DNA of 64,000 nt from Synechococcus sp. UW140 (GCA_943369455.1 CALRND020000007.1:115388-179387); one strand, 5' to 3'. Positions 1 through 64,000 are shown, numbered from the stretch's first letter. Numbers and translations are program-made. The notes: generated by a model not told the origin, from the letters alone.

Positions 1-300
1 CTGCGAGTGCTGCGGCGCGCACGAGCACCAGCGGGCCCTGGAGGTGGACCACAGCATCCCGAAAAACCAGGGCGGCTCCGACGCCATCAGCAACCTGCAG
101 GCCCTCTGCATCCGCTGCAACGCCGGTAAGCGCGACGGCTGTTTGCCTACGCAAGAGGGCGCACCGACTTCCGTGGTGTGCAGGCCAGCTACCTCCACCG
201 CGAGGCGGGCTGTGTGTTCTGCGTGCTGGAGGGCAGCGGCCGGGTGCTGCTGGAGAACGAGGGGCACAGCCTTGTGATCCCTCGGCGTCACGTGGTGGGC
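1..300 (+). pseudogene. HNH endonuclease / HIT hydrolase fusion remnant, copy 1 (5' end outside window, 3' part missing)
   Basis: Frame 2 reads CECCGAHEHQRALEVDH..NLQALCIRCNAGKRD (HNH motif). Frame 1 from GTG 178 reads HREAGCVFC..GHSLVIPRRH (N-terminal half of a HIT domain). Similarity to copy 2 (1330-1620) stops at about 300, where an antisense PIN gene begins. Confidence 0.6.
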
Positions 301-309
301 GCGATGGGC

Positions 310-726
310 TCAGCTCTCCAGGTAACGCTCCACCGTGTTGGTGGTCCAGGTTGCGATGCCGATGCCGAAGAAGTCCTGATCCTCCGTCCAGATGGCGCAT
401 TCCAATTGCAACGCCAGCGCCAGGGCAGGCCAGTCATCCTTATCGCGGATCCTCGCCAAGGCCTCCTCCTTGGCCGACCCCAGCAGGCTGTTTTCCACAA
501 CCTGGACAATCAACAGCAGGCTGAGCAAAGCCTTAGCGCAGACCTCTTGATCGAGACCTCTCTTCCTGGCGAGATCAGTCACGTAGGCGGTCGCCTCGGC
601 CACGTTGGCTTCAGCGACAAAGAAGTCCACCTGATCGGCGTAATGGGCGATGAGCGCACGCACCCGAAGGCCGAGACAGCCGCGAATGAGGATGTTCGCG
701 TCCAGGACCATGCGCTTGCGCTCCAC
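310..726 (-). CDS. PIN-domain ribonuclease toxin (VapC-like)
   Basis: 138-aa ORF. MVLDANILIR N-terminus with conserved acidic positions (D9, E39, D116/D118 region) typical of PIN. Sits 2 nt downstream of a small antitoxin-like ORF. Confidence 0.75.
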   Translation of the reverse strand: MERKRMVLDANILIRGCLGLRVRALIAHYADQVDFFVAEANVAEATAYVTDLARKRGLDQEVCAKALLSLLLIVQVVENSLLGSAKEEALARIRDKDDWPALALALQLECAIWTEDQDFFGIGIATWTTNTVERYLES

Positions 727-728
727 CC

Positions 729-998
729 TCAGGCCGACGGCTGCTCAGGGCGGCCTTTCCGCCAGGCCTTGAAGTCGGCACTGAGCTCGTTTTCGCTCAA
801 ACCGAGACGCTCCAGTTCAGCCTGCATCAGCCGGCCAGCCTCCAACACCTTCTCCCGATCACTCAGGTTGCCTTGCTGGGGCAAGGGCACGTAGAGGCCA
901 ATGGTGCGGCCATGGCGGGTCACCTCAATCGGCGTGGACGATTCCAGATGGGAGGCCAGCCGGGACCTGAGTTCACGGATGCCAATACGGGTCGCCAC
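729..998 (-). CDS. Type II antitoxin (Phd/YefM-like N-terminus) paired with the PIN toxin
   Basis: GTG at 998 preceded by AGGAGGAAGG. VATRIGIRELRSRLASHLESSTPIEVTRHGRTIGLYVPL. The longer 151-aa ORF upstream of this start is Pro/Gly/Ala-rich and unlikely to be coding. Confidence 0.6.
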   Translation of the reverse strand: MATRIGIRELRSRLASHLESSTPIEVTRHGRTIGLYVPLPQQGNLSDREKVLEAGRLMQAELERLGLSENELSADFKAWRKGRPEQPSA

Positions 999-1060
999 GC
1001 CTTCCTCCTGCCAAATGTGTACACATCCTAGGGCTGGCTGGGGAAGTCGGGCGGCGATAG

Positions 1061-1886
1061 CGGTGGCGGGTATGGACTGGGGCGGCACAGCCACACCAGG
1101 AGCCGGGTTGGCTGGAGCCCCCAGGCGCCCACGCCAGAAGGGATCCCAGCCGGGTCGCCCTCCTGTCGGGCCGCCCAACACCAAACCTGGCCCGGTCGCC
1201 CGGAAGCCGCCAGCGCCTCGATGCCTTCCGCGAGCAGCGCGGCGAAGAGGTGTTTGCCCACCGCAGCCGCCACCGCAGCCCGGTCAGTGGCTCGGTGAAC
1301 TACAGGGTTCACCGATGCGCCCAAGGCCGCTGCGAATGCTGCGGTGCACACGAGCATCAACGGGCCCTGGAGGTGGACCACATCGTCCCGAAAAACCAGG
1401 GTGGCTCCAACGCCATCACCAACCTGCAGGCGCTCTGCTTCCGCTGCAACGCCGGCAAGCGCGACGGCTGTTTGCCTACGCAAGAGGGCGCACCGACTTC
1501 CGCGGTGTGCAGGCCAGCGACGGCCACCGCGAAGCGGGCTCTGTGTTCTGCGCGCTGGAGGGCAGCGGCCGGGTGCAGCTGGAGAACGAGGGGACAGCCT
1601 GGTGATCCCGCGTCGTCATGGGGCCGACGGGCTGGAGGCTGCACCAGCCGGAGTGGAACGCCGTGGTGGAGCTGCTGAAGCTGCGGCGGGAGCAGCTCAG
1701 TGCCCAGGACGCATCGATCAGCGGCTGGGCTGGTTTGCTCAACGCAAGAGGGGGCTGAACTCAGGTGAGGCGGCGGGGCAGGCGGTGTTTCATGCGCACT
1801 GGCATCTGATTCCAAGGCGGGTGGGGGATTGTGAGGAGCCGCGGGGTGGGGTGCGGGGGGTGATTGCGGAGCATCGGAGCTATTGA
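1061..1886 (+). pseudogene. HNH endonuclease / HIT hydrolase fusion, copy 2, multiply frameshifted
   Basis: HNH part (..VNYRVHRCAQGRCECCGAHEHQRALEVDHIVPKNQGGSNAITNLQALCFRCNAGKRD) is in one frame. HREAGSVFCALEGSGRV is in a second frame. SLVIPRRH / EWNAVVELLKLRREQLSAQDASISGW / AAGQAVFHAHWHLIPRR (histidine triad at 1791-1805) are split over two further frames. Confidence 0.65.
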
Positions 1887-1916
1887 GATGTGCTCTATAG
1901 GCCAGCATCCAAGAGG

Positions 1917-2789
1917 TCAGATAACGGTTGCCATATAGCTAGAGGGAGAAAGCCGGCATGATTCCGAGAAGGCGCCAGAAAGGGTGAAAAGCCGAGGCTT
2001 AATGTTGAATCCAAACAAACGGTAGAGATAATAGCGAGATGTTTCTGACTCCGACACTGCAAGCTCGTTTCTGGATACGAAGAACGGAGTTTCTCGCCCA
2101 TATTTTGTTGTTTTTACTTCAATAAGTCTATCGGCGCCAGTCTCCTCATACGAGAGAATGTCAAAGCCGGCCCCGTCGCCTCGCGTTTGCGATGTGTGCT
2201 CGACTTTCTCGGCTAGCCTTTCTTTGCCAAGGTTGATCAGCCTTGCTCGCTCAAAGTTCAAGACAAAGAGCTCACCAGCATTACCAAGCGAGCGATTACG
2301 CGCTTCTCTCTCCAAGTAGTTGACTGAGATACATGCCCGAGTCGCCTGAAGGCTTCCTCTACTAGGTTCCTTGTCTCGGGGCTGCATGGCTGGAGGTGTG
2401 GTGAGCACTCCCAAAATATCTTCAACTTCCGGCACCACGATCGGCCTGTCAGCGTCTGCGGCCGCGACATTCAGGAGCTGGCTATCAGATACAAGTCTCT
2501 CGGAAACAACGTCATGCAGCAGGCCTTGATAATTGGATCGAGGCTTGTAACCAGTAATATAAGGGAATCCTAGGTCAATCAGTACAGCACTGATATTCGC
2601 ATGCTTGAACTCAACGGACTGCTCCGAACGACCTGAGAGGCGCTTAATCAGCGCGCGCCGGTGAGCTGCTTTATTGTAAGGAACCCCGGAGAGTTCAGCA
2701 GCAAGCATGGCAAAGTAGTCTGCCACGGTTGCTGCGACTTCCTCTCTTGACCAGTCAGTAGCCATTTCTCGAGGCGCGTTGGATACCAT
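1917..2789 (-). CDS. DUF3883-type (NO VEIN C-terminal, restriction-endonuclease-like fold) protein
   Basis: 290-aa ORF in visibly AT-richer DNA. C-terminal GDGAGFDILSYEETGADRLIEVKTTKYGRETPFFVSRNELAVSE..YYLYRLF matches the DUF3883 signature as I remember it. The N-terminal EFKHANISAVLIDLGFPYITGYKP domain is common in HNH/DUF3883 proteins. Confidence 0.7.
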   Translation of the reverse strand: MVSNAPREMATDWSREEVAATVADYFAMLAAELSGVPYNKAAHRRALIKRLSGRSEQSVEFKHANISAVLIDLGFPYITGYKPRSNYQGLLHDVVSERLVSDSQLLNVAAADADRPIVVPEVEDILGVLTTPPAMQPRDKEPSRGSLQATRACISVNYLEREARNRSLGNAGELFVLNFERARLINLGKERLAEKVEHTSQTRGDGAGFDILSYEETGADRLIEVKTTKYGRETPFFVSRNELAVSESETSRYYLYRLFGFNIKPRLFTLSGAFSESCRLSPSSYMATVI

Positions 2790-2844
2790 CTTTCCCGCTT
2801 GTTATAGGCCGGATTGATGCGCACTGGCACTTAGCTCACCCAGC

Positions 2845-3120
2845 TTGGCCCTGGTTATGGGAGCACCTAGGAACCATCACCGCGAAGCAGGCTGTGCGTT
2901 CTGCGCGCAGGAGGGCAGCGGCCGGGTGCTGCTAGAGAAGGAGCTGGCGCTGTGCATCTCCGACGCCTATCCCGTGAGCGAGGGGCACAGCCTGGTGATC
3001 CCACGGCTGCATCAATCTGCCAGGCCGTACAGCTCAATACGCCGACGTGGTGAAGGTGACGTCAGCATGGTTGGCCAAAGGGGTGGAACGGATGCTCTTG
3101 TCCGTTCCACCGGTGGATGA
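2845..3120 (+). pseudogene. HIT-domain N-terminal fragment, copy 3 (homology about 2872-3010, then unrelated read-through)
   Basis: HHREAGCAFCAQEGSGRVLLEKELALCISDAYPVSEGHSLVIPRLH. No histidine triad follows. Retains a 39-nt segment (ELALCISDAYPVS) that copies 1 and 2 lack. Confidence 0.6.
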
Positions 3121-3910
3121 GGTCAAGACGTTGGCCTGGCCTCCCCATCGGTTAAGGGACGAGAGGTGACTGGAGCAGAACACCAGCACCCGGAAAAGGG
3201 TTGGCTACAGCCACTGCATGCACACGCCGCAAGGTATCCCAGCAGGGGCGATGGCCTGCCGGACTGGCAGTTGACCACGAGCGCCATCGCAGCCGGGTCA
3301 ATCCAGCAGCCTGCCACTCAGGTTTTGTGAATGAAACTGCTAGTCAGATATCCAGATCCTCGTTGATAAGGCGACTTTTAATGCGCTGACCCTTGGCTAG
3401 GATCAACTCCCAGAAAAAAGCCAAGAATCTCCTGGCCTGCGTGAACAAGGATGTGCATAGTTGGTCTTGTAAACGATAGGCGATTGTTAGATTTTACCTG
3501 GGAATGTGGCATGGAAAGCGAAGAGATCGCCGCTCTCAGCAAAGACAACCGACAGACATGGAATTAAATCAAGACATCGGAATGCCTTCAACTGGGTAGC
3601 GGGCCTAATTCAGATTTTGACATTTTCTTAACAGTTAGCCAGGCAGAATGGTGTCCTTCACGGCCTAGTGAAACCGCCCCATTGAACTCCAGGTGCTCGT
3701 TCTTGCATGAGCCCCAACGAAAGACGAAAGGGCAATGCCTAAATTGTATGCATGAGAAGAATCGACAGGATTAAAGTAGATATCCATATATCCATGTCAG
3801 CACTGCTTGACATTGACATGCTAGCCATCAAACTAGATCATCTATCAAAGCACAGCAATTAATCGCGCACGCCGGCCCAAACCAGAGCGAAGCCGCCGTC
3901 CACCAATAGT

Positions 3911-6900
3911 TCACTTATGGAGTTCAATATCAAAACAAACTGTCTCCCCAACACCCTTCGAAAAACTTTCATGATTAAACTTCCTTGGCTCAACATACCA
4001 TACTTCTGAAACACGGGTTGCTGCGGCAAGAGCTGCAAAGGCAACGGCATGAATCTTAGATCCCGTGAGGCCAACTTCAACATTGGCTCCACTTCGAAAG
4101 TAAAGATCACAATAGATCTTCTCGATTTCTTCCAGTGTCTTTTTAAGATCGTTTGATCCTACTTGAATCAAACCAACATTAGCTTCGGCAGCACTTGCCG
4201 CGAGTTCAGCGGCAAACCAAGCTATGCGGCGGCGAGGCGAATCCTTGGGAGGAACAAGTATGCGAGTTGCGTCACTTGACCGAGCATCTAGCAGATGTAA
4301 CAGCCTATCATTCTTAGGAGATGCTGAAGCAATAAGCGCACGCCATCGCTCTGGACTTGCAGCACTTGAATGAACGCTGAAGTGTCTGTAAGGCCCAACC
4401 TCGCCAGTCAATATGTCATCAAGTGAAGCGAGTACATCATTTGATAATAAATTTCCCTCGAGGACCCCCCGATCAACGAGCTCTTGGTTACTTGGAAAGT
4501 ACTCCATTGCAGAGGTATGGACAACTCCAACACGCCGAGTGCTGACAAGGGCATTCATAATCGAGACGAAGATATATGGCTTTGAAAGTCCAGAGGTGTC
4601 TACAATTATAGACTCGCCCTTGATATTGGCCTGAACATCATCGACGCTACCGACAACTATCAGTTCAAGGTTTAAGCTTGATACATACTTTAGAATATCT
4701 GCGCCCTGATTAGTGTCATACTGCAAGAGAATTACCCTTTTAGGAGTAACTGTAGCCAAAAGTCTCTCCGCCGAAGCCTTGGCTCTCTCTTCGAAGCCAA
4801 GAGCCAAAAGCACAGTATCGACATCACGCCCTGCCCATGATTCGAGCACTCCATGGTTGATACTAATTCCAAGAGATGGCACGCATAAACCATCCGCAAT
4901 CAACACGCTTGAGCTAAGATCATTAACTTTTTCGATTATACTTAGTTGCCTGGTTTGGACACGGTTTACTGATTTCGAGATCTTAGTATTCTTGCCATTT
5001 TGCTTTACTAAAGCAGGCTTAGACACCTCTCCTTCCTTAGAACTGTTTGCATTGGCGTCTGATACACTTCCAGAATTAGTCGCCCGACGCGCCTCACTTT
5101 CAATTAATATATTCTTGGCATTCTCTGGATGCTCTAACCACTCTCTGAGCGTGTTTCCAGACAACTCGAATCGATCACGGTCAGAAAGCCCTATAAAGCT
5201 AGCAAGTCCCAGGGTCTTTCTATAAGAAAGCTTGAACTGTAGGACAGGATCATCGTCACGTGTCTTGGTTCTTGGCACTCCACCATCGTAAACAAAGACA
5301 CCAGTATCAAGAAGGTCAAGAATCATACGATATATCTTATCAAAGTCATGCCCAGCATCAACGCGCACGTACAACTTCGTGTATTGTCGCAGTCGCACTT
5401 GGTTTGCAGATAGTTTTAGTAGCTCACCAGCCGCTTGCGCAAAAGCTAGAGCTAGCCCCTTTTTGTGCTGATCACGCCTATTCAGATTATGCAATAAGTG
5501 TGCTGAATGCTCAAGAAAACAGTCAGTTTGTCTCTCATCAGAAACGGGGAGACTGCAACTGTCTCCATCGACTTGCTGAAGAATCTTTTCATAGAGCCTT
5601 AGAACATCGCCGATATCGCCTACGCAGACTGCTTGCAATGCCCGTAGCCCTCTATAGACACGTTTGCGCTCTCTTGAGGTAGCAGAAGAATTGGCAATTT
5701 CTCTGGCAATTACTTCTAGTTCTACGTCACCAAGAACTTCTCTTGGCTCAGCCTTATAAAGGGGATTGCGCCCACTTAGTTTTTGGCCCTTTCTCCGGAG
5801 AATCTCCTCTACAAACTTCATCTTCTGTTGAGTTGAACTCTTCCTCAGAAGACCATAGACTTCGTTTCCGAGATCGAATTCTTCGTAATCACGGTTAGGG
5901 TCAGCAGGGGCTTCGCCACCAGGGGACAGGAGAACACGGTGAAGCGCCTGTGCTTCAGTCGTAATGCGAAAGGCGCAATGGGCATGCTGAAAAAGGAGCT
6001 TTGAAATGACTTCCCGGACAGTATCCTCACTTAGATATCTAGTTGAGACATCATCCAATAGATAAAGAATGTACTTTTGATTGAAAGCCGGTGCCGCTGC
6101 CCTCAACACATCCGCAAGATAACTAAACGCATCTGCGGGCGCCATCTTTAGCCTATAATCCGAGGTTTCATCGGCAAGCTGGAACTGAAGGTCAATCAGA
6201 AAATCGTCAAACGCATGCTCGCCCGAACCTGGAATTCTCTCGAGCGGAATATCTAGTGGCTTCAGTGCATCTCTTAAAAGCATATCAATGCTATCCAATA
6301 AGCCGCCTGATTCTATGGAGCGTAAATGTCGGAGAACCTGTATGCCGTCGCGAAGGTATGCAACATACAGCCTCTCGAAAGGCGCACTGATAGTCGATGC
6401 ATTATCTTGTGGATTGAGTAACTTTTGGCAGGACGAATAAATACCAATAAAATCGTCACTCTTATATCCTGCGGTCATATCATCCGGCGTTGTGGCACGT
6501 GCATGAAAATGCAAGGCACGCAAAAGAATCGTTTTACCACAGCCTCGCATTCCTGTTATTACTTGAGGGCCACGGCCTGACGTCTTTGCCATCCACCTAC
6601 CCTCAGGGTCGAACCATAGGTCAGGCACATGCCAAGACTCAAGAGTTTGAGCGTTATAGCCATCTCCAAATCGTTGCAATTGAAGTGGTACACGCCAAGG
6701 TTCATCGGCTGCATTAACCGCTGCTTCAATAGCAGCTCGTGCTTCATCGCGTGTCATCATTCGCTGTGAACCCGCAGGAGGAGCAAGATGCTCAGCAAGC
6801 CCGCGCAGAGCACTCGCCAATCGATAATCAATATCACTAGAATCTTGGAGCGCCTTGGCAAGAGAAAATAGGTGCTTAGCGATTTGATGCTGGTCACCAA

Positions 6901-7576
6901 GACGATTGGAATCGGAATCGCTTTTACTTGCATCAAGAACTGAACCTAGATCAATCGCCACCGCACGCGTAGTTTCATCAATAGCACTTGATCTATAGGA
7001 TTCTCTCGCAAGACTTTCGATTAGGATATTGCCATCATGAAGATCATTATGGAAGCTTTTGTTCTCGGTAAAATAGTGGAAGATCTCAAATAGGTCGGCT
7101 CCAATCTGAGCCGCCATGCGTGATGTAAGCTTTCGTACTCCGCCTTGCCCTTTAATGAGCTGACCTAATGTAGGGCCTTCTACATTTTTAAGCACCGCGA
7201 CGTGGCATCGAAGTACTGAGTCCCCAAAAGAAACATCTGAATCAAATTTGTCTGTTATGTCAGCTACTAATGTCGAGCCCTCTCCAAGTCTTGCATGCTC
7301 TCTGCACTCTTCATTCCAATCCTTCGCGAAGTATTCGTAGACTTGAGTTGGAACAACTTTGAGGACAACTACTCTGCCAAGCGCCAACTGCTCGGCTCGG
7401 TATACAACACTGTAGAAGCCGCGTGAAACTGCATGCTTTATCTTGTAATTCTCAATCTGACTAGGTTTGTCATGCAATGGCAGCTCATAGGGGCGACCGC
7501 AGGAAGGACAACATTCATTGGGCGTTCTTTCAGAGTAATCCTGAGAAGGACACCAAAAGCAACATAGACTAGGCAT
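3911..7576 (-). CDS. Large multidomain protein: CxxC..CxxC zinc ribbon + protein-kinase-like domain + P-loop NTPase + C-terminal tandem Rossmann-like module
   Basis: Start taken at ATG 7576 (MPSLCCFWCP), which overlaps the upstream stop. Motifs: CCFWCP..CCPSCG (7499-7564); VVLKV Lys; HNDLHDGN catalytic loop (7028-7051); DLG (6944-6952); Walker A GMRGCGKT (6530-6553); Walker B ILYLLDD (6050-6070). Confidence 0.85.
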   Translation of the reverse strand: MPSLCCFWCPSQDYSERTPNECCPSCGRPYELPLHDKPSQIENYKIKHAVSRGFYSVVYRAEQLALGRVVVLKVVPTQVYEYFAKDWNEECREHARLGEGSTLVADITDKFDSDVSFGDSVLRCHVAVLKNVEGPTLGQLIKGQGGVRKLTSRMAAQIGADLFEIFHYFTENKSFHNDLHDGNILIESLARESYRSSAIDETTRAVAIDLGSVLDASKSDSDSNRLGDQHQIAKHLFSLAKALQDSSDIDYRLASALRGLAEHLAPPAGSQRMMTRDEARAAIEAAVNAADEPWRVPLQLQRFGDGYNAQTLESWHVPDLWFDPEGRWMAKTSGRGPQVITGMRGCGKTILLRALHFHARATTPDDMTAGYKSDDFIGIYSSCQKLLNPQDNASTISAPFERLYVAYLRDGIQVLRHLRSIESGGLLDSIDMLLRDALKPLDIPLERIPGSGEHAFDDFLIDLQFQLADETSDYRLKMAPADAFSYLADVLRAAAPAFNQKYILYLLDDVSTRYLSEDTVREVISKLLFQHAHCAFRITTEAQALHRVLLSPGGEAPADPNRDYEEFDLGNEVYGLLRKSSTQQKMKFVEEILRRKGQKLSGRNPLYKAEPREVLGDVELEVIAREIANSSATSRERKRVYRGLRALQAVCVGDIGDVLRLYEKILQQVDGDSCSLPVSDERQTDCFLEHSAHLLHNLNRRDQHKKGLALAFAQAAGELLKLSANQVRLRQYTKLYVRVDAGHDFDKIYRMILDLLDTGVFVYDGGVPRTKTRDDDPVLQFKLSYRKTLGLASFIGLSDRDRFELSGNTLREWLEHPENAKNILIESEARRATNSGSVSDANANSSKEGEVSKPALVKQNGKNTKISKSVNRVQTRQLSIIEKVNDLSSSVLIADGLCVPSLGISINHGVLESWAGRDVDTVLLALGFEERAKASAERLLATVTPKRVILLQYDTNQGADILKYVSSLNLELIVVGSVDDVQANIKGESIIVDTSGLSKPYIFVSIMNALVSTRRVGVVHTSAMEYFPSNQELVDRGVLEGNLLSNDVLASLDDILTGEVGPYRHFSVHSSAASPERWRALIASASPKNDRLLHLLDARSSDATRILVPPKDSPRRRIAWFAAELAASAAEANVGLIQVGSNDLKKTLEEIEKIYCDLYFRSGANVEVGLTGSKIHAVAFAALAAATRVSEVWYVEPRKFNHESFSKGVGETVCFDIELHK

Positions 7577-8822
7577 TAATGACCTCCATTTGTTGGTCCA
7601 AATCAACGGATACCAAGATACTACTAGAATTATCTGCAAGCGTGCTGAAGGCTGATTTAACTCTAGAGATCACATCAACAATGTCAAGGCACGTATCGCA
7701 GCGCAGAGTTGCAATTGGTTGATCTGCAACTACAGCCTCTCCAGGCATGACGAGAAGTTTTACTCCTGCAGGGTCTTTGAAACAATTATGGCCGTCCACA
7801 GTCTGCATAGATACAAGAACATCGCGTAAGCGGGCCAGATTAATCTGAAAGAAACCCGAAGACTCGGCTTTCAAGGTAAAGCGTGGGGCAGAGAGAATCT
7901 GTTTAGTGCGGTCAATAAATACATGGATTGACGTACCTTGAGCTATAAGGTGACTTTCAAATACTCTACGTGCATCGCAAATCATATTTGGAGATAGGCG
8001 CTCTTGTTCATGACGTTCGAGATCGGGACTGTCAGACATGCAAGCTGCCATACAATAGCAATCAATGGAATGATTTTCAAGCCAGATCTCGTCATCATCA
8101 TAAGGCAATAGATTTAACACTTTAGCGAGTGCAACAAGGCTTTCACCACGGCCGATCCATGGCTGTAAAGGAGCCATTTTCACGCCGAGGAACGCAACTG
8201 CAGAAATGCCAAGCAGACGAGCCGCCTCACAAAACATCGTGGCATTCTTTCGTGCCTCCGCTCTTGATTTGCCGAAGTTACCGTGGGAACCTATTCTAAT
8301 ATCTAAACCCACACATTTAACACCTACAGCGAGCTTTTTTGCCAGTAAGCTTGCTGCAGCAAGAACTGGAATTGCCACAGCATCATGTCTACGTCGACAC
8401 ATAAATAGAGACGCATCAAGTGGTGCAAAGCGGCTATCAGCGAGAAAATGAGCGTACCCGCAGTCTTCTATTACCTTGTGTACTTCATCAGAGGCCAACT
8501 GGACCTTGTATCCCTCAAGTGTGCCGAGACTGTCAATCGCACCTGCCGGTCTGCCAGGGACAGCTAGTTTTGCAACTTGAAATCCCATGACTCTCAGCCA
8601 CAGTGGACCCAACAAAGTCGAAAGCGAAGCTGGTCCACCTGTAGATGCGATGTCTGCAACGTTGTAGTGATCACCCCATTGTAGTTTCTCTCCGCTTGCT
8701 GCCAAGTGCTTCGCTAGACGTGCAACTTCAAATGCATCTAACGGGCAGTTGCGTGCCACTTCAATCAACTTTAAGAACTGTTCTTCATCACATTTAGTAG
8801 GTAGCGGAAGAAAGCTTGTCAT
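7569..8822 (-). CDS. Divergent thymidine phosphorylase / glycosyltransferase family 3 (PRT-like) protein
   Basis: 417 aa. DIASTGGPAS (8634-8654) corresponds to the DKHSTGGVGD loop and VPGRPAGAIDSLGTLEGY to SGRGLGHTGGTLDKLE of E. coli DeoA. C-terminal LLVMPGEAVVADQPIATL resembles the PYNP C-terminal domain. Confidence 0.75.
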   Translation of the reverse strand: MTSFLPLPTKCDEEQFLKLIEVARNCPLDAFEVARLAKHLAASGEKLQWGDHYNVADIASTGGPASLSTLLGPLWLRVMGFQVAKLAVPGRPAGAIDSLGTLEGYKVQLASDEVHKVIEDCGYAHFLADSRFAPLDASLFMCRRRHDAVAIPVLAAASLLAKKLAVGVKCVGLDIRIGSHGNFGKSRAEARKNATMFCEAARLLGISAVAFLGVKMAPLQPWIGRGESLVALAKVLNLLPYDDDEIWLENHSIDCYCMAACMSDSPDLERHEQERLSPNMICDARRVFESHLIAQGTSIHVFIDRTKQILSAPRFTLKAESSGFFQINLARLRDVLVSMQTVDGHNCFKDPAGVKLLVMPGEAVVADQPIATLRCDTCLDIVDVISRVKSAFSTLADNSSSILVSVDLDQQMEVINA

Positions 8823-8834
8823 GCTGGTAGTGTT

Positions 8835-9917
8835 TTAATCATTACTTGCAAGCCACGAGTCTACGTCTACTGCTATCTCCTCCTGAAATGATTTCCGAAT
8901 CTCAGCGGCATGAGCCATGATAAATGGGGGAGGAAGAGCATTGCCAATCATTAATGCTATAGCAGTCTTGTTGTTTACAGTAGGGAAGATGTAACCCTTA
9001 GGGAATCCCTGAAGTAAAGATGCTTCCCGCATAGTGACTGCCCGGTTCTGGTCGGGATGCAAGAAACGACCCTTAGAAGGATTGAAGCAGCCACTTGTAA
9101 TTGTAGGAGCCTGTGATCCCCACGACATTCGGCCATATATATCATAGAACCCATCACATCTCCGATGGCATTCAAGTTGTTCATCTTTTGAGAGACTAGA
9201 GCGGCTTCCACCATCATGTGGAATGCGGCCAATCAGATCAAGGATCCTCTTGCTTCGTCGTTCTGGAATGTCATGCACGGGATCACCGCTTGCGCCGGGA
9301 GTAGGCAGCATCCCAATAGCGTCCCGTACTGTATACTTTTGAGGGGAAGGTGGTGCAAATCGAATACTCTTCCCCAATCCAGCAATATAGATTAGCCTAT
9401 GGCGACGTTGCGGAACTCCATAGTCAGCTGCATTCAGAACCCTGTGATGCCCATGGTACCCAAATCGCTTCATCGATCTACAGAATTGCGAAAAGCGATG
9501 ATCATTTTGAAGGCCGGGAACATTCTCAAGCATCACCGCCCTAGGACGCAGCTCCTTTGCAAATCTCAGGAATTCGAAGAGAAGGTCGTTGCGTGCATCA
9601 TCTACGCATAGAGGACGATTTAATGCTCTCAGTTTTGAGAATCCTTGGCATGGCGGACACCCAGCCAATAGGTCGAGTTTTCCTTTTCGTAGTCCAATTT
9701 GCTTCTTAAGGCTACTAACCCCAAGCTTCTTGATGTCTGTGTGAAAAACTCTTACATCTGAGTGATTAGCGCTATATGTTTCTACTGAAGATTCATCAAC
9801 TTCAACAGCAGCAAGAACGCGAAATCCTGCTTGCTTCAGCCCCAATGTCAACCCCCCGCAACCGCTGAAAAGGTCGACCGCAGCAAAGTGGTTGTCAATG
9901 GCTGCCTGATCCTGCAT
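8835..9917 (-). CDS. DNA (cytosine-5)-methyltransferase
   Basis: Motif I FSGCGG (9852-9869), motif IV PPCQGFS (9636-9656), ENVPGL, QRRHRLIYIAG, GNALPPPF. Start set at ATG 9917 (GGAGG 13 nt upstream), 15 aa before motif I. The ORF is open up to TTG 10055. Confidence 0.9.
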   Translation of the reverse strand: MQDQAAIDNHFAAVDLFSGCGGLTLGLKQAGFRVLAAVEVDESSVETYSANHSDVRVFHTDIKKLGVSSLKKQIGLRKGKLDLLAGCPPCQGFSKLRALNRPLCVDDARNDLLFEFLRFAKELRPRAVMLENVPGLQNDHRFSQFCRSMKRFGYHGHHRVLNAADYGVPQRRHRLIYIAGLGKSIRFAPPSPQKYTVRDAIGMLPTPGASGDPVHDIPERRSKRILDLIGRIPHDGGSRSSLSKDEQLECHRRCDGFYDIYGRMSWGSQAPTITSGCFNPSKGRFLHPDQNRAVTMREASLLQGFPKGYIFPTVNNKTAIALMIGNALPPPFIMAHAAEIRKSFQEEIAVDVDSWLASND

Positions 9918-10260
9918 CCTTGAAGTGGTTCCTCCGTTGCCACTATACGCTCTGATCTTTGATTTTTGTCTGATCTGTCTGCATTCATCTCGCGACTGCT
10001 TGCAGGGACACAACATGCCTACGCAATCCCTTCCTTCGCCATTTGCGAAAAGCAAACCCTTAAGCAGCCGTCAGCCATTATCCAAGCCCACGATCTCGTC
10101 GTGCACATGGAGCCGACCCGCAACAGTCAAAACAAACCCTTCTGGCATGTCTGGGAGTAAGGGTCTGAATCAATACAACTTGAGTAATTGATGCCTTGAT
10201 CAGACTCAGAAATATCTGAATGGGTTTAGCCTCTATGGCAATACCAGCAAGATTAAGCAA

Positions 10261-12847
10261 GCTCCGCCCAGCGGATCGACCTGCTCTGCGCCTTCATCAA
10301 GTTCAGCGGCCTGCGCCTGCTCCAGCCGGCCCTCAGCGAGTTCCTGCAGGCCGAGCCCCGCCGCCCGTTGCGGGTGCTCACCACCGTCTACCTGGGCGCC
10401 ACCGACCGCCGCGCCCTCGATTGGCTGGTGGCTCACGGCGCCAAGGTGCGCGTCAGCTACGACACCCGCCGCACCCGCCTGCACGCCAAAGCCTGGCTGT
10501 TCCATCGGCCGGGCCTCTCGGGCGCCACCCTTTCCTCCACCGCCTACATCGGCTCCTCCAACCTCTCCACCGCCGCCCTGCACGACGGCCTGGAGTGGAA
10601 CGTGCGCCTCTCCGCCCACGACAACGAGGGCATCCTGGCCAAGTTCCAGGCCGCCTTTGAGAGCTACTGGGAGGAGGGCGAGTTCGAGCCCTACCGGGCC
10701 AGCGAACTGGAGCAGCGCCGCTTTGATCGGGCCGTGCGCGAGGAGTCGGCGGGGGACGCGGCGTTGGACGCCACCCCGCTCAGCTTCTTCGACATCCGCC
10801 CCTACCCCTACCAGCAGGAGATCCTCGACAAGCTGTCGGCCGAGCGCAGCCTCCATGGCCGCTGGCGCAACCTGGTGGTGGCCGCCACCGGCACGGGCAA
10901 AACCGTGGTCGCCGCCCTCGATTACGCCCGCCAGGCCGGTCCTGGTCACCCGAGCCTGCTGTTCGTGGCCCACCGGCGCGAGATCCTGCAGCAGAGCCTC
11001 GCCACCTTCCGCCAGGTGCTGCGCGATGGCTCCTTCGGCGAGCTGCTGGTGGATGGCCAGCGCCCCAGCCAGTGGCGCCACGTGTTCGCCTCGGTGCAGT
11101 CGCTCGCTGGGCTGGATCCGGCCGACCTGGCGCCAGACACGTTCGCCGTGGTGATCGTCGATGAGTTCCACCACGCCGCCGCCGCCAGGCCTCACCGCCA
11201 CCCCCGAGCGCACCGGCGGCGAGGACATCCTCCATTGGTTCGATGGCCGCATCGCAGCCGAGCTGCGCCTCTGGAGCGCCTTGGAGCAGGGCCTGCTCTG
11301 CCCCTTCCACTACTTCGGCCTCCACGACGGCACCGACCTCTCGCAGATCGAGTGGCGCCGCAACGCCTACGCCACAGAAGCCCTGTCCAACCTCTACACC
11401 GCCGACGACGCCCGCCTGCGCCTGATCCTGCGCGAACTGGCAGACAAGGTCACCAACCTGGATTCGATGCGGGCCCTGGGCTTCTGCGTGAGCGTGGAGC
11501 ACGCCCATTGGATGGCCCGCAAGTTCGTGGCCGCCGGCCTGCGCGCCGCTGCCCTAGATGCGTCCAGCCCCCGGGACGAGCGCGCCGAGCAGATCCGCCG
11601 CCTGCGCTCCGGCGAGCTGCAGATCCTGTCTGCGGTGGATCTGTTCAACGAAGGCCTCGACATCCCTGAGATCGACACGGTGCTGTTCCTGCGGCCCACC
11701 GAGAGCGCAATCGTGTTCCTGCACCAGCTTCGACCTGCGCTACCGCGCCCTGCTCGGTGGCACGCGCGACCAGCTGGAGCAGCAGATCAACGACGGGTTT
11801 CCCTTCCTGCCGGCCGGCTGCAGCCTGCAGCTCGATCGGGTGTCGAGCGAGCGGGTGCTTGCCAATCTGCGCGAGTCGCTGCCCACGCGCCGGCCCCAGC
11901 TGCTCGCCGAAGCTCACCGCCTCGGGCGCTGTTCGCTGGCGGGGTTGCTGGAGGGGCTCGGGATGGAGCTGGGGGAGTTTTACAAGGTGGCGGGGTCGTG
12001 GGCGTTGTTGCAGCGGGAGTTGGGGTGGGTGGCCTCGGTGGAACCCTCCGAGGATGAGTGGCGACTGGGACGGGGGATCGCCGGGGGGCTGCTGCATCTG
12101 GACGACCCCGAGCGGTTGCACTGGCTGGCGGGCCAACTGCAGCGGCCCATCGCGCCCGATCCGGCGGACTTCGATCCCGCCACCGAGCGCCGCTGGCGCA
12201 TGCTGATGGCCCAGCTCTGGGGCAGCGGCCGGCAGCACGTGCCCCTGGCCGAGGCCCTCGTCCGGCTCTGGGCCGCCGCCGACCTCCGCGCCGAACTGGT
12301 GGAGCTGTTCGCGCTGCTGCTCGAGCGCACCGACCACCTGGTGGCGCCGCTCGACTGGGACCGCGCCGATCCGCCCCCCATCCCCCTCAAACTCCACGGC
12401 CGCTACTCCCGCGCCGAGGTGTTCGCCGCGTTTGGGCTGCTGAACGAGGCCCGCCCTTTCCCCGGCCGGGAGGGGGTGTTCTTTGACGAAGCCACCCAGT
12501 GCGACGTCTTCTTCATCACCCTCAAGAAGTCCGAGCGCCTGTTCTCCCCCACCACCCGCTACAACGATGTCGCCATCTCCCCATGGGAGTTCCACTGGGA
12601 GAGCCAGAGCCTCACCCGGGAAGCGTCCGCCACCGGGCAGAGATACATCCACCACGTTGAGCGCGGCAGCCGGGTGATGCTGTTCGTGCGGGAGGAAAGC
12701 AAGCGCGGCGGGGTGACGCTGCCGTTTCTGGGCCTGGGGTTCGCGGATTACGTGAGCCATGAGGGCGAGCGGCCGATGGCGATTCGCTGGCGGTTGCACA
12801 GGGCGATACCGGCGGCGTTTGTGCCGGAGTTGGCGTTGGCGGTTTGA
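10261..12847 (+). pseudogene. PLD-nuclease / SF2 helicase / DUF3427 protein, 5'-truncated with two internal frame-breaking deletions
   Basis: RLHAKAWLF..GSSNLS (PLD HxK), VVAATGTGKT, VDEFHH, then a frame change to GLTATPERTGGEDILHWFDGRI. ..LFLRPTESAIVFLHQL, then a second frame change to FDLRYRALLGG..DUF3427-like C-terminus ending LALAV. The reading frame is open right up to the island edge, with no start codon. Confidence 0.75.
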
Positions 12848-12861
12848 GGGCGTGGAGCTGA

Positions 12862-13302
12862 TCAAGCCTTATCCCATTGGCCTTCTGGTTCCTGCAGGCG
12901 CCTCATGGCCTCCCTGGCAAGAACAATCGCAATCCCTTGAAAGTTGCCCAAGGCCAAGAGGTCGTCATCGCCAGAGACGATCAGATCGGCGAGGCCACCT
13001 ACGGCCGCAGCCAAGACCTGATCGTCGTCGGGATCCCTACTGACGGGACCTCCCAGATCAGCAGGTTCCACGAGCTCAACCAGGGCGGCATAGCCATCAA
13101 ACAGATCGGCAATCCTCACACCAAGCCGAAAAATGGGCTCTCTGAACTTCGGTCGCTGCAGCACGCCTTCCAACTCGGCGAGGAGAGGAACGGTACTGAT
13201 CAGCTGAACCCGCCCAACCACGGCCGCATCCATGAGCTGCCCGGGAACTCCCTGCCAGATCAGGGCAGAGAGAGCCGTGTTGGTGTCAAGAACCAGCCGC
13301 AA
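12862..13302 (-). CDS. PIN-domain toxin
   Basis: 146 aa. MRLVLDTNTALSALIW..DPDDDQVLAAAVGGLADLIVSGDDDLL. Overlaps the upstream antitoxin ORF by 17 nt. Confidence 0.75.
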   Translation of the reverse strand: MRLVLDTNTALSALIWQGVPGQLMDAAVVGRVQLISTVPLLAELEGVLQRPKFREPIFRLGVRIADLFDGYAALVELVEPADLGGPVSRDPDDDQVLAAAVGGLADLIVSGDDDLLALGNFQGIAIVLAREAMRRLQEPEGQWDKA

Positions 13303-13570
13303 GTCGTTGCCCCTTGCGGTAAGCGCTGATCTCCTCGTTGATCTCTCGCCGGGTCAGAACCTCTGGCGGGTCAGCAGCAAGAGCAGCCCTGGCGTCTTGC
13401 AGACGGACAATGCGGTCTGAGGCCAGCTTGTCCCGCAGCAGGCGCTCGATCGCTTCTGGCGCCAGCAGGCCGGCTCCGCTGGCTTCCGCCGCCAGCGCAT
13501 CAGGGAGGGTGATCTCGATGGTGGTCAAGCGTGCACCCCAACCATGCTTGCCTCTGAGGGTAGCCGGCAT
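13286..13570 (-). CDS. Antitoxin partner of the PIN toxin (start uncertain: ATG 13570 or TTG 13528)
   Basis: ..LTTIEITLPDALAAEASGAGLLAPEAIERLLRDKL..EINEEISAYRKGQ. Small, overlaps the toxin start. The N-terminal part of the 152-aa ORF is antisense to helicase copy B. Confidence 0.55.
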   Translation of the reverse strand: MPATLRGKHGWGARLTTIEITLPDALAAEASGAGLLAPEAIERLLRDKLASDRIVRLQDARAALAADPPEVLTRREINEEISAYRKGQRLAAGS

Positions 13571-13595
13571 CTCCGCCCAGAGGTACAGCCCACAG

Positions 13596-14201
13596 GCCAC
13601 GCCGCGAGCAGATCCGCCGCCTGCAGGCCAGCACCTGCCCCTGGCCGAGGCCCTCGTCGGGCTCTGGGCCGCTGCCGACCTCCGCGCCGAGCTGGTGGGC
13701 CCGCTTGACTGGGGCCGCGCCGATCCGCCCCCCATCCCCCTCAAACTTCACGGCCGCTACTCCCGCGCCGAGGTGTTCGCCGCCTTTGGGCTGTTGAACG
13801 AGGCCCGCCCCTTCCCCGGCCGGGAGGGCGTGTTTTTTGATGAGGCCACCCAGTGCGACGTCTTCTTCATCACCCTCAAGAAGTCGGAGCGACTGTTCTC
13901 CCCCACCACCCGCTACAACGACGTCGCCATCTCCCCGTGGGAGTTCCACTGGGAGAGCCAGAGCCTCACCCGCGAAGCGTCCACCACTGGGCAGCGATAC
14001 ATCCACCACCGAGAGCGCGGCAGCCGGGTGATGCTGTTCGTGCGGGAGGAGAACAGGCGTGGTGGGGTGACGCTGCCATTTCTGTGTCTGGGGTTCGCGG
14101 ATTACGTCAGCCACGAGGGCGAGCGGCCGATGGCGATTCGCTGGCGGTTGCACCGGGCGATTCCGGCGGCGTTCGTGCCGGAGTTGGCGTTGGCGGTTTG
14201 A
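13596..14201 (+). pseudogene. Second copy (B) of the helicase 3' end (DUF3427 region), internally deleted
   Basis: About 40 mismatches over about 560 hand-aligned nt versus 12232-12847, plus a 45-nt gap (ELFALLLERTDHLVA missing). At 13596-13625 a short EQIRRL-coding piece (compare 11585-11605) is fused directly to the QH(V/L)PLAEAL region. Confidence 0.7.
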
Positions 14202-14223
14202 GGGGGGCTGAAGCCGCTAGCCT

Positions 14224-14448
14224 GTGGAAATGGCTGATTCGCGCATCACCCTCAACCCAGCCCAGTGCGGCGGCAAGCCCTGCATCAGAGGGATGCGGAT
14301 CAGCGTGAGCGATGTGCTCGACCTTTATTCAGCTGGGCTTTCCCCCGATCAGATCCTCTCGGAGCTTCCTGATCTTGAGCCGGAAGATCTCAAGGCGGCC
14401 CTGAGCTACGCCGCCCGCGAGTTGAACCATCCTGTTCTGGTGGCGTGA
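14224..14448 (+). CDS. DUF433 family antitoxin-like protein
   Basis: 74 aa. NPAQCGGKPCIRGMRISVSDVLDLYSAGLSPDQILSELPDLEPEDLKAALSYA is the DUF433 signature. Confidence 0.75.
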   Translation: MEMADSRITLNPAQCGGKPCIRGMRISVSDVLDLYSAGLSPDQILSELPDLEPEDLKAALSYAARELNHPVLVA

Positions 14449-14603
14449 TTCTCTGGCTTGATGCTCAGTTGTCACCAGCCCTCGCGAGTTGGATCACAGC
14501 ACAATTCGCTCCGATAGAGGCGGCGCTGCTACGCACCCTTGTACTGGTTGTGGCCAACCCTGGCGATGGTGAACCCTGGGTCGAGATTCGTTCGACAAGC
14601 TGA
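14445..14603 (+). pseudogene. Truncated DUF5615 (PIN-like) toxin remnant
   Basis: GTGA overlap with the DUF433 stop. VILWLDAQLSPALASWITAQFAPIEAALLR matches only the first about 30 residues of DUF5615 proteins, then diverges and stops at 52 codons. Confidence 0.5.
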
Positions 14604-14629
14604 GGCCCCTACGCAACGGCGGAACCTGG

Positions 14630-14797
14630 TGCCCGTGGCTCGCGGATGCAACGGAAACCACGATGGCGAGCGAACCGCGTTGACCGAAGAGTGGCGATCC
14701 GTTGGCGGCTGGAGCGGGCGATCCCGGCTGCGTGGCTGCACGGCTGTTGTGTGACACAGCAGCTGTTCCTCGCCATCCCTGGCGTTGGCGGTTTAGC
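14630..14797 (+). pseudogene. Third, strongly diverged copy (C) of the helicase 3' terminus
   Basis: ..VAIRWRLERAIPAA.. and terminal CTGGCGTTGGCGGTTTAG (LALAV-stop) parallel 12770-12847 and 14125-14201. Confidence 0.45.
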
Positions 14798-14834
14798 GTC
14801 ATCCCAGGCCTCTCCTGAGCATTCACTGCCGGCC

Positions 14835-15131
14835 ATGGACGTCAGTTCCGAAACCTTGATCAGCCAGTTGCGCCAGCACGCGCCCATCTGGAGTGAGCGT
14901 TTCGGCGTGCGCAGCCTGCGGATCTTCGGCTCCTGGGCCCGTGGCACGGCAACACCGAGCAGCGATGTGGATCTGCTGGTGGCCTTCGACGGCCCTGCCA
15001 CCGCCAGACGCTTCTATGGCCTCCAGCTGTTCCTGGAAGACCTGCTCCAACAACCTGTCGATCTGGTGACGGAACAAGCACTCCGGCAGGAGCTCAGGCC
15101 TGCGGTGGAGGCGGATGCCATCACCCTCTGA
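14835..15131 (+). CDS. Nucleotidyltransferase (MNT-type antitoxin)
   Basis: 98 aa from ATG 14835. FGSWARGTATPSSDVDLLV (GSx..DxD) motif. Confidence 0.8.
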   Translation: MDVSSETLISQLRQHAPIWSERFGVRSLRIFGSWARGTATPSSDVDLLVAFDGPATARRFYGLQLFLEDLLQQPVDLVTEQALRQELRPAVEADAITL

Positions 15132-15471
15132 CGGCAGTCCGAAACGTGACTGGCGCCTTTATGCGCAGGACATGGATCGGTTTGCCTGTCGTGCCGTGGG
15201 CTACTGCGCTGATCTGAACCGTGCGCAGTTCGAGGCGAACCAGCTGATGCAGGATGCCGTTCTTCGCAACATCGAGCTGATCGGCGAAGCCGCCACTCGC
15301 ATCCCAGAGGAGGTGAGGCTCGCCCATACTGAGATCCCCTGGCGGGAAATCATCGCCATGCGCAATCAACTCATCCACGCCTACCTGGGGGTCGATCTTG
15401 ATGTGGTGTGGGATGTGATCCAGGTGGAATTGCCGCTGCTGATCCTTCAGCTGAAGGCTGTGATGGCCTGA
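15115..15471 (+). CDS. HEPN (DUF86) toxin
   Basis: 118 aa. RNQLIH (Rx4H) motif. 17-nt overlap with the MNT gene. Confidence 0.8.
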   Translation: MPSPSDGSPKRDWRLYAQDMDRFACRAVGYCADLNRAQFEANQLMQDAVLRNIELIGEAATRIPEEVRLAHTEIPWREIIAMRNQLIHAYLGVDLDVVWDVIQVELPLLILQLKAVMA

Positions 15472-15523
15472 CGGGCAGGGCCATTCCGCGGGGCCTGCTA
15501 TTCATTACCCAGCGCAGATCACC

Positions 15524-17299
15524 TCAGGACGAACAGCTGTAGTGGGACACCCCTCCGGCGTTGAAGAATTCCAGGGGCTTCAGACGGTCATAGGTCGCCA
15601 CCAGCTCCGCAGGCAGCGCTTTGTAGGGATGGCGGAACACCTCCTGCAGCTCCCTGACCAGGCCGTAGTCACCCTGCGCCGCCTGTGCATAGGCCGGGGC
15701 GATCAGCCATTCGCGCCAGGTGATGGCGGGATTGACGCGCTTCATCGCTGCCGATGTCTCGCGGGGGTCGCCGGAGTCGGTGACCTGATGCCGCCAGCGT
15801 TGCAGCCAGCTCGTCCATTGCCCTTCGAGCTCCTCTGAGCAGGGCAGGTAGAAGCTCTCCTGCAGGGCCGAAACCTGCTCGGGGATATCCGAAAGCCTGC
15901 GGAAGAAGATCGTGACGTCCGCCTTGGAGGCCACCATCAGCTGCAGCAGGTCCTGCACCAGCTCGGCGTCGTAGCGGATCAGGCCGAGCTTGCGGGCCCA
16001 CATCGCGTCGAGCGCCTGGCCCATCGCTTCGGCGAAGCCGTCGTGGATCTCATCAAGCCTGGCCAGGGCCTTTGGATTGCCCTCGAGAAGGGGCCGCAGA
16101 GCGGCCCAGAACATCTGGTAGTTGGCTTCGGCGGCCACCGGCTGGTTGAAGAAGGAGAAATGCTGCCCGCCGCCGGTCCAGGGCTGGAAGCGGGGGTCGA
16201 ACAGTTCGCAGAAGCCGAAGGGGCCGTAGTCGAGGGTGTAACCACCGGCGGCGCAATTGTCGCTGTTGAAATTGCCCTGGCAGTAGCCCACCCGCATCCA
16301 GTGCGCCACCAGAGACGTGAGCCGGCCGCGGAACAACCCCGCCAGCTCCACCACCTGATCAACGAAGTCCAGGGCCGGATCAATCTCCTGGCGGTAGTTG
16401 CGCTCGATCAGGTGCGCCACGATCATCCGCAGTTCGTTCAGCGCCTCCGGATGGGCACCGCTGCGTGCGCGTCGGGCGAACAGCTCCAGCTGGCCCACCC
16501 GCAGGAAGGACGGGGCCACCCGTGTGCTGATCGCCGCCGGGTTGTCCACCAGGATGTCGGGATCGAACGAGCGGGAGTTCGGCGCATACCAGGGCCGGCG
16601 CACCGTTTCCGATCCAGACACATAGAGCGTCAGCGAGCGGGAGGTGGGCACCCCCAGGGCGTGCATGAACTCCTGCGCCAGAAACTCGCGCACGCTGGAG
16701 CGCAGCACGGCGCGGCCATCGGCGCCGCGGCAGTAGGGCGTGGGGCCGCCGCCCTTGAGCTGCATCTCCCAGCGCCGGCCATTGAAGACGCCTTCGAACA
16801 CGGACATGGCCCGGCCGTCGCCGTAACCGTTGCCGGTGCCGAACGGGCACTGCTGGATGTATTCGCTGCCGTAGATCGAGAGGGCATACCCAGTGGCCCA
16901 GCCATAGGGCCGCATCGGCGCCTGCGCCGCCGTGATGTCACCGGAGAACAGTCGGCGGAAGTGCTCGTCGTGGGCGAGCTCATCGCCCAGGCCCAGCTCC
17001 TGGAAAAGGGTTTGGCTGAGCGCCACCAGCTCCGGCGCCGGCAGCGGGGTGGGCGTCACCGGCACGTAATGCCCGGAGAACACCTGGCGGGGCCGGTGAT
17101 CCTGGCCATCAGCGGTGGCCTGGGGATCCGGCCGTAGGGCATCCAGCAGCGAATAATTCGCCTTTTGGGCAAACCCCGCGAACGTTGTCGTCAGTTCTGC
17201 AGTCGGCACGGTGGTGGACGCTGCTGTGGGCACGGCGGTCGTCACGGGTCTCTCGGGTGTGGCGCGGCCCGGGCAGGGCCCTGACGCTGGGGTCCCCAT
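15524..17299 (-). CDS. selO: Protein adenylyltransferase SelO (YdiU/UPF0061)
   Basis: [64 protein letters not shown]. Start set at ATG 17299, because the longer ORF overlaps the Uma2 gene with Trp/Cys/Arg-rich text. Confidence 0.85.
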
Positions 17300-17336
17300 C
17301 CTGGCGAGCTGAGCCCGTACAGCGCCTGATCCCAGA

Positions 17337-17918
17337 TCAACCGTCCCAGATCTCCGCCAGCTCCAGCCGCAGGCCCGGCAGCTCCGGCTCCCCGTCCAGC
17401 ACCGCCAGCCCCTCCAGCCGCTGCGGTTCGCCGCTGGCGCTCCACACCTCCACACCGCGGCTTTCGGGCAGCAGCAGCCAGCCCAGCCTGGCCCCATTCG
17501 CCTGGTAGGTGTCCATCTTGCGTCGCAGATCCGGCAGCCGGTCCGATGGGCTCGCGAGCTCCACCACCAGATCGGGGCAGAGGGGCGGAAAGCCCTGGCG
17601 ATCGGCGCTGGAAAGGGCCTGCCAGCGATCCAGCCGCACGGCGCTGGCATCCGGACTCAGCACGGAGCCATCAGGCAGCAGGAAACCTGTGGAACTGTCG
17701 AACACGCACCAGCCGGGCTGGAGGCGGGCCCACAGACCCAGCTGCACAGCCAGCTGGTTGTTCCGCCGTCCGGTTTCGCCACCTGCAGGGGTCATCTCGA
17801 TCAACCGCCCGTCCGCCGCCAGCTCCAGCACCGCCTCCGGATTCGCCGCACAGAGATCGGCAAACTGGGCCGGAGTAAGCCGCAGCGCTGCGCTCAGTTG
17901 GCGGGGCAGGGTGAGCAT
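17337..17918 (-). CDS. Uma2 (DUF820) family endonuclease
   Basis: [54 protein letters not shown] is typical of the cyanobacterial Uma2 family. Confidence 0.8.
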
Positions 17919-17951
17919 GGCCCTGCGGGGGCACAAACAGTGGATTGGATC

Positions 17952-19535
17952 CTAGGCAGGGTTCAGGCGGCTGCCTTCTGAGTTTCCCAGCACCAGTCCC
18001 CCATACCGCCGCACCGCGCTGCGGTGATCGGCGTCGGCCCGCAGGCCGATGAACCCGTCCGGCCGCACCGCCAGCAGGGTCAGGGGCCCCAGCCCCAGGC
18101 TGGGCGCCTCCTCCAGCCGCACGGCCACCACGGCCTCCACCAGCGCCGGCGGCACCGCTCCGGCGGCCCGCTCGGCCTCCAGTTCGGCCTGCAGGCCGGC
18201 GATGGCCTCCGACGGCGTCTCCGGGCCGGCCAGCAGCAGCAGCGTGTGGCCGCAGCGGTGGGTGAGCGGGTGCAGCCGATCCGCGCCGGCTCCCGGCGGC
18301 AGCGCGATCGTGGTGGGCAGCCGCTGGCCCGCGCCGAACGGCTGGCCGCCGCCGCCGAGGGTGATCGCCGAGCCGGCGTAGCTCACGTTCATCTCGGTTT
18401 CCGCCACCACCTCCTGCTGGCGGGCCACCGGGTTGGCCAGCAGGGCGGCGATCGCCCGGTCGCGGGAGGCACGCTCAGCGGGCTCCTGCAGCCCGTGGGC
18501 CTGCTCGGTGGCATCGCCCGAGCGGCAGATCTGCTGGGCCACCGGACGCCGCTCCTGCTCGTAGCTGTCCAGCAGGGCGGGGGCCGCAGCCCCGTGGTGC
18601 ACCAGGGCCAGCTTCCAGGCCAGGTTGGCGGCATCGTGCAGCCCGCAGTTCATGCCGTGCCCCTCGGCGGGGGAGCACACGTGGGCGGCATCGCCGGCCA
18701 GGAACACGGGCCCGGCGCGGAAGGCGCTGGCCACCCGGCTGTGGCAGTGGAAGCGGCTGGGGTTCTCCACGCCGCTGAAGCGGGCTTCCGGCAGGTAGCG
18801 CCCCAGCACGGCGGCGGCTTCCGCCACCAGATCGCCCTCCTCGGCGGCGGGCCGCAGGTACACCCGCCAGCGCTCGTCGGGCAGGGCCGTGAGGATCAGG
18901 GGCGAGGCGTCCAGGTAGGCCGCGTTGACCTCGTGGCTGTCGGCCCAGCCCTCCACCGCCGCATCGAACACGGCCCAGGGGCGGCTGATGCCATGACCCT
19001 CGAAGGCGAGGCCGCTCAGCGCGCGGGTGGTGCTGCGCAGGCCGTCGCAACCCACCACCCAGCGGGCCTGCACGGTCTGCTCCAGCCCGTCGCCGTCCAC
19101 CGTGGCGATCACCCCGTCGCCGTGGGGCGCCAGACCCACCAGCCGGCAGGAGCGGTGCACCATGCCCCCCTCCGTCTCGAGATGGTCGGTGAGGATCGTT
19201 TCGGTCACCTCTTCGGAGAGGCCGAGGTTGAAGCCGTAGCGGCTGCCGCAGTCGGCCAGATCCAGCTCCCCCAACCGCTGGCCATCGGCGTGGATGAGGA
19301 TCCGCCGCTGCCGGCAGCCGGCCTCGAGAAACCGATCCACCAGCCCCAGCGCCTCGAAGATCTCCAGCGAAAGGGGGTGGATCACCGTGGCCCGATCCCA
19401 GTGCAGGGCTTCGGCGCGGGCGTCGATCAGCAGGTTGGGAACGCCGCGGCGCTGCAGCTCCCCCGCCAGCAGCAGGCCGGTGGGGCCCGCCCCCACCACG
19501 AGCACGCTGGTCTGGCGGGGAAGGGAAGACGGCAT
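17952..19535 (-). CDS. FAD-dependent monooxygenase (PheA/TfdB-like)
   Basis: VLVVGAGPTGLLLAGEL dinucleotide fold, GCDGLRSTTR, FLAGDAAHVCSPAEGHGMNCGLHDAANLAWKL. Start ATG 19535. Confidence 0.8.
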   Translation of the reverse strand: MPSSLPRQTSVLVVGAGPTGLLLAGELQRRGVPNLLIDARAEALHWDRATVIHPLSLEIFEALGLVDRFLEAGCRQRRILIHADGQRLGELDLADCGSRYGFNLGLSEEVTETILTDHLETEGGMVHRSCRLVGLAPHGDGVIATVDGDGLEQTVQARWVVGCDGLRSTTRALSGLAFEGHGISRPWAVFDAAVEGWADSHEVNAAYLDASPLILTALPDERWRVYLRPAAEEGDLVAEAAAVLGRYLPEARFSGVENPSRFHCHSRVASAFRAGPVFLAGDAAHVCSPAEGHGMNCGLHDAANLAWKLALVHHGAAAPALLDSYEQERRPVAQQICRSGDATEQAHGLQEPAERASRDRAIAALLANPVARQQEVVAETEMNVSYAGSAITLGGGGQPFGAGQRLPTTIALPPGAGADRLHPLTHRCGHTLLLLAGPETPSEAIAGLQAELEAERAAGAVPPALVEAVVAVRLEEAPSLGLGPLTLLAVRPDGFIGLRADADHRSAVRRYGGLVLGNSEGSRLNPA

Positions 19536-19597
19536 GGCGCCCGGGCGATTCGAGCTGGCGAGGGCCAGCGCGGGGCACACTAAACGCACCCCGGGGC

Positions 19598-20251
19598 TTG
19601 GTCCTGGCCAACCCATTCCGCTCCCTGGCCACCGCCACGACCGTCGGCCTGGCCGCGGCCCTCGCCCTCAGCACGGCAGCGGCGGCGGCGGCCCCCAACG
19701 GCACCTGGCTGTCCCAGCCCCAGATCTGGTACTACGCCTCCCGGCAGTTCCTGAACGGGGTGATGGCCGACATCCGGGGCAGCGACTTCAAGGTGGTGTT
19801 CCTCGATGTCCGCAAGGTGTCGGACGCGATGCAGCGGGAGGCGGCCCAGGCGGCCCGCCGCCAGGGTCTGCTGCCCGTGGTGTGGGTCCAGTCCCCCCAG
19901 TACCGGGCGTTGGCGATCGAGGATCTGGTGTACGAGGCCCGCCACGGCGACGCGATCCAGGTGGACGACCACTTCTTCGCCAACTACTCCCTGGAGGACT
20001 TCTATCTGCTGCGTCGGCTGTACCCGAAACCGATCTTCTGCAGCATCCAGCCGTTCCAGGCCAGCCTGGTGCCCACAGCGGGCTGCAACCAGCTCGATGT
20101 GCAGTGCTACAGCGCCCCGCAGTTCCAGCAGTGCCTCAAGCTGGCCGACCGGCTCGGCGCCGTGGTGAGTCTCTCCAGCGAGAACACCCTCAAGTACCGG
20201 AGTCAGCTGGGTGAGCGATCCTTCAACACCTTTCTCTGGCAGGGGCTCTGA
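19598..20251 (+). CDS. Hypothetical secreted protein
   Basis: TTG start. Ala-rich signal-like N-terminus followed by balanced composition. The competing antisense ORF is Gly/Arg/Ala-rich. Confidence 0.5.
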   Translation: MVLANPFRSLATATTVGLAAALALSTAAAAAAPNGTWLSQPQIWYYASRQFLNGVMADIRGSDFKVVFLDVRKVSDAMQREAAQAARRQGLLPVVWVQSPQYRALAIEDLVYEARHGDAIQVDDHFFANYSLEDFYLLRRLYPKPIFCSIQPFQASLVPTAGCNQLDVQCYSAPQFQQCLKLADRLGAVVSLSSENTLKYRSQLGERSFNTFLWQGL

Positions 20252-21509
20252 CGGGCGGGGCGTCCTGCGGCGCCAGATAGGCGCCGATCGCACGGAAGAT
20301 GTCATCGGCGGCATTGCAGTAGCCACCACTGGCATCAAAGGCCCCTTCGTCGAAGGTGACCGCCACCGCCACCGCGATCTTCCGTGAGGGCAGATAGGCC
20401 ATCACCCCCGCCTGCCCGGAGAACAGCGGGTTCTGCAGCAGCCAGGGGCCCGAGAGGACGATCCCGATCCCGTAGGTGTAGAAGTCGCTGAGTGTGGTGC
20501 AGGTGGCACAGCCCTCGATCGGCCGGCCGAAGCCCCGCAGCGTCGGAGCGATCTGCAGCCTGTGGCTCTGCGGCGACAACAGCCGGCCCGTCCCGATCGC
20601 CTCGGCGGAGGTGGCCATGTCGTGGATGGTGGTGTACTGCACCGCACCGCGGGTGATCGTCCAGGACGGGTTCCAGTAGGTCGACTCCTCGTAGAAGCGG
20701 GTCCCCGCCGGGATGCCGAGGCCCTGGCGCCGTTCCGAGGAGAAGGCGTGCAACACCGGCGGCGCGATCGCGGGAGTTCCGCCGGGGTCCCGCGTGTTGC
20801 GGAGCTTCAGGGGGCGGAAGATCCGCTCCTGCATCAGCACGGGCATCGGCTGGCCCGTGATGCGCTCCAGCGCCAGGCCCAGCAGGAGGTAGTTCGTGTG
20901 GGCGTAGTTCCAGCTCGTGCCGGGCTCGTACCAGAGCGACTTCAGGTCCGCGTAGGCGAGCAGGTCCTGCACGGAGAACTGCCGGAACGGGTTCTCGAGC
21001 GCAGTCTTTTCGAACGCAGCATTGCCAATCACGTAGTCGCGGTAGCCGGAGGTCATCCGGGCGAGCTGGCCGAGCGTGACCCGCTCCGCATTCGGGATCT
21101 CCGGCAGCCACGTCGCCAGCTTGTCGTCGAGGCTCACCCTGTTCTCGTCGACCAGTTGCAGCAGCAGCGTCGCCACGTAGGAGATGGCGATCGCACCGTT
21201 GCGGACGTGCATGTCCTCCGTGGCGGGCACACCCGTCATCGACTCGCCCATCGCCTCGGTGACCACCTCCTTGCCGTCGATCGTGACCCGCACGATCACC
21301 GCCCTCAGATGGTCGTCGGCCATGCGCTGACGAACGATCCGCAGGATGCCGGCCGCCTGGGGTGAGGCCGCCGGTGGGGCCGCGTCGGCGGTGCGGGCCT
21401 GGACCGGACCCGCTCCGCCCAGGCAACCCGCCAGGAGGGCAGCCAGGACACGGTTTCGATGAGGGGCGAACCAGCGACGATCCACACCGGCTCGCTCAGC
21501 AAGCGGCAA
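20223..21509 (-). CDS. Beta-lactamase-fold serine-hydrolase family protein lacking the SxxK motif
   Basis: ..VRNGAIAISYVATLLLQLVDENRVSLDDKLATWLPE..LARMTSGYRDY..WNYAHTNYLLLG. The family fold is recognisable, but AIAI (21183-21194) occupies the SxxK position. Confidence 0.7.
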   Translation of the reverse strand: MPLAERAGVDRRWFAPHRNRVLAALLAGCLGGAGPVQARTADAAPPAASPQAAGILRIVRQRMADDHLRAVIVRVTIDGKEVVTEAMGESMTGVPATEDMHVRNGAIAISYVATLLLQLVDENRVSLDDKLATWLPEIPNAERVTLGQLARMTSGYRDYVIGNAAFEKTALENPFRQFSVQDLLAYADLKSLWYEPGTSWNYAHTNYLLLGLALERITGQPMPVLMQERIFRPLKLRNTRDPGGTPAIAPPVLHAFSSERRQGLGIPAGTRFYEESTYWNPSWTITRGAVQYTTIHDMATSAEAIGTGRLLSPQSHRLQIAPTLRGFGRPIEGCATCTTLSDFYTYGIGIVLSGPWLLQNPLFSGQAGVMAYLPSRKIAVAVAVTFDEGAFDASGGYCNAADDIFRAIGAYLAPQDAPPVRAPARERC

Positions 21510-21539
21510 CGCTAAGCGCCCTGGCGCCTGCCGCCCCCG

Positions 21540-22169
21540 GTGAGCTTCCTACCCTGCCCCTGGTTGCGACGTGCCATGCCCAGCTCCCTTGGCCTGCGTC
21601 GCTGGGCCGCCCCGCTGCTGGTGGCTGTTGCGCTGAGCGGAGGGATGGCCACGCCCGCGGCAGCCGGCCCCCCGGCCACCCCGATAACGCTGGACTTTTC
21701 CGGCCAGACCTACCGGCTGCGCTGGTCGTCCCAGCACCAGCACGAGTTCACCCCGGCGGGCCAGGACGACCTGAGCCGCTGGACGGACATGGTCACCATC
21801 AACACCTACCCCGGGGTGAGCGATGGCGAGGGGCTGGCCGAGATGGCCAACCGGGCCCTCGCGAACTACCGGCGCAACGGGGCCACGGTGCTGCGCACAG
21901 CTTCCATTCCCCGCACCGCCGAGCGCCCCGCCGAGCACCTGGTCGTCGCCCTCTTCCCCACCCGCGCCTTCAGCGAGGCCGTCTTCGCCCGCTGGCGTCT
22001 GACAGACGGCCGCGGCACCGCGGTGATCGTCAGCCACCGCCTCTATGGCCCGAAGGCGGGGGACGCCATGGCGACCTGGTTACGGGCGAATGGACCCACC
22101 GTGGAGCGACGCCTGATGGCCCTCGATCCGATTCCCTCCCACCGCGTCCTCGAACCGGCCGGCCGCTGA
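21540..22169 (+). CDS. Hypothetical exported protein (start may be ATG 21576)
   Basis: Signal-like LRRWAAPLLVAVALSGGMATPAAA followed by non-biased sequence. Confidence 0.5.
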   Translation: MSFLPCPWLRRAMPSSLGLRRWAAPLLVAVALSGGMATPAAAGPPATPITLDFSGQTYRLRWSSQHQHEFTPAGQDDLSRWTDMVTINTYPGVSDGEGLAEMANRALANYRRNGATVLRTASIPRTAERPAEHLVVALFPTRAFSEAVFARWRLTDGRGTAVIVSHRLYGPKAGDAMATWLRANGPTVERRLMALDPIPSHRVLEPAGR

Positions 22170-22350
22170 GCAGGTCCAGACCCGGCGCAGCAGACGGCGC
22201 CTGGGAGGATCGCCGGGAGCTGGGCTGGGACGGGCCGGTGCGGGCCAGCGGTCCCGATGGGCAAGGGAAGAAGGAAGGGTCGCAATCAATACAAAACAGT
22301 GACCTCGGACGACTACGCTGATCTTCAGGATTTCGACGGTCACGACTCTG

Positions 22351-24513
22351 GTGTGGATGCGTCGTCTCTCCAGGGGTTCGGTGAATCAGCTCAGCATCAA
22401 ATCCAAGCTGATTCTGATGCTTCTATTGGTGAGTGGCTTCTCCACGCTCTTCTCCGCTGCCCTCGGGTATCGCAGTGGCCGGATCAATCTCACCGATCGC
22501 GTCTTCAACCAGCTCACCAGCGTTCGTGCCTCCAAGGCCTATCAGATTGAATCCTATTTTCGTACCATCCAGAACCACACCCAGACCCTGAGTGAGGATC
22601 TGTCGATCATCGCCGCCGTCCAGGAATTCGACGCGGCCTATCGCCAGCTCGCCACCGCCCCCGAGCCTGCCGGAACCAGCCAAGGCCTGGAGAATTACTA
22701 CCGCACCCAGTTCCTGCCACGCCTCGACAAGATCCATTCCGGCACCCCGAATCTGCCCGCCTACCTCCCCAACGGGAAAGCCACGCGGCACCTGCAGTAC
22801 AACTACATCGCCGCCAACCCCAATCCCGTCGGCAAGAAGCAGCAGCTCGTGGCCGCCCGTGACGGCAGCACCTACTCCCAGGTGCATGGCCGCTATCACC
22901 CGATCTTCCGCAACATCGTTGCCAGATTCGGCTACTACGACATGTTCCTAATCAATCCCCAGGGACAGATCGTCTACACCGTTTTCAAGGAAACCGATTA
23001 CGCCACCAGCCTCCAGAACGGCCCCTACAAGGACAGCAACCTTGCCCAGCTGGTGCGGCAGGTGATCGCCGCAAAGGAGAAGGGCTTCACCCAGCTGGTC
23101 GATTTCGCCGCCTACGCCCCCTCCTACGGCACCCCCGCCTCCTTCATCGCCGCCCCCATCTACAACGGCTCCACCCTGGTGGGGGTCCTGGCCTTCCAGA
23201 TGCCCGTCGACGAGATCAACAACGTCATGACCGGCAACCAGGCCTGGCGGAAGGACGGCCTCGGCCAGTCCGGCGAAACCATCCTGGTGGGCCAGGACAC
23301 CCTCATGCGCTCCGCCTCGCGTTTCTACCTGGAGGATCCCAAGGCCTACCTGGCCCAGCTCTCCTCCCGCGGCGTCAAGGACGACGCCATCGCCCGCCTG
23401 CGCCAGTACGGCACCACGATCCTGCAGCAGCCGGTGGCAACCCCGGCGGTGACCAAGGCGATCGCCGGCGGCAGCGGCACCCAGCAGGTGACGGACTACC
23501 GCGGCGTGCCGGTGCTCAGCTCCTACGCCCCCCTGCAGATCAAGGGCTTCGACTGGGTGATCCTGGCCCAGATGGACCTTGCGGAGGCCTACGCGCCGAT
23601 CCATGCCTTCCAGAATCAGATCCTGATCACCGTCACGCTGCTGATCCTGGTGGTCACCGTGCTGGCCATGGCCCTGGCCCATCTGTTCGTCAAGCCGGTG
23701 CAGCAGCTGATCGACAGCGCCCGCAAGGTCTCCTCCGGCGAACTCACCAGCATCCCGGCCCTGAATTCGGGCGATGAGTTCGGCGAACTGGCCCAGTCCT
23801 TCAATGCCGTCGTGCAAAGCCTCCAGACCCAGACGGCCCTGGTCGACCAGAAGAACCAGGAGAACGAGAAGCTGCTCTTCAGCGTCTTCCCCGCCGCCAT
23901 CGCCCGCCGGCTGCAGCGCGGCGAAACCCAGATCGCCGAGGAGGTCACCAACGTGGCCGTGCTGTTCGCCGACCTCAAGGGATTCTCCCGGCTCGTCTCC
24001 ACCCTCAGCGCCCATGAATCCCTGGCGATTCTCAATGATCTGGTGGCGTCCTTCGATGATCTGGCCGAACGCTTCGGCCTGGAGAAGGTGAAGACGATCG
24101 GCGACAGCTATCTGGCCGTATGCGGTCTCTCGGTTCCCTATCTCGACCACGACAAACGGGCCCTCGATTTCGCCATCGAAATGCTCGGCATCCTGCGGCG
24201 CTTCAACCTGGAGCGGGGCTTCGACCTCGGCATCCAGATCGGTGTGCACTCCGGCGACATCCTCGCCGGCATCGTCGGCAAGAGCCGGGTCGTCTACGAC
24301 ATCTGGGGGGAGACGGTGAAAACAGCCCACCTGCTCAGCCAGGTTTGTCCCTCCGGGGCCGTGCTCGTCTCGGCGGTGGTGCACCACCGGCTGGAGGACC
24401 TCTACCAGTTCGAACTCACCAGCGCGGCCGCCGAAGCCCAGCCCGCCCTGCAGGTCTGGCGGCTCACCAGCGCCACCCCGGCAGCGGCCGGAGAGGCGGT
24501 CACCACCCCATGA
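22351..24513 (+). CDS. Membrane-bound class III adenylate/guanylate cyclase with double-Cache sensor and HAMP domain
   Basis: N-terminal TM segment. dCache-like YDMFLINPQGQIVYT..ASFIAAPIYNGSTLVGVLAFQ. HAMP. Cyclase core VAVLFADLKGFSRL..KTIGDSYLAVCGL..IQIGVHSGDILAGIVG. Confidence 0.85.
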   Translation: MWMRRLSRGSVNQLSIKSKLILMLLLVSGFSTLFSAALGYRSGRINLTDRVFNQLTSVRASKAYQIESYFRTIQNHTQTLSEDLSIIAAVQEFDAAYRQLATAPEPAGTSQGLENYYRTQFLPRLDKIHSGTPNLPAYLPNGKATRHLQYNYIAANPNPVGKKQQLVAARDGSTYSQVHGRYHPIFRNIVARFGYYDMFLINPQGQIVYTVFKETDYATSLQNGPYKDSNLAQLVRQVIAAKEKGFTQLVDFAAYAPSYGTPASFIAAPIYNGSTLVGVLAFQMPVDEINNVMTGNQAWRKDGLGQSGETILVGQDTLMRSASRFYLEDPKAYLAQLSSRGVKDDAIARLRQYGTTILQQPVATPAVTKAIAGGSGTQQVTDYRGVPVLSSYAPLQIKGFDWVILAQMDLAEAYAPIHAFQNQILITVTLLILVVTVLAMALAHLFVKPVQQLIDSARKVSSGELTSIPALNSGDEFGELAQSFNAVVQSLQTQTALVDQKNQENEKLLFSVFPAAIARRLQRGETQIAEEVTNVAVLFADLKGFSRLVSTLSAHESLAILNDLVASFDDLAERFGLEKVKTIGDSYLAVCGLSVPYLDHDKRALDFAIEMLGILRRFNLERGFDLGIQIGVHSGDILAGIVGKSRVVYDIWGETVKTAHLLSQVCPSGAVLVSAVVHHRLEDLYQFELTSAAAEAQPALQVWRLTSATPAAAGEAVTTP

Positions 24514-25988
24514 GCACCCCCACCCCCATCTGGCTCTGGGGGATCGGCCTGGCCCTCGGCTTCCCCCTGGCCACGATCCTGCTGGGCGAAGCCATCCACC
24601 GGCTCAAGCGACGGCGGCGGGCCATCGCCGGCACCGTGCGGCTGGTGCGGGACGTGCTGGTGCCCATCCTGGCGCTGCTGGTCTTCCTGCAGCACCTGCT
24701 CCAGGTCGATCCCGGCACCCGCCTGTTCCGGACCGTGGAGACGGTGTTCTGGGTGTGTGTGATCCATGCCTCCCTCTCCCTGCTCAACGTGATCCTGTTC
24801 GAGCAGGCCGAAGCCGACACCTGGCGCTCCCGGGTGCCCAAGCTGCTGATCGATCTGGCCCGCCTGTTCCTGATCCTGCTGGGCACCGCCTTCGTGCTGG
24901 CCACGGTCTGGAACGCCGATCTGGCCGGCCTGGTCACCGCCCTGGGGGTAAGTTCGATCGTCATCGGCCTGGCCCTGCAGGACACCCTCGGCAGCGTCAT
25001 GTCGGGCATCGCCCTACTGTTCGAGCGGCCGTTCACGGTGGGCGACTGGCTTGAGGTGGGCGGGGTGGTGGGCCAGGTGATCGACATCAACTGGCGCGCC
25101 GTGCGTCTGCTGACCCTGGAGCAGGAGATGGTGGTGATTCCCCACAAGCTGATCAGCAGCGAGGTGATCCGCAACTTCACCAAACCCACCCCGATCCATG
25201 CCGAACGGATCCAGATCGGCTTCTCCTACAACGATCCCCCAAACCTGGCCCGGCAGGTGCTCAAGAGCACGGCCCTGGAAACAAAGGGCATCCTGCTGGA
25301 TCCCGAGCCCGATGTGTTCACCCTCGCCTATGCCGATTCCGCTGTCACCTATGAGGTGAAGTTCTTCATCCGTGATTACGGCGAGATCGAGCAGATCCGC
25401 GAACGCTTCATGACCCGGGTGTGGTACGCGGCCAAGCGCAACAACCTCTCCATTCCCTTCCCGATCCGCACCGTCTACAACTTCCACGGCCCCACCAGCC
25501 AGCAGAAGGGGCTCGCCAAGAAGTTCAGCGAAAGCCTGCAGGCCATCCCCTCCTACGTGCCGATCAACCGGGAGGACGACAGCGTCACCCCCTCCGCCTC
25601 GGGCATCTCCCTGCAGCATTTCGCCGCCGGGGAGAAGGTGATCCGCCAGGGCCAGATGGGCAACGCCCTCTACATCATCGTGGCCGGTCAGGCCCTGATG
25701 ACCCGACGCGATGGCAGCGGCGAGGATCGCGAACTGCTGTCCCTGCGCAGCGGCGAATTCTTCGGGGAGATGAGTCTTTTTTCCGGCGAACCCAGCGCCG
25801 TCACCATCGCCGCCAGCAACGACCTGGAGGTGATGAAGATCTCTGCCACGGTGGTCAACCAGATGATCGACCGCCAGCCCAGCTTCGCCCGCGAGATCGG
25901 CCAGATCCTCGAGAGCCGCCGCCTGGCCATCCAGGAAACGACCCAGGCCCAGGCGCCCTACAGCGGCCAGGACCCGGGCCTGATGTGA
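24510..25988 (+). CDS. MscS-family mechanosensitive channel with C-terminal cyclic-nucleotide-binding domain
   Basis: ATGA overlap with the cyclase stop. FERPFTVGDWLEVGGVVGQVIDINWRAVRL (MscS beta domain). C-terminal FAAGEKVIRQGQMGNALYIIVAGQ..GEFFGEMSL (cNMP binding). Confidence 0.85.
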   Translation: MSTPTPIWLWGIGLALGFPLATILLGEAIHRLKRRRRAIAGTVRLVRDVLVPILALLVFLQHLLQVDPGTRLFRTVETVFWVCVIHASLSLLNVILFEQAEADTWRSRVPKLLIDLARLFLILLGTAFVLATVWNADLAGLVTALGVSSIVIGLALQDTLGSVMSGIALLFERPFTVGDWLEVGGVVGQVIDINWRAVRLLTLEQEMVVIPHKLISSEVIRNFTKPTPIHAERIQIGFSYNDPPNLARQVLKSTALETKGILLDPEPDVFTLAYADSAVTYEVKFFIRDYGEIEQIRERFMTRVWYAAKRNNLSIPFPIRTVYNFHGPTSQQKGLAKKFSESLQAIPSYVPINREDDSVTPSASGISLQHFAAGEKVIRQGQMGNALYIIVAGQALMTRRDGSGEDRELLSLRSGEFFGEMSLFSGEPSAVTIAASNDLEVMKISATVVNQMIDRQPSFAREIGQILESRRLAIQETTQAQAPYSGQDPGLM

Positions 25989-27094
25989 TGGGCCGTCCCC
26001 TGCCGGACCCCGGGGCTGCCGGCGTCAGGATTGCAGAGGTCCACCGCCGCCGCCCCATGCCACCGACCCTCGGCCGTCGCCAGGTCCTGACGCTCTCCGG
26101 CCTGGCCCTGGGGGCGGGCCTCTGGCAGGCGATCCGGCCGGCCCCATCCCAGGCCGGCGGCCTGGTGGCCCCACCCCGCGGCGGCACCCGCCTGGTGCTG
26201 ATCAGCGACCTCAACGCCTCCTACGGCTCCACCACCTACATCGACGAGGTGCACCGGGGCGTGGCCCTGATCCCCTCGCTACGCCCGGATCTGGTGATCT
26301 GCGCCGGCGACATGGTGGCGGGCCAGAAGGCGGGGCTGGGGCAGGAACGGCTTGCCGCCATGTGGGCGGGCTTCGACCGCAGCGTTCTCAGCCCGCTGCG
26401 CCGCGCCGGCCTGGCGTTCGCGCCGGCGATGGGCAACCACGACGCCTCCGGCGCCCGCTCCGGCGGCCGCTTCCTCTTCGAGGCCGACCGGCGCGAAGCG
26501 GCCCGCTTCTGGCGGGCGCGCCGCGACGCCCTCGGACTCACGTTCGTCGACAGCGGCGACTTCCCCTTCCACTACGCCATCCGTCAGGGCGACGTGTTCG
26601 TGCTGGTGTGGGACGCCTCCAGCGCGACGGTGCCGGACGAGCAGCTGCGCTGGGCCGAGCGGATCCTGGCGAGCCCCGCCGCCCGCTCCGCCAGCCAGCG
26701 CCTGGTGGTGGGCCACCTGCCGCTGCGGGCCGTGAGCCAGGGCCGCGACCGGCCGGGGGAGGTGCTGGCCCAGCCGGCGGCCCTGCAGCAGCTCCTGGAA
26801 CGCCACGGGGTGGAGGCCTACGTGAGCGGGCACCAGCACGCCTACTTCCCGGCCCGCCTGGGCCAGCTGGACCTGTTCCACCTCGGCGCCATGGGCAGCG
26901 GCCCCCGCCGGCTGCTGGGCCAGGCCACCACCCCCTTCCAGACCCTCACGGTGCTGGATCTGGTCGGCAGCCCGCCCCGGCTGGTGGACACCAGCTTCGA
27001 TCTGCAGACCCTGCGGCGCATCGACCCCAACCGGCTGCCCCGCTCCCTCAGCGATGCCGCCGGCCGGGTGCTGCCCCGTCGGCCCGGCCCCTGA
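25988..27094 (+). CDS. Twin-arginine-signal metallophosphoesterase (alternative start ATG 26057)
   Basis: LGRRQVLTLSGLALGAG Tat-like signal. LVLISDLNASYG, CAGDMVAGQ, MGNHD, GHLP, SGHQH motifs. ATG 25988 overlaps the MscS stop (TGATG). Confidence 0.75.
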   Translation: MGRPLPDPGAAGVRIAEVHRRRPMPPTLGRRQVLTLSGLALGAGLWQAIRPAPSQAGGLVAPPRGGTRLVLISDLNASYGSTTYIDEVHRGVALIPSLRPDLVICAGDMVAGQKAGLGQERLAAMWAGFDRSVLSPLRRAGLAFAPAMGNHDASGARSGGRFLFEADRREAARFWRARRDALGLTFVDSGDFPFHYAIRQGDVFVLVWDASSATVPDEQLRWAERILASPAARSASQRLVVGHLPLRAVSQGRDRPGEVLAQPAALQQLLERHGVEAYVSGHQHAYFPARLGQLDLFHLGAMGSGPRRLLGQATTPFQTLTVLDLVGSPPRLVDTSFDLQTLRRIDPNRLPRSLSDAAGRVLPRRPGP

Positions 27095-27314
27095 GGGGCG
27101 GAGCCAGAGCCGGCGGCTCTATCGTCGCCGCCATCGCACGCCGACGTCATGAAGCTGCCGGAAGGCTGGCGGATCTACGCCCTGGTCATCGGTCTGAATG
27201 TGTTGGCGGTCTCGCTCTGGTGGGTCGACCGCGACGTGGCGCCCCACACCGTCACCGGGGGCATCGGCGCCTGGATCTCCTCCCGCCTGGGATCCTGAGT
27301 TCCCCGTGATCACG

Positions 27315-28112
27315 ATGCAAGCCAACCGACAGCGCCTCCCCCTCCTGGCCGGCCTCTCCGGTCTGGTGCTCCTGCCGGCCGTTCCCCAGCCCCCGGCGCT
27401 CGCCTCCACCACGTCCGCCGCCCGGCTGGAGGACACCGCCTGGGTGGTGGAGCGGCTGGGTGAACGCCCGCCCGTGGGGAGCACCAGCCTGACGCTGCGC
27501 TTCGAGAACGGCCGGGTGGCGGGCAGCGACGGCTGCAACCGCTATGGCGCCCCGGTCACCGTGCGGGGAACCACCCTGCAGGTGTCGCCCCGGGGCATGA
27601 CCACAAAGATGGCCTGCGCACCGGCGGTGATGCAGCAGGCGGAGGCCTTCCAGAGCGCCCTGCGCAACAGCCGGGGCTTCCGGCTCGACGGCGGGCGCCT
27701 GCGCCTGCTCGCCGCCGACGGCCGGCCCCTGCTGGTGCTGGTGCCCCAGGCGCAGCAGCTGGTCGGCAGCACCTGGCGGGTGGCGGGCTTCAACAACGGC
27801 CGCCAGGCCCTGGTGAGCCCGATCCTGGGCACCTCCCTGTCGCTGCGCGTCCTCAGCGGCGGCCAGCTGGCCGGCTCGGCGGGCTGCAACAGCTTCGCCG
27901 CCCCGTTGCGGCTGGAGGGCACCCGCCTGCGCATCGGCACCCCGGTGGCGACCCGCCGGCGCTGTCCGGGCGCCGGGGTGATGGAGCAGGAGCGGCAGTT
28001 CCTGGCCGCCCTGCCCACGGCCGTCAGCCTGCGACTGGAGGGCGACGCCCTCGAGCTCCGCCGCGCCGACGGGGCCATCGCCCTCAGCCTGCGCCGCATC
28101 GCCGGGCCCTGA
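27315..28112 (+). CDS. Tandem META-domain (HslJ-like) lipoprotein/secreted protein
   Basis: Two repeats of ..W.V...G......L.F..GRVAGS.GCN.(Y/F).AP.... Signal-like LPLLAGLSGLVLLPAV. Confidence 0.75.
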   Translation: MQANRQRLPLLAGLSGLVLLPAVPQPPALASTTSAARLEDTAWVVERLGERPPVGSTSLTLRFENGRVAGSDGCNRYGAPVTVRGTTLQVSPRGMTTKMACAPAVMQQAEAFQSALRNSRGFRLDGGRLRLLAADGRPLLVLVPQAQQLVGSTWRVAGFNNGRQALVSPILGTSLSLRVLSGGQLAGSAGCNSFAAPLRLEGTRLRIGTPVATRRRCPGAGVMEQERQFLAALPTAVSLRLEGDALELRRADGAIALSLRRIAGP

Positions 28113-28179
28113 GCCAGCGGCGTTCAGCCGGCCCAACCCCTTCCGGCGGCTAGCGTCTGCTCCGCAATGGGGACCGGGC

Positions 28180-28893
28180 ATGGATCTGCCGAGGGTGGTG
28201 TTCTTCGGACGCACCGGGGCTGATGCCCTGGCCTTCTTCAACCTCGATCTGGCGGACTGGCGCCGCCAGCGGCTGCTCGACTGCCCGGGCGGTCCCGGCT
28301 CGTTCACCGCCCTGGCCCGCGCCGCCGGGGTGGAGAGCGTGGCGGCCGACCCCCTCTACGACCTCTCGCTGCCGGAGCTGGAACAGCGCTGCCGCGACGA
28401 CGTCGCCTTCACCATGGAGCGCCTGGCCCGCAGTCACTCGCTGCGGCCGGAGTTCGACCTGGCCCGGTTCGAGCAGGGCAAGCTGGAGGCCCTGGAGGCG
28501 TTCCTGGCCGATCGGCGCGACCACCCGGAGGCCTACCGGGCGGCGGCGCTGCCCAGCCTGCCCTTCGAGGCGGCCAGCTTCGATCTGGTGCTCTGCGGCC
28601 ACCTGCTCTTCTGCTACGCACCGATCGCCGACGGCGGGCTCAGCGAACAACCCGACTTCGACCTCGACTGGCATCGCCGCGCCCTGGCCGAACTGCTGCG
28701 GGTGAGCCGGCGGGAGGTGCGGATCTACCCCGCCCACACGATCGAGCGGCGCCCGAAGGTCCATCCCTGGGTGGAGCCCCTGCTGGCCACGCTGCCCCCC
28801 GGCTGGCAGGGGCAGCTCGAGGACACCGCCTACGACGAGGGCTTCGAGGGCGCAACGCCGATGCTGCGCCTGCGACGGGACGCCGCTAACTGA
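28180..28893 (+). CDS. Class I SAM-dependent methyltransferase-like protein
   Basis: LLDCPGGPGSF (motif I) and FDLVLCGHLLF. Confidence 0.6.
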   Translation: MDLPRVVFFGRTGADALAFFNLDLADWRRQRLLDCPGGPGSFTALARAAGVESVAADPLYDLSLPELEQRCRDDVAFTMERLARSHSLRPEFDLARFEQGKLEALEAFLADRRDHPEAYRAAALPSLPFEAASFDLVLCGHLLFCYAPIADGGLSEQPDFDLDWHRRALAELLRVSRREVRIYPAHTIERRPKVHPWVEPLLATLPPGWQGQLEDTAYDEGFEGATPMLRLRRDAAN

Positions 28894-29027
28894 GAGGGCC
28901 CAAAAATCACGAATCCAACACTTCAAATCGTCAGGCCTGATACAAAAGCCGGCGAATGTAACAGCTCGTGGCTTGTTTTCGCCGCTGGGGACACACTGAA
29001 AAAAAATTGCACCCGGAGTGAATCCCC

Positions 29028-29738
29028 ATGACGTATCTGACCTGGAGGCGGGAGCTGGTGCGCTCCGCCATCGATCAGATGCTGGAGGCCTCCGATCCCG
29101 ACCGCGGCCCCTTCGGTGATGGGGGAGTTCTTTTCAACGCCATGATGCAGGAGCTGACCCAGAGCCTCCCGGCCCTGGAGATCGTGGCCGCTGCCGACGA
29201 CATCCTCACCGCCCATCGGGGGTTCTGCGAGGGTCGCAGCTGTGAGGTGGCCCAGGCCCTCAAGGTGTGCCTCTCGATGCCGGCGGAGAAGCAGGGCCTC
29301 GAGCGCCGTCTGGTCCTCGATCGCGAACGGGTCGAGGACAACGCCCTCAGCCATGACGCCAACCTGCTGCTGGTCTGGGATGGGCGCCGCGGCAGCACCA
29401 TCGAGGAGCTGAGCGCCGCCGGCCTCAGCGAGCGCTTCCCCTGCCAGGGCACCGAGGCCCGCTGGAACACCGACGAGTTCGTGGCCCTGCTGGAGGCCCG
29501 TGCCCTCCAGTGCCGCCGCACCCGGGTGGCCCTGGAGATCGTGGCGGAGGATCCCGCCACCACCCCCTCGGCCGGCACCGTGGTGCTGGTGTTCCCCACC
29601 GACAGCGGCACCCGCCCCTGGGTCGCCACCGTGGCCGTGGCCCTGCGCTCCGAGGAGCTGCCCGAAAGCGAACCCCCCACCCTCGACGGCTACCAGGCCA
29701 TGCGGGTGCTGGCGGGGCCCAGCAGGACGTCGGCATAA
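29028..29738 (+). CDS. Hypothetical protein
   Basis: 236-aa ORF with balanced composition. No motif recognised. Confidence 0.45.
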   Translation: MTYLTWRRELVRSAIDQMLEASDPDRGPFGDGGVLFNAMMQELTQSLPALEIVAAADDILTAHRGFCEGRSCEVAQALKVCLSMPAEKQGLERRLVLDRERVEDNALSHDANLLLVWDGRRGSTIEELSAAGLSERFPCQGTEARWNTDEFVALLEARALQCRRTRVALEIVAEDPATTPSAGTVVLVFPTDSGTRPWVATVAVALRSEELPESEPPTLDGYQAMRVLAGPSRTSA

Positions 29739-30657
29739 CGGTCGAAGGCCTCGCCCTCACCCAGGAACAGGCGCGGGATCACCAGCTCGCACTCCAGCAG
29801 CAGCAACTCGCCGGCCCCATCGCGGAGTCCGTCGATGCGGGCATAGGGCAGTACCCCGAAGCGCCGGCGCAGGCGCACCTCGATCGCCGCGGCCCACTGC
29901 CGCTCCGCCGCACTGGCCTTCCGGGGGGTGTTGGCGCCGCCGAAGCGTTCGTGGGCGATCCAGCCGCCGGCCGCCACGGTCTTGGCCACCGCGTGGGAGA
30001 AACGGCCGCCGAGCATCACGGCGCTGAACTCCCCGTCCCGGCAGACCGCGGGCAGGAACGGCTGCAGACACACCTCCCCGTCCCGGGTCAGGCCGGCCAG
30101 CCAGCCATCGACCTCGCCGGCCGACGCCGCGCCGCTGCCATCAGCCGCCGTGACCACCAGGTGCGCTCCATCGCGGCGCACCCGGTAGGTGTGCCAGCCC
30201 AGGGAGCCGACTGCCGGCTTGAGCACGGCCTCCTGCCAGCCGCCGTCCTCCAGGAGCTCCGCCAGGGATCCGCACCAGCCGCGCGGCAGCCAGCGGCTGG
30301 GGATCAGGGCCACGCCCTCCTGCGCGAGCTGGGGCAGGTAGGCGTTCTTGGCATGGCCGGCCTCGATCACCGGCAGGGGGTTGGCCAGGGGTACCCCGAG
30401 GGCCTCGAGATGCTGGGCCAGGGACCGGATCCGGGGTAGGAAGTCGCCGTGACGATGGCTGCCGCGGCAGTCGCGCACGCTGACCAGATCGAAGCGCCGC
30501 CAGTCAGGGGCTGCGGAGGCGCTGGCCAGCGGGGGCAGGGGCACCAGCTCGCTGGCGATGCCGCGCCGGGCGAGATGGGCCCTCAGCGCCGGCGTCTCGT
30601 CGTGGATCCGCCCCAGGTGCAGCAGGGCGATCCGCTTCAGGTGGGCAGGATCCCCCA
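29690..30657 (-). CDS. ATP-grasp family protein (RimK/glutathione-synthetase-like); start approximate (GTG about 30657)
   Basis: ..HAKNAYLPQLAQEGVALIPS..EAVLKPAVGSLGWHTYRV..CLQPFLPAVCRDGEFSAVMLGGRFSHAVAK..ARIDGL..LLLLECELVIPRLF. The upstream part of the 422-aa ORF is Ala/Arg/Gly-rich and overlaps the neighbouring gene. Confidence 0.55.
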
Positions 30658-31035
30658 CTCGCGCTTGACCTGCACGCTGGTGATCTCCCAGGCCTCCTCG
30701 GCCGCCACCACCGGTCCACGGGGCTCCTCGGGTGCCAGGCCGCGCCGGGCGAACTCGTTCTGCAGCAGCAGCTGGAACAGCACGCTCTGGGACACCAGCG
30801 CGCGCAGCCGATCTTCGCCGCCCACCCGCGCCATCAGCACCGGATGGCCCTGGCAGTCCCGAAGGGCCCGCAGCTGCTGCTGCAGCCACACCCGCTCGTA
30901 CTGCAACATCGCGTCGCTGCAGCGGGACAGGTTCTCCCGGTAGCAGCCGGCATGGCATTGGATGGCCCCTTCGGACAGGCCCGCTGCCGTGCCGGCGTCC
31001 CTCAGGAGCTGCATCGCATCACTCAGGAAACTCAC
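30637..31035 (-). CDS. Hypothetical protein
   Basis: 132-aa ORF with ATG start and balanced composition. Its stop overlaps the putative ATP-grasp start. Confidence 0.5.
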   Translation of the reverse strand: MSFLSDAMQLLRDAGTAAGLSEGAIQCHAGCYRENLSRCSDAMLQYERVWLQQQLRALRDCQGHPVLMARVGGEDRLRALVSQSVLFQLLLQNEFARRGLAPEEPRGPVVAAEEAWEITSVQVKREWGILPT

Positions 31036-31184
31036 GCGTGTTCAACGCATCCTGAGGAACGGTAGAAAGGACGCCAGGCGCTGCCCACGGAGGGACTGGC
31101 GTGGCAATGATCCGTAGCGGTCAGAAAGAAAAGCAAAAATCAGTGGCTTTGGCTACATAACCAAGGCCGATCCCGGCCAGGCCC

Positions 31185-32324
31185 TCAGAGCCAGTGCTTG
31201 CGTCGGAAATAGAGGTACAAGGAGACGCCGATCACGATCATCACCGCCCACACGGAGTAGTAGCCGCCGCGCCACTCCAGCTCGGGCATCTCCTTGAAAT
31301 TCATGCCGTACACACCGGCAATGAAGGTCAGGGGGATGAAGATCGTGGAGATGATCGTCAGCACCTTCATCACCTCGTTCATCCGGTGGCTGAGGATCGA
31401 GAGGTAGGTGTCATGCATGCCCCCGAGAATGTCGCGGTGAGTTTCCACGAGATCGATGATCTGGATGCAGTGGTCGTAGAGATCGCGCCAGAACACCCGG
31501 CTCTCGGCCGTCAGCAGGGACGACTCGCTCTTGACGATCATGGCCACCTCCTCCCGGATCGGCCAGACGGCCTTACGCAGGCTGAGGATGGACCGCTTGA
31601 GGCCATGGATTTCCTTGATGTCGCCGGGGTGGGGATCCTCCAGCAGCCGATCATCCACCTCCTCAATGATGTCGCCCATGCGTTCCACGGCCAGGAAGTA
31701 ATGGTCGACAACGGCGTCCAGCAGGGAGTAGGCGAGGTAGTCGGCCTTCATCCAGCGGATCCGACCACCGGAGGCACGGATCCGGTCACGAACCCCGTCG
31801 AAGACGTCGCCGTCATCCTCGAGGAAGGAAATCACGAAGTGATCGCCGAGGATCACACTCACATGCTCGATGTCAATGGTCTGGGTGTCTTCGTTGAAGG
31901 CGATCATCTTCAACACCATGAAGACATAGCCAGGAAACTCCTCCACCTTGGGGCGCTGGGTGGTGTTGGCGATGTCCTCCAGGGTCATCGGATGCAGGCC
32001 GAAGCATTGGCCAAGGCGCTCCACCAAAGCGACGTCATGGACGCCACTGACATTCATCCAGGTGATGCTGCCCGCCGCCACTGTTTCGGCGCATCCATGC
32101 ACCGGGAAGTCCCGATGCTCCGACCAGCCATCGGCGTCGTAGTGGATGACATCGATCTGCACCTTGTCCAGCCGCTGCTCGCCGACGAACACCACGGTGC
32201 CGGGGGAGGACCCGGGCCGGATCCGTCGGCTGCGGATGCCTCGGCCGCCCGTGGTGCCAGTGGCGGCGCGGATGCGCGGGGACGGTCGCGATCGCCTCGT
32301 CTTCATCGCTGGGCCTGGAGGCAT
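31185..32324 (-). CDS. corA: Magnesium/cobalt transporter CorA
   Basis: C-terminal YGMNF (GMN) motif between two TM helices. Typical CorA length plus a basic N-terminal extension. Confidence 0.85.
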   Translation of the reverse strand: MPPGPAMKTRRSRPSPRIRAATGTTGGRGIRSRRIRPGSSPGTVVFVGEQRLDKVQIDVIHYDADGWSEHRDFPVHGCAETVAAGSITWMNVSGVHDVALVERLGQCFGLHPMTLEDIANTTQRPKVEEFPGYVFMVLKMIAFNEDTQTIDIEHVSVILGDHFVISFLEDDGDVFDGVRDRIRASGGRIRWMKADYLAYSLLDAVVDHYFLAVERMGDIIEEVDDRLLEDPHPGDIKEIHGLKRSILSLRKAVWPIREEVAMIVKSESSLLTAESRVFWRDLYDHCIQIIDLVETHRDILGGMHDTYLSILSHRMNEVMKVLTIISTIFIPLTFIAGVYGMNFKEMPELEWRGGYYSVWAVMIVIGVSLYLYFRRKHWL

Positions 32325-32377
32325 CGATGTAGATCGGAGCCTATCCGTATCCCACGGTCAGAGGACGTCGGGCCACG

Positions 32378-33280
32378 TCAGAGGAAGTCGGGCCGCAGCT
32401 GATGGCTGAGCGCCAGCGACTGCTCCAGTCCGCTCCAGTCCTCCTGCCGCACCATCGCTTCGAGGCCGGCCAAAGAGCGCTGGTAATGCCCCAGGGCCAC
32501 CAGCAGCGCCTCCCTGTTGGCCCGGGCCATCAGCATCCCCAGCTCCGGGTTGCCGCCGCCGACGCGGGTCGTGTCGGCGAAGCCGCTGGAGGCCAGGGCC
32601 CGCACCAGGCCGGCCCCGACCTCCGGCGTGGCGCCGGCCTCGCCGCCCCCGGCATCGGCCGCCTGCAGCAGGGCCGCTCCCACCAGCACCGGCAGGTGAG
32701 AGATGAGGGCCACGGCCCGGTCGTGGGCCTCGGCGTCGCAGCACAGCCAGCGCGCCCCGAGGGCCTCCGCCAGTTCCCGCACCGCCTCCAGCGCCACCGG
32801 GTCGGTGTCCGGCGCCGGGGTCGCCACCCAGGGCCGTCCTTGGAACAGCCCCCTCTCCCCCGCCTCCACCCCGGCCCGGGCCGTGCCCGCCATCGGATGG
32901 GAGGCCACAAAGCGGGACGCCGCCGGGCCGCCGCCGGTCGCCGCCAGCAACTGGCGCCAGCGGCGCAGCACCGGCCCCTTCACCGAGCCCACATCCGTGA
33001 TCACCGCCGCAGCCGGCAGTGCCGCCAACAGGGCGGGATCCGGCTCCAGCAGCCGGTCGAGGGGCAGGGCCAGCAGCACCAGCCCGCAGCCCGCCAGCAC
33101 CGCCGGATCGGTGCTCACCGCGCTGGCCAGCCCCCGCTCCCTGGCCCGCTCGGCGGTGGCCGGCCGGTGCACCAGGGCCCGCACCTGCGCCCCGGCCGCC
33201 ATCAGATCGAGCCCCAGGGAGCCGCCGATCAGCCCCAGACCCACCACCCCCACCGGTTCGCGCTGCCAGAGGGGTGTCAT
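32378..33280 (-). CDS. tyrA: Arogenate/prephenate dehydrogenase
   Basis: VGVVGLGLIGGSLGLDL Rossmann motif, ..FVASHPMAGT.., HDRAVALISHLP. Confidence 0.85.
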   Translation of the reverse strand: MTPLWQREPVGVVGLGLIGGSLGLDLMAAGAQVRALVHRPATAERARERGLASAVSTDPAVLAGCGLVLLALPLDRLLEPDPALLAALPAAAVITDVGSVKGPVLRRWRQLLAATGGGPAASRFVASHPMAGTARAGVEAGERGLFQGRPWVATPAPDTDPVALEAVRELAEALGARWLCCDAEAHDRAVALISHLPVLVGAALLQAADAGGGEAGATPEVGAGLVRALASSGFADTTRVGGGNPELGMLMARANREALLVALGHYQRSLAGLEAMVRQEDWSGLEQSLALSHQLRPDFL

Positions 33281-33323
33281 CGTCGCTGCGGATCGGCTGG
33301 AGCCAGCTTCCTACGATCCGGCG

Positions 33324-34781
33324 ATGTTGGAAGCCCGCGCCCACCAGCACCTCAAGGCTCTCCTGCAGCGAGAGGGGGTGGAACGCTGGCCCCATCACCT
33401 CACCCTCAGCCGGCTGGTGGCCCGCAGCCTGCGCCGGGCCGACCACACCCTGGTGCGGCTGGCCCCCGGTACCGCCCCCAGCTGGTGGATCAGCCTGCTG
33501 GTGCCCCTGGCCCTCAGCGAGGTCCCCCTGGCCCTGGTGGTGACCCCGGCCCTGCGCCAGCGGCTGCTGCTGGTGGAGTGGCCCCGGCTGCGCAGCGTGG
33601 GGCTGGAACTGGCCTGCTGGGAAGGGCCCGGGGCCCCCGCCGGCTCCCGGCTCTGGCTGCTCGACCACCGCGAGCTGGTGGCGGCCTGGCGCAACGGCGA
33701 ACTGGGGGAACGGCAACTGGTGATCCCCGAGGCCGAGACGCTGGAGGCGGCCCTGCGCGAGGCCCTGGAGGTGGAGCTGGAGCCCCGCCACTGGGACCAG
33801 CTGCGCCGCGTCCAGCCCAGTGCAGAAGGCTGCCTGCTGGGCCTGCACGAACGGCTCAGCCGCCGGGTGCTCGCCCATCCCCGCTCCCCCCACCGGCTGG
33901 TGGCCCTGGCCGACGATGACGAGGCCCCCCTGCGCCACCTGCTGCGGCTGCTGGAGCCCCTGCCGGAGCCCTGGCCCCGCTGGCTGAGCGCCGGAGCGGG
34001 CTGGAGCAGCTGGGCCCGGGTGGATCCGTCGTTGCTGCAGTGGAACCTGCTGCGCCAACCCCTCGAACCCCTGAACGAACTGGCCGGCCTGCTGGTCGGG
34101 CGGGGGGCGGTGCTGATCGGGGAGCTGGCCACCGGCCGGGCGGCGGAGGGCCAGCCCGCCTCCGGTGCCGCCCTGGGGCTGAAGCCCGCGGTGGTGCTGG
34201 ATCTGGCCGATCCCCCCCTGTCCGACCCTCTGCCCCTCTACGCCCCCCTGCGCCAGCCCCTGCCCAACAGTCCCCAGTACGCCGAGCACCTCCTGGAGCA
34301 GGGCCGGCGACTGGTGCTGGGCCAGAGCGGCCTGTCGGTGGTTCTGATCGACGATCAGGCCCTGTGCCTGGGCCTGGCCAGCGGCCTGGCCGCCGAATTC
34401 GGCAGCCGCGTGTGCCACCAGAACCTGGCCCCGGAGAGCAACGGGGTGGTGTGCTGCAGCTGGGACTGGTGGCTCGAACACCAGCCGCGCCTGCCCCTTC
34501 CCTGCCAGGTGGTGGTGGGCCTGCTGCCGATCGCCAGCCTGGAGGATCCGCTCACGGCGGCCCGGGTCGGGGTGCTGCGCCAGCAGGGCCGTGACTGGTT
34601 CCGGGAACTGCTGCTGCCCGAGGCCCTCAACCGGCTGCAGCGGGGCGTGGCGGGGCTACGCCGCAGCGGCGGCCGGCTGGCGGTGCTGGACGGCCGCCTG
34701 CGGGGCCGCAGCTGGGGTCGGCTGGTCTTCACCGCCCTGGAGCCCTGGGTGGCCCTGAACCGATTGCGGCCCGACTCCTAG
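33324..34781 (+). CDS. DinG/Rad3-like helicase-related protein (degenerate motifs)
   Basis: ATG 33324. LVIPEAETLE in place of DEAH and a C-terminal GRLAVLDGRLR segment reminiscent of DinG. No canonical Walker A seen. Confidence 0.45.
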   Translation: MLEARAHQHLKALLQREGVERWPHHLTLSRLVARSLRRADHTLVRLAPGTAPSWWISLLVPLALSEVPLALVVTPALRQRLLLVEWPRLRSVGLELACWEGPGAPAGSRLWLLDHRELVAAWRNGELGERQLVIPEAETLEAALREALEVELEPRHWDQLRRVQPSAEGCLLGLHERLSRRVLAHPRSPHRLVALADDDEAPLRHLLRLLEPLPEPWPRWLSAGAGWSSWARVDPSLLQWNLLRQPLEPLNELAGLLVGRGAVLIGELATGRAAEGQPASGAALGLKPAVVLDLADPPLSDPLPLYAPLRQPLPNSPQYAEHLLEQGRRLVLGQSGLSVVLIDDQALCLGLASGLAAEFGSRVCHQNLAPESNGVVCCSWDWWLEHQPRLPLPCQVVVGLLPIASLEDPLTAARVGVLRQQGRDWFRELLLPEALNRLQRGVAGLRRSGGRLAVLDGRLRGRSWGRLVFTALEPWVALNRLRPDS

Positions 34782-34809
34782 CCTGCTGCCAGTTGCCACC
34801 GAACGCCTG

Positions 34810-35061
34810 ATGGGGGAAGCCAAACGCCGGGCCGAGCAGGGTCTGCCGCCCCGCGACAAGCCACGCGCCAGCAAGACCAAGACCGTCGACACCTCGCCCC
34901 GGATCGTCGACTGGCTGCCCCTGACCCGCAACCAGGCCTCCCGCTTCGTGGCGATCACCACCAAGGGGGCCTGGATCGGCATCGGCGCCCTGGCCCTGTT
35001 CTGGGTCACCGTGCGCTTCATCGGCCCGGCGGCCGGCTGGTGGACCCTGGCCGACGGCTGA
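34810..35061 (+). CDS. Small membrane protein (DUF2839-like)
   Basis: MGEAKRRAEQGLPPR.. with a C-terminal TM helix. Common cyanobacterial small ORF as I recall it. Confidence 0.5.
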   Translation: MGEAKRRAEQGLPPRDKPRASKTKTVDTSPRIVDWLPLTRNQASRFVAITTKGAWIGIGALALFWVTVRFIGPAAGWWTLADG

Positions 35062-35198
35062 GCAGGGACACCGGGAGCCTTCCGGGTGCGCCTGCTTCCT
35101 TCGGGCCTCCCGGGTGCGGGTCTCCCCACAGGCGCCGCAACGCCTGGCGAGAATCGGAAGAAATCCTTATGATCTGCGGATCGTGATGGGAACGACCC

Positions 35199-35564
35199 AT
35201 GTTTCTCCGTCTGGCCGAGCAGTACCGCTCGGCCGTTGAGGATCTGATCCTGAGCCTCCAGGCCCTGGCAGTGTCCCTGCGGAAACAGGGCCATGTCGCC
35301 ACCTGCTACACCTGCGGCGACGGCCGCGACGGCCATGGCGCCTCCTTCGTCGCCGACCTGGGTGACAACCACATGGTGCGGCTGCTGGTGTCCGATTTCG
35401 GCATCAGCTGGGTGGAGTCCCGCCACGGCCAGGAGCTGGTGAAGCTTGAGGGCGCCGACGCCATCCAGGAACTGCAGCGGGTGGTGCTGGTGCTGCAGCC
35501 CACGGCCGAGCCTGCCAAAGCGACCACCAGGCCCCCCGGAGCGGCTCTGCCAGCCCAGCCCTGA
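35199..35564 (+). CDS. Hypothetical protein
   Basis: 121-aa ORF with ATG start and balanced composition. Confidence 0.45.
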   Translation: MFLRLAEQYRSAVEDLILSLQALAVSLRKQGHVATCYTCGDGRDGHGASFVADLGDNHMVRLLVSDFGISWVESRHGQELVKLEGADAIQELQRVVLVLQPTAEPAKATTRPPGAALPAQP

Positions 35565-35602
35565 GTCAGGCGCCCCGGGGGGCCTGGCTCAGGGCCCCGG
35601 GA

Positions 35603-36808
35603 TCAGCCCGCGGCGGGCAACTCCTCCAGTTCAGCGGCGTCCTCTCCAGCCTGGGGCTTGGCCGCCGCCAGCTTGGCCGCCGCCGCCAGCGGCTTCATCG
35701 AGTTGGCGGTGACCTCGGAACCCTCGGTGAGCTTCTTGCGGGTGAGCTGCTCGATCACCTCCTTCGGCCCGGGGTTCTGCTCCAGCCAGGTGATCGTGTT
35801 GTCGCGGCCCTGGCCGATGTTGTCGCCCTCGTAGCTGTACCAGGCGCCCTTGCGGGTGACCACACCCGTTTCCTCGGCCAGATCGAGCAGACAGCCCAGG
35901 GTGCTGATGCCGCGGCCGAAGAGGATGTCGAACTCGGCGATCCGGAAGGGGGGCGCCACCTTGTTCTTGGCCACCTTCACCTTGGCCCGGATGCCGTACT
36001 CCTCGGTGCCGCGCTTGAGGGTCTGGATGCGGCGGATGTCGAGGCGCACCGAGGCATAGAACTTGAGGGCATTGCCACCGGTGGTGGTTTCCGGGTTGCC
36101 GTAGGTGACGCCGATTTTCTGGCGCAGCTGGTTGAGGAAGATCACCGTGCAGCCGGATTTGCCGATGTTGCCGGTGATCTTGCGCATGGCCTGACTCATC
36201 AGCCGGGCCTGGCTGCCCACCGCCAGGTCGCCCATCTCCCCTTCGATCTCAGCCCGGGGCGTCAACGCCGCCACCGAGTCGACGACGACGATGTCGACGG
36301 CGGCCGAGCGCACCAGCTGGTCGACGATCTCCAGGGCCATCTCGCCGGTGTCCAGCTGGGAGACCAGCAGGTTTTCGATGTCGACCCCGAGGGCGGCGGC
36401 ATAGACCGGATCGAGGGCATGCTCCGCATCCACGAAGGCGGCCACGCCGCCGCGCTTCTGCACCTCGGCGATGGCATGCAGGGTGAGGGTGGTCTTGCCG
36501 GAGCTCTCCGGTCCGTAGACCTCCACCACCCGGCCCTTGGGATAGCCGCCCCCGAGGGCCAGATCGAGGGTGAGCGCCCCGGTGGGGACCGTTTCCACCC
36601 GCATGCGGGAGGCATCCCCGAGCCGCATGATCGAGCCCTTGCCGAAGTTGCGCTCGATCTGGGTGAGCACGAGACCCAACGCCTTGTCGCGCTCCGCGGC
36701 GGCCCGGGGATCGCCGCTGGGGGCGGCGGCGGACACGTAGGAGGTGGAGGGGGAGCTGGAGGAGGAAGACGCTGCGGCGGCGGCCGTGGCCCTGGAATCG
36801 GCAGGCAT
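35603..36808 (-). CDS. recA: Recombinase RecA
   Basis: [22 protein letters not shown], Walker [11 protein letters not shown], ..[10 protein letters not shown]... Start ATG 36808. Confidence 0.95.
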
Positions 36809-36979
36809 GGTGGGGGTGGGTGATGGAACGGGCCGCAGCCGGCTGAAGCCGTGCAGGCGCGGGATTGGGGATGGGAAAGGGGGCCGGAACCAGGCGCCAT
36901 CCTGCGACCTCTGGACAACCAGTGCCACCCGGAGTGGCCGGCGTATCAATCCCGTGTAGTACGGGCGTACTCTAGCGGT

Positions 36980-37780
36980 TCATGGCCAGAGCGCCAGGGG
37001 GGCCTCGAAGCCGGCGGGCTCCAGCCAGCGGATCCCCAGGGGGGCCAGCCCTACCCCGTCCCCCGGGCCCAGATACCCCCACGACACCAGATAGCAGCGC
37101 ACCGCCTCCAGCCCGGGGGTGCGCCGCACCAGCTCCAGGGTGGGGCGACGGTCCTCGACGAACCACAGGGGACGCTCCGCGGGGTCGTGCCCGGCCAGCA
37201 GCTGCGCCAGCACCGACGGCTTGCTGCCCTGTTCGTGGCCGTACAGGGCCAGGGGCGTGAGGCCGGCGGCGGCCAGCAGGCGGGCGGCGAAGGCCCCGCC
37301 CTTGGTGGTGAGCACCGCCCAGTCGGCCCCCTCCGCCGCCAGGCGACCCAGGCGCGCCTCGACGCCGGGATAGAAGCGGTGCAGGGCCAGCCAGGCGTCG
37401 GGGTCGGTGGCGATGGCCTCGGCCCGCAGACCCTCGAGCGCCTGCTGCAGCTGGTCGGTGGTCCAGCCCCAGCGCCGCAGGGCCGCCCCGAGGAAGGTGT
37501 CGTAATCGGCCAGGGCGGCGTCGAGATCAACGTCGGGCCGTCCCAGCTCGGCGGCCATCAGCACCATCTCCCAGCCCTTGTGGATCAGGGGCCGCAACAG
37601 GGCGAACCCCGGTGGCGCCTGCTCCGGCAGGTGCCAGCCGGAGGGGGCGGCACTGCCGGAGGGGGCGGCGCCGGCGGCGACCAGGGCCAGGGCGGCCCGC
37701 CGGGCCGACCACCAGTACTCGGCCATGCCGTCCACCAGCACGCCATCGAAATCGAACACCAGCAACGGGCGTTCAGGCAC
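36980..37780 (-). CDS. HAD-superfamily hydrolase
   Basis: LLVFDFDGVLVD motif I; TTKG; FVEDR. Confidence 0.7.
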   Translation of the reverse strand: MPERPLLVFDFDGVLVDGMAEYWWSARRAALALVAAGAAPSGSAAPSGWHLPEQAPPGFALLRPLIHKGWEMVLMAAELGRPDVDLDAALADYDTFLGAALRRWGWTTDQLQQALEGLRAEAIATDPDAWLALHRFYPGVEARLGRLAAEGADWAVLTTKGGAFAARLLAAAGLTPLALYGHEQGSKPSVLAQLLAGHDPAERPLWFVEDRRPTLELVRRTPGLEAVRCYLVSWGYLGPGDGVGLAPLGIRWLEPAGFEAPLALWP

Positions 37781-37801
37781 CGGTGGGAAGGAGAGAAAAA
37801 A

Positions 37802-37873
37802 CTGGGCCGCTAGGATTCGAACCTAGGAATGTCGGGACCAAAACCCGATGCCTTACCGCTTGGCGACGGCCCA
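37802..37873 (-). tRNA. tRNA-Gln (UUG)
   Basis: Cloverleaf folded by hand. Acceptor UGGGCCG/CGGCCCA, anticodon arm UCGGG-UUUUGGU-CCCGA, T arm CUAGG-UUCGAAU-CCUAG. No encoded CCA. Confidence 0.85.
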
Positions 37874-37985
37874 ATCAAGCCCATGGGATGGGACAGGCGT
37901 CGGTCCGAAACCGGCGCCTTGCTAGTTACCCACAGCGGCTGGTCCTTCGTCAACTCGCCGGCGTCCACCCCGGCGGCAGGCCCCT

Positions 37986-39590
37986 TCAGGAGGGAAACAC
38001 CCGCAGCCGCTGCTGCAGGCCGCGCCCGAACACGGCACTGCGCAGTCGGTAGTGGTGCACCAGCTCGGCCTGGAGGGCCCGCACCGCCTCGCTGCGGGGC
38101 AGCAGCTCCACCGGCCGACCTTCGGGCAGCACCACCTGCTCCACCGCCAGCCGGCATTCCTCCAGGGCCGCATGGGCGTCGTCGAGGCGGGCCGGAGCGA
38201 CCGGTTCTTCCTCCCCGTCCGCCCCGCCGCCCCCCCGGCGCCGCTCCAGCAGGCGCTCCATGGCCCGCTGCAGCTGGTGGGGGGTGTCGGATTTGATCAC
38301 CAGGATCGGCAGGCCGAGGTCGCGGGCCTGGCGGCGCAGCTCCGGGTCGCGCCCCAGCTGCCCGCGCACGCTCAGCACCGCATCCGCCTGCTCCGGGCCC
38401 TCCACCACCTGCACCGGCAGCTGGCGGCGGCGCACGGCCTCCTCCAGCTGCTGGGCCGCCAGCCCCACCCCGTAGACCCGCAGGGCGGGCAGCGCCGGGG
38501 CGGGGGTGGCAGCGGCCGGCCGGGGGGCCGCCGGATCGGGCAGGGGCACCACCGCCAGGGGGGCGGGGCCGGGGCGCCGGGGGGGCACGGCGGCGGGGGC
38601 CCAGGCGGGCGGAGCGGCCGGGCGGACGGGGCCGTCGTCGCGCAGCACCAGGCGGCCGTCGCCGCCCAGCTCACGCACCTGGGGGTGGGTGGGCTGGGCG
38701 CGCAGCAGCAGATCCACCGTGCCGGCCACGTCGCGGTGCACCAGCCAGCGGTGCCGGCTGTGCATCTCCACCGCCAGGGGGAAGGTGGGCTCGGCCGCCC
38801 GTTCCAGCACGGTCTTCTGGGTGCGCCGGCGGCGGGCCTCCTCGTCCCCCAGGGTCACCGACTGGATCCCCCCCACCAGGTCGCTAAGGGTGGGGTTGCG
38901 GATCAGGTTGGCCAGTTCGTTGCCGTGGGCGGTGGCCACCAGCATCACGCCCCGTTCGGCGATGGTGCGGGCCGCCTGGGCCTCCAGTTCGGTGCCGATC
39001 TCATCGATGACGATGACCTCGGGCATGTGGTTCTCCACCGCCTCGATCATCACCTGGTGCTGCAGCTCCGGGCGCGCCACCTGCATCCGCCGGGCCCGGC
39101 CGATGGCGGGGTGGGGGATGTCGCCGTCGCCGGCGATCTCGTTGCTGGTGTCGATCACCACCACCCGGCGCTGCAGGTCGTCGGCGAGCACCCGGGCGAT
39201 CTCCCGCAGGGCCGTGGTCTTGCCCACCCCGGGGCGGCCCATCAGCAGCAGCGACTGGCCCGTGTCCAGCAGGTCGCGCACCATCGCCACCGTGCCGAAC
39301 ACGGCCCGGCCCACCCGGCAGGTGAGTCCCACCACGTCGCCGGTGCGGTTGCGGATGGCGCTGATGCGGTGCAGCGTGCGCTCGATGCCGGCCCGGTTGT
39401 CACCACCGAACGGGCCGAGGCGTTGCAGCACCGCCGCCAGATCGGAACGGGCGATCGCGTCGTTGCCCAGGGCCAGAACCCGGCCGGGGTAGCGGGCCTC
39501 CGGCACCCGCCCCAGGTCGAGCACCACCTCCAGCAGGCCCTCCCGCTGCTCCGGCCCCGCCAGGGCCCGCTGCACCACGGGCGGCAGCAC
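37986..39590 (-). CDS. ycf45: Ycf45-like AAA ATPase with R3H domain
   Basis: LLMGRPGVGKTTALREIARVL, VVVIDTSNEIAGDGDIPHPAIGRARRMQV. C-terminal R3H-like region after an Ala/Pro-rich linker. Confidence 0.8.
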   Translation of the reverse strand: MLPPVVQRALAGPEQREGLLEVVLDLGRVPEARYPGRVLALGNDAIARSDLAAVLQRLGPFGGDNRAGIERTLHRISAIRNRTGDVVGLTCRVGRAVFGTVAMVRDLLDTGQSLLLMGRPGVGKTTALREIARVLADDLQRRVVVIDTSNEIAGDGDIPHPAIGRARRMQVARPELQHQVMIEAVENHMPEVIVIDEIGTELEAQAARTIAERGVMLVATAHGNELANLIRNPTLSDLVGGIQSVTLGDEEARRRRTQKTVLERAAEPTFPLAVEMHSRHRWLVHRDVAGTVDLLLRAQPTHPQVRELGGDGRLVLRDDGPVRPAAPPAWAPAAVPPRRPGPAPLAVVPLPDPAAPRPAAATPAPALPALRVYGVGLAAQQLEEAVRRRQLPVQVVEGPEQADAVLSVRGQLGRDPELRRQARDLGLPILVIKSDTPHQLQRAMERLLERRRGGGGADGEEEPVAPARLDDAHAALEECRLAVEQVVLPEGRPVELLPRSEAVRALQAELVHHYRLRSAVFGRGLQQRLRVFPS

Positions 39591-39688
39591 GGCCAGCAGA
39601 CGATCCAGGTCGTCGGTGACCCGCTGGGGGGAGAGGGAAGGGGGGGGCGAAGGCTCCAGGGGGCGACGGGGGGAGCTGCCCGTTCGTT

Positions 39689-40771
39689 CTAGCCGGGCCC
39701 GGGGCCCGCCAGACCCCGGGGGCCGCTGGCACCGCGGGCCAGCCAGGGGGCCACCAGCCCCTCGGCGATGGCCAGGGCCCGGGGCCAGAGCAGGGGCTGG
39801 TCCAGCACCCGTCGCCCCTCGGCCTGGGCCTCCTGCAGCAGGGGCTGGAGCTGGCGGCGGGCCACCCCCCCAAAGGCGACCCCGGCCGCCCGGGGCCCGG
39901 CCGCCGGGGAGCGGGCCAGCACCGCCAGGGTGTGGGCATTGGTGCCGCCGGCCAGCTGCAGCGGACCCGGCGGCGCCAGCGGCCCCAGCCGCTCCAGCAG
40001 CCCCACCGCCGCATGGGCCGTGCCGGCCCCCACATCGCCGCTCATCGGCCGGCCATCCAGCTGCCAGAGCGGCCGGAAGCCGGCCCCGCGCAGCAGGCGG
40101 AACCGCTGCCAGAGCTCCGCCGCCAGCTCCTCCACCGTGGCCCCTCCCTCCAGAGCCGCGCTCACCGCCACCCGGCGCAGCGGCACCCCGCTGGCGGCCA
40201 GCTGGGCCACCCGATCGCCGAAGGCCTCCAGCCGCCCCGGCCGGGTGTGCAGCTCCACGGCGTCGGGGGCCAACTGCGCCAGCAGGCCCCCCACGCCGGA
40301 CGCCTCCAGCACCTGACTGCGCTCCTCGATCAGCCCCAGGGGGCAGGCCGGCAGGCAGCGACCGCAGCCGTAGCAGCGCTCCTCCACCACCCCTGTGCCG
40401 CCGATGGCCAGGGCGGGGCAGACGCGCTCGCAGGGCCGGGGACAGGCGGGCGGGCAGCGGCCCGGATCGAACCAGGCCTTGCGGAAGTGGGGGTCCAGGC
40501 CGTCACTGAGGCTGACCATCAGCCAGGGACGGGCCGCGCCCCTGGCCTCGGCCCAGGCCATGCCCCGCCGGGCCGCGGCCACCACCGCCGGGTCGGCCGC
40601 CACATCGATGCAGTGCACCCCGGCCAGGGCATGGATGCCGGCCAGATCCTCGATGGCGGCCAGATCCTGGTTGCTGGCCCCGCCGATCAGCTTCACCCAG
40701 CCGCCGGCGGCCAGGGCCTGCTCGGGGTCCTGGCGGAGCATCGGCGCGGGGCCCCGCAGCAAGGCACCCAT
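39689..40771 (-). CDS. ldpA: LdpA-like iron-sulfur protein
   Basis: VKLIGGASNQDLAAIEDLAGIHALAGVHCIDVAADPAVV and CPRPCERVCP..CYGCGRCLPACP cysteine clusters. Confidence 0.6.
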   Translation of the reverse strand: MGALLRGPAPMLRQDPEQALAAGGWVKLIGGASNQDLAAIEDLAGIHALAGVHCIDVAADPAVVAAARRGMAWAEARGAARPWLMVSLSDGLDPHFRKAWFDPGRCPPACPRPCERVCPALAIGGTGVVEERCYGCGRCLPACPLGLIEERSQVLEASGVGGLLAQLAPDAVELHTRPGRLEAFGDRVAQLAASGVPLRRVAVSAALEGGATVEELAAELWQRFRLLRGAGFRPLWQLDGRPMSGDVGAGTAHAAVGLLERLGPLAPPGPLQLAGGTNAHTLAVLARSPAAGPRAAGVAFGGVARRQLQPLLQEAQAEGRRVLDQPLLWPRALAIAEGLVAPWLARGASGPRGLAGPGPG

Positions 40772-40816
40772 GGGTTGCGCACGTGGGGTGGATCGATCCT
40801 GCCACCGGCGGGCCCC

Positions 40817-42067
40817 TCAGCCGGCACCGGGCAGCTCCGGCGCGACCTCCGGCTGGGCGAGCCCCAGGCGCTGCACCAGCCAGGGGGCGGAGAACCCCTG
40901 CAGGCCCACGGTCATCAGAATGGTGAGGAACACCAGCCCCTTGAGGGTGGCGCCGCCGGGGACCTCAGCCCGGTCGAGCTCGAGGGCGAACAGGCTGACC
41001 ACCGCCGCGGTGACGATGCCCCGCGGCGCGATCCAGCTGAGCAGGGCCTTCTCCTTCCAATCGAGGCTGGGCAGGCCGAGGCCCGTCAGCTGGATGAGCG
41101 GCCAGCGCATCAGCATCAGGCCCAGCACGCAGGCCAGGCCGCCCAGGCCGAGGGGACTCAGCTCGGCCCAGGAGACATCGGCCGCCAGCAGGGGAAACAG
41201 CACCGTGATCGCCAGCATGGCCAGCTGGCGGATCAGGGCGTCGAGCTGGGTGGCGGCCGCATCGAGGCGCAGTCCCACCACCACCCCCGCGCTGACCGCC
41301 GCCGGCAGGCCCGATTCCGGCAGCAGCGCCTCGCAGCCGCTGAACATCAGGAACAGCACCCCAAGGGTGAGCTGCAGCTCCAGGCCACCGGGCTCGGCCG
41401 GCCCCGCCCCGCCCCGCGACGCCGCCACGGCGGCCAGGCGCCGGAGCACCTCCGAGAGCAGCAGCCCGGCCAGGCCGCCGAGGACCACCCCGCCCCCCAG
41501 GCGCAGCAGCAGCCGGGAGGCCACCTCCTGCCAGCTGCCCAGGTCCCCCAGGATCACCTGGAGCAGCACCAGACCCAGCACCGCACTGACTGGTTCGAGG
41601 ATCAGGCCCTCCGCCTCCAGCAGCTGGCCCAGCTTCGGAGCCAGGCGCAGCTGCCGCACCATCGGGGTGACCACCGTGGGGCCGGTGGCCAGGGCGATCG
41701 CGCCGTAGACCAAGGCCAGGGGCCAGGGCAGCCCCGCCAGGACGTGGGCCAGCAGGGCCGCCAGGGGCAGCCCCAGCACCAGGCGCACCAGCACCAGTTG
41801 CAGCACCGAACGCTGCAGATCGCGGCCGGCCAGGCGCAGGTTGAGCCCCCCGTCAAAGAGCACCAGGCTCACCAGCAGACCGACCAGGGGCTCCAGACCG
41901 GCACCCAGGTTCTCGGGATGGACAAGGTCGAAACCAGCATGGCCCGTGAGCAGGCCGATCGCCAGGAGCAGGACCACCGCCGGCTGCCCGGTGAGCCAGG
42001 CCGTGGCCTGGGCCAGGGAGCCGGCGAAGAAGGCCGAACCCCAGATCAATCCCAGCCGCTCACTCAA
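40817..42067 (-). CDS. Cation:proton antiporter (CPA1/NhaP-like)
   Basis: 416 aa, polytopic hydrophobic. LVSLVLFDGGLNLRL and ..SWIAPRGIVTAAV.. motifs. Confidence 0.75.
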   Translation of the reverse strand: MSERLGLIWGSAFFAGSLAQATAWLTGQPAVVLLLAIGLLTGHAGFDLVHPENLGAGLEPLVGLLVSLVLFDGGLNLRLAGRDLQRSVLQLVLVRLVLGLPLAALLAHVLAGLPWPLALVYGAIALATGPTVVTPMVRQLRLAPKLGQLLEAEGLILEPVSAVLGLVLLQVILGDLGSWQEVASRLLLRLGGGVVLGGLAGLLLSEVLRRLAAVAASRGGAGPAEPGGLELQLTLGVLFLMFSGCEALLPESGLPAAVSAGVVVGLRLDAAATQLDALIRQLAMLAITVLFPLLAADVSWAELSPLGLGGLACVLGLMLMRWPLIQLTGLGLPSLDWKEKALLSWIAPRGIVTAAVVSLFALELDRAEVPGGATLKGLVFLTILMTVGLQGFSAPWLVQRLGLAQPEVAPELPGAG

Positions 42068-42114
42068 GGCCCTGGAGTCCGCGGAACGGACCCAGGCTAT
42101 GGGGTGGATTCAGC

Positions 42115-42576
42115 TCAGGCCGGCACGAGCTGTTCGAGCGGCTGCCAGCGCAGGGCCCGGGCGCCGCCCATCTCCACCACCAGCTTCAGGCGCGGTTCGC
42201 GGCGGCAGAGATCGCAGAGGGCGGCCAGCTCCGAGCTGCTCAACACCTGGCCTTCCAGCAGCCAGAGGAGCACCGGGCCGTCGCCGGCCAGCGCAGGGCC
42301 CAGCAGGGGCATCACCCGCTGCACCTCGCCCACGGCGGCCGCCCGGCCGACGCTGTGGTGGCCCAGGTGGGGCGGCCGGATGCCGTGCAGCTGCATCAGG
42401 TAGGCCTCCGGATCCCCCAGCCCCCGGGCGGAGGTGAGATGGGCCCGGTAACCGGCCGCCCGCAGCCGCCGCAGCAGCCGGGTCTCGGCGCCGCCCTCCA
42501 GGGGAACGAACAGGGCGAGGGCACCGCTGCGCTCCAGTTCGGTGCGGAAACCACGGCCGGTCAACAGCAGGGGCAT
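42115..42576 (-). CDS. ndhN: NAD(P)H-quinone oxidoreductase subunit N
   Basis: [43 protein letters not shown]. Start ATG 42576. Confidence 0.8.
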
Positions 42577-42989
42577 CGGGAGCGGCAGGCGAATCGGCGC
42601 TGAGTCTGGCAGCCAATGGGGGTCCCAGGGGTGGTGGTGCACACCATGAGGTACTGTTGACTCTTGTGCCGATGATCTGTGCCCGTCCGCTAGCCGGGCC
42701 TCCAGAGAACGGTACGGGGTCCGTCAGTGGTGACGAACCCTTCCCGGCCCGTACGACTCCCGCAGTGCTCGTCGCTGTGCGGACCGTCGGGATACTGCCC
42801 GAGGCCTCACCGCTTCCGGCAAGTCCCAGCCCGCTGATTCGCCTCGCTAGCTCCTGACCCTCGGGTCAATCTGCGATTCCACGAATTCAGCCCCCCCCGC
42901 CGTCCAGCGGGTCCTCCACGGATGTCGGGCCTCGGCCCAGATCCATGGCGGCACGCCACGGCAGTCCAGCTGGTGTTGTTCTCCCTCCC

Positions 42990-43637
42990 ATGTCCATCGG
43001 CATTCTCGGGAAGAAGTTGGGTATGTCCCAGTTCTTCGACGAAGAAGGCAAATCCATTCCGGTCACCCTGATCGAAGCGGGTCCCTGCCGCATCACCCAA
43101 CTCAAGAGCGAAGCCACCGACGGCTACACCGCGGTGCAGCTCGGCTTCGGCGAGACGCGCGACAAGCTCGTCAACAAACCCGCCAAGGGCCACCTGGCCA
43201 AATCCGGCGAGGCGCCCCTGCGGCATCTCAAGGAGTACCGGCTGGAGGCCATCGACGGCCTCGAGCTCGGGGCCGCCGTCACCGTCGGTGACTTCGCCCC
43301 CGGCCAGAAGGTCGACGTCAGCGGAGACACGATCGGTCGTGGTTTCTCGGGCCTCCAGAAGCGCCACGGCTTCAGCCGCGGCCCCATGAGCCACGGCTCC
43401 AAGAACCACCGCGAACCGGGTTCCATCGGCGCCGGCACCACCCCAGGTCGGGTCTATCCCGGCAAACGGATGGCCGGCCGCTATGGCGGCAAGCAGATCA
43501 CCACCCGCGGCCTCACCATCCTCAAGGTGGATGCGGAACGCAATCTGCTCGTCGTCAAGGGCTCGGTACCCGGCAAGCCCGGCGCCCTGCTCGACATCCG
43601 CCCGGCCCGGCGGGTGGGCGTCCCCGCAGCGAACTGA
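42990..43637 (+). CDS. rplC: 50S ribosomal protein L3
   Basis: [33 protein letters not shown]. Confidence 0.95.
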
Positions 43638-43648
43638 GGAGAACACCC

Positions 43649-44284
43649 ATGACTGACTGTGTGATCCGCGACTGGCAAGGCAAGGAGAGCGGCAAGGCTC
43701 CCCTCGACCTCAAGGTCGCCAAGGAAACATCCGCCAACGGCCTGCTGCACCGCGCCGTGGTCCGCCAGCTGGCCCATGCCCGTCAGGGCACCGCCAGCAC
43801 CCTCACCCGGGCCGAAGTGGCCGGTGGCGGCCGCAAGCCCTACAAGCAGAAAGGCACCGGCCGGGCCCGCCAGGGCTCGATCCGTACCCCCCTGCGGCCC
43901 GGTGGCGGCGTGATCTTCGGTCCCAAGCCCCGCAGCTATGCGGTGTCCATGAACCGCAAGGAGCGTCGCCTGGCCCTGCGCACCGCCCTGATGAGCCGCG
44001 TTGCGGACATCACCGTGGTGAAGGGCTTCGGCGCCGGGCTCGACACCCCCAAAACCAAGGAGATCACCGCCGCCCTGGCCCGCTTCGGCATCGAGGCCGG
44101 CGCCAAGGTGCTGCTGATCCTCGATGGCGCTCCCGAGGCGGTGACCCGCTCGGTGCGCAATCTCGAAAAGGTGAAGCTGATCGCTGCCGATCAGCTGAAC
44201 GTGTTCGATCTGCTCCATGCCAACAAGCTGGTGCTCAGCGAAGAGGCACTGGCGAAGATTCAGGAGGTCTACGGCGATGTCTGA
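43649..44284 (+). CDS. rplD: 50S ribosomal protein L4
   Basis: [37 protein letters not shown]. Confidence 0.95.
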
Positions 44285-44579
44285 GCGTTTTGCAGGCCGG
44301 CTGGCGGACGTGATCCGTCGCCCGCTGATCACCGAGAAGGCCACCCGGGCCATCGAGATCAACCAGTACACCTTCGAGGTGGACCATCGGGCCGCCAAGC
44401 CCGACATCAAGGCGGCCGTCGAGCATCTGTTCGACGTCAAGGTCGTCGGCGTCAGCACCATGAATCCCCCCCGCCGCTCCCGTCGGGTGGGGCGCTTCGC
44501 CGGCAAACGCGCCCAGGTGAAGAAAGCGGTGGTGCGCCTTGCCGAAGGCAACGCCATCCAGTTGTTCCCTGAGTCCTGA
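44277..44579 (+). CDS. rplW: 50S ribosomal protein L23
   Basis: [29 protein letters not shown] overlaps the rplD end. Confidence 0.9.
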
Positions 44580-44594
44580 GGGGTCTGAAACGTC

Positions 44595-45458
44595 ATGGCA
44601 ATCCGCAACTACAGGCCCAACACCCCCGGCACCCGCACGCTGGTCGTCACTGATTTCAGTGACATCACGGGCAAGAACCGGGAACGGGGCCTGGTGGTGT
44701 CCAAGCACCGCCACAAGGGCCGCAACAACCGCGGCGTGATCACCTGCCGCCACCGCGGCGGTGGCCACAAGCGCCTCTACCGCATCGTCGACTTCCGTCG
44801 CGACAAGCACGGGGTGAGCGCCAAGGTGGCCGCGATCCACTACGACCCGCACCGCAACGCCCGTCTGGCGCTGCTCTATTACACCGACGGCGAGAAGCGC
44901 TACATCCTTGCCCCCGCCAATGTGGCGGTGGGCCAGAGCGTCATCTCCGGCCCCGACGCCCCGATCGAGAACGGCAACGCCCTGCCGCTCTCGGCCATCC
45001 CCCTGGGCTCGAGCGTCCACAACGTGGAGCTCTACGCCGGTCGCGGCGGTCAGATGGTCCGCACCGCCGGGGCCAGCGCCCAGGTGGTGGCCAAGGAAGG
45101 TGACTACGTCGCCCTCAAGCTGCCCTCCACCGAGGTGCGGCTGGTGCGCCGGGAGTGCTACGCCACCCTTGGCGAGGTGGGCAACGCCGAGCAGCGCAAC
45201 ACCAGCCTGGGCAAGGCCGGTCGCAAGCGCTGGCTGGGCCGCCGTCCGGAAGTGCGCGGCAGCGTGATGAACCCCTGCGACCACCCCCACGGTGGTGGTG
45301 AGGGCCGGGCACCGATCGGCCGTTCCGGTCCGGTCACGCCCTGGGGCAAACCCGCCTTGGGCCTCAAGACCCGCAAGCGCAACAAGCCGAGCAACCGGTT
45401 CGTGCTGCGGAAACGACGCCGCACCTCCAAACGGAGCCGTGGCGGACGCGACTCCTGA
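44595..45458 (+). CDS. rplB: 50S ribosomal protein L2
   Basis: [35 protein letters not shown]. Confidence 0.95.
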
Positions 45459-45493
45459 TGACCCACACCGCTCTGCTGTTCGCCTGATCCGCC

Positions 45494-45769
45494 ATGGGAC
45501 GCTCACTCAAAAAAGGCCCGTTCGTCGCCGACCACCTGCTTCGCAAGGTGGAGAAGCAGAACGCTGCCGACGACAAGACCGTGATCAAGACCTGGTCACG
45601 GGCCTCCACCATCCTGCCGATGATGATCGGCCACACCATTGCCGTTCACAACGGCAAGGCCCACGTGCCCGTCTACGTGACGGAGCAGATGGTGGGCCAC
45701 AAGCTGGGCGAATTCGCCCCCACCCGCACATTCCGCGGGCACATCAAAGACAAGAAGGGAGGCCGCTGA
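45494..45769 (+). CDS. rpsS: 30S ribosomal protein S19
   Basis: [28 protein letters not shown]. Confidence 0.95.
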
Positions 45770-45773
45770 TCCG

Positions 45774-46133
45774 ATGGCAACCACCACACCCGACACCCAG
45801 GCCCTGGCACACGGCCGCTTCATCCGCGGTTCCGTGTCGAAGGTTCGCCGGGTTCTCGATCAGATCCGGGGTCGCACCTACCGCGACGCCCTGATCATGC
45901 TCGAGTTCATGCCCTACCGCTCCACCGGCCCGATCACCAAGGTGCTCCGCTCCGCGGTCGCCAATGCCGAGCACAACCTCGGCCTCGATCCGGCGACCCT
46001 GGTCATCAGCCAGGCCAGCGCCGACATGGGACCCTCCCTGAAGCGGTTCCGGCCCCGGGCCCAGGGCCGCGCCTTCGCCATCAAAAAGCAAACCTGCCAC
46101 ATCAGCATTGCTGTGGCAGCGCCCACCGCCTGA
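45774..46133 (+). CDS. rplV: 50S ribosomal protein L22
   Basis: [33 protein letters not shown]. Confidence 0.95.
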
Positions 46134-46152
46134 CCCCCGAGGACACCGCCCG

Positions 46153-46881
46153 ATGGGACACAAGATCCATCCAACCGGCCTGCGCCTGGGGATCACCCAG
46201 GACCACCGCTCCCGCTGGTACGCCCCAAGCAAGACCTATCCCGTCCTCCTTCAGGAGGACGACCGGATCCGGTCGTTCATCAACAAGAAGTACGCCGCCG
46301 CCGGCATCAGCGACGTGCTGATCGCCCGTAAAGCCGACCAGCTCGAAGTGGAACTCAAGACCGCCCGTCCGGGCGTTCTCGTGGGCCGCCAGGGCAGCGG
46401 CATCGAGGAGCTGCGCACCGGCATCCAGAAGACCCTCGGCGACGCCCACCGTCAGGTGCGCATCAACGTGGTCGAGGTGGAGCGGGTCGACGCCGACGCC
46501 TTCCTGCTGGCCGAGTACATCGCCCAGCAGCTGGAGAAGCGGGTGGCCTTCCGGCGCGTCATGCGCATGGCGGTGCAGCGCGCCCAGCGGGCCGGGGTGC
46601 TGGGTCTCAAGCTCCAGGTGAGCGGCCGCCTCAACGGCGCCGAGATCGCCCGGACGGAGTGGACCCGCGAGGGTCGCGTGCCCCTGCACACGCTCCGCGC
46701 CGACATCGACTACGCCACCAAGGTGGCCACCACCACCTATGGGGTCCTGGGCATCAAGGTCTGGGTGTTCAAAGGGGAGGTGCTTCCCGGTCAGCAAGAC
46801 CAGCTGCCCGTGGGTGGAGCACCGAAACGCCGCGCCAACCGCCGGCCGCAACAGTTCGAAGACCGCTCCAACGAGGAGTGA
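46153..46881 (+). CDS. rpsC: 30S ribosomal protein S3
   Basis: [37 protein letters not shown]. Confidence 0.95.
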
Positions 46882-46897
46882 TCAGGAGGCCTGAACC

Positions 46898-47356
46898 ATG
46901 CTGAGTCCAAAACGCGTCAAGTTCCGAAAACAGCAGCGAGGCCGCATGCGCGGCATCGCCACGCGCGGCAACACGATCGCCTTCGGCGATTTTGCCCTGC
47001 AGGCCCAGGAGTGCGGGTGGATCACCTCCCGCCAGATTGAGGCCAGCCGCCGTGCCATGACCCGCTACGTCAAGCGGGGGGGCAAGATCTGGATCCGGAT
47101 CTTCCCCGACAAGCCCGTCACCATGCGACCGGCCGAAACCCGTATGGGTTCCGGTAAGGGCAACCCGGAATTCTGGGTGGCCGTGATCAAGCCGGGCCGC
47201 ATTCTCTTCGAGATGGGTGGCCCCGAAATCACCCCCCAGATCGCCAAGGAAGCCATGCGTCTGGCCCAGTTCAAACTGCCGCTCAAGACGAAGTTCCTCG
47301 CCCTGGCCGACCAGGTGGCAGCCGCCCCCGAACCCGCCCTCGCAGTGGAGTCCTGA
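46898..47356 (+). CDS. rplP: 50S ribosomal protein L16
   Basis: [34 protein letters not shown]. Confidence 0.95.
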
Positions 47357-47358
47357 CC

Positions 47359-47571
47359 ATGGCCCGTCCCACCATCACCGATGTGCGTTCGCTCAGCGAC
47401 GCCCAGATCGCCGAACAGATCGATGGCGTCCGCCGCGAACTGTTCGACCTCCGCTTCCAGCAGGCCACCCGCCGTCTGGAGCACCCGCACCGCTTCAAGG
47501 AGTCCCGCATCAAGCTGGCCCACCTGCTGACGGTGCAGGAGGAGCGTCAACGCTCCACCGTCGCCTCCTGA
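47359..47571 (+). CDS. rpmC: 50S ribosomal protein L29
   Basis: [24 protein letters not shown]. Confidence 0.9.
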
Positions 47572-47588
47572 TTCCCCCCTCGATCCCC

Positions 47589-47840
47589 ATGGCACTCAAG
47601 GAAAGGGTCGGCACCGTCGTCAGCGACAAGATGGACAAAACGGTGGTGGTGGCGGTGGAAAACCGCTTCCCCCATCCCATCTATCAGAAGACCGTCCGCC
47701 GCACCACCCGCTACAAAGCCCACGACGAAGCCAACAGCTGCCGCGTGGGTGACCGGGTCCGGATCACCGAGACCCGTCCCCTCAGCCGCACCAAACGTTG
47801 GGCCGTGGCCGAAGTTCTCTCCACCACCAGCGCCGGCTGA
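47589..47840 (+). CDS. rpsQ: 30S ribosomal protein S17
   Basis: [31 protein letters not shown]. Confidence 0.9.
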
Positions 47841-47850
47841 GGCACCTCCC

Positions 47851-48216
47851 ATGATTCAGCAGGAAACCTTCCTCAACGTCGCTGACAACAGCGGCGCCAA
47901 GCGCATCCAGTGCATCCGGGTGCTCGGCACCAACCGTCGCTACGCCCACGTGGGCGATGTGATCGTGGCCGCCGTCAAGGACGCCATGCCCAACATGGGC
48001 GTCAAGAAGTCGGATGTGGTCAAGGCCGTGGTGGTGCGCACCCGGGCCACGCTGCGCCGTGACACCGGCAACGCCATCCGCTTCGACGACAATGCCGCCG
48101 TGATCCTGGGGAACGACAACAACCCCAAGGGCACCCGCGTCTTCGGCCCTGTCGCCCGGGAGTTGCGCGAGCGCAACTTCACCAAGATCGTGTCCCTCGC
48201 CCCGGAGGTGATCTGA
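47851..48216 (+). CDS. rplN: 50S ribosomal protein L14
   Basis: [26 protein letters not shown]. Confidence 0.95.
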
Positions 48217-48217
48217 G

Positions 48218-48574
48218 ATGGCCACCGCAACCCCCAAGGCCCGGCCCGTCCAGCGCGTCAAGATGCGCATCCGCAAGGGCGACACCGTCCAGGTGATCGC
48301 CGGCAAGGACCGGGGCAAGACCGGCGAGGTGCTGCGCACCCTGCCGAACGAGAACCGTGTCGTCGTGCAGGGCATCAACCTGCGCACCCGCCACGTCAAA
48401 CCCACCCAGGAGGGCGAGACCGGCCGCATCGTCACCGAAGAGGCCTCCCTGCATGCCTCCAACGTGATGGTGTACTCCACCGCCAACAAGGTGGCCAGCC
48501 GGGTGGAGATCGTCGTCCAGGACGACGGCAGCAAGAAGCGCCGCCTCAAGAAGACCGGGGAGGTGCTCGACTGA
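48218..48574 (+). CDS. rplX: 50S ribosomal protein L24
   Basis: [25 protein letters not shown]. Confidence 0.9.
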
Positions 48575-48690
48575 CCGCCACCCACCGCGTCGCCATCCCC
48601 CTCCGCGACGCCCCCCACGCTCCGCGTCCCTGCCTTCCTCCCCTGTCCGCCTTCTGACAACGTCCAGAAGCGCCCCCCCATCCCCCCGTC

Positions 48691-49230
48691 ATGTCACTCA
48701 AACAGCGCTACCGGGAGACGATCCAGCCCAAGCTGCTGAAGGATCTCAACCTCTCCAACGTCCACGAGGTTCCCAAGGTGGTCAAGGTCACCGTCAACCG
48801 GGGCCTCGGTGAAGCCGCCCAGAACGCCAAGGCCCTCGAGGCCTCGATCACCGAACTGGCGACCATCACCGGTCAGAAGGTGGTGGTGACCCGCGCCAAG
48901 AAGGCCATCGCCGCCTTCAAGATCCGCCAGGGCATGCCGATCGGCGTGGCCGTCACCCTGCGGGGCGAGCGGATGTATGCCTTCCTGGAGCGTCTCATCC
49001 ACCTGGCGCTGCCTCGCATCCGCGACTTCCGCGGTGTGAGCCCGAAGAGCTTCGACGGCCGGGGCAACTACACCCTGGGGATCCGGGAGCAGATCATCTT
49101 CCCCGAGATCTCCTTCGACAAGATCGATGCCATCCGGGGGATGGACGTCACGATCGTGACCAACGCCCGTAACGACGAAGAGGGCCGGGCCCTCCTCCGC
49201 GAAATGGGAATGCCGTTCCGCAATACCTGA
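48691..49230 (+). CDS. rplE: 50S ribosomal protein L5
   Basis: [37 protein letters not shown]. Confidence 0.95.
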
Positions 49231-49250
49231 GCCCCCTCCCGGACACGACC

Positions 49251-49652
49251 ATGGCCAACCACGACCCGATCTCAGACATGCTCACTCGCCTTCGCAACGC
49301 GAGTGAGAAGCGCCACGAGCGCACCAAGATTCCCGCCTCCCGGCTCTCCCGCAGCATCGCCAACGTGCTGCACCAGGAAGGCTTCATCGGCGCCATCGCC
49401 GAGGAAGGCGAAGGCGTGCAGCGCCACCTGGTGCTCGAGTTGAAGTACAGCGGCAAGCACCGCCAGCCCACCATCCGCTCCGTGCAGCGGGTGAGCAAGC
49501 CCGGTCTGCGCATCTACAAGAACACCCGCCAGCTGCCCAAGGTGCTGGGCGGCCTCGGCGTGGCGATCATCTCCACCTCCCGGGGTGTGATGAGCGACCG
49601 TGATGCCCGCAAGCAGGGCGTCGGCGGCGAAGTGCTCTGCTACGTCTACTGA
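49251..49652 (+). CDS. rpsH: 30S ribosomal protein S8
   Basis: [28 protein letters not shown]. Confidence 0.95.
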
Positions 49653-49668
49653 TCCCAGGAGTTGTCCC

Positions 49669-50208
49669 ATGTCTCGTATCGGTAAAGCCCCGATCCCCAT
49701 CCCCGACAAGGTCACCGTCAGCCTCGATGGCCTGGCGGTCACCGTGAAGGGTCCCAAGGGGGAACTCAGCCGCGTTCTCCCGGAGGGCGTCAGCGTCAGC
49801 CAGGAAGGCGGCACGGTGGTGGTGAGTCCCACCAGCAGCCACCGCCGCTCCCGGGAGCGTCACGGCCTCAGCCGCACCCTCGTCGCCAACATGGTGGAAG
49901 GGGTCAGCCAGGGCTTCACCCGCAAGCTCGAGATCATCGGCGTGGGCTACCGGGCCCAGGTCCAGGGGCGCAAGCTCGTGGTCAGCGCCGGCTACAGCCA
50001 CCCGGTGGAGATGGTCCCCCCCGAAGGGGTCACCTTCTCGGTCGAGAACAACACCTCGGTCTTCGTCTCCGGCCCCGACAAGGAGCTGGTGGGCAACGAG
50101 GCGGCCAAGATCCGCGGCATTCGTCCCCCCGAGCCCTACAAAGGCAAGGGCATCAAGTACGAAGGTGAGCGGATTCTGCGCAAGGCCGGCAAGACCGGCA
50201 AGAAATGA
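49669..50208 (+). CDS. rplF: 50S ribosomal protein L6
   Basis: [35 protein letters not shown]. Confidence 0.95.
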
Positions 50209-50240
50209 GGTCTGCTCGAGCGTCATCCGTCTGATCCCCC

Positions 50241-50606
50241 ATGTCTACCCTCTCCCGCAAACAGCAGACCCAGAAGCGTCACCGCCGCCTGCGTCGTCTG
50301 CTCTCCGGCACCGCCGACCGTCCCAGGCTGGCCGTGTTCCGCTCCAACAACCACATCTACGCCCAGGTCATCGACGACGACGCCCAGAGCACCCTCTGTG
50401 CCGCGTCCACCCTCGACAAGGACCTGCGCACCAGCGTCACGGCGGGCGCCAACTGTGACGCCTCCGTCGCGGTCGGCCAGCTCGTCGCCCAGCGCGCCCT
50501 CGCCAAGGGCATCCAGCAGGTGGTCTTCGATCGCGGCGGCAACCTGTACCACGGCAGGGTCAAGGCCCTTGCTGACGCCGCCCGGGAAGCGGGCCTTCAG
50601 TTCTGA
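50241..50606 (+). CDS. rplR: 50S ribosomal protein L18
   Basis: [42 protein letters not shown]. Confidence 0.95.
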
Positions 50607-50620
50607 TCCCTGCTCTCACC

Positions 50621-51289
50621 ATGACCGAAACCAACGACCAGATCCAGACCGGCGCCGTGCCTGCGGCCTCCGACGTCCCCGCCGCTGCCGAAGGCCAGCA
50701 GGAGCAGCGCCGGGGCGGCGGTGGCGGTGGCCGCGGCGATGCCAAGGGTGACCGCCGCGGCGGTGGCGGCGGCCGTGGCCGCGACAACCGCCGCGGCCAG
50801 GAACGCGACTCCGAATGGCAGGAGCGGGTGGTTCAGATCCGCCGCGTTTCCAAGACCGTCAAAGGCGGCAAGAAGATGAGCTTCCGGGCCATCGTCGTCG
50901 TCGGCAACGAGCGCGGCCAGGTGGGCGTGGGCGTCGGCAAGGCCGGCGATGTCATCGGCGCCGTCCGCAAGGGCGTGGCCGACGGCAAGAAGCATCTGGT
51001 CAAGGTGCCCCTCACCCGCACCAGCTCGATCCCCACCCTGAGCAATGGCCGCGACGGCGCCGCCAGCGTGCTGATCCGGCCGGCCGCCCCCGGTACCGGG
51101 GTGATCGCGGGCGGTTCGATCCGCACCGTGCTCGAACTGGCCGGCATCAAGAACGTGCTGGCGAAACGGCTGGGCTCCAAGACCCCGCTCAACAACGCCC
51201 GCGCCGCCATGCAGGCCCTCGAAGGCCTGCGCACCCACAAGGAGACCGCCAAGGAGCGGGGCATCTCCCTCGAGCAGATCTACTCCTGA
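50621..51289 (+). CDS. rpsE: 30S ribosomal protein S5 with Gly/Arg-rich N-terminal extension
   Basis: [40 protein letters not shown]. Confidence 0.95.
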
Positions 51290-51297
51290 GGCCCGCC

Positions 51298-51753
51298 ATG
51301 ACGTCCTTCTCTCTCAACAATCTCCAGCCCCAGACAGGCTCCCGCCGGCGCAAGCTGCGCAAGGGTCGCGGCATCGCCGCCGGCCAGGGCGCCAGCTGCG
51401 GCTTCGGCATGCGCGGCCAGAAGTCCCGCTCCGGCCGGCCCACCCGGCCCGGCTTCGAGGGCGGCCAGATGCCCCTCTACCGCCGGATCCCGAAGCTCAA
51501 GCACTTCCCGGTCATCAACCCCACCCACTACACCGTGATCAACGTGTCACGGCTGGGTGAGCTGAAGGCCGGCAGCACGGTGAGCCTCGAGTCCCTCGAG
51601 AAGGCGGGTCTGGTCACCAGCCCCCGCTACCCGCTGAAGGTGCTCGGCAACGGCGAGCTGAAGGTGAAACTCACCGTCCAGGCCGCCGCCTTCACCGCCT
51701 CGGCCCGCGCCAAGATCGAAGCCGCCGGCGGCACCTGCGAGATCATCGACTGA
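51298..51753 (+). CDS. rplO: 50S ribosomal protein L15
   Basis: [38 protein letters not shown]. Confidence 0.95.
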
Positions 51754-51781
51754 GGCCGGGCCCTGCCCAGCCCCCAGCCGC

Positions 51782-51821
51782 GAGCCGCCTGCCCGTAGCC
51801 TTGTGCTGCGGCAGGCGGCTC
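51782..51821 (+). promoter_or_regulatory. Perfect 12-bp inverted repeat (hairpin) in the rplO-secY spacer
   Basis: GAGCCGCCTGCC (51782-51793) pairs with GGCAGGCGGCTC (51810-51821), with a 16-nt loop and no U-tract. Confidence 0.3.
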
Positions 51822-51860
51822 CGGTCGTAGCGACCCGTTCCCTCCACTCCCGACATCACC

Positions 51861-53180
51861 ATGCTCCTCAGCAGGGGGCGCAATCCGAGCGCCGCTGAAA
51901 TCCTCGTCCAGCTCGTCCAGTCGAAGGGCCTGCGGGATCGGGTGCTCACCACCCTGGGCCTGCTGCTGCTGGTGCGACTCGGCATCTACATCCCGGTGCC
52001 CGGCATCGACCGGGTCGCCTTCCAGGACTTCATCCGCCAGGGGGGCCAGCTGATCGGCTTCCTCGACATCTTCACCGGCGGCGGCCTCTCGACCCTGGGC
52101 GTGTTCGCCCTGGGCATCCTGCCCTTCATCAACGCCTCGATCATCATCCAGCTGATGACGGCGGCCCTGCCCCAGCTCGAGGAGCTGCAGAAGAACGAGG
52201 GGGAGGCCGGCCGCCGCAAGCTGGCCCAGATCACCCGCTACGTGGCCCTGGGCTGGGGCATCCTGCAGAGCATCGTCTTCGCCCTGATCCTGCGGCAGTA
52301 CGCCCTGCCGGGCCTGCCCGAATGGCTGTTCGTCGTCCAGACGAGCCTGGCCCTGGTGACCGGATCGATGGTGGTGATGTGGGTCAGCGAGGTGATCACC
52401 GAGCGGGGCATCGGCCAGGGGGCCTCCCTGGTGATCTTCATCAACATCGTCGCCACCCTGCCCAAGGCCCTCGGCTCCACCATCCAGCTGGCCCAGAGCG
52501 GCGACCGGGCCACGGTGGGCGGCATCGTCGTGCTGGTGCTCGTCTTCCTGGTGACGATCGTGGGGATCATCTTCCTGCAGGAGGGCAGCCGCCGTATCCC
52601 GATCGTCAGCGCCAAGCGTCAGGTGGGCGGGGCCAGCACCCTGGCCTCCCGCCAGAGCTACCTGCCCCTGAAGCTCAATGCCGGCGGCGTGATGCCGATC
52701 ATCTTCGCCTCGGCGGTCGTCTTCCTGCCCCTGACGATCGCCAACCTCACCAAGAGCCCCTGGCTGATCCGGGTGGCGGGCTACCTCAACCCCACCAGCA
52801 GCACCCCCTGGGTCTATGCCGTGGTGTACTTCGCCCTGATCTGTGGCTTCGCCTTCTTCTACGCCTCCCTCACCGTCAACCCGGTGGACATCGCCACCAA
52901 CCTGAAGCGCTCCGGCGTGGCCATCCCGGGGGTGCGGCCTGGCTCGGCCACCGCCGACTACCTCTCGGGCGTGTCCAACCGGCTGACCCTGCTGGGGGGC
53001 CTGTTCCTGGGCGCCATCGCGATCATCCCCTCAGCGGTGGAAGGCGCCACCCAGGTGCGCACCTTCCAGGGGCTCGGGGCCACCTCCCTGCTGATCCTGG
53101 TGGGCGTGGCCATCGACACCGCCAAGCAGGTCCAGACCTACGTCATCTCCCAGCGCTACGAAGGACTGGTCCGCCAGTAG
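51861..53180 (+). CDS. secY: Preprotein translocase subunit SecY
   Basis: 439 aa polytopic. GIDRVAFQDF..LGILPFINASIIIQL..GQGASLVIF. Confidence 0.95.
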   Translation: MLLSRGRNPSAAEILVQLVQSKGLRDRVLTTLGLLLLVRLGIYIPVPGIDRVAFQDFIRQGGQLIGFLDIFTGGGLSTLGVFALGILPFINASIIIQLMTAALPQLEELQKNEGEAGRRKLAQITRYVALGWGILQSIVFALILRQYALPGLPEWLFVVQTSLALVTGSMVVMWVSEVITERGIGQGASLVIFINIVATLPKALGSTIQLAQSGDRATVGGIVVLVLVFLVTIVGIIFLQEGSRRIPIVSAKRQVGGASTLASRQSYLPLKLNAGGVMPIIFASAVVFLPLTIANLTKSPWLIRVAGYLNPTSSTPWVYAVVYFALICGFAFFYASLTVNPVDIATNLKRSGVAIPGVRPGSATADYLSGVSNRLTLLGGLFLGAIAIIPSAVEGATQVRTFQGLGATSLLILVGVAIDTAKQVQTYVISQRYEGLVRQ

Positions 53181-53204
53181 GCCCCTTCTCCCGTTTCCCT
53201 TCCC

Positions 53205-53756
53205 ATGAAACAGCGACTCCTCTTCCTCGGTCCCCCCGGCGCCGGCAAGGGCACCCAGGCCGAGCTCCTGGCTGAACGCCACCAGCTGCTGCATCTCTCC
53301 ACCGGCGACCTGCTGCGGGCAGAGGTCAAGGCCGGCACCGCCCTGGGGCAGGAGGCGGAGGCGGTGATGGCCCGCGGCGAGCTGGTCAGCGATGCCCTGG
53401 TGCTGGCGATCGTGCGCAGCCGCCTGGAGGGCCACACGGGCGGCTGGCTGCTCGACGGCTTCCCCCGCAACCTCGCCCAGGCCGAGGCGCTCGACGATCT
53501 GCTGGCGGAGCTCGACCAGCGCATCGAACGGGTGCTGCTGCTGGAGCTGGAGGACGGCGTGCTGATCCAGCGCCTGCTCTCCCGCGGCCGGGCCGACGAC
53601 AACGAGGCGGTGATCCGCAACCGCCTGGTGGTCTACCAGGAGCAGACCGCCCCCCTGATCGACCACTACCGCCAGCTCGGCCTGCTCTGCAGCGTCGAGG
53701 CCTCCGGCACCGTGGAGGCGATCGCAGCCAGGATCGTAGCCAGCTTGACGGACTGA
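53205..53756 (+). CDS. adk: Adenylate kinase
   Basis: LLFLGPPGAGKGTQAELL..LLDGFPRNLAQAEAL. Confidence 0.95.
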   Translation: MKQRLLFLGPPGAGKGTQAELLAERHQLLHLSTGDLLRAEVKAGTALGQEAEAVMARGELVSDALVLAIVRSRLEGHTGGWLLDGFPRNLAQAEALDDLLAELDQRIERVLLLELEDGVLIQRLLSRGRADDNEAVIRNRLVVYQEQTAPLIDHYRQLGLLCSVEASGTVEAIAARIVASLTD

Positions 53757-53799
53757 TGTGATAAGGTAGCTGTTTGCAAATTCGGAGAGCACAACGCCC

Positions 53800-53913
53800 A
53801 TGAAGGTGCGTGCCTCAGTCAAGAAGATGTGCGACAAATGCCGGGTGATCCGTCGCCACGGCCGGGTCATGGTGATCTGCACCAACCCGAAGCACAAGCA
53901 GCGTCAGGGTTGA
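53800..53913 (+). CDS. rpmJ: 50S ribosomal protein L36
   Basis: Translated by hand: [37 protein letters not shown]. Too short for the ORF track. Confidence 0.9.
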
Positions 53914-53979
53914 CCCCCCACGCTTCCACGGCGGCCGCCTTCGGCCGCCACCCCCTTTGCCCTCTGATCGTTTCCTGAC

Positions 53980-54345
53980 GTGGCTCGGATCGCCGGTGTC
54001 GATATCCCTCGTGACAAGAGGGTTGAGATCTCACTCACTTACGTGTACGGGATCGGGCTCACCAGGGCCCGCAAGATTCTCGCCAAGTCGGGGGTCAGCC
54101 CCGACATCCGGGTGAAGGACCTCAGCGACGGCGACGTGCAGAAGCTGCGCGGCGCCGCCGATTCCTTCGTCCTCGAGGGCGACCTGCGGCGGGAGGAGGG
54201 CATGGCCCTCAAGCGCCTCCAGGACATCGGCTGCCTGCGGGGTCGCCGCCACCGCATGGGCCTGCCCGTGCGCGGCCAGCGCACCCGCACCAACGCCCGC
54301 ACCCGCCGCGGCGCCCGCAAGACCGTCGCCGGCAAGAAGAAGTGA
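53980..54345 (+). CDS. rpsM: 30S ribosomal protein S13
   Basis: GTG start. [25 protein letters not shown]. Confidence 0.95.
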
Positions 54346-54516
54346 GGCTCGGGCCTTCGGGCCCTTTCTCCCTTCCCTGCCTGCACCATTTCCCAGCCCG
54401 TGGCCCCTCGCGGCAGCCACCGGGCCCCAGCCCCGCCGCCCTCCCTTTGCGGAGGTCGTCACCGGGGCTCCCCCCCAGTCCTCCGATCACCTCCCCGCAG
54501 CCGCGGGGTCACCGCC

Positions 54517-54909
54517 ATGGCCAAACCAGCCAAGAAGACCGGCCCCAAGAAGGCCAAGCGCAACGTGCCCAACGGCGTCGCGCACATCCAGAGCACCTTC
54601 AACAACACGATCGTCTCCATCACCGACACCGCCGGTGAAGTGGTGAGCTGGTCGTCGGCCGGCGCCAGCGGCTTCAAGGGAGCCCGCAAGGGCACCCCCT
54701 TCGCCGCCCAGACCGCCGCCGAGGCCGCCGCCCGTCGCGCCCTTGAACAGGGCATGCGTCAGATCGAAGTGCTGGTGCGCGGCCCCGGCTCCGGCCGTGA
54801 AACCGCCATCCGCGCCCTGCAGGTGGCCGGTCTCGAGATCACCCTGATCCGCGACGTCACCCCCCTGCCCCACAACGGCTGCCGCCGGGCCAAGCGCCGC
54901 CGGGTCTGA
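54517..54909 (+). CDS. rpsK: 30S ribosomal protein S11
   Basis: [42 protein letters not shown]. Confidence 0.95.
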
Positions 54910-54991
54910 GCCCCCGGAGTTCCTCCGGCCTCCTTCCCGCCTTCCCCGGGCCGCCGTCGCGGCCACCGTTCCCTTTTCACCTCCTCAGACC

Positions 54992-55930
54992 GTGTTGCAC
55001 TACCAGATCGATCGGGTCGAGCACCAGGTCGCCGACGACCGTTCCCAGACGGGCGTCTTCCTGATCGGGCCCCTGGATCGGGGTCAGGCGACCACCCTCG
55101 GCAATGCCCTGCGGCGTGTGCTGATCGGTGGTCTCGAAGGAAGCGCCATCACGGCGGTGCGTCTCTCCGGGGTCAACCATGAGTACGCCACGGTGCCCGG
55201 TGTGCGCGAGGACGTGCTCGACATCCTGCTGAACTGCAAGTCGGTGCCGGTCAACAGCCGCAGCCGCGACCTGGAGATCGGCCGTCTGATGGTGAACGGC
55301 CCGGCCCGGGTCACCGCCTCGGATCTGCAGTTCTCCCCCCAGGTGCAGGTGATCGACGGCGACCGGGAGATCGCCACCGTGGCCGAAGGCCACAGCCTGG
55401 AGATGGAGGTTCACGTCGAGCGCGGCGTGGGCTACCGGCCGGTGGATCGCCACAACGAGGACACCTCCGCCATCGATCTCCTGCAGATCGATGCGGTGTT
55501 CATGCCCGTCCGCCGGGTCAACTACACCGTCGATGAGACGGCGGTCGGCGAGGGCGGTTCGGCCCACGAGCGCCTGCGCATTGAGATCGAGACCAACGGC
55601 AGCGTCACCCCCGACGACGCCATGGCCCAGGCCGCCAACCAGCTGATCAGCCTGTTCCAGCCCCTGGCCACCCTCACCATGACCGAGGAGCCCGGCCTGG
55701 AACCCGAGCCTTCGGCCGAGGCCCAGATTCCCCTGGAAGAGCTGAACCTCTCCGTCCGCGCCTACAACTGCCTCAAGCGCGCCCAGGTCAACTCCGTCTC
55801 CGACCTCATGGGCTTCAGCTACGAAGACCTGCTGGAGATCAAGAACTTCGGTTCCAAGTCCGCCGACGAGGTGATCGAGGCTCTCGAGAGGATCGGCATC
55901 TCCCTGCCCCAGAGCCGCACCAGCGGCTGA
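54992..55930 (+). CDS. rpoA: DNA-directed RNA polymerase subunit alpha
   Basis: [45 protein letters not shown]. Confidence 0.95.
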
Positions 55931-55976
55931 AAGGCGGTTTCCCCTTCCCCGTTTCGCCACCCGCCCCGTCCCCACC

Positions 55977-56327
55977 ATGCGACACCAGTGCCGAGTCCCC
56001 CTGCTGGGACGCCCCGCCGACCAACGCAAGGCCATGCTGCGTGGTCTGACCACCCAGCTCATTCGTGAAGGCCGCGTCACCACCACCAAGGCCCGTGCCA
56101 AGGCCCTGCGTGACGAAGCCGAGCGCATGATCACCCTGGCCAAGGACGGCACCCTCGCCGCCCGCCGCCGCGCCATCGGCTACATCTACGACAAGCAGCT
56201 GGTGCACGCCCTGTTCGACAAGGCCCAGGACCGCTACTGCGATCGCCAGGGTGGCTACACCCGCATCATCCGCACGGTGCGCCGCCGCGGCGACAACGCC
56301 GAGATGGCCATCATCGAGCTGGTCTGA
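55977..56327 (+). CDS. rplQ: 50S ribosomal protein L17
   Basis: [37 protein letters not shown]. Confidence 0.95.
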
Positions 56328-57169
56328 AACGGATCGCCCTCTCGCTGCAGTACGACGGAGCCGCCTTCCACGGCTGGCAGCGGCAGGCCCATCACATCAG
56401 CGTCCAGGAAACCCTGGAGGCCGCCATCGAGGCCCTCGACCCACACCGGCCCGTGCGGGCTGTGGCGGCGGGCCGCACCGACACCGGCGTCCATGCGGCC
56501 GCCCAGGTGGTGCACTTCGATGTCGTCGGCCCCATCCCCGTGACCCGCTGGGCCAAGGCCCTCAACGGCCGCCTGCCGCCCACGGTCCGGGTGCGGGCCG
56601 CCAGTGAGGTGCCTGGCGACTGGCACGCCTGCTTCAGCGCCACCTACCGGCGCTACCGCTACACCATCCACAACGGCCGCGCCCCCAACCTCTTCCTGGC
56701 CCCCTGGAGCTGGCACCGCTACCAGTGGCGCCTGGATGAGGCCCTGATGGCCCGTTGCCTGGAGGCCCTCCTGGGCGAGCACGATTTCTCCGCCTTCCAG
56801 CGGGCGGGCAGCCGCCGCGCCCATGCCCGCACCACCCTGCAGGAGGTGCGGGTCGATCGCTGCGGCGATCTGCTGGTCACCGAGGTCCAGGCCAGCGGCT
56901 TCCTCTACGGCATGGTGCGCCTGCTGATGGGCCAGCTGGTGGCGGTGGGGGAGGGTCGCCTGGCAGCTTCGGAGTTTCTGCACCGCTGGCGCAGCGGCGC
57001 CCGCCATGCCGTGAAGGAGGCCGCACCGCCCCAGGGCCTCTGCCTGCTGCGGGTGGGCTACCCGGAGCCGGTCTTCCCTGAGGCTGCCTGGTATGATTGT
57101 CAACCGCGATTTCTGTTGGAATCGCGCGATCCTCCCGCCGATCCCTTCGGCGACGATCCGATCGGTTGA
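56324..57169 (+). CDS. truA: tRNA pseudouridine(38-40) synthase TruA (start codon uncertain)
   Basis: (L)[48 protein letters not shown]. The conserved N-terminus lies upstream of the first ATG/GTG of the listed ORF. Confidence 0.8.
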
Positions 57170-57315
57170 GCGCCCTGCAGGGAGCCCCGTCAGGCGGCCC
57201 CAGGCAGCTGGTGGCTCTCCGAATTCGCCGGATCCGGCGACACGGTAGGGTCGAATCTTCCTGTCCCGACCCATCCGGCTGCGATGGGCTCACCCCAAAC
57301 CGGCCCGCCGGCGCG

Positions 57316-57768
57316 ATGAACAAGACAACCCCACCCTCCATCGATTCGCTCGAGCGCCAGTGGTATCTGGTCGACGCAGCGGACCAGACCCTCGGCCGTC
57401 TCGCCAGTGAAGTGGCGCAGGTGCTGCGCGGCAAGAACAAGCCCACCTTCACGCCCCACCTCGACACGGGTGATTTCGTGGTGGTGATCAACGCCGACAA
57501 GGTGCGCGTCAGCGGCAACAAGGGCACCCAGAAGATCTACCGGCGCCACTCCGGCCGTCCGGGCGGCATGAAGACCGAAACCTTCGAGCACCTGCAGGCC
57601 CGCCTGCCGGAGCGCATCATCGAGAAGGCGATCAAGGGCATGCTTCCCCACAACGCCCTGGGCCGCCAGCTCTTCCGCAAGCTGAAGGTCTACAAGGGTG
57701 CCGAGCATCCCCACGCCGCCCAGCAGCCCCAGCCCCTCGCCCTCGATCCCGCCGCCGCCGCCCAATGA
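57316..57768 (+). CDS. rplM: 50S ribosomal protein L13
   Basis: [35 protein letters not shown]. Confidence 0.95.
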
Positions 57769-58172
57769 CCAGCACCTCCAACCGCGTCGTCTACTGGGGC
57801 ACGGGCCGTCGCAAGACCGCCGTCGCCCGTGTGCGGGTGGTCCCCGGCAGCGGCAGCGTCACCATCAACGGCCGCCCCGGCGACAACTACCTCAACTACA
57901 ACCCCGTCTATCTGGCGGCGGTCAAGGCTCCCCTGCAGACCCTGGGTCTGGAAGCCCAGTACGACCTCCTGGTCAACGTGCGCGGCGGCGGCCTCACCGG
58001 CCAGGCCGATGCCATCAAGCAGGGTGCGGCCCGCGCCCTGTGCGATCTCTCCCCCGACAACCGCAAGCCCCTCAAGATCGAAGGCCACCTGAGCCGCGAT
58101 CCCCGGGCCAAGGAGCGTCGCAAGTACGGCCTCAAGAAAGCCCGCAAGGCTCCCCAGTTCTCCAAGCGCTGA
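57765..58172 (+). CDS. rpsI: 30S ribosomal protein S9
   Basis: ATGA overlap with rpl[48 protein letters not shown]. Confidence 0.95.
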
Positions 58173-58180
58173 TTTCCGTC

Positions 58181-58477
58181 ATGCCGAAAGCCGACATCCA
58201 TCCCACCTGGTATCCGGACGCCAAGGTGATCTGCAACGGAGAGGTGGTGATGACCACCGGCTCCACCCAGCCCGAGCTCACGGTCGACGTGTGGAGCGGC
58301 AACCACCCCTTCTACACGGGCACCCAGAAGATCCTTGACACCGAGGGCCGGGTCGACCGCTTCATGCGCAAGTACGGCATGGGCAGCACCGATTCCGCCT
58401 CGGGTGCCAAGAAGGCCGCCAAGGCCAGCGACGTCCCCGCCACCCCGGTGGAAGAGCCGGCCGCCTCCGAAGCCTGA
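58181..58477 (+). CDS. rpmE: 50S ribosomal protein L31 (Cys-poor form with C-terminal tail)
   Basis: MPKADIHPTWYP..NHPFYTGTQKILDTEGRVDRFMRKYG. Confidence 0.9.
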   Translation: MPKADIHPTWYPDAKVICNGEVVMTTGSTQPELTVDVWSGNHPFYTGTQKILDTEGRVDRFMRKYGMGSTDSASGAKKAAKASDVPATPVEEPAASEA

Positions 58478-58540
58478 CGCGTCTCTCGGCCTGACACGTC
58501 CCTCGGACCCCCGGACCACGCGACGGTCCGGTTCTGCCTT

Positions 58541-58574
58541 GGCCGGGTGCCTGACGCACCCGGCCCTTTTTGTT
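58541..58574 (+). terminator. Rho-independent terminator downstream of rpmE
   Basis: GGCCGGGTGC-CTGAC-GCACCCGGCC followed by CTTTTTGTT. Confidence 0.6.
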
Positions 58575-58588
58575 GCCGGTGCCGCCCC

Positions 58589-59704
58589 ATGGATTCCGAG
58601 CTGCTGCAATCCCGGCTGGAGACCGCCTGCCGCACCTTCCAGACCCTGGAGCGCCAGCTGGCGGATCCGGCCGTGGCCTCCGACCCGGTCCGGCTGCAGG
58701 CGATCGCCCGGGAACGGGCGCGGCTGGAGCCCCTGGTCAACGACTACCAGCGGCTGCGCAAGCTGGAGCAGGAACGGGAGGAGGCCCGCGCCCTGCTGCG
58801 GGCCCACCGCGACGACCCCGCAGGCGAGGAACTGGCGGCCCTGGCCAGTGAGGAGCTGGTGAGCCTCGAGGCCCTGATCAGCACCCTCAACGGCCGCCTC
58901 ACCCTGAGCCTGCTGCCCACGGATCCCCGCGACGAGCGCAGCGTGATGCTGGAGATCCGCGCCGGTGCCGGCGGCGATGAGGCCAGCCTCTGGGCGGGAG
59001 ATCTGGCCCGCATGTACGAGCGCTACGCCCAGGGCCAGGGCTGGCAGGTGCAGCCGGTGAGCGCCTCGGAGGCCGATCTCGGGGGCTACAAGGAGCTGAT
59101 CCTCGCCATTCGCGGCGACGGGGTCTATAGCCGGCTCAAGTTCGAGGCGGGCGTGCATCGGGTGCAGCGGGTCCCGGCCACCGAATCCCAGGGGCGGGTG
59201 CACACCTCCACCGCCACCGTGGCGGTGATGCCCGAGGCCGACCCGGTGGAGGTGCAGATCGACCCCGGGGATCTGGACATCAGCACGGCCCGCTCGGGGG
59301 GCGCCGGCGGCCAGAACGTCAACAAGGTGGAGACGGCGGTCGACCTGCTGCACAAGCCCACCGGCATCCGGGTGTTCTGCACCCAGGAACGCTCCCAGCT
59401 GCAGAACCGGGAGCGGGCCATGGAGATCCTGCGGGCCAAGCTCTACGAGCGCCAGCTGGCGGAAGCGAACGCTGCCGAGCGTTCCGTGCGCCGCGCCCAG
59501 GTGGGCAGCGGCGACCGCAGCGAGAAGATCCGCACCTACAACGCCAAGGACAACCGGGTGACCGATCACCGTCTGGGGCGGAACTTCTCCCTCGAGCCCG
59601 TGCTGGCCGGCCAGATCGAGGACCTGATCGGGGCCTGCATCGCCGAGGAGCAGCGGCAGGGTCTGGAGGCCCTCGCCCTCGAGGCCACCGGAACCGGGGG
59701 CTGA
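58589..59704 (+). CDS. prfA: Peptide chain release factor 1
   Basis: PAT tripeptide ([10 protein letters not shown]) and GGQ ([16 protein letters not shown]). Start ATG 58589. Confidence 0.95.
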
Positions 59705-59738
59705 GGGGGAGATGGAGCCGACGACGACGCGGGGCGGA

Positions 59739-60239
59739 TCAGGCGCCGATGACGTACTTGGCCCACTCCTGGTGCTGGCCGGAGCGGATGCGGCGATTGG
59801 CCTCGAAGCTCAGGCTGCCCAGGGGCCGACGGGGCTCCCGGGCCAGGGGCATGCCCGCCTCCCGCGGGGTGCGGCTGCCCTTGCGCACGTTGCAGGGCAG
59901 GCAGGCGGTGGTGACGTTCTCCCAGACATCGGTGCCGCCGCGGCTGCGGGGCACCACATGGTCGATGGAGAGCTGCTCACCGTTGTAGCCGCAGTACTGG
60001 CAGGCGTGGCCGTCGCGATGGAAGACGTTGCGGCGGGTGAGGGGGAGCGGCTTGTAGGGCACCCGCACGAACTGGCGCAGCCGGATGACCGTGGGCAGGA
60101 AATGGTCCGGACGGATTGCCCGCTCGGGGTCGTGCTCGAGCCCCTCGGCCTTGCCCTTGAGCAGCATCACCATGGCGCGCCGCCAGGTGGTGATGTTCAG
60201 CGGTTCGTAGGACGCATTCAGAACGAGTACGTGGCCCAT
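59739..60239 (-). CDS. HNH endonuclease family protein
   Basis: HVLVLNASYEPLNITTWRRAMVMLLKGKAE..RDGHACQYCGYNGEQLSIDHVVPRSRGGTDVWENVTTACLPCNVRKG. Confidence 0.85.
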   Translation of the reverse strand: MGHVLVLNASYEPLNITTWRRAMVMLLKGKAEGLEHDPERAIRPDHFLPTVIRLRQFVRVPYKPLPLTRRNVFHRDGHACQYCGYNGEQLSIDHVVPRSRGGTDVWENVTTACLPCNVRKGSRTPREAGMPLAREPRRPLGSLSFEANRRIRSGQHQEWAKYVIGA

Positions 60240-60313
60240 TCCCGTCCGCGGGATACGCGGCATGCTAACGGGATTCCCATGATTTCCATGGTCCACTCCC
60301 TGCGGCGGCGCCC

Positions 60314-61537
60314 ATGACCACCTCTTCGCTCGCCACCACCAGCGTGACGGAGGAGACCCAGCCGTCGCGGCAGCGGGCCTGGGTGGAGGTGAATACCGCG
60401 GCCATCCAGGCCAACGTGCGGGCCCTGCAGCGCCACATCGGTCCGGCCACCCAGCTGATGGCGGTGGTCAAGGCCGACGCCTATGGCCACGGCGCCCTGG
60501 CGGTGGCCCGCGCCTCCCTGGAGGCGGGGGCGGCCTGTTTCGGGGTTGCCACCCTGGCCGAAGGGCTGCAGCTGCGCCGCGCCGGCATCTCCGCTCCGGT
60601 GCTGGTGCTCGGCAACCTCACCCAGCCCGAGGAACTGCGCAGCTGCCTGCGCTGGCAGCTGATGCCGACCCTCAGCAGCATGCGGGAGGCCCTGCTCTGC
60701 CAGAACCTGGCCAGCGGCAGCGGCCGACCCATGACCGTGCAGCTGAAGCTGGACACCGGCATGGCCCGCCTCGGCGCCGACTGGCAGGAGGGGCCCAGGC
60801 TGGTGGCGGCCCTGCAGGGCATGGAAGCCATCGAGCTGGCGGGCCTCTACTCCCATCTGGCCTGCGCCGATGCCGTTCCCGGGGAGGACGAGGGCCTCAA
60901 CGCGCTCCAGCAGCAGCGCTTCGAGACGGTCCTCACCAGCCTGGCCGAACAGGGCCTGGCGGCCGGTTGCCGTCACCTCGCCAATTCGGCGGCCACCCTG
61001 CGGGGGCACGGACAGCATTACGACCTGGTCCGGGTGGGGCTGGCCCTCTACGGCCAGGCTCCTGCGGCCCACCTGGACGGCGTGGTCCCCCTGCGGCCGG
61101 CGCTGCAGATCCACGCCCGCGTCACCCTGCTGCGCCAGGTGGGGGCGGGGGTCGGCGTCAGCTACGGCCACCGTTACCGCACCAGCCGGCCCAGCCGGCT
61201 GGCGGTGGTGTCGATCGGCTACGCCGACGGGGTGCCCCGCCAGCTCTCCAACCGCATGGACGTCCTCTTCGAGGGCCGGCGCCTGCCCCAGGTGGGCGCC
61301 ATCACCATGGACCAGCTGGTGATCGACGCCACCGAGGCCCCCGGCATGGAGGTGGGCAGCATGGTCACCCTGCTGGGCGAACAGGAGGGGGAGACCATCA
61401 GCCCCCTCGACTGGAGCGAGCGCTGCGGCACCATCCCCTGGGAGATCCTCTGCGGCTTCAAGCACCGACTGCCGCGTCTGGCCGTGCCCCCGGATCCGGG
61501 GGCACCCCTGCCGCCGGGGCCCGAGTCCGAGCCCTGA
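60314..61537 (+). CDS. alr: Alanine racemase
   Basis: AWVEVNTAAIQANVRAL..LMAVVKADAYGHGA (PLP lysine)..VSYGHRY..GYADG. Confidence 0.9.
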   Translation: MTTSSLATTSVTEETQPSRQRAWVEVNTAAIQANVRALQRHIGPATQLMAVVKADAYGHGALAVARASLEAGAACFGVATLAEGLQLRRAGISAPVLVLGNLTQPEELRSCLRWQLMPTLSSMREALLCQNLASGSGRPMTVQLKLDTGMARLGADWQEGPRLVAALQGMEAIELAGLYSHLACADAVPGEDEGLNALQQQRFETVLTSLAEQGLAAGCRHLANSAATLRGHGQHYDLVRVGLALYGQAPAAHLDGVVPLRPALQIHARVTLLRQVGAGVGVSYGHRYRTSRPSRLAVVSIGYADGVPRQLSNRMDVLFEGRRLPQVGAITMDQLVIDATEAPGMEVGSMVTLLGEQEGETISPLDWSERCGTIPWEILCGFKHRLPRLAVPPDPGAPLPPGPESEP

Positions 61538-61555
61538 TAAGCTCGCTGGGCCACT

Positions 61556-61644
61556 GGAGAGGTGGCTGAGTGGTTGAAAGCGGCTCCCTGCTAAGGAGTT
61601 ACAGGAGGCAACTTCTGTCGAGGGTTCGAATCCCTCCCTCTCCG
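61556..61644 (+). tRNA. tRNA-Ser (GCU)
   Basis: GGAGAGG acceptor, anticodon loop CUGCUAA, long variable arm, T arm GAGGG-UUCGAAU-CCCUC. No encoded CCA. Confidence 0.85.
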
Positions 61645-61647
61645 TTC

Positions 61648-61713
61648 CAGGCCCTTCCATGGGCCGACCCCAAGGCCCTTCCATGGGCCCGATCCCCAGG
61701 TCCTTCCGGGGCC
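61648..61713. repeat. Three tandem about 23-26-nt units, each with an internal GGCCC..GGGCC palindrome
   Basis: CAGGCCCTTCCATGGGCC (61648-61665), CAAGGCCCTTCCATGGGCC (61671-61689), CAGGTCCTTCCGGGGCC (61697-61713). Confidence 0.7.
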
Positions 61714-61716
61714 CCC

Positions 61717-61745
61717 GTCGCCAGGTCCACTCAGAGCCTGGCGAC
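61717..61745. terminator. Perfect 9-bp hairpin between convergent tRNA-Ser and a membrane-protein gene
   Basis: GTCGCCAGG-(11 nt)-CCTGGCGAC. The loop contains the stop codon of the minus-strand gene. No clear U-tract. Confidence 0.35.
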
Positions 61746-62381
61746 TCCGCTCCAGCCCAGGTAGAGCGCGAACAGAAAACACAGACCGCCATTGATCTGT
61801 CCCTGGTGGGCCAGGGTCCAGTGGCAGAGCTGATCGAGGCGGGCCCGCCCCCAGGCCCCCGTGAGCGCGAGGACCAGCGGCGGCAGCAGCGACGGCGCCA
61901 GGGTGACCAGGCTCACCAGCAGCACCAGGGCGGCCAGGGGGCCCGCCGCCAGGCCGGAACGGGCCAGGTCCTGCAGCGCCGGCAGGTAGAGCACCAGGGA
62001 GGTGAGGTTGCCCGCCATCAGGACGATCCCCAGCCCGAAGGATCGGCCCATGGACGGCCCCCCCGGGGCCGGGGATGCCGTCACCCCTTCGCGGTGCAGG
62101 GCCCGGGCGCCGATGGCGAGCAGCACGGCGGCCAGGACCAGCCGGACGCCGGCGGACACCGGATCGGCGCCGGCGATGGGACGCGACGGCAGGGATCCTC
62201 CCGAGCCCAGCCCCACCAGCGCCCAGGCCACCACCACGACGGCGTTGCCGGCGACGTAGGCCCAGCTCTGGCGCACCCCTGAGCCCGGAGCGGTGAGGGT
62301 GCGCATCTGTCCCACCAGCAGCATCGGGCTCACCGCCGCCCCCAGGGCGAGGGGAACCACATCAAGGGGTGGGGACGTCAC
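61731..62381 (-). CDS. Polytopic membrane protein (GAP/Sap-like)
   Basis: GTG 62381 start chosen to avoid overlap with the upstream gene. Multiple hydrophobic helices (LDVVPLALGAAVSPMLLVGQ..). Confidence 0.55.
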   Translation of the reverse strand: MTSPPLDVVPLALGAAVSPMLLVGQMRTLTAPGSGVRQSWAYVAGNAVVVVAWALVGLGSGGSLPSRPIAGADPVSAGVRLVLAAVLLAIGARALHREGVTASPAPGGPSMGRSFGLGIVLMAGNLTSLVLYLPALQDLARSGLAAGPLAALVLLVSLVTLAPSLLPPLVLALTGAWGRARLDQLCHWTLAHQGQINGGLCFLFALYLGWSGVARL

Positions 62382-62391
62382 TGGGGCGGGG

Positions 62392-63324
62392 TCAGGTGTC
62401 CAGCAGGGCGGCGGCGATGGCCGGCAGCAGGGCCTCGTCGGCGGCCCGGGCCCGACCCTCGCTGAAGACCACCAGCAGCATCGGCGCCCTCCCGTCCACC
62501 TCCACATAGGCGGCGTCGTGGCGCGCCTGGCTCATCCAGCCGGCCTTGCTCCACAGCCGGGCCCCCTCGGGCAGGCCGGCCCCGAGAAAGCCATCCACCT
62601 GGTTCTCGGGATCGGCGGCCCGGGCCTGGGGGTCGAGGGAACGGCGCAGCAGCGCCGTCATGCGGCGGCAGGCCGGGGGGGAGACCGCCGCTCCGGCCAT
62701 CACGGCGTGCAGCAGGCGGGCCGTGACATCGGTGCTGAGGCGGTTGCGATTCTCCAGCTGGGCACCGTAGAAGTCCCGTTCGCGGCCATAGGGGCCCTCC
62801 GCCCAGGTCTTCTGGCAGGCGTTCACCCCTGCCATCTCGCTCCAGCCGAGGCGGGCCAGCCAGTCGTTGACCACCTGGCGCTGGCGACACCAGGCGGCAT
62901 GCCGTTCCGGCGGCAGGGACGGACCGCTGGTGGTGCCACTGAGCAGATCCACCACCAGGCTGGTGGCATCGTTGCCCGAATCGCGCACCATGTCGGCCAG
63001 GGCCCGGCGCAGCTCCGGTCCGTCCTCGATCAGCTGGCGCTGCAGCCAGGCTTCGGCCGCCACCAGGTAGACCAGCTTCACGACGCTGGCGGGATAGCGG
63101 GGCGTCGGGCCCGCCCAGGAGGCGCCGGTCACCGTCCGGCCCCAGAACTCCTCCTGGCCCAGGCCCTCGGCCCCGCCCACCAGGGAGTCGCCGTAGCGGA
63201 GCCAGGTGACGGAGAGCTGCTCCCCCAGCCCCGGGCGCCCGTCCTCCTCCAGTCGGCCGATCAGCTGGCGCAGGGCCTCGCCCATGGCCGGATCCGGGCT
63301 GTAGAACGCCATCAGCGGCGGCAC
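62392..63324 (-). CDS. Class A beta-lactamase-related serine hydrolase
   Basis: SVVK (SxxK), SGND (SxN), KAGW (KxG) in the canonical order. Confidence 0.7.
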   Translation of the reverse strand: MPPLMAFYSPDPAMGEALRQLIGRLEEDGRPGLGEQLSVTWLRYGDSLVGGAEGLGQEEFWGRTVTGASWAGPTPRYPASVVKLVYLVAAEAWLQRQLIEDGPELRRALADMVRDSGNDATSLVVDLLSGTTSGPSLPPERHAAWCRQRQVVNDWLARLGWSEMAGVNACQKTWAEGPYGRERDFYGAQLENRNRLSTDVTARLLHAVMAGAAVSPPACRRMTALLRRSLDPQARAADPENQVDGFLGAGLPEGARLWSKAGWMSQARHDAAYVEVDGRAPMLLVVFSEGRARAADEALLPAIAAALLDT

Positions 63325-63330
63325 CTTGCG

Positions 63331-64000
63331 ATGGCGACCTTAGGCACCCTGCCGGCGCCGGGCCGTGTCTGGACCCTGACCCGGCCGCTGCCGGCCTACA
63401 GCCGGCCGCAGGGCCCGGGGCTGGCCACCGAGATCCACGCGGGCCGGTGCCTGACGGTGCTGGCCGCCGCCCCCGCACCCGCCGGCGGCGAAACCCGCCT
63501 GCGGGTGCGGCTGCACGAGGACGGCTACCCCTGCTGGGTGGACGCGGCGGCCCTGGAGACCAACGGGCACCCCACGACGTCGCCGCCGCCGTTGCCCCGC
63601 CTCGATCGCGACCGGATCGCCGCCCGCCTGGAGGCGGTGCTGGCCTTTGCCGAGGTCGCCCGGCAGCCCCCCAACCGCTACCTCTGGGGGGGCACCCTCG
63701 GGCCCGACTACGACTGCTCGGGGCTGGTGCAGACCGCCTTCGCGCAGGTCGGCATCTGGCTGCCCCGCGACGCCTACCTGCAGGAGCGCTTCTGCCGCCC
63801 GGTGGCCGTCGCCAGCGGCGTCACCCACCTGCTGCTGCCGGGGGATCTGATCTTCTTCGGCACCCCGCGGCGCTGCACCCACGTGGCCCTGCACCTGGGC
63901 CGCGGCCGCTACCTGCACAGCTCCGGGCGCCAGCACGGCCGCGACGGCATCGGCATCGACGACCTGAATCCCCGCAACCGGGATCCGGTGGCGTGCCACT
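63331..64000 (+). CDS. NlpC/P60 family peptidase with SH3-like N-terminal region (3' end outside window)
   Basis: Translated by hand from ATG 63331: ..YLWGGTLGPDYDCSGLVQTAFAQVGIWLPRDAYLQ..GDLIFFG..THVALHLGRGRYLHSSG. Open to the window end, so absent from the ORF track. Confidence 0.75.
   Translation, partial: MATLGTLPAPGRVWTLTRPLPAYSRPQGPGLATEIHAGRCLTVLAAAPAPAGGETRLRVRLHEDGYPCWVDAAALETNGHPTTSPPPLPRLDRDRIAARLEAVLAFAEVARQPPNRYLWGGTLGPDYDCSGLVQTAFAQVGIWLPRDAYLQERFCRPVAVASGVTHLLLPGDLIFFGTPRRCTHVALHLGRGRYLHSSGRQHGRDGIGIDDLNPRNRDPVACH

Follow-up and report, generated by a model that had tools for sequence, protein, structure and literature searches.

A diverged thymidine-phosphorylase-fold protein is the translationally coupled partner of a kinase–AAA+–CARF giant in defence islands

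The window analysed in this work, which is the whole stretch of 64,000 nucleotides from Synechococcus sp. UW140 (GCA_943369455.1 CALRND020000007.1:115388-179387), contains a three-gene operon encoding a C5 cytosine DNA methyltransferase, a protein resembling thymidine phosphorylase (TP) and pyrimidine-nucleoside phosphorylase (PyNP), hereafter TP-like, and a giant multidomain protein, hereafter BIG. Positions are those of the window.

3300..10200, no strand: low-GC cassette (43-51% G+C) with the methylase–TP-like–BIG operon
8835..9917, minus strand: C5 cytosine DNA methyltransferase, 360 aa from ATG, first gene of the three-gene operon (mechanical ORF to 10055)
7569..8822, minus strand: TP/PyNP-fold protein, 417 aa, member of a distinct, uncharacterised clade (ORF, AF2 model, DeoA alignment, family HMM)
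7569..7576, minus strand: 8-nt stop/start overlap ATGCCTAG, TP-like TAG and BIG ATG, with the Shine-Dalgarno GGAGG in the final TP-like codons
3911..7576, minus strand: BIG, 1221 aa, Zn-ribbon–Ser/Thr-kinase–AAA+–tandem-CARF (PADLOC PDLC01925, Pfam, motif conservation)
1917..2789, minus strand: NOV_C/DUF3883 nuclease-like gene (PADLOC candidate PDC-S36) on an insertion cassette of its own

The methylase matched Pfam DNA_methylase (2e-60) and PADLOC MTase_II/DruM, and was called as a 360-aa gene in L001, a locus which has the same sequence as the window and was therefore not counted as distinct. Its stop codon precedes the TP-like ATG by 12 nt; GGAGG lies 7 nt upstream at the TP-like/BIG junction. 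Around the low-GC cassette, G+C amounts to 66-70% on the right-hand side and to 52-62% in the NOV_C cassette on the left. The NOV_C/DUF3883 gene probably stands outside the system; as a candidate for its nuclease it was rejected, since it adjoins in just one other distinct locus (L034) and belongs to a different insertion cassette in the window.

By fold, the TP-like protein belongs to the nucleoside-phosphorylase-II (NP-II, TP/PyNP) group, within which it has diverged, and it is no salvage enzyme. As evaluated by AF2 (pLDDT 91.8, pTM 0.92) and Foldseek, the whole protein meets the three-domain NP-II fold (alpha-domain, alpha/beta domain, PYNP_C), the matches over more than 400 columns being TP (human, E. 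coli), PyNP and AMP phosphorylase, with TM 0.72-0.76 toward 2J0F, 1BRW and 1TPT. Identity to TP/PyNP (E. coli DeoA, Geobacillus PyNP 1BRW, human TP) is 19-22%, and scores stayed below every curated cut-off: 100.4 bits vs 269 for NCBIfam TP NF004490, 71.9 vs 570.7 for TIGR02643, 88.8 vs 409 for PyNP TIGR02644, 20.7 vs 27 for Pfam Glycos_transf_3 PF00591, and 41.1 vs 535 for archaeal AMP phosphorylase TIGR03327. The HMM of the family itself gave at least 397 bits to members, 138 to PyNP and 118 to DeoA, and no match to E. coli TrpD or YbiB at E<=10. Two other identities were rejected: AMP phosphorylase, on account of the TIGR03327 score and of an N-terminus about 22 residues shorter than that of PyNP, 4GA5 being merely a generic fold match in Foldseek; and TrpD/TrpD2 (YbiB), on account of a TM of only about 0.46 toward TrpD structures (Foldseek) and of the absent family-HMM match. 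The gene is genuine and maintained by purifying selection, as indicated by more than 400 homologues and by at least 564 representatives at E<=1e-30 (50% identity clusters), which are spread over more than ten phyla and one archaeon and are in some cases labelled 'thymidine phosphorylase' in source annotations. The protein had zero matches in PADLOC (PADLOC-DB v2) and PHROGs; in Pfam searches, PF01048 (PNP_UDP_1, NP-I) was absent from it and no domain was found in the N-terminal extensions of a few homologues (P0218, P0250, P0228).

The active site was clearly modified. Conservation was counted over 245 family members, DeoA numbering being taken from the alignment to E. coli DeoA, and the following elements were located.

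8634..8654, minus strand: DIASTGG motif (aa 57-63), counterpart of DeoA D83-K84-H85-S86-T87-G88-G89, with Ile-Ala in place of Lys-His
8511..8573, minus strand: rewritten phosphate loop AKLAVPGRPAGAIDSLGTLEG (aa 84-104; DeoA alignment and family conservation)
8511-8555, minus strand: GRPAGAIDSLGTLEG, aa 90-104 of the TP-like protein
8334..8396, minus strand: retained pyrimidine pocket, aa 143-163, with R143, S158, K162 and K163 each at 99-100% in 245 homologues
8271..8288, minus strand: family-specific SHGNFG loop, corresponding to DeoA S-GAFM

The family preserves the pyrimidine pocket and the STGG strand, but all its members have a replaced phosphate/catalytic side. The pyrimidine-binding residues R171, S186 and K190 of DeoA (R143, S158 and K162 here) are present in 245/245 members, the D164 equivalent is 100% conserved, and the S86 and T87 equivalents reach at least 98%. 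On the phosphate side, the substitutions from DeoA are K84 to I58, H85 to A59, S113 to A87, R115 to P89, H119 to R91 and T123 to A95, and across the family only V/I/L/F is seen at position 84, A/P/S at position 85 and G/A at positions 113 and 123. Catalytic H85 and three of the five phosphate ligands (K84, S86, S95, S113, T123) are absent from all members, solely S86 and S95 (as Thr) surviving. Compared with DeoA, the Gly-rich phosphate loop carries a 2-residue deletion and the alpha-domain a deletion of about 17 residues. S60, T61, T69 and K85 are still conserved on the catalytic side, K85 being the PyNP-type Lys (Lys108 equivalent) of the phosphate loop. The family has also gained about a dozen invariant polar residues, the new positions (R91, P92, H125, R176, N182, Q220, R225, E227, H251, C255, R333, D350, R374) being invariant or conserved to at least 97%; R91-P92 forms a new invariant pair in the phosphate loop, and in the SHGNFG loop H180 is an insertion, N182 occurs in 242/245 members and F183 in 226/245.

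The original prediction, made from sequence alone, had claimed the fold-defining loops with a C-terminal PYNP-like part, and the replacement of the canonical Lys-His by Ile-Ala. Both claims held, the former being backed over the whole three-domain fold and the latter being a change of the family rather than a quirk of this copy. The motif DIASTGGPAS, placed at 8634-8654, also held, with a slip in coordinates: the 10-residue string spans 8625-8654, and 8634-8654 encodes DIASTGG. That the substrate might be a nucleotide, a modified base or a signalling molecule remains an untested guess, and the intact base-binding triad, the tandem CARF of the partner and the existence of BIG without a TP-like gene had been missed.

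From these residues it may be inferred, in the absence of biochemical data, that the TP-like protein has kept the ability to bind a nucleoside or nucleotide of the thymine/uracil type and has given up ordinary phosphate-dependent phosphorolysis. With S60, T69, K85 and the gained R91, the pocket may possibly still bind an anion, even phosphate, and some phosphorolysis is not excluded; with His85 and Lys84 gone, catalysis itself could just as well have been lost. The latter possibility corresponds to a non-catalytic sensor or scaffold, in which a pseudo-enzyme would bind a pyrimidine nucleos(t)ide (e.g., a phage-specific modified pyrimidine), or just dimerise, and thereby gate or assemble BIG. 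In its favour are the loss of His85, K84, S113 and T123 beside invariant base-binding residues, the partial deletion of the alpha-domain, the C-terminal-domain invariants R333, D350 and R374, which might form a protein interface, and a gene arrangement suggestive of a stoichiometric subunit. We nevertheless consider it unlikely, as the newly fixed polar residues resemble a re-engineered active site rather than a relic, and S60, T61, T69 and K85 remain.

BIG presents the following features, with a middle region between the AAA+ and the C-terminal tandem CARF.

7496-7564, minus strand: Zn ribbon
7355-7369, minus strand: VAIK-Lys of the Ser/Thr kinase
7028-7051, minus strand: kinase HxDxxxxN motif
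6941-6958, minus strand: kinase DLG motif
6530-6553, minus strand: Arg-containing Walker A, GMRGCGKT, of the AAA+/ORC-Cdc6-like domain
6044-6067, minus strand: Walker B
about 3914..4879, minus strand: C-terminal tandem CARF-like Rossmann domains (AF2 and Foldseek)
4577-4603, minus strand: CARF signature VDTSGLSKP
4043-4072, minus strand: second CARF motif GLTGSKIHAV

BIG is matched over its full length by PADLOC PDLC01925 'CARF6--CARF_STK_AAA' (1137 bits), and contains a Pfam ORC-CDC6-like domain (4e-27). All criteria for the CARF–STK–AAA family, namely the Zn ribbon, kinase, AAA+ with P-loop Arg and CARF, are met, with motifs at least 98% conserved; a Zn-ribbon–S/T/Y-kinase–AAA+–CARF–wHTH architecture was described previously (Makarova et al., 2014, PMC4012209). 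The AF2 model of the CARF region (pLDDT 86.7) found Can1 (6SCE, E 8.6e-7) as its best Foldseek match, followed by the CARF domains of Csm6 and Cam1; the signature [DN]x[ST]xxx[RK] is conserved, D993 and K999 being near-invariant.

The two genes are closely linked. BIG lies downstream of the TP-like gene in 78/81 genome loci analysed, in many phyla; the junction overlaps in 95/120 loci, by exactly 8 nt, as in the window, in 65/120; and pairwise distances of the two proteins correlate (r=0.80, vs 0.51 with the methylase). The TP-like protein is an obligate, translationally coupled upstream partner of BIG, and two earlier claims, that of a defence-like operon and that of a stop overlapping the start of the kinase/NTPase gene as a sign of co-expression, were respectively upheld by the PADLOC identity and recurrent pairing of the neighbour and supported by the overlaps. 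Conversely, 11/68 BIG loci, scattered over the BIG tree and lineages, are without a TP-like gene, with kinase, Walker and CARF motifs all intact. BIG thus persists without the TP-like gene, which is essentially never found without BIG, and this asymmetry makes the TP-like protein a dependent accessory. Since no replacement effector was seen in the TP-less BIG loci, it cannot be the sole output and might be a regulator.

Neighbourhoods point away from nucleoside salvage. When neighbour clusters found in at least 5 of the 81 genome loci were annotated, only BIG, methylase, Vsr and restriction/BREX-type genes emerged, with no recurrent salvage (deo/cdd/nup), CRISPR-associated, nucleotide cyclase, Cas10 or other small-molecule enzyme family. 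An ordinary salvage thymidine/pyrimidine-nucleoside phosphorylase merely located in an island, for which the fold, the TP/PyNP base-binding residues and some source annotations could be invoked, is all but excluded: scores below every curated cut-off, with a large family-HMM gap to DeoA and PyNP, replaced phosphate ligands and catalytic His, and the absence of recurrent salvage neighbours next to an almost constant BIG argue against it. The earlier claim that this is no salvage enzyme therefore held, and homologues scattered in salvage contexts, which would have refuted it, were looked for in the 81 loci without that outcome.

Within defence islands, the TP-like/BIG pair is usually accompanied by a C5 cytosine methyltransferase, sometimes also by Vsr and restriction-type genes. 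In a screen restricted to the C5-cytosine type, other methylase classes being left out, such an enzyme was found within 10 kb in 43/48 complete loci. Many operons read exactly MT–TP–BIG or TP–BIG–MT without a restriction enzyme, and the minimal MT–TP–BIG operon encodes no recognisable nuclease; other loci carry additional Z1/HATPase/DUF4420/AIPR or UvrD-nuclease modules, the neighbours including Vsr, Z1, HATPase_c_3, DUF4420, AIPR and UvrD-nuclease. In four loci the module directly follows BREX genes in one strand block, and a GmrSD neighbour and Tn7-like cargo were also observed. The distribution across phyla is patchy, and the low G+C of the island in the window and the PADLOC matches of the neighbouring genes also count towards a defence context. 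A phage origin was rejected, IMG/VR holding no relatives of TP-like protein or BIG and BFVD no structural relatives, as was a plasmid origin (no PLSDB match at 1e-20). On this context evidence only, defence itself not having been shown, the module looks like an uncharacterised anti-phage system rather than nucleoside salvage.

The methylase raises the possibility of a 5-methylpyrimidine/DNA link, in which the TP-like protein would work with it on 5-methylcytosine or thymine in DNA (flipping, excision, exchange) or else on 5-methyl-dC/dT nucleotides from methylated host DNA, the methylase being mechanistically integral. The frequency of the methylase and the operons devoid of restriction enzyme speak for it, and the natural base of TP is itself a 5-methylpyrimidine. 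Both forms together remain very unlikely: the methylase association belongs to BIG, not to the TP-like protein, TP-less loci often being MT–BIG (4-nt overlap in L127); a C5 methylase is missing within 10 kb in 5/48 complete loci; the methylase shows looser co-evolution (r about 0.5); with a median net charge of -3, the TP-like family has no basic character; and the Arg/Ser/Lys triad is a match for carbonyls at O4/O2 but not for the N4 amino group of cytosine. DNA binding by analogy with TrpD2/YbiB was likewise rejected, given this charge and the absence of a family-HMM match for YbiB.

The best overall explanation, which we hold with low confidence and which may well prove wrong, is that the protein is an N-glycosidase or transferase of pyrimidine nucleos(t)ides under kinase/CARF control; both its substrate and its reaction are guessed, without biochemical support. 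The TP-like protein would be an accessory catalytic arm of BIG. Once triggered via its AAA+/CARF inputs, BIG would act on this subunit by complex formation or kinase phosphorylation, and the subunit would cleave or transfer the N-glycosidic bond of a pyrimidine nucleos(t)ide, so that a nucleotide pool needed by the invader may be depleted or altered, while the methylase may mark self DNA or give BIG its DNA recognition. Putative analogues exist in CBASS (Cap17) and Detocs, whose ATP nucleosidases have the PNP fold, although fold and predicted base are different here; a salvage phosphorylase fold turned nucleotide-cleaving immune effector under phospho-relay control indeed has a precedent (10.1101/2023.01.24.525353). 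Against an effector role, an upstream gene with translational coupling to BIG would be expected of a stoichiometric subunit no less than of a toxic effector.

The main rival, which remains possible, is CARF-ligand metabolism, a CARF signalling arm without a cyclase: by glycosyl transfer or base exchange at C1', the TP-like protein may make a ribosyl- or nucleoside-type molecule read by the CARF of BIG or, the two forms being considered jointly, may destroy such a ligand as an off-switch or noise filter. The tandem CARF with its conserved signature, the absence of a recurrent cyclase or other small-molecule enzyme in the 81 loci, and the tight translational coupling and co-evolution are in favour of it, and a regulator or degrader role suits the occasional lack of the TP-like gene. 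However, TP-less BIGs retain every CARF motif residue, and the ligand therefore cannot come solely from the adjacent enzyme; the TP-like protein as sole generator of the CARF signal is weakened by these 11 loci. The conserved pocket is moreover of the pyrimidine type, and known CARF ligands are cyclic oligoadenylates, which are beyond NP-II chemistry. A bolder reading, in which a pyrimidine nucleos(t)ide would undergo transglycosylation or base exchange at C1' and so yield a new non-cyclase second messenger for the CARF of BIG, wired to 5-methylcytosine self-marking, seems unlikely; if true, it would be a new way to generate CARF ligands.

To our knowledge, and within the literature searched, a role in prokaryotic immunity has never been attributed to the NP-II (thymidine phosphorylase) fold. 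No paper linking a TP-like protein to a BIG module was found there, a mention in the 2020 CARF classification (PMC7498327) not being excluded; the accessible literature describes BIG, not its TP-like partner. The architecture of BIG, an unusual CARF protein, was described in 2014, with no ligand, trigger or output known for it; the NP-II protein is its strictly conserved, coupled partner. Should the TP-like protein deplete pyrimidine nucleotides, depletion-based immunity would be extended to a further fold and a further target pool; should it make or break a CARF ligand, a CARF pathway would need no cyclase. Either way, clear and cheap hypotheses for mutagenesis and LC-MS follow from a base pocket that was retained and a phosphate site that was rewritten.

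Compared with TP/PyNP (DeoA, 1BRW, human TP), the TP-like protein shares the fold (TM about 0.75), the STGG strand, the Arg/Ser/Lys triad, the equivalents of Asp164 and Phe210 and the PyNP-type Lys108 equivalent. It differs by the replacement of K84, H85, S113, R115 and T123, by a phosphate loop 2 residues shorter with a new Arg-Pro, by the alpha-domain deletion (about 17 aa) and some 12 new invariant polar residues, and by its place beside a kinase–AAA+–CARF giant (78/81) rather than recurrent salvage operon genes. BIG is a full-length member of the family of Makarova et al. (PMC4012209; PDLC01925), with 1137 bits, P-loop Arg, Zn ribbon and CARF; in the accessible text of that paper, only the architecture of the giant is given, with no mention of a phosphorylase-like or methylase partner. 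With the cOA effectors of type III CRISPR (Can1, Csm6), BIG shares the tandem CARF fold as in Can1, implying a small nucleotide ligand, but no Cas10/cyclase or CRISPR-associated family recurs at its loci, and in place of a nuclease effector it carries a kinase and an AAA+ ATPase. BREX type 2/Pgl (PglW kinase, PglX methylase, PglY ATPase, PglZ phosphatase) likewise combines a methylase, a Ser/Thr kinase, a P-loop ATPase and an enzyme of phosphate/nucleotide-metabolism fold, and is linked to the module by the four loci downstream of BREX genes. The module nonetheless has no PglZ/PglX homologues of its own, its methylase is C5-cytosine rather than N6-adenine, and a CARF domain is joined to its kinase and ATPase in one protein. 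Finally, Cap17 and Detocs DtcC (10.1101/2023.01.24.525353) resemble the TP-like protein by functional analogy only: a salvage phosphorylase fold lies in a defence module under a phospho-signalling or nucleotide-sensing partner, and N-glycosidic cleavage of a free nucleotide is predicted, although unproven, for the TP-like protein. Cap17 and DtcC have the NP-I (PNP_UDP_1) fold, are adenine-specific and are controlled by a His-kinase relay or a CD-NTase, whereas the TP-like protein has the NP-II fold, a pyrimidine pocket and, as its controller, a Ser/Thr kinase–AAA+–CARF fusion.

In the window, a protein of the thymidine phosphorylase fold (TP-like) is encoded in a tight minus-strand operon of three genes, together with a C5 cytosine methyltransferase (MT) and a giant partner (BIG) that combines Zn-ribbon, Ser/Thr-kinase, AAA+ and tandem-CARF parts.

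Features of the operon (window coordinates)
3911-7576, minus strand: giant gene, 1221 aa, PADLOC PDLC01925, Pfam ORC-CDC6-like
7569-8822, minus strand: TP-like gene, a clean ORF of 417 aa
8511-8555, minus strand: GRPAGAIDSLGTLEG motif, within the TP-like ORF
8634-8654, minus strand: DIASTGG motif, within the TP-like ORF
8835-9917, minus strand: C5 cytosine methyltransferase gene, Pfam DNA_methylase (2e-60)

The original prediction of a thymidine phosphorylase fold, C-terminal PYNP-type domain included, was right, since phmmer, AlphaFold2 and Foldseek all agreed with TP/PyNP. Residues 32-391 indeed aligned with residues 54-414 of the Geobacillus pyrimidine-nucleoside phosphorylase (PyNP, 1BRW) in a phmmer search of PDB sequences (E 5e-19), and the AlphaFold2 model, with 42 homologues as input, was confident (pLDDT 91.8, pTM 0.92). 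Its Foldseek neighbours were human TP, PyNP, E. coli TP and archaeal AMP phosphorylase (TM 0.72-0.76, 19-22% identity), anthranilate PRTs being distant (TM about 0.46). None of the curated Pfam and NCBIfam models checked was matched above its threshold, scores reaching 20.7 bits for Pfam Glycos_transf_3 (cut-off 27) and, in NCBIfam, 100 for TP (cut-off 269), 89 for PyNP (409) and 41 for AMP phosphorylase (535). An HMM of the TP-like family gave its members at least 397 bits, PyNP 138 and the E. coli thymidine phosphorylase DeoA 118, and matched neither TrpD nor YbiB; a profile search of 1.84 billion representatives returned 564 at E<=1e-30 from the family. TP-like proteins form a sizeable, separate clade within the NP-II superfamily. 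In a few homologues the N-terminus is extended by 110-206 residues without a Pfam match (P0218, 580 aa; P0250, 515 aa; P0228, 459 aa), which might reflect wrongly called starts or fused domains of unknown kind.

Active-site residues were mapped onto DeoA of E. coli K-12, and conservation was counted in 245 family members. The DIASTGG and GRPAGAIDSLGTLEG loops expected from sequence alone were present, and the proposed replacement of the canonical Lys-His by Ile-Ala was confirmed (K84 to I58, H85 to A59). Also replaced were S113 (A87), R115 (P89), H119 (R91), T123 (A95), Y168 (F140) and K204 (R176), while S86 (S60), T87 (T61), D125 (D97), D164 (D136), R171 (R143), S186 (S158), K190 (K162) and F210 (F183) were kept and S95 was conserved as T69. 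Unlike DeoA, which has M111, the TP-like protein displays the PyNP state at this position (K85). Compared with DeoA, its Gly-rich phosphate loop is two residues shorter, its SHGNFG loop has one additional His, and about 17 residues are deleted from the alpha-domain. The active-site changes are traits of the family. Position 84 of DeoA is always V, I, L or F in its members, position 85 is A, P or S, and positions 113 and 123 are G or A; the equivalents of the pyrimidine triad Arg/Ser/Lys and of D164 are 100% conserved, and those of S86 and T87 at least 98%. In TP-like numbering, R91, P92, H125, R176, N182, Q220, R225, E227, H251, C255, R333, D350 and R374 are each either invariant or conserved in at least 97%. 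As judged from sequence conservation, without biochemical data, the base pocket has been retained and the nucleophile/phosphate side rebuilt, which is not mere decay. The rival reading of a non-catalytic sensor or scaffold appears unlikely.

Coupling to the giant gene was consistent across loci. In the window, the TP-like ATG lies 12 nt past the methylase stop, and 8 nt are shared by the TP-like TAG and the giant ATG (ATGCCTAG), a GGAGG preceding them closely, in line with the originally noted overlap with the start of a kinase/NTPase gene. The two genes overlap in 95 of 120 loci, by exactly 8 nt in 65, and a gap above 30 nt was found in only 3. At window 7577-7600 and at homologous junctions, the codons of the conserved TP-like C-terminal 'MEV' (ATGGAGGT) are also the Shine-Dalgarno sequence of the giant gene, a double use which may account for the conserved C-terminal tail (E413). 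A scan at one genome per species gave 80 loci, spanning Verrucomicrobiota, Acidobacteriota, Desulfobacterota, Pseudomonadota, Bacteroidota, Actinomycetota, Bacillota, Planctomycetota, Nitrospinota and one archaeon. The giant follows the TP-like gene in 78/81 loci, the exceptions being contig ends; three loci of this set are convergent. Pairwise distances of TP-like and giant were correlated (r=0.80), and neither protein had relatives in IMG/VR, BFVD or PLSDB. No salvage gene family recurred among the neighbours (81 loci; clusters in 5 or more loci annotated). The claim that this is not a salvage enzyme, which homologues in salvage contexts would have refuted, thus stands, and an ordinary salvage role can be almost entirely ruled out. 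Separately, a ~2.4-kb insertion splits one giant gene between its kinase and AAA+ parts (L040:11928-14363), and two others occur as split ORFs (L028, L076); IS insertions or pseudogenes are possible explanations.

The giant itself is a full-length match to PADLOC PDLC01925 'CARF6--CARF_STK_AAA' (1137 bits) and matches Pfam ORC-CDC6-like. It begins with a Zn ribbon; its kinase motifs (VAIK-Lys, HxDxxxxN, DLG) and its Walker motifs (a Walker A that contains an Arg, GMRGCGKT, and a Walker B) are all at least 98% conserved. The C-terminal ~320 residues were modelled as two Rossmann-like domains (pLDDT 86.7), for which Can1, a tandem-CARF nuclease, is the closest PDB structure (6SCE, E 8.6e-7) and the CARF domains of Csm6 and Cam1 come next, and contain the classic signature VDTSGLSKP, with D993 and K999 near-invariant. 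In a search of metagenomes from the giant side, limited to loci with enough upstream DNA (n=68), the TP-like gene was present in 57 and absent in 11. TP-less giants are spread over the giant tree, and in all of them the kinase, Walker and CARF motif residues are complete; several are directly coupled MT–BIG loci. The giant is therefore the core, on which the TP-like protein depends and for which it has repeatedly been dispensable, and it is to the giant that the C5 methylase is linked. In four such loci (L095, L127, L135, L149) the methylase is coupled directly to the giant, with a 4-nt overlap in L127, and this may represent a two-gene form of the system. That the TP-like protein makes or destroys the CARF ligand is possible, in line with the lack of any recurrent cyclase in the loci, but as sole generator of the ligand it is weakened by the TP-less giants.

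Of the 48 loci flanked by 8 kb or more on each side, 43 have a C5 methylase within 10 kb, and many operons show the exact order MT–TP–BIG or TP–BIG–MT; methylase distances correlated at r about 0.51 with those of TP-like or giant. A joint action of methylase and TP-like protein on 5-methylpyrimidines in or from DNA seems very improbable. Further loci include Vsr, a Z1, HATPase_c_3, DUF4420 and AIPR set, a UvrD–PD-(D/E)XK protein or AAA_15/21 ATPases, and one adjoins GmrSD. BREX genes directly precede the module, in one strand block, in four loci. The predicted defence-like operon thus held as context only, through BREX, GmrSD and restriction-type neighbours. In the BREX-linked loci (L002/L003, L021, L027, L057), MT–TP–BIG lies immediately downstream of PglX-like, PglZ and BrxL, and might be a BREX-associated accessory. 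One TP–BIG pair without methylase (L035:5337-9789) directly follows Tn7-like transposition genes (Mu-transposase/rve, TniB, TniQ) and is probably transposon cargo.

In the window, the operon occupies a low-GC cassette (~3300 to 10200; 43-51% G+C versus 66-70% on the right-hand side). To its left, three direct copies of one gene fragment (1-264, 1330-1593, 2873-3007; 87-92% identical; HNH and HIT-domain coding pieces) bracket successive cassettes, a NOV_C gene in one and MT–TP–BIG in the next, apparently through serial insertion at one hotspot with the target gene end re-duplicated each time. The NOV_C/DUF3883 nuclease-like protein (1917-2789, minus strand) corresponds to PADLOC candidate PDC-S36 (5e-111); its 90%-identity cluster includes Synechococcus/Synechococcaceae proteins, a hint at a picocyanobacterium as the high-GC host, and its gene, at 52% G+C, is unlike both host DNA and the MT–TP–BIG cassette. 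Just right of the island, in a high-GC stretch, two plus-strand ORFs (11558-12847, 13338-14201) carry DUF3427, which is frequently found as a fusion with helicase/nuclease defence proteins. A SelO protein adenylyltransferase homologue (15524-17650, minus strand; Pfam 9e-66) in high-GC host DNA is likely unrelated to the island.

The giant family was already known by its architecture, described in 2014 as a 'small family' in which a kinase pathway may receive input from CARF (PMC4012209); the description given there names no phosphorylase partner. The TP-like clade, the universal coupling of this clade to the giant and a unit of the three genes MT–TP–BIG were found neither in PADLOC v2 nor in the full-text literature searched, which left out the 2020 CARF classification. 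What is shown comprises the fold, the selective active-site rewriting, a partnership that is obligate and coupled, and a setting in defence islands. From a mechanistic point of view, which is inferred, the TP-like protein could be an accessory catalytic arm of the giant, a reading we favour without regarding it as probable. In this reading its ligand would be a thymine/uracil-type nucleos(t)ide; it would be controlled by the giant through complex formation or phosphorylation, and would cleave or transfer an N-glycosidic bond without canonical phosphate chemistry. A more novel nature is an untested possibility; MT–TP–BIG may be ranked with nucleotide-centred defence modules, a known type, and the bond cleavage proposed here would, by analogy, parallel that of the PNP-fold ATP nucleosidases Cap17 and DtcC.
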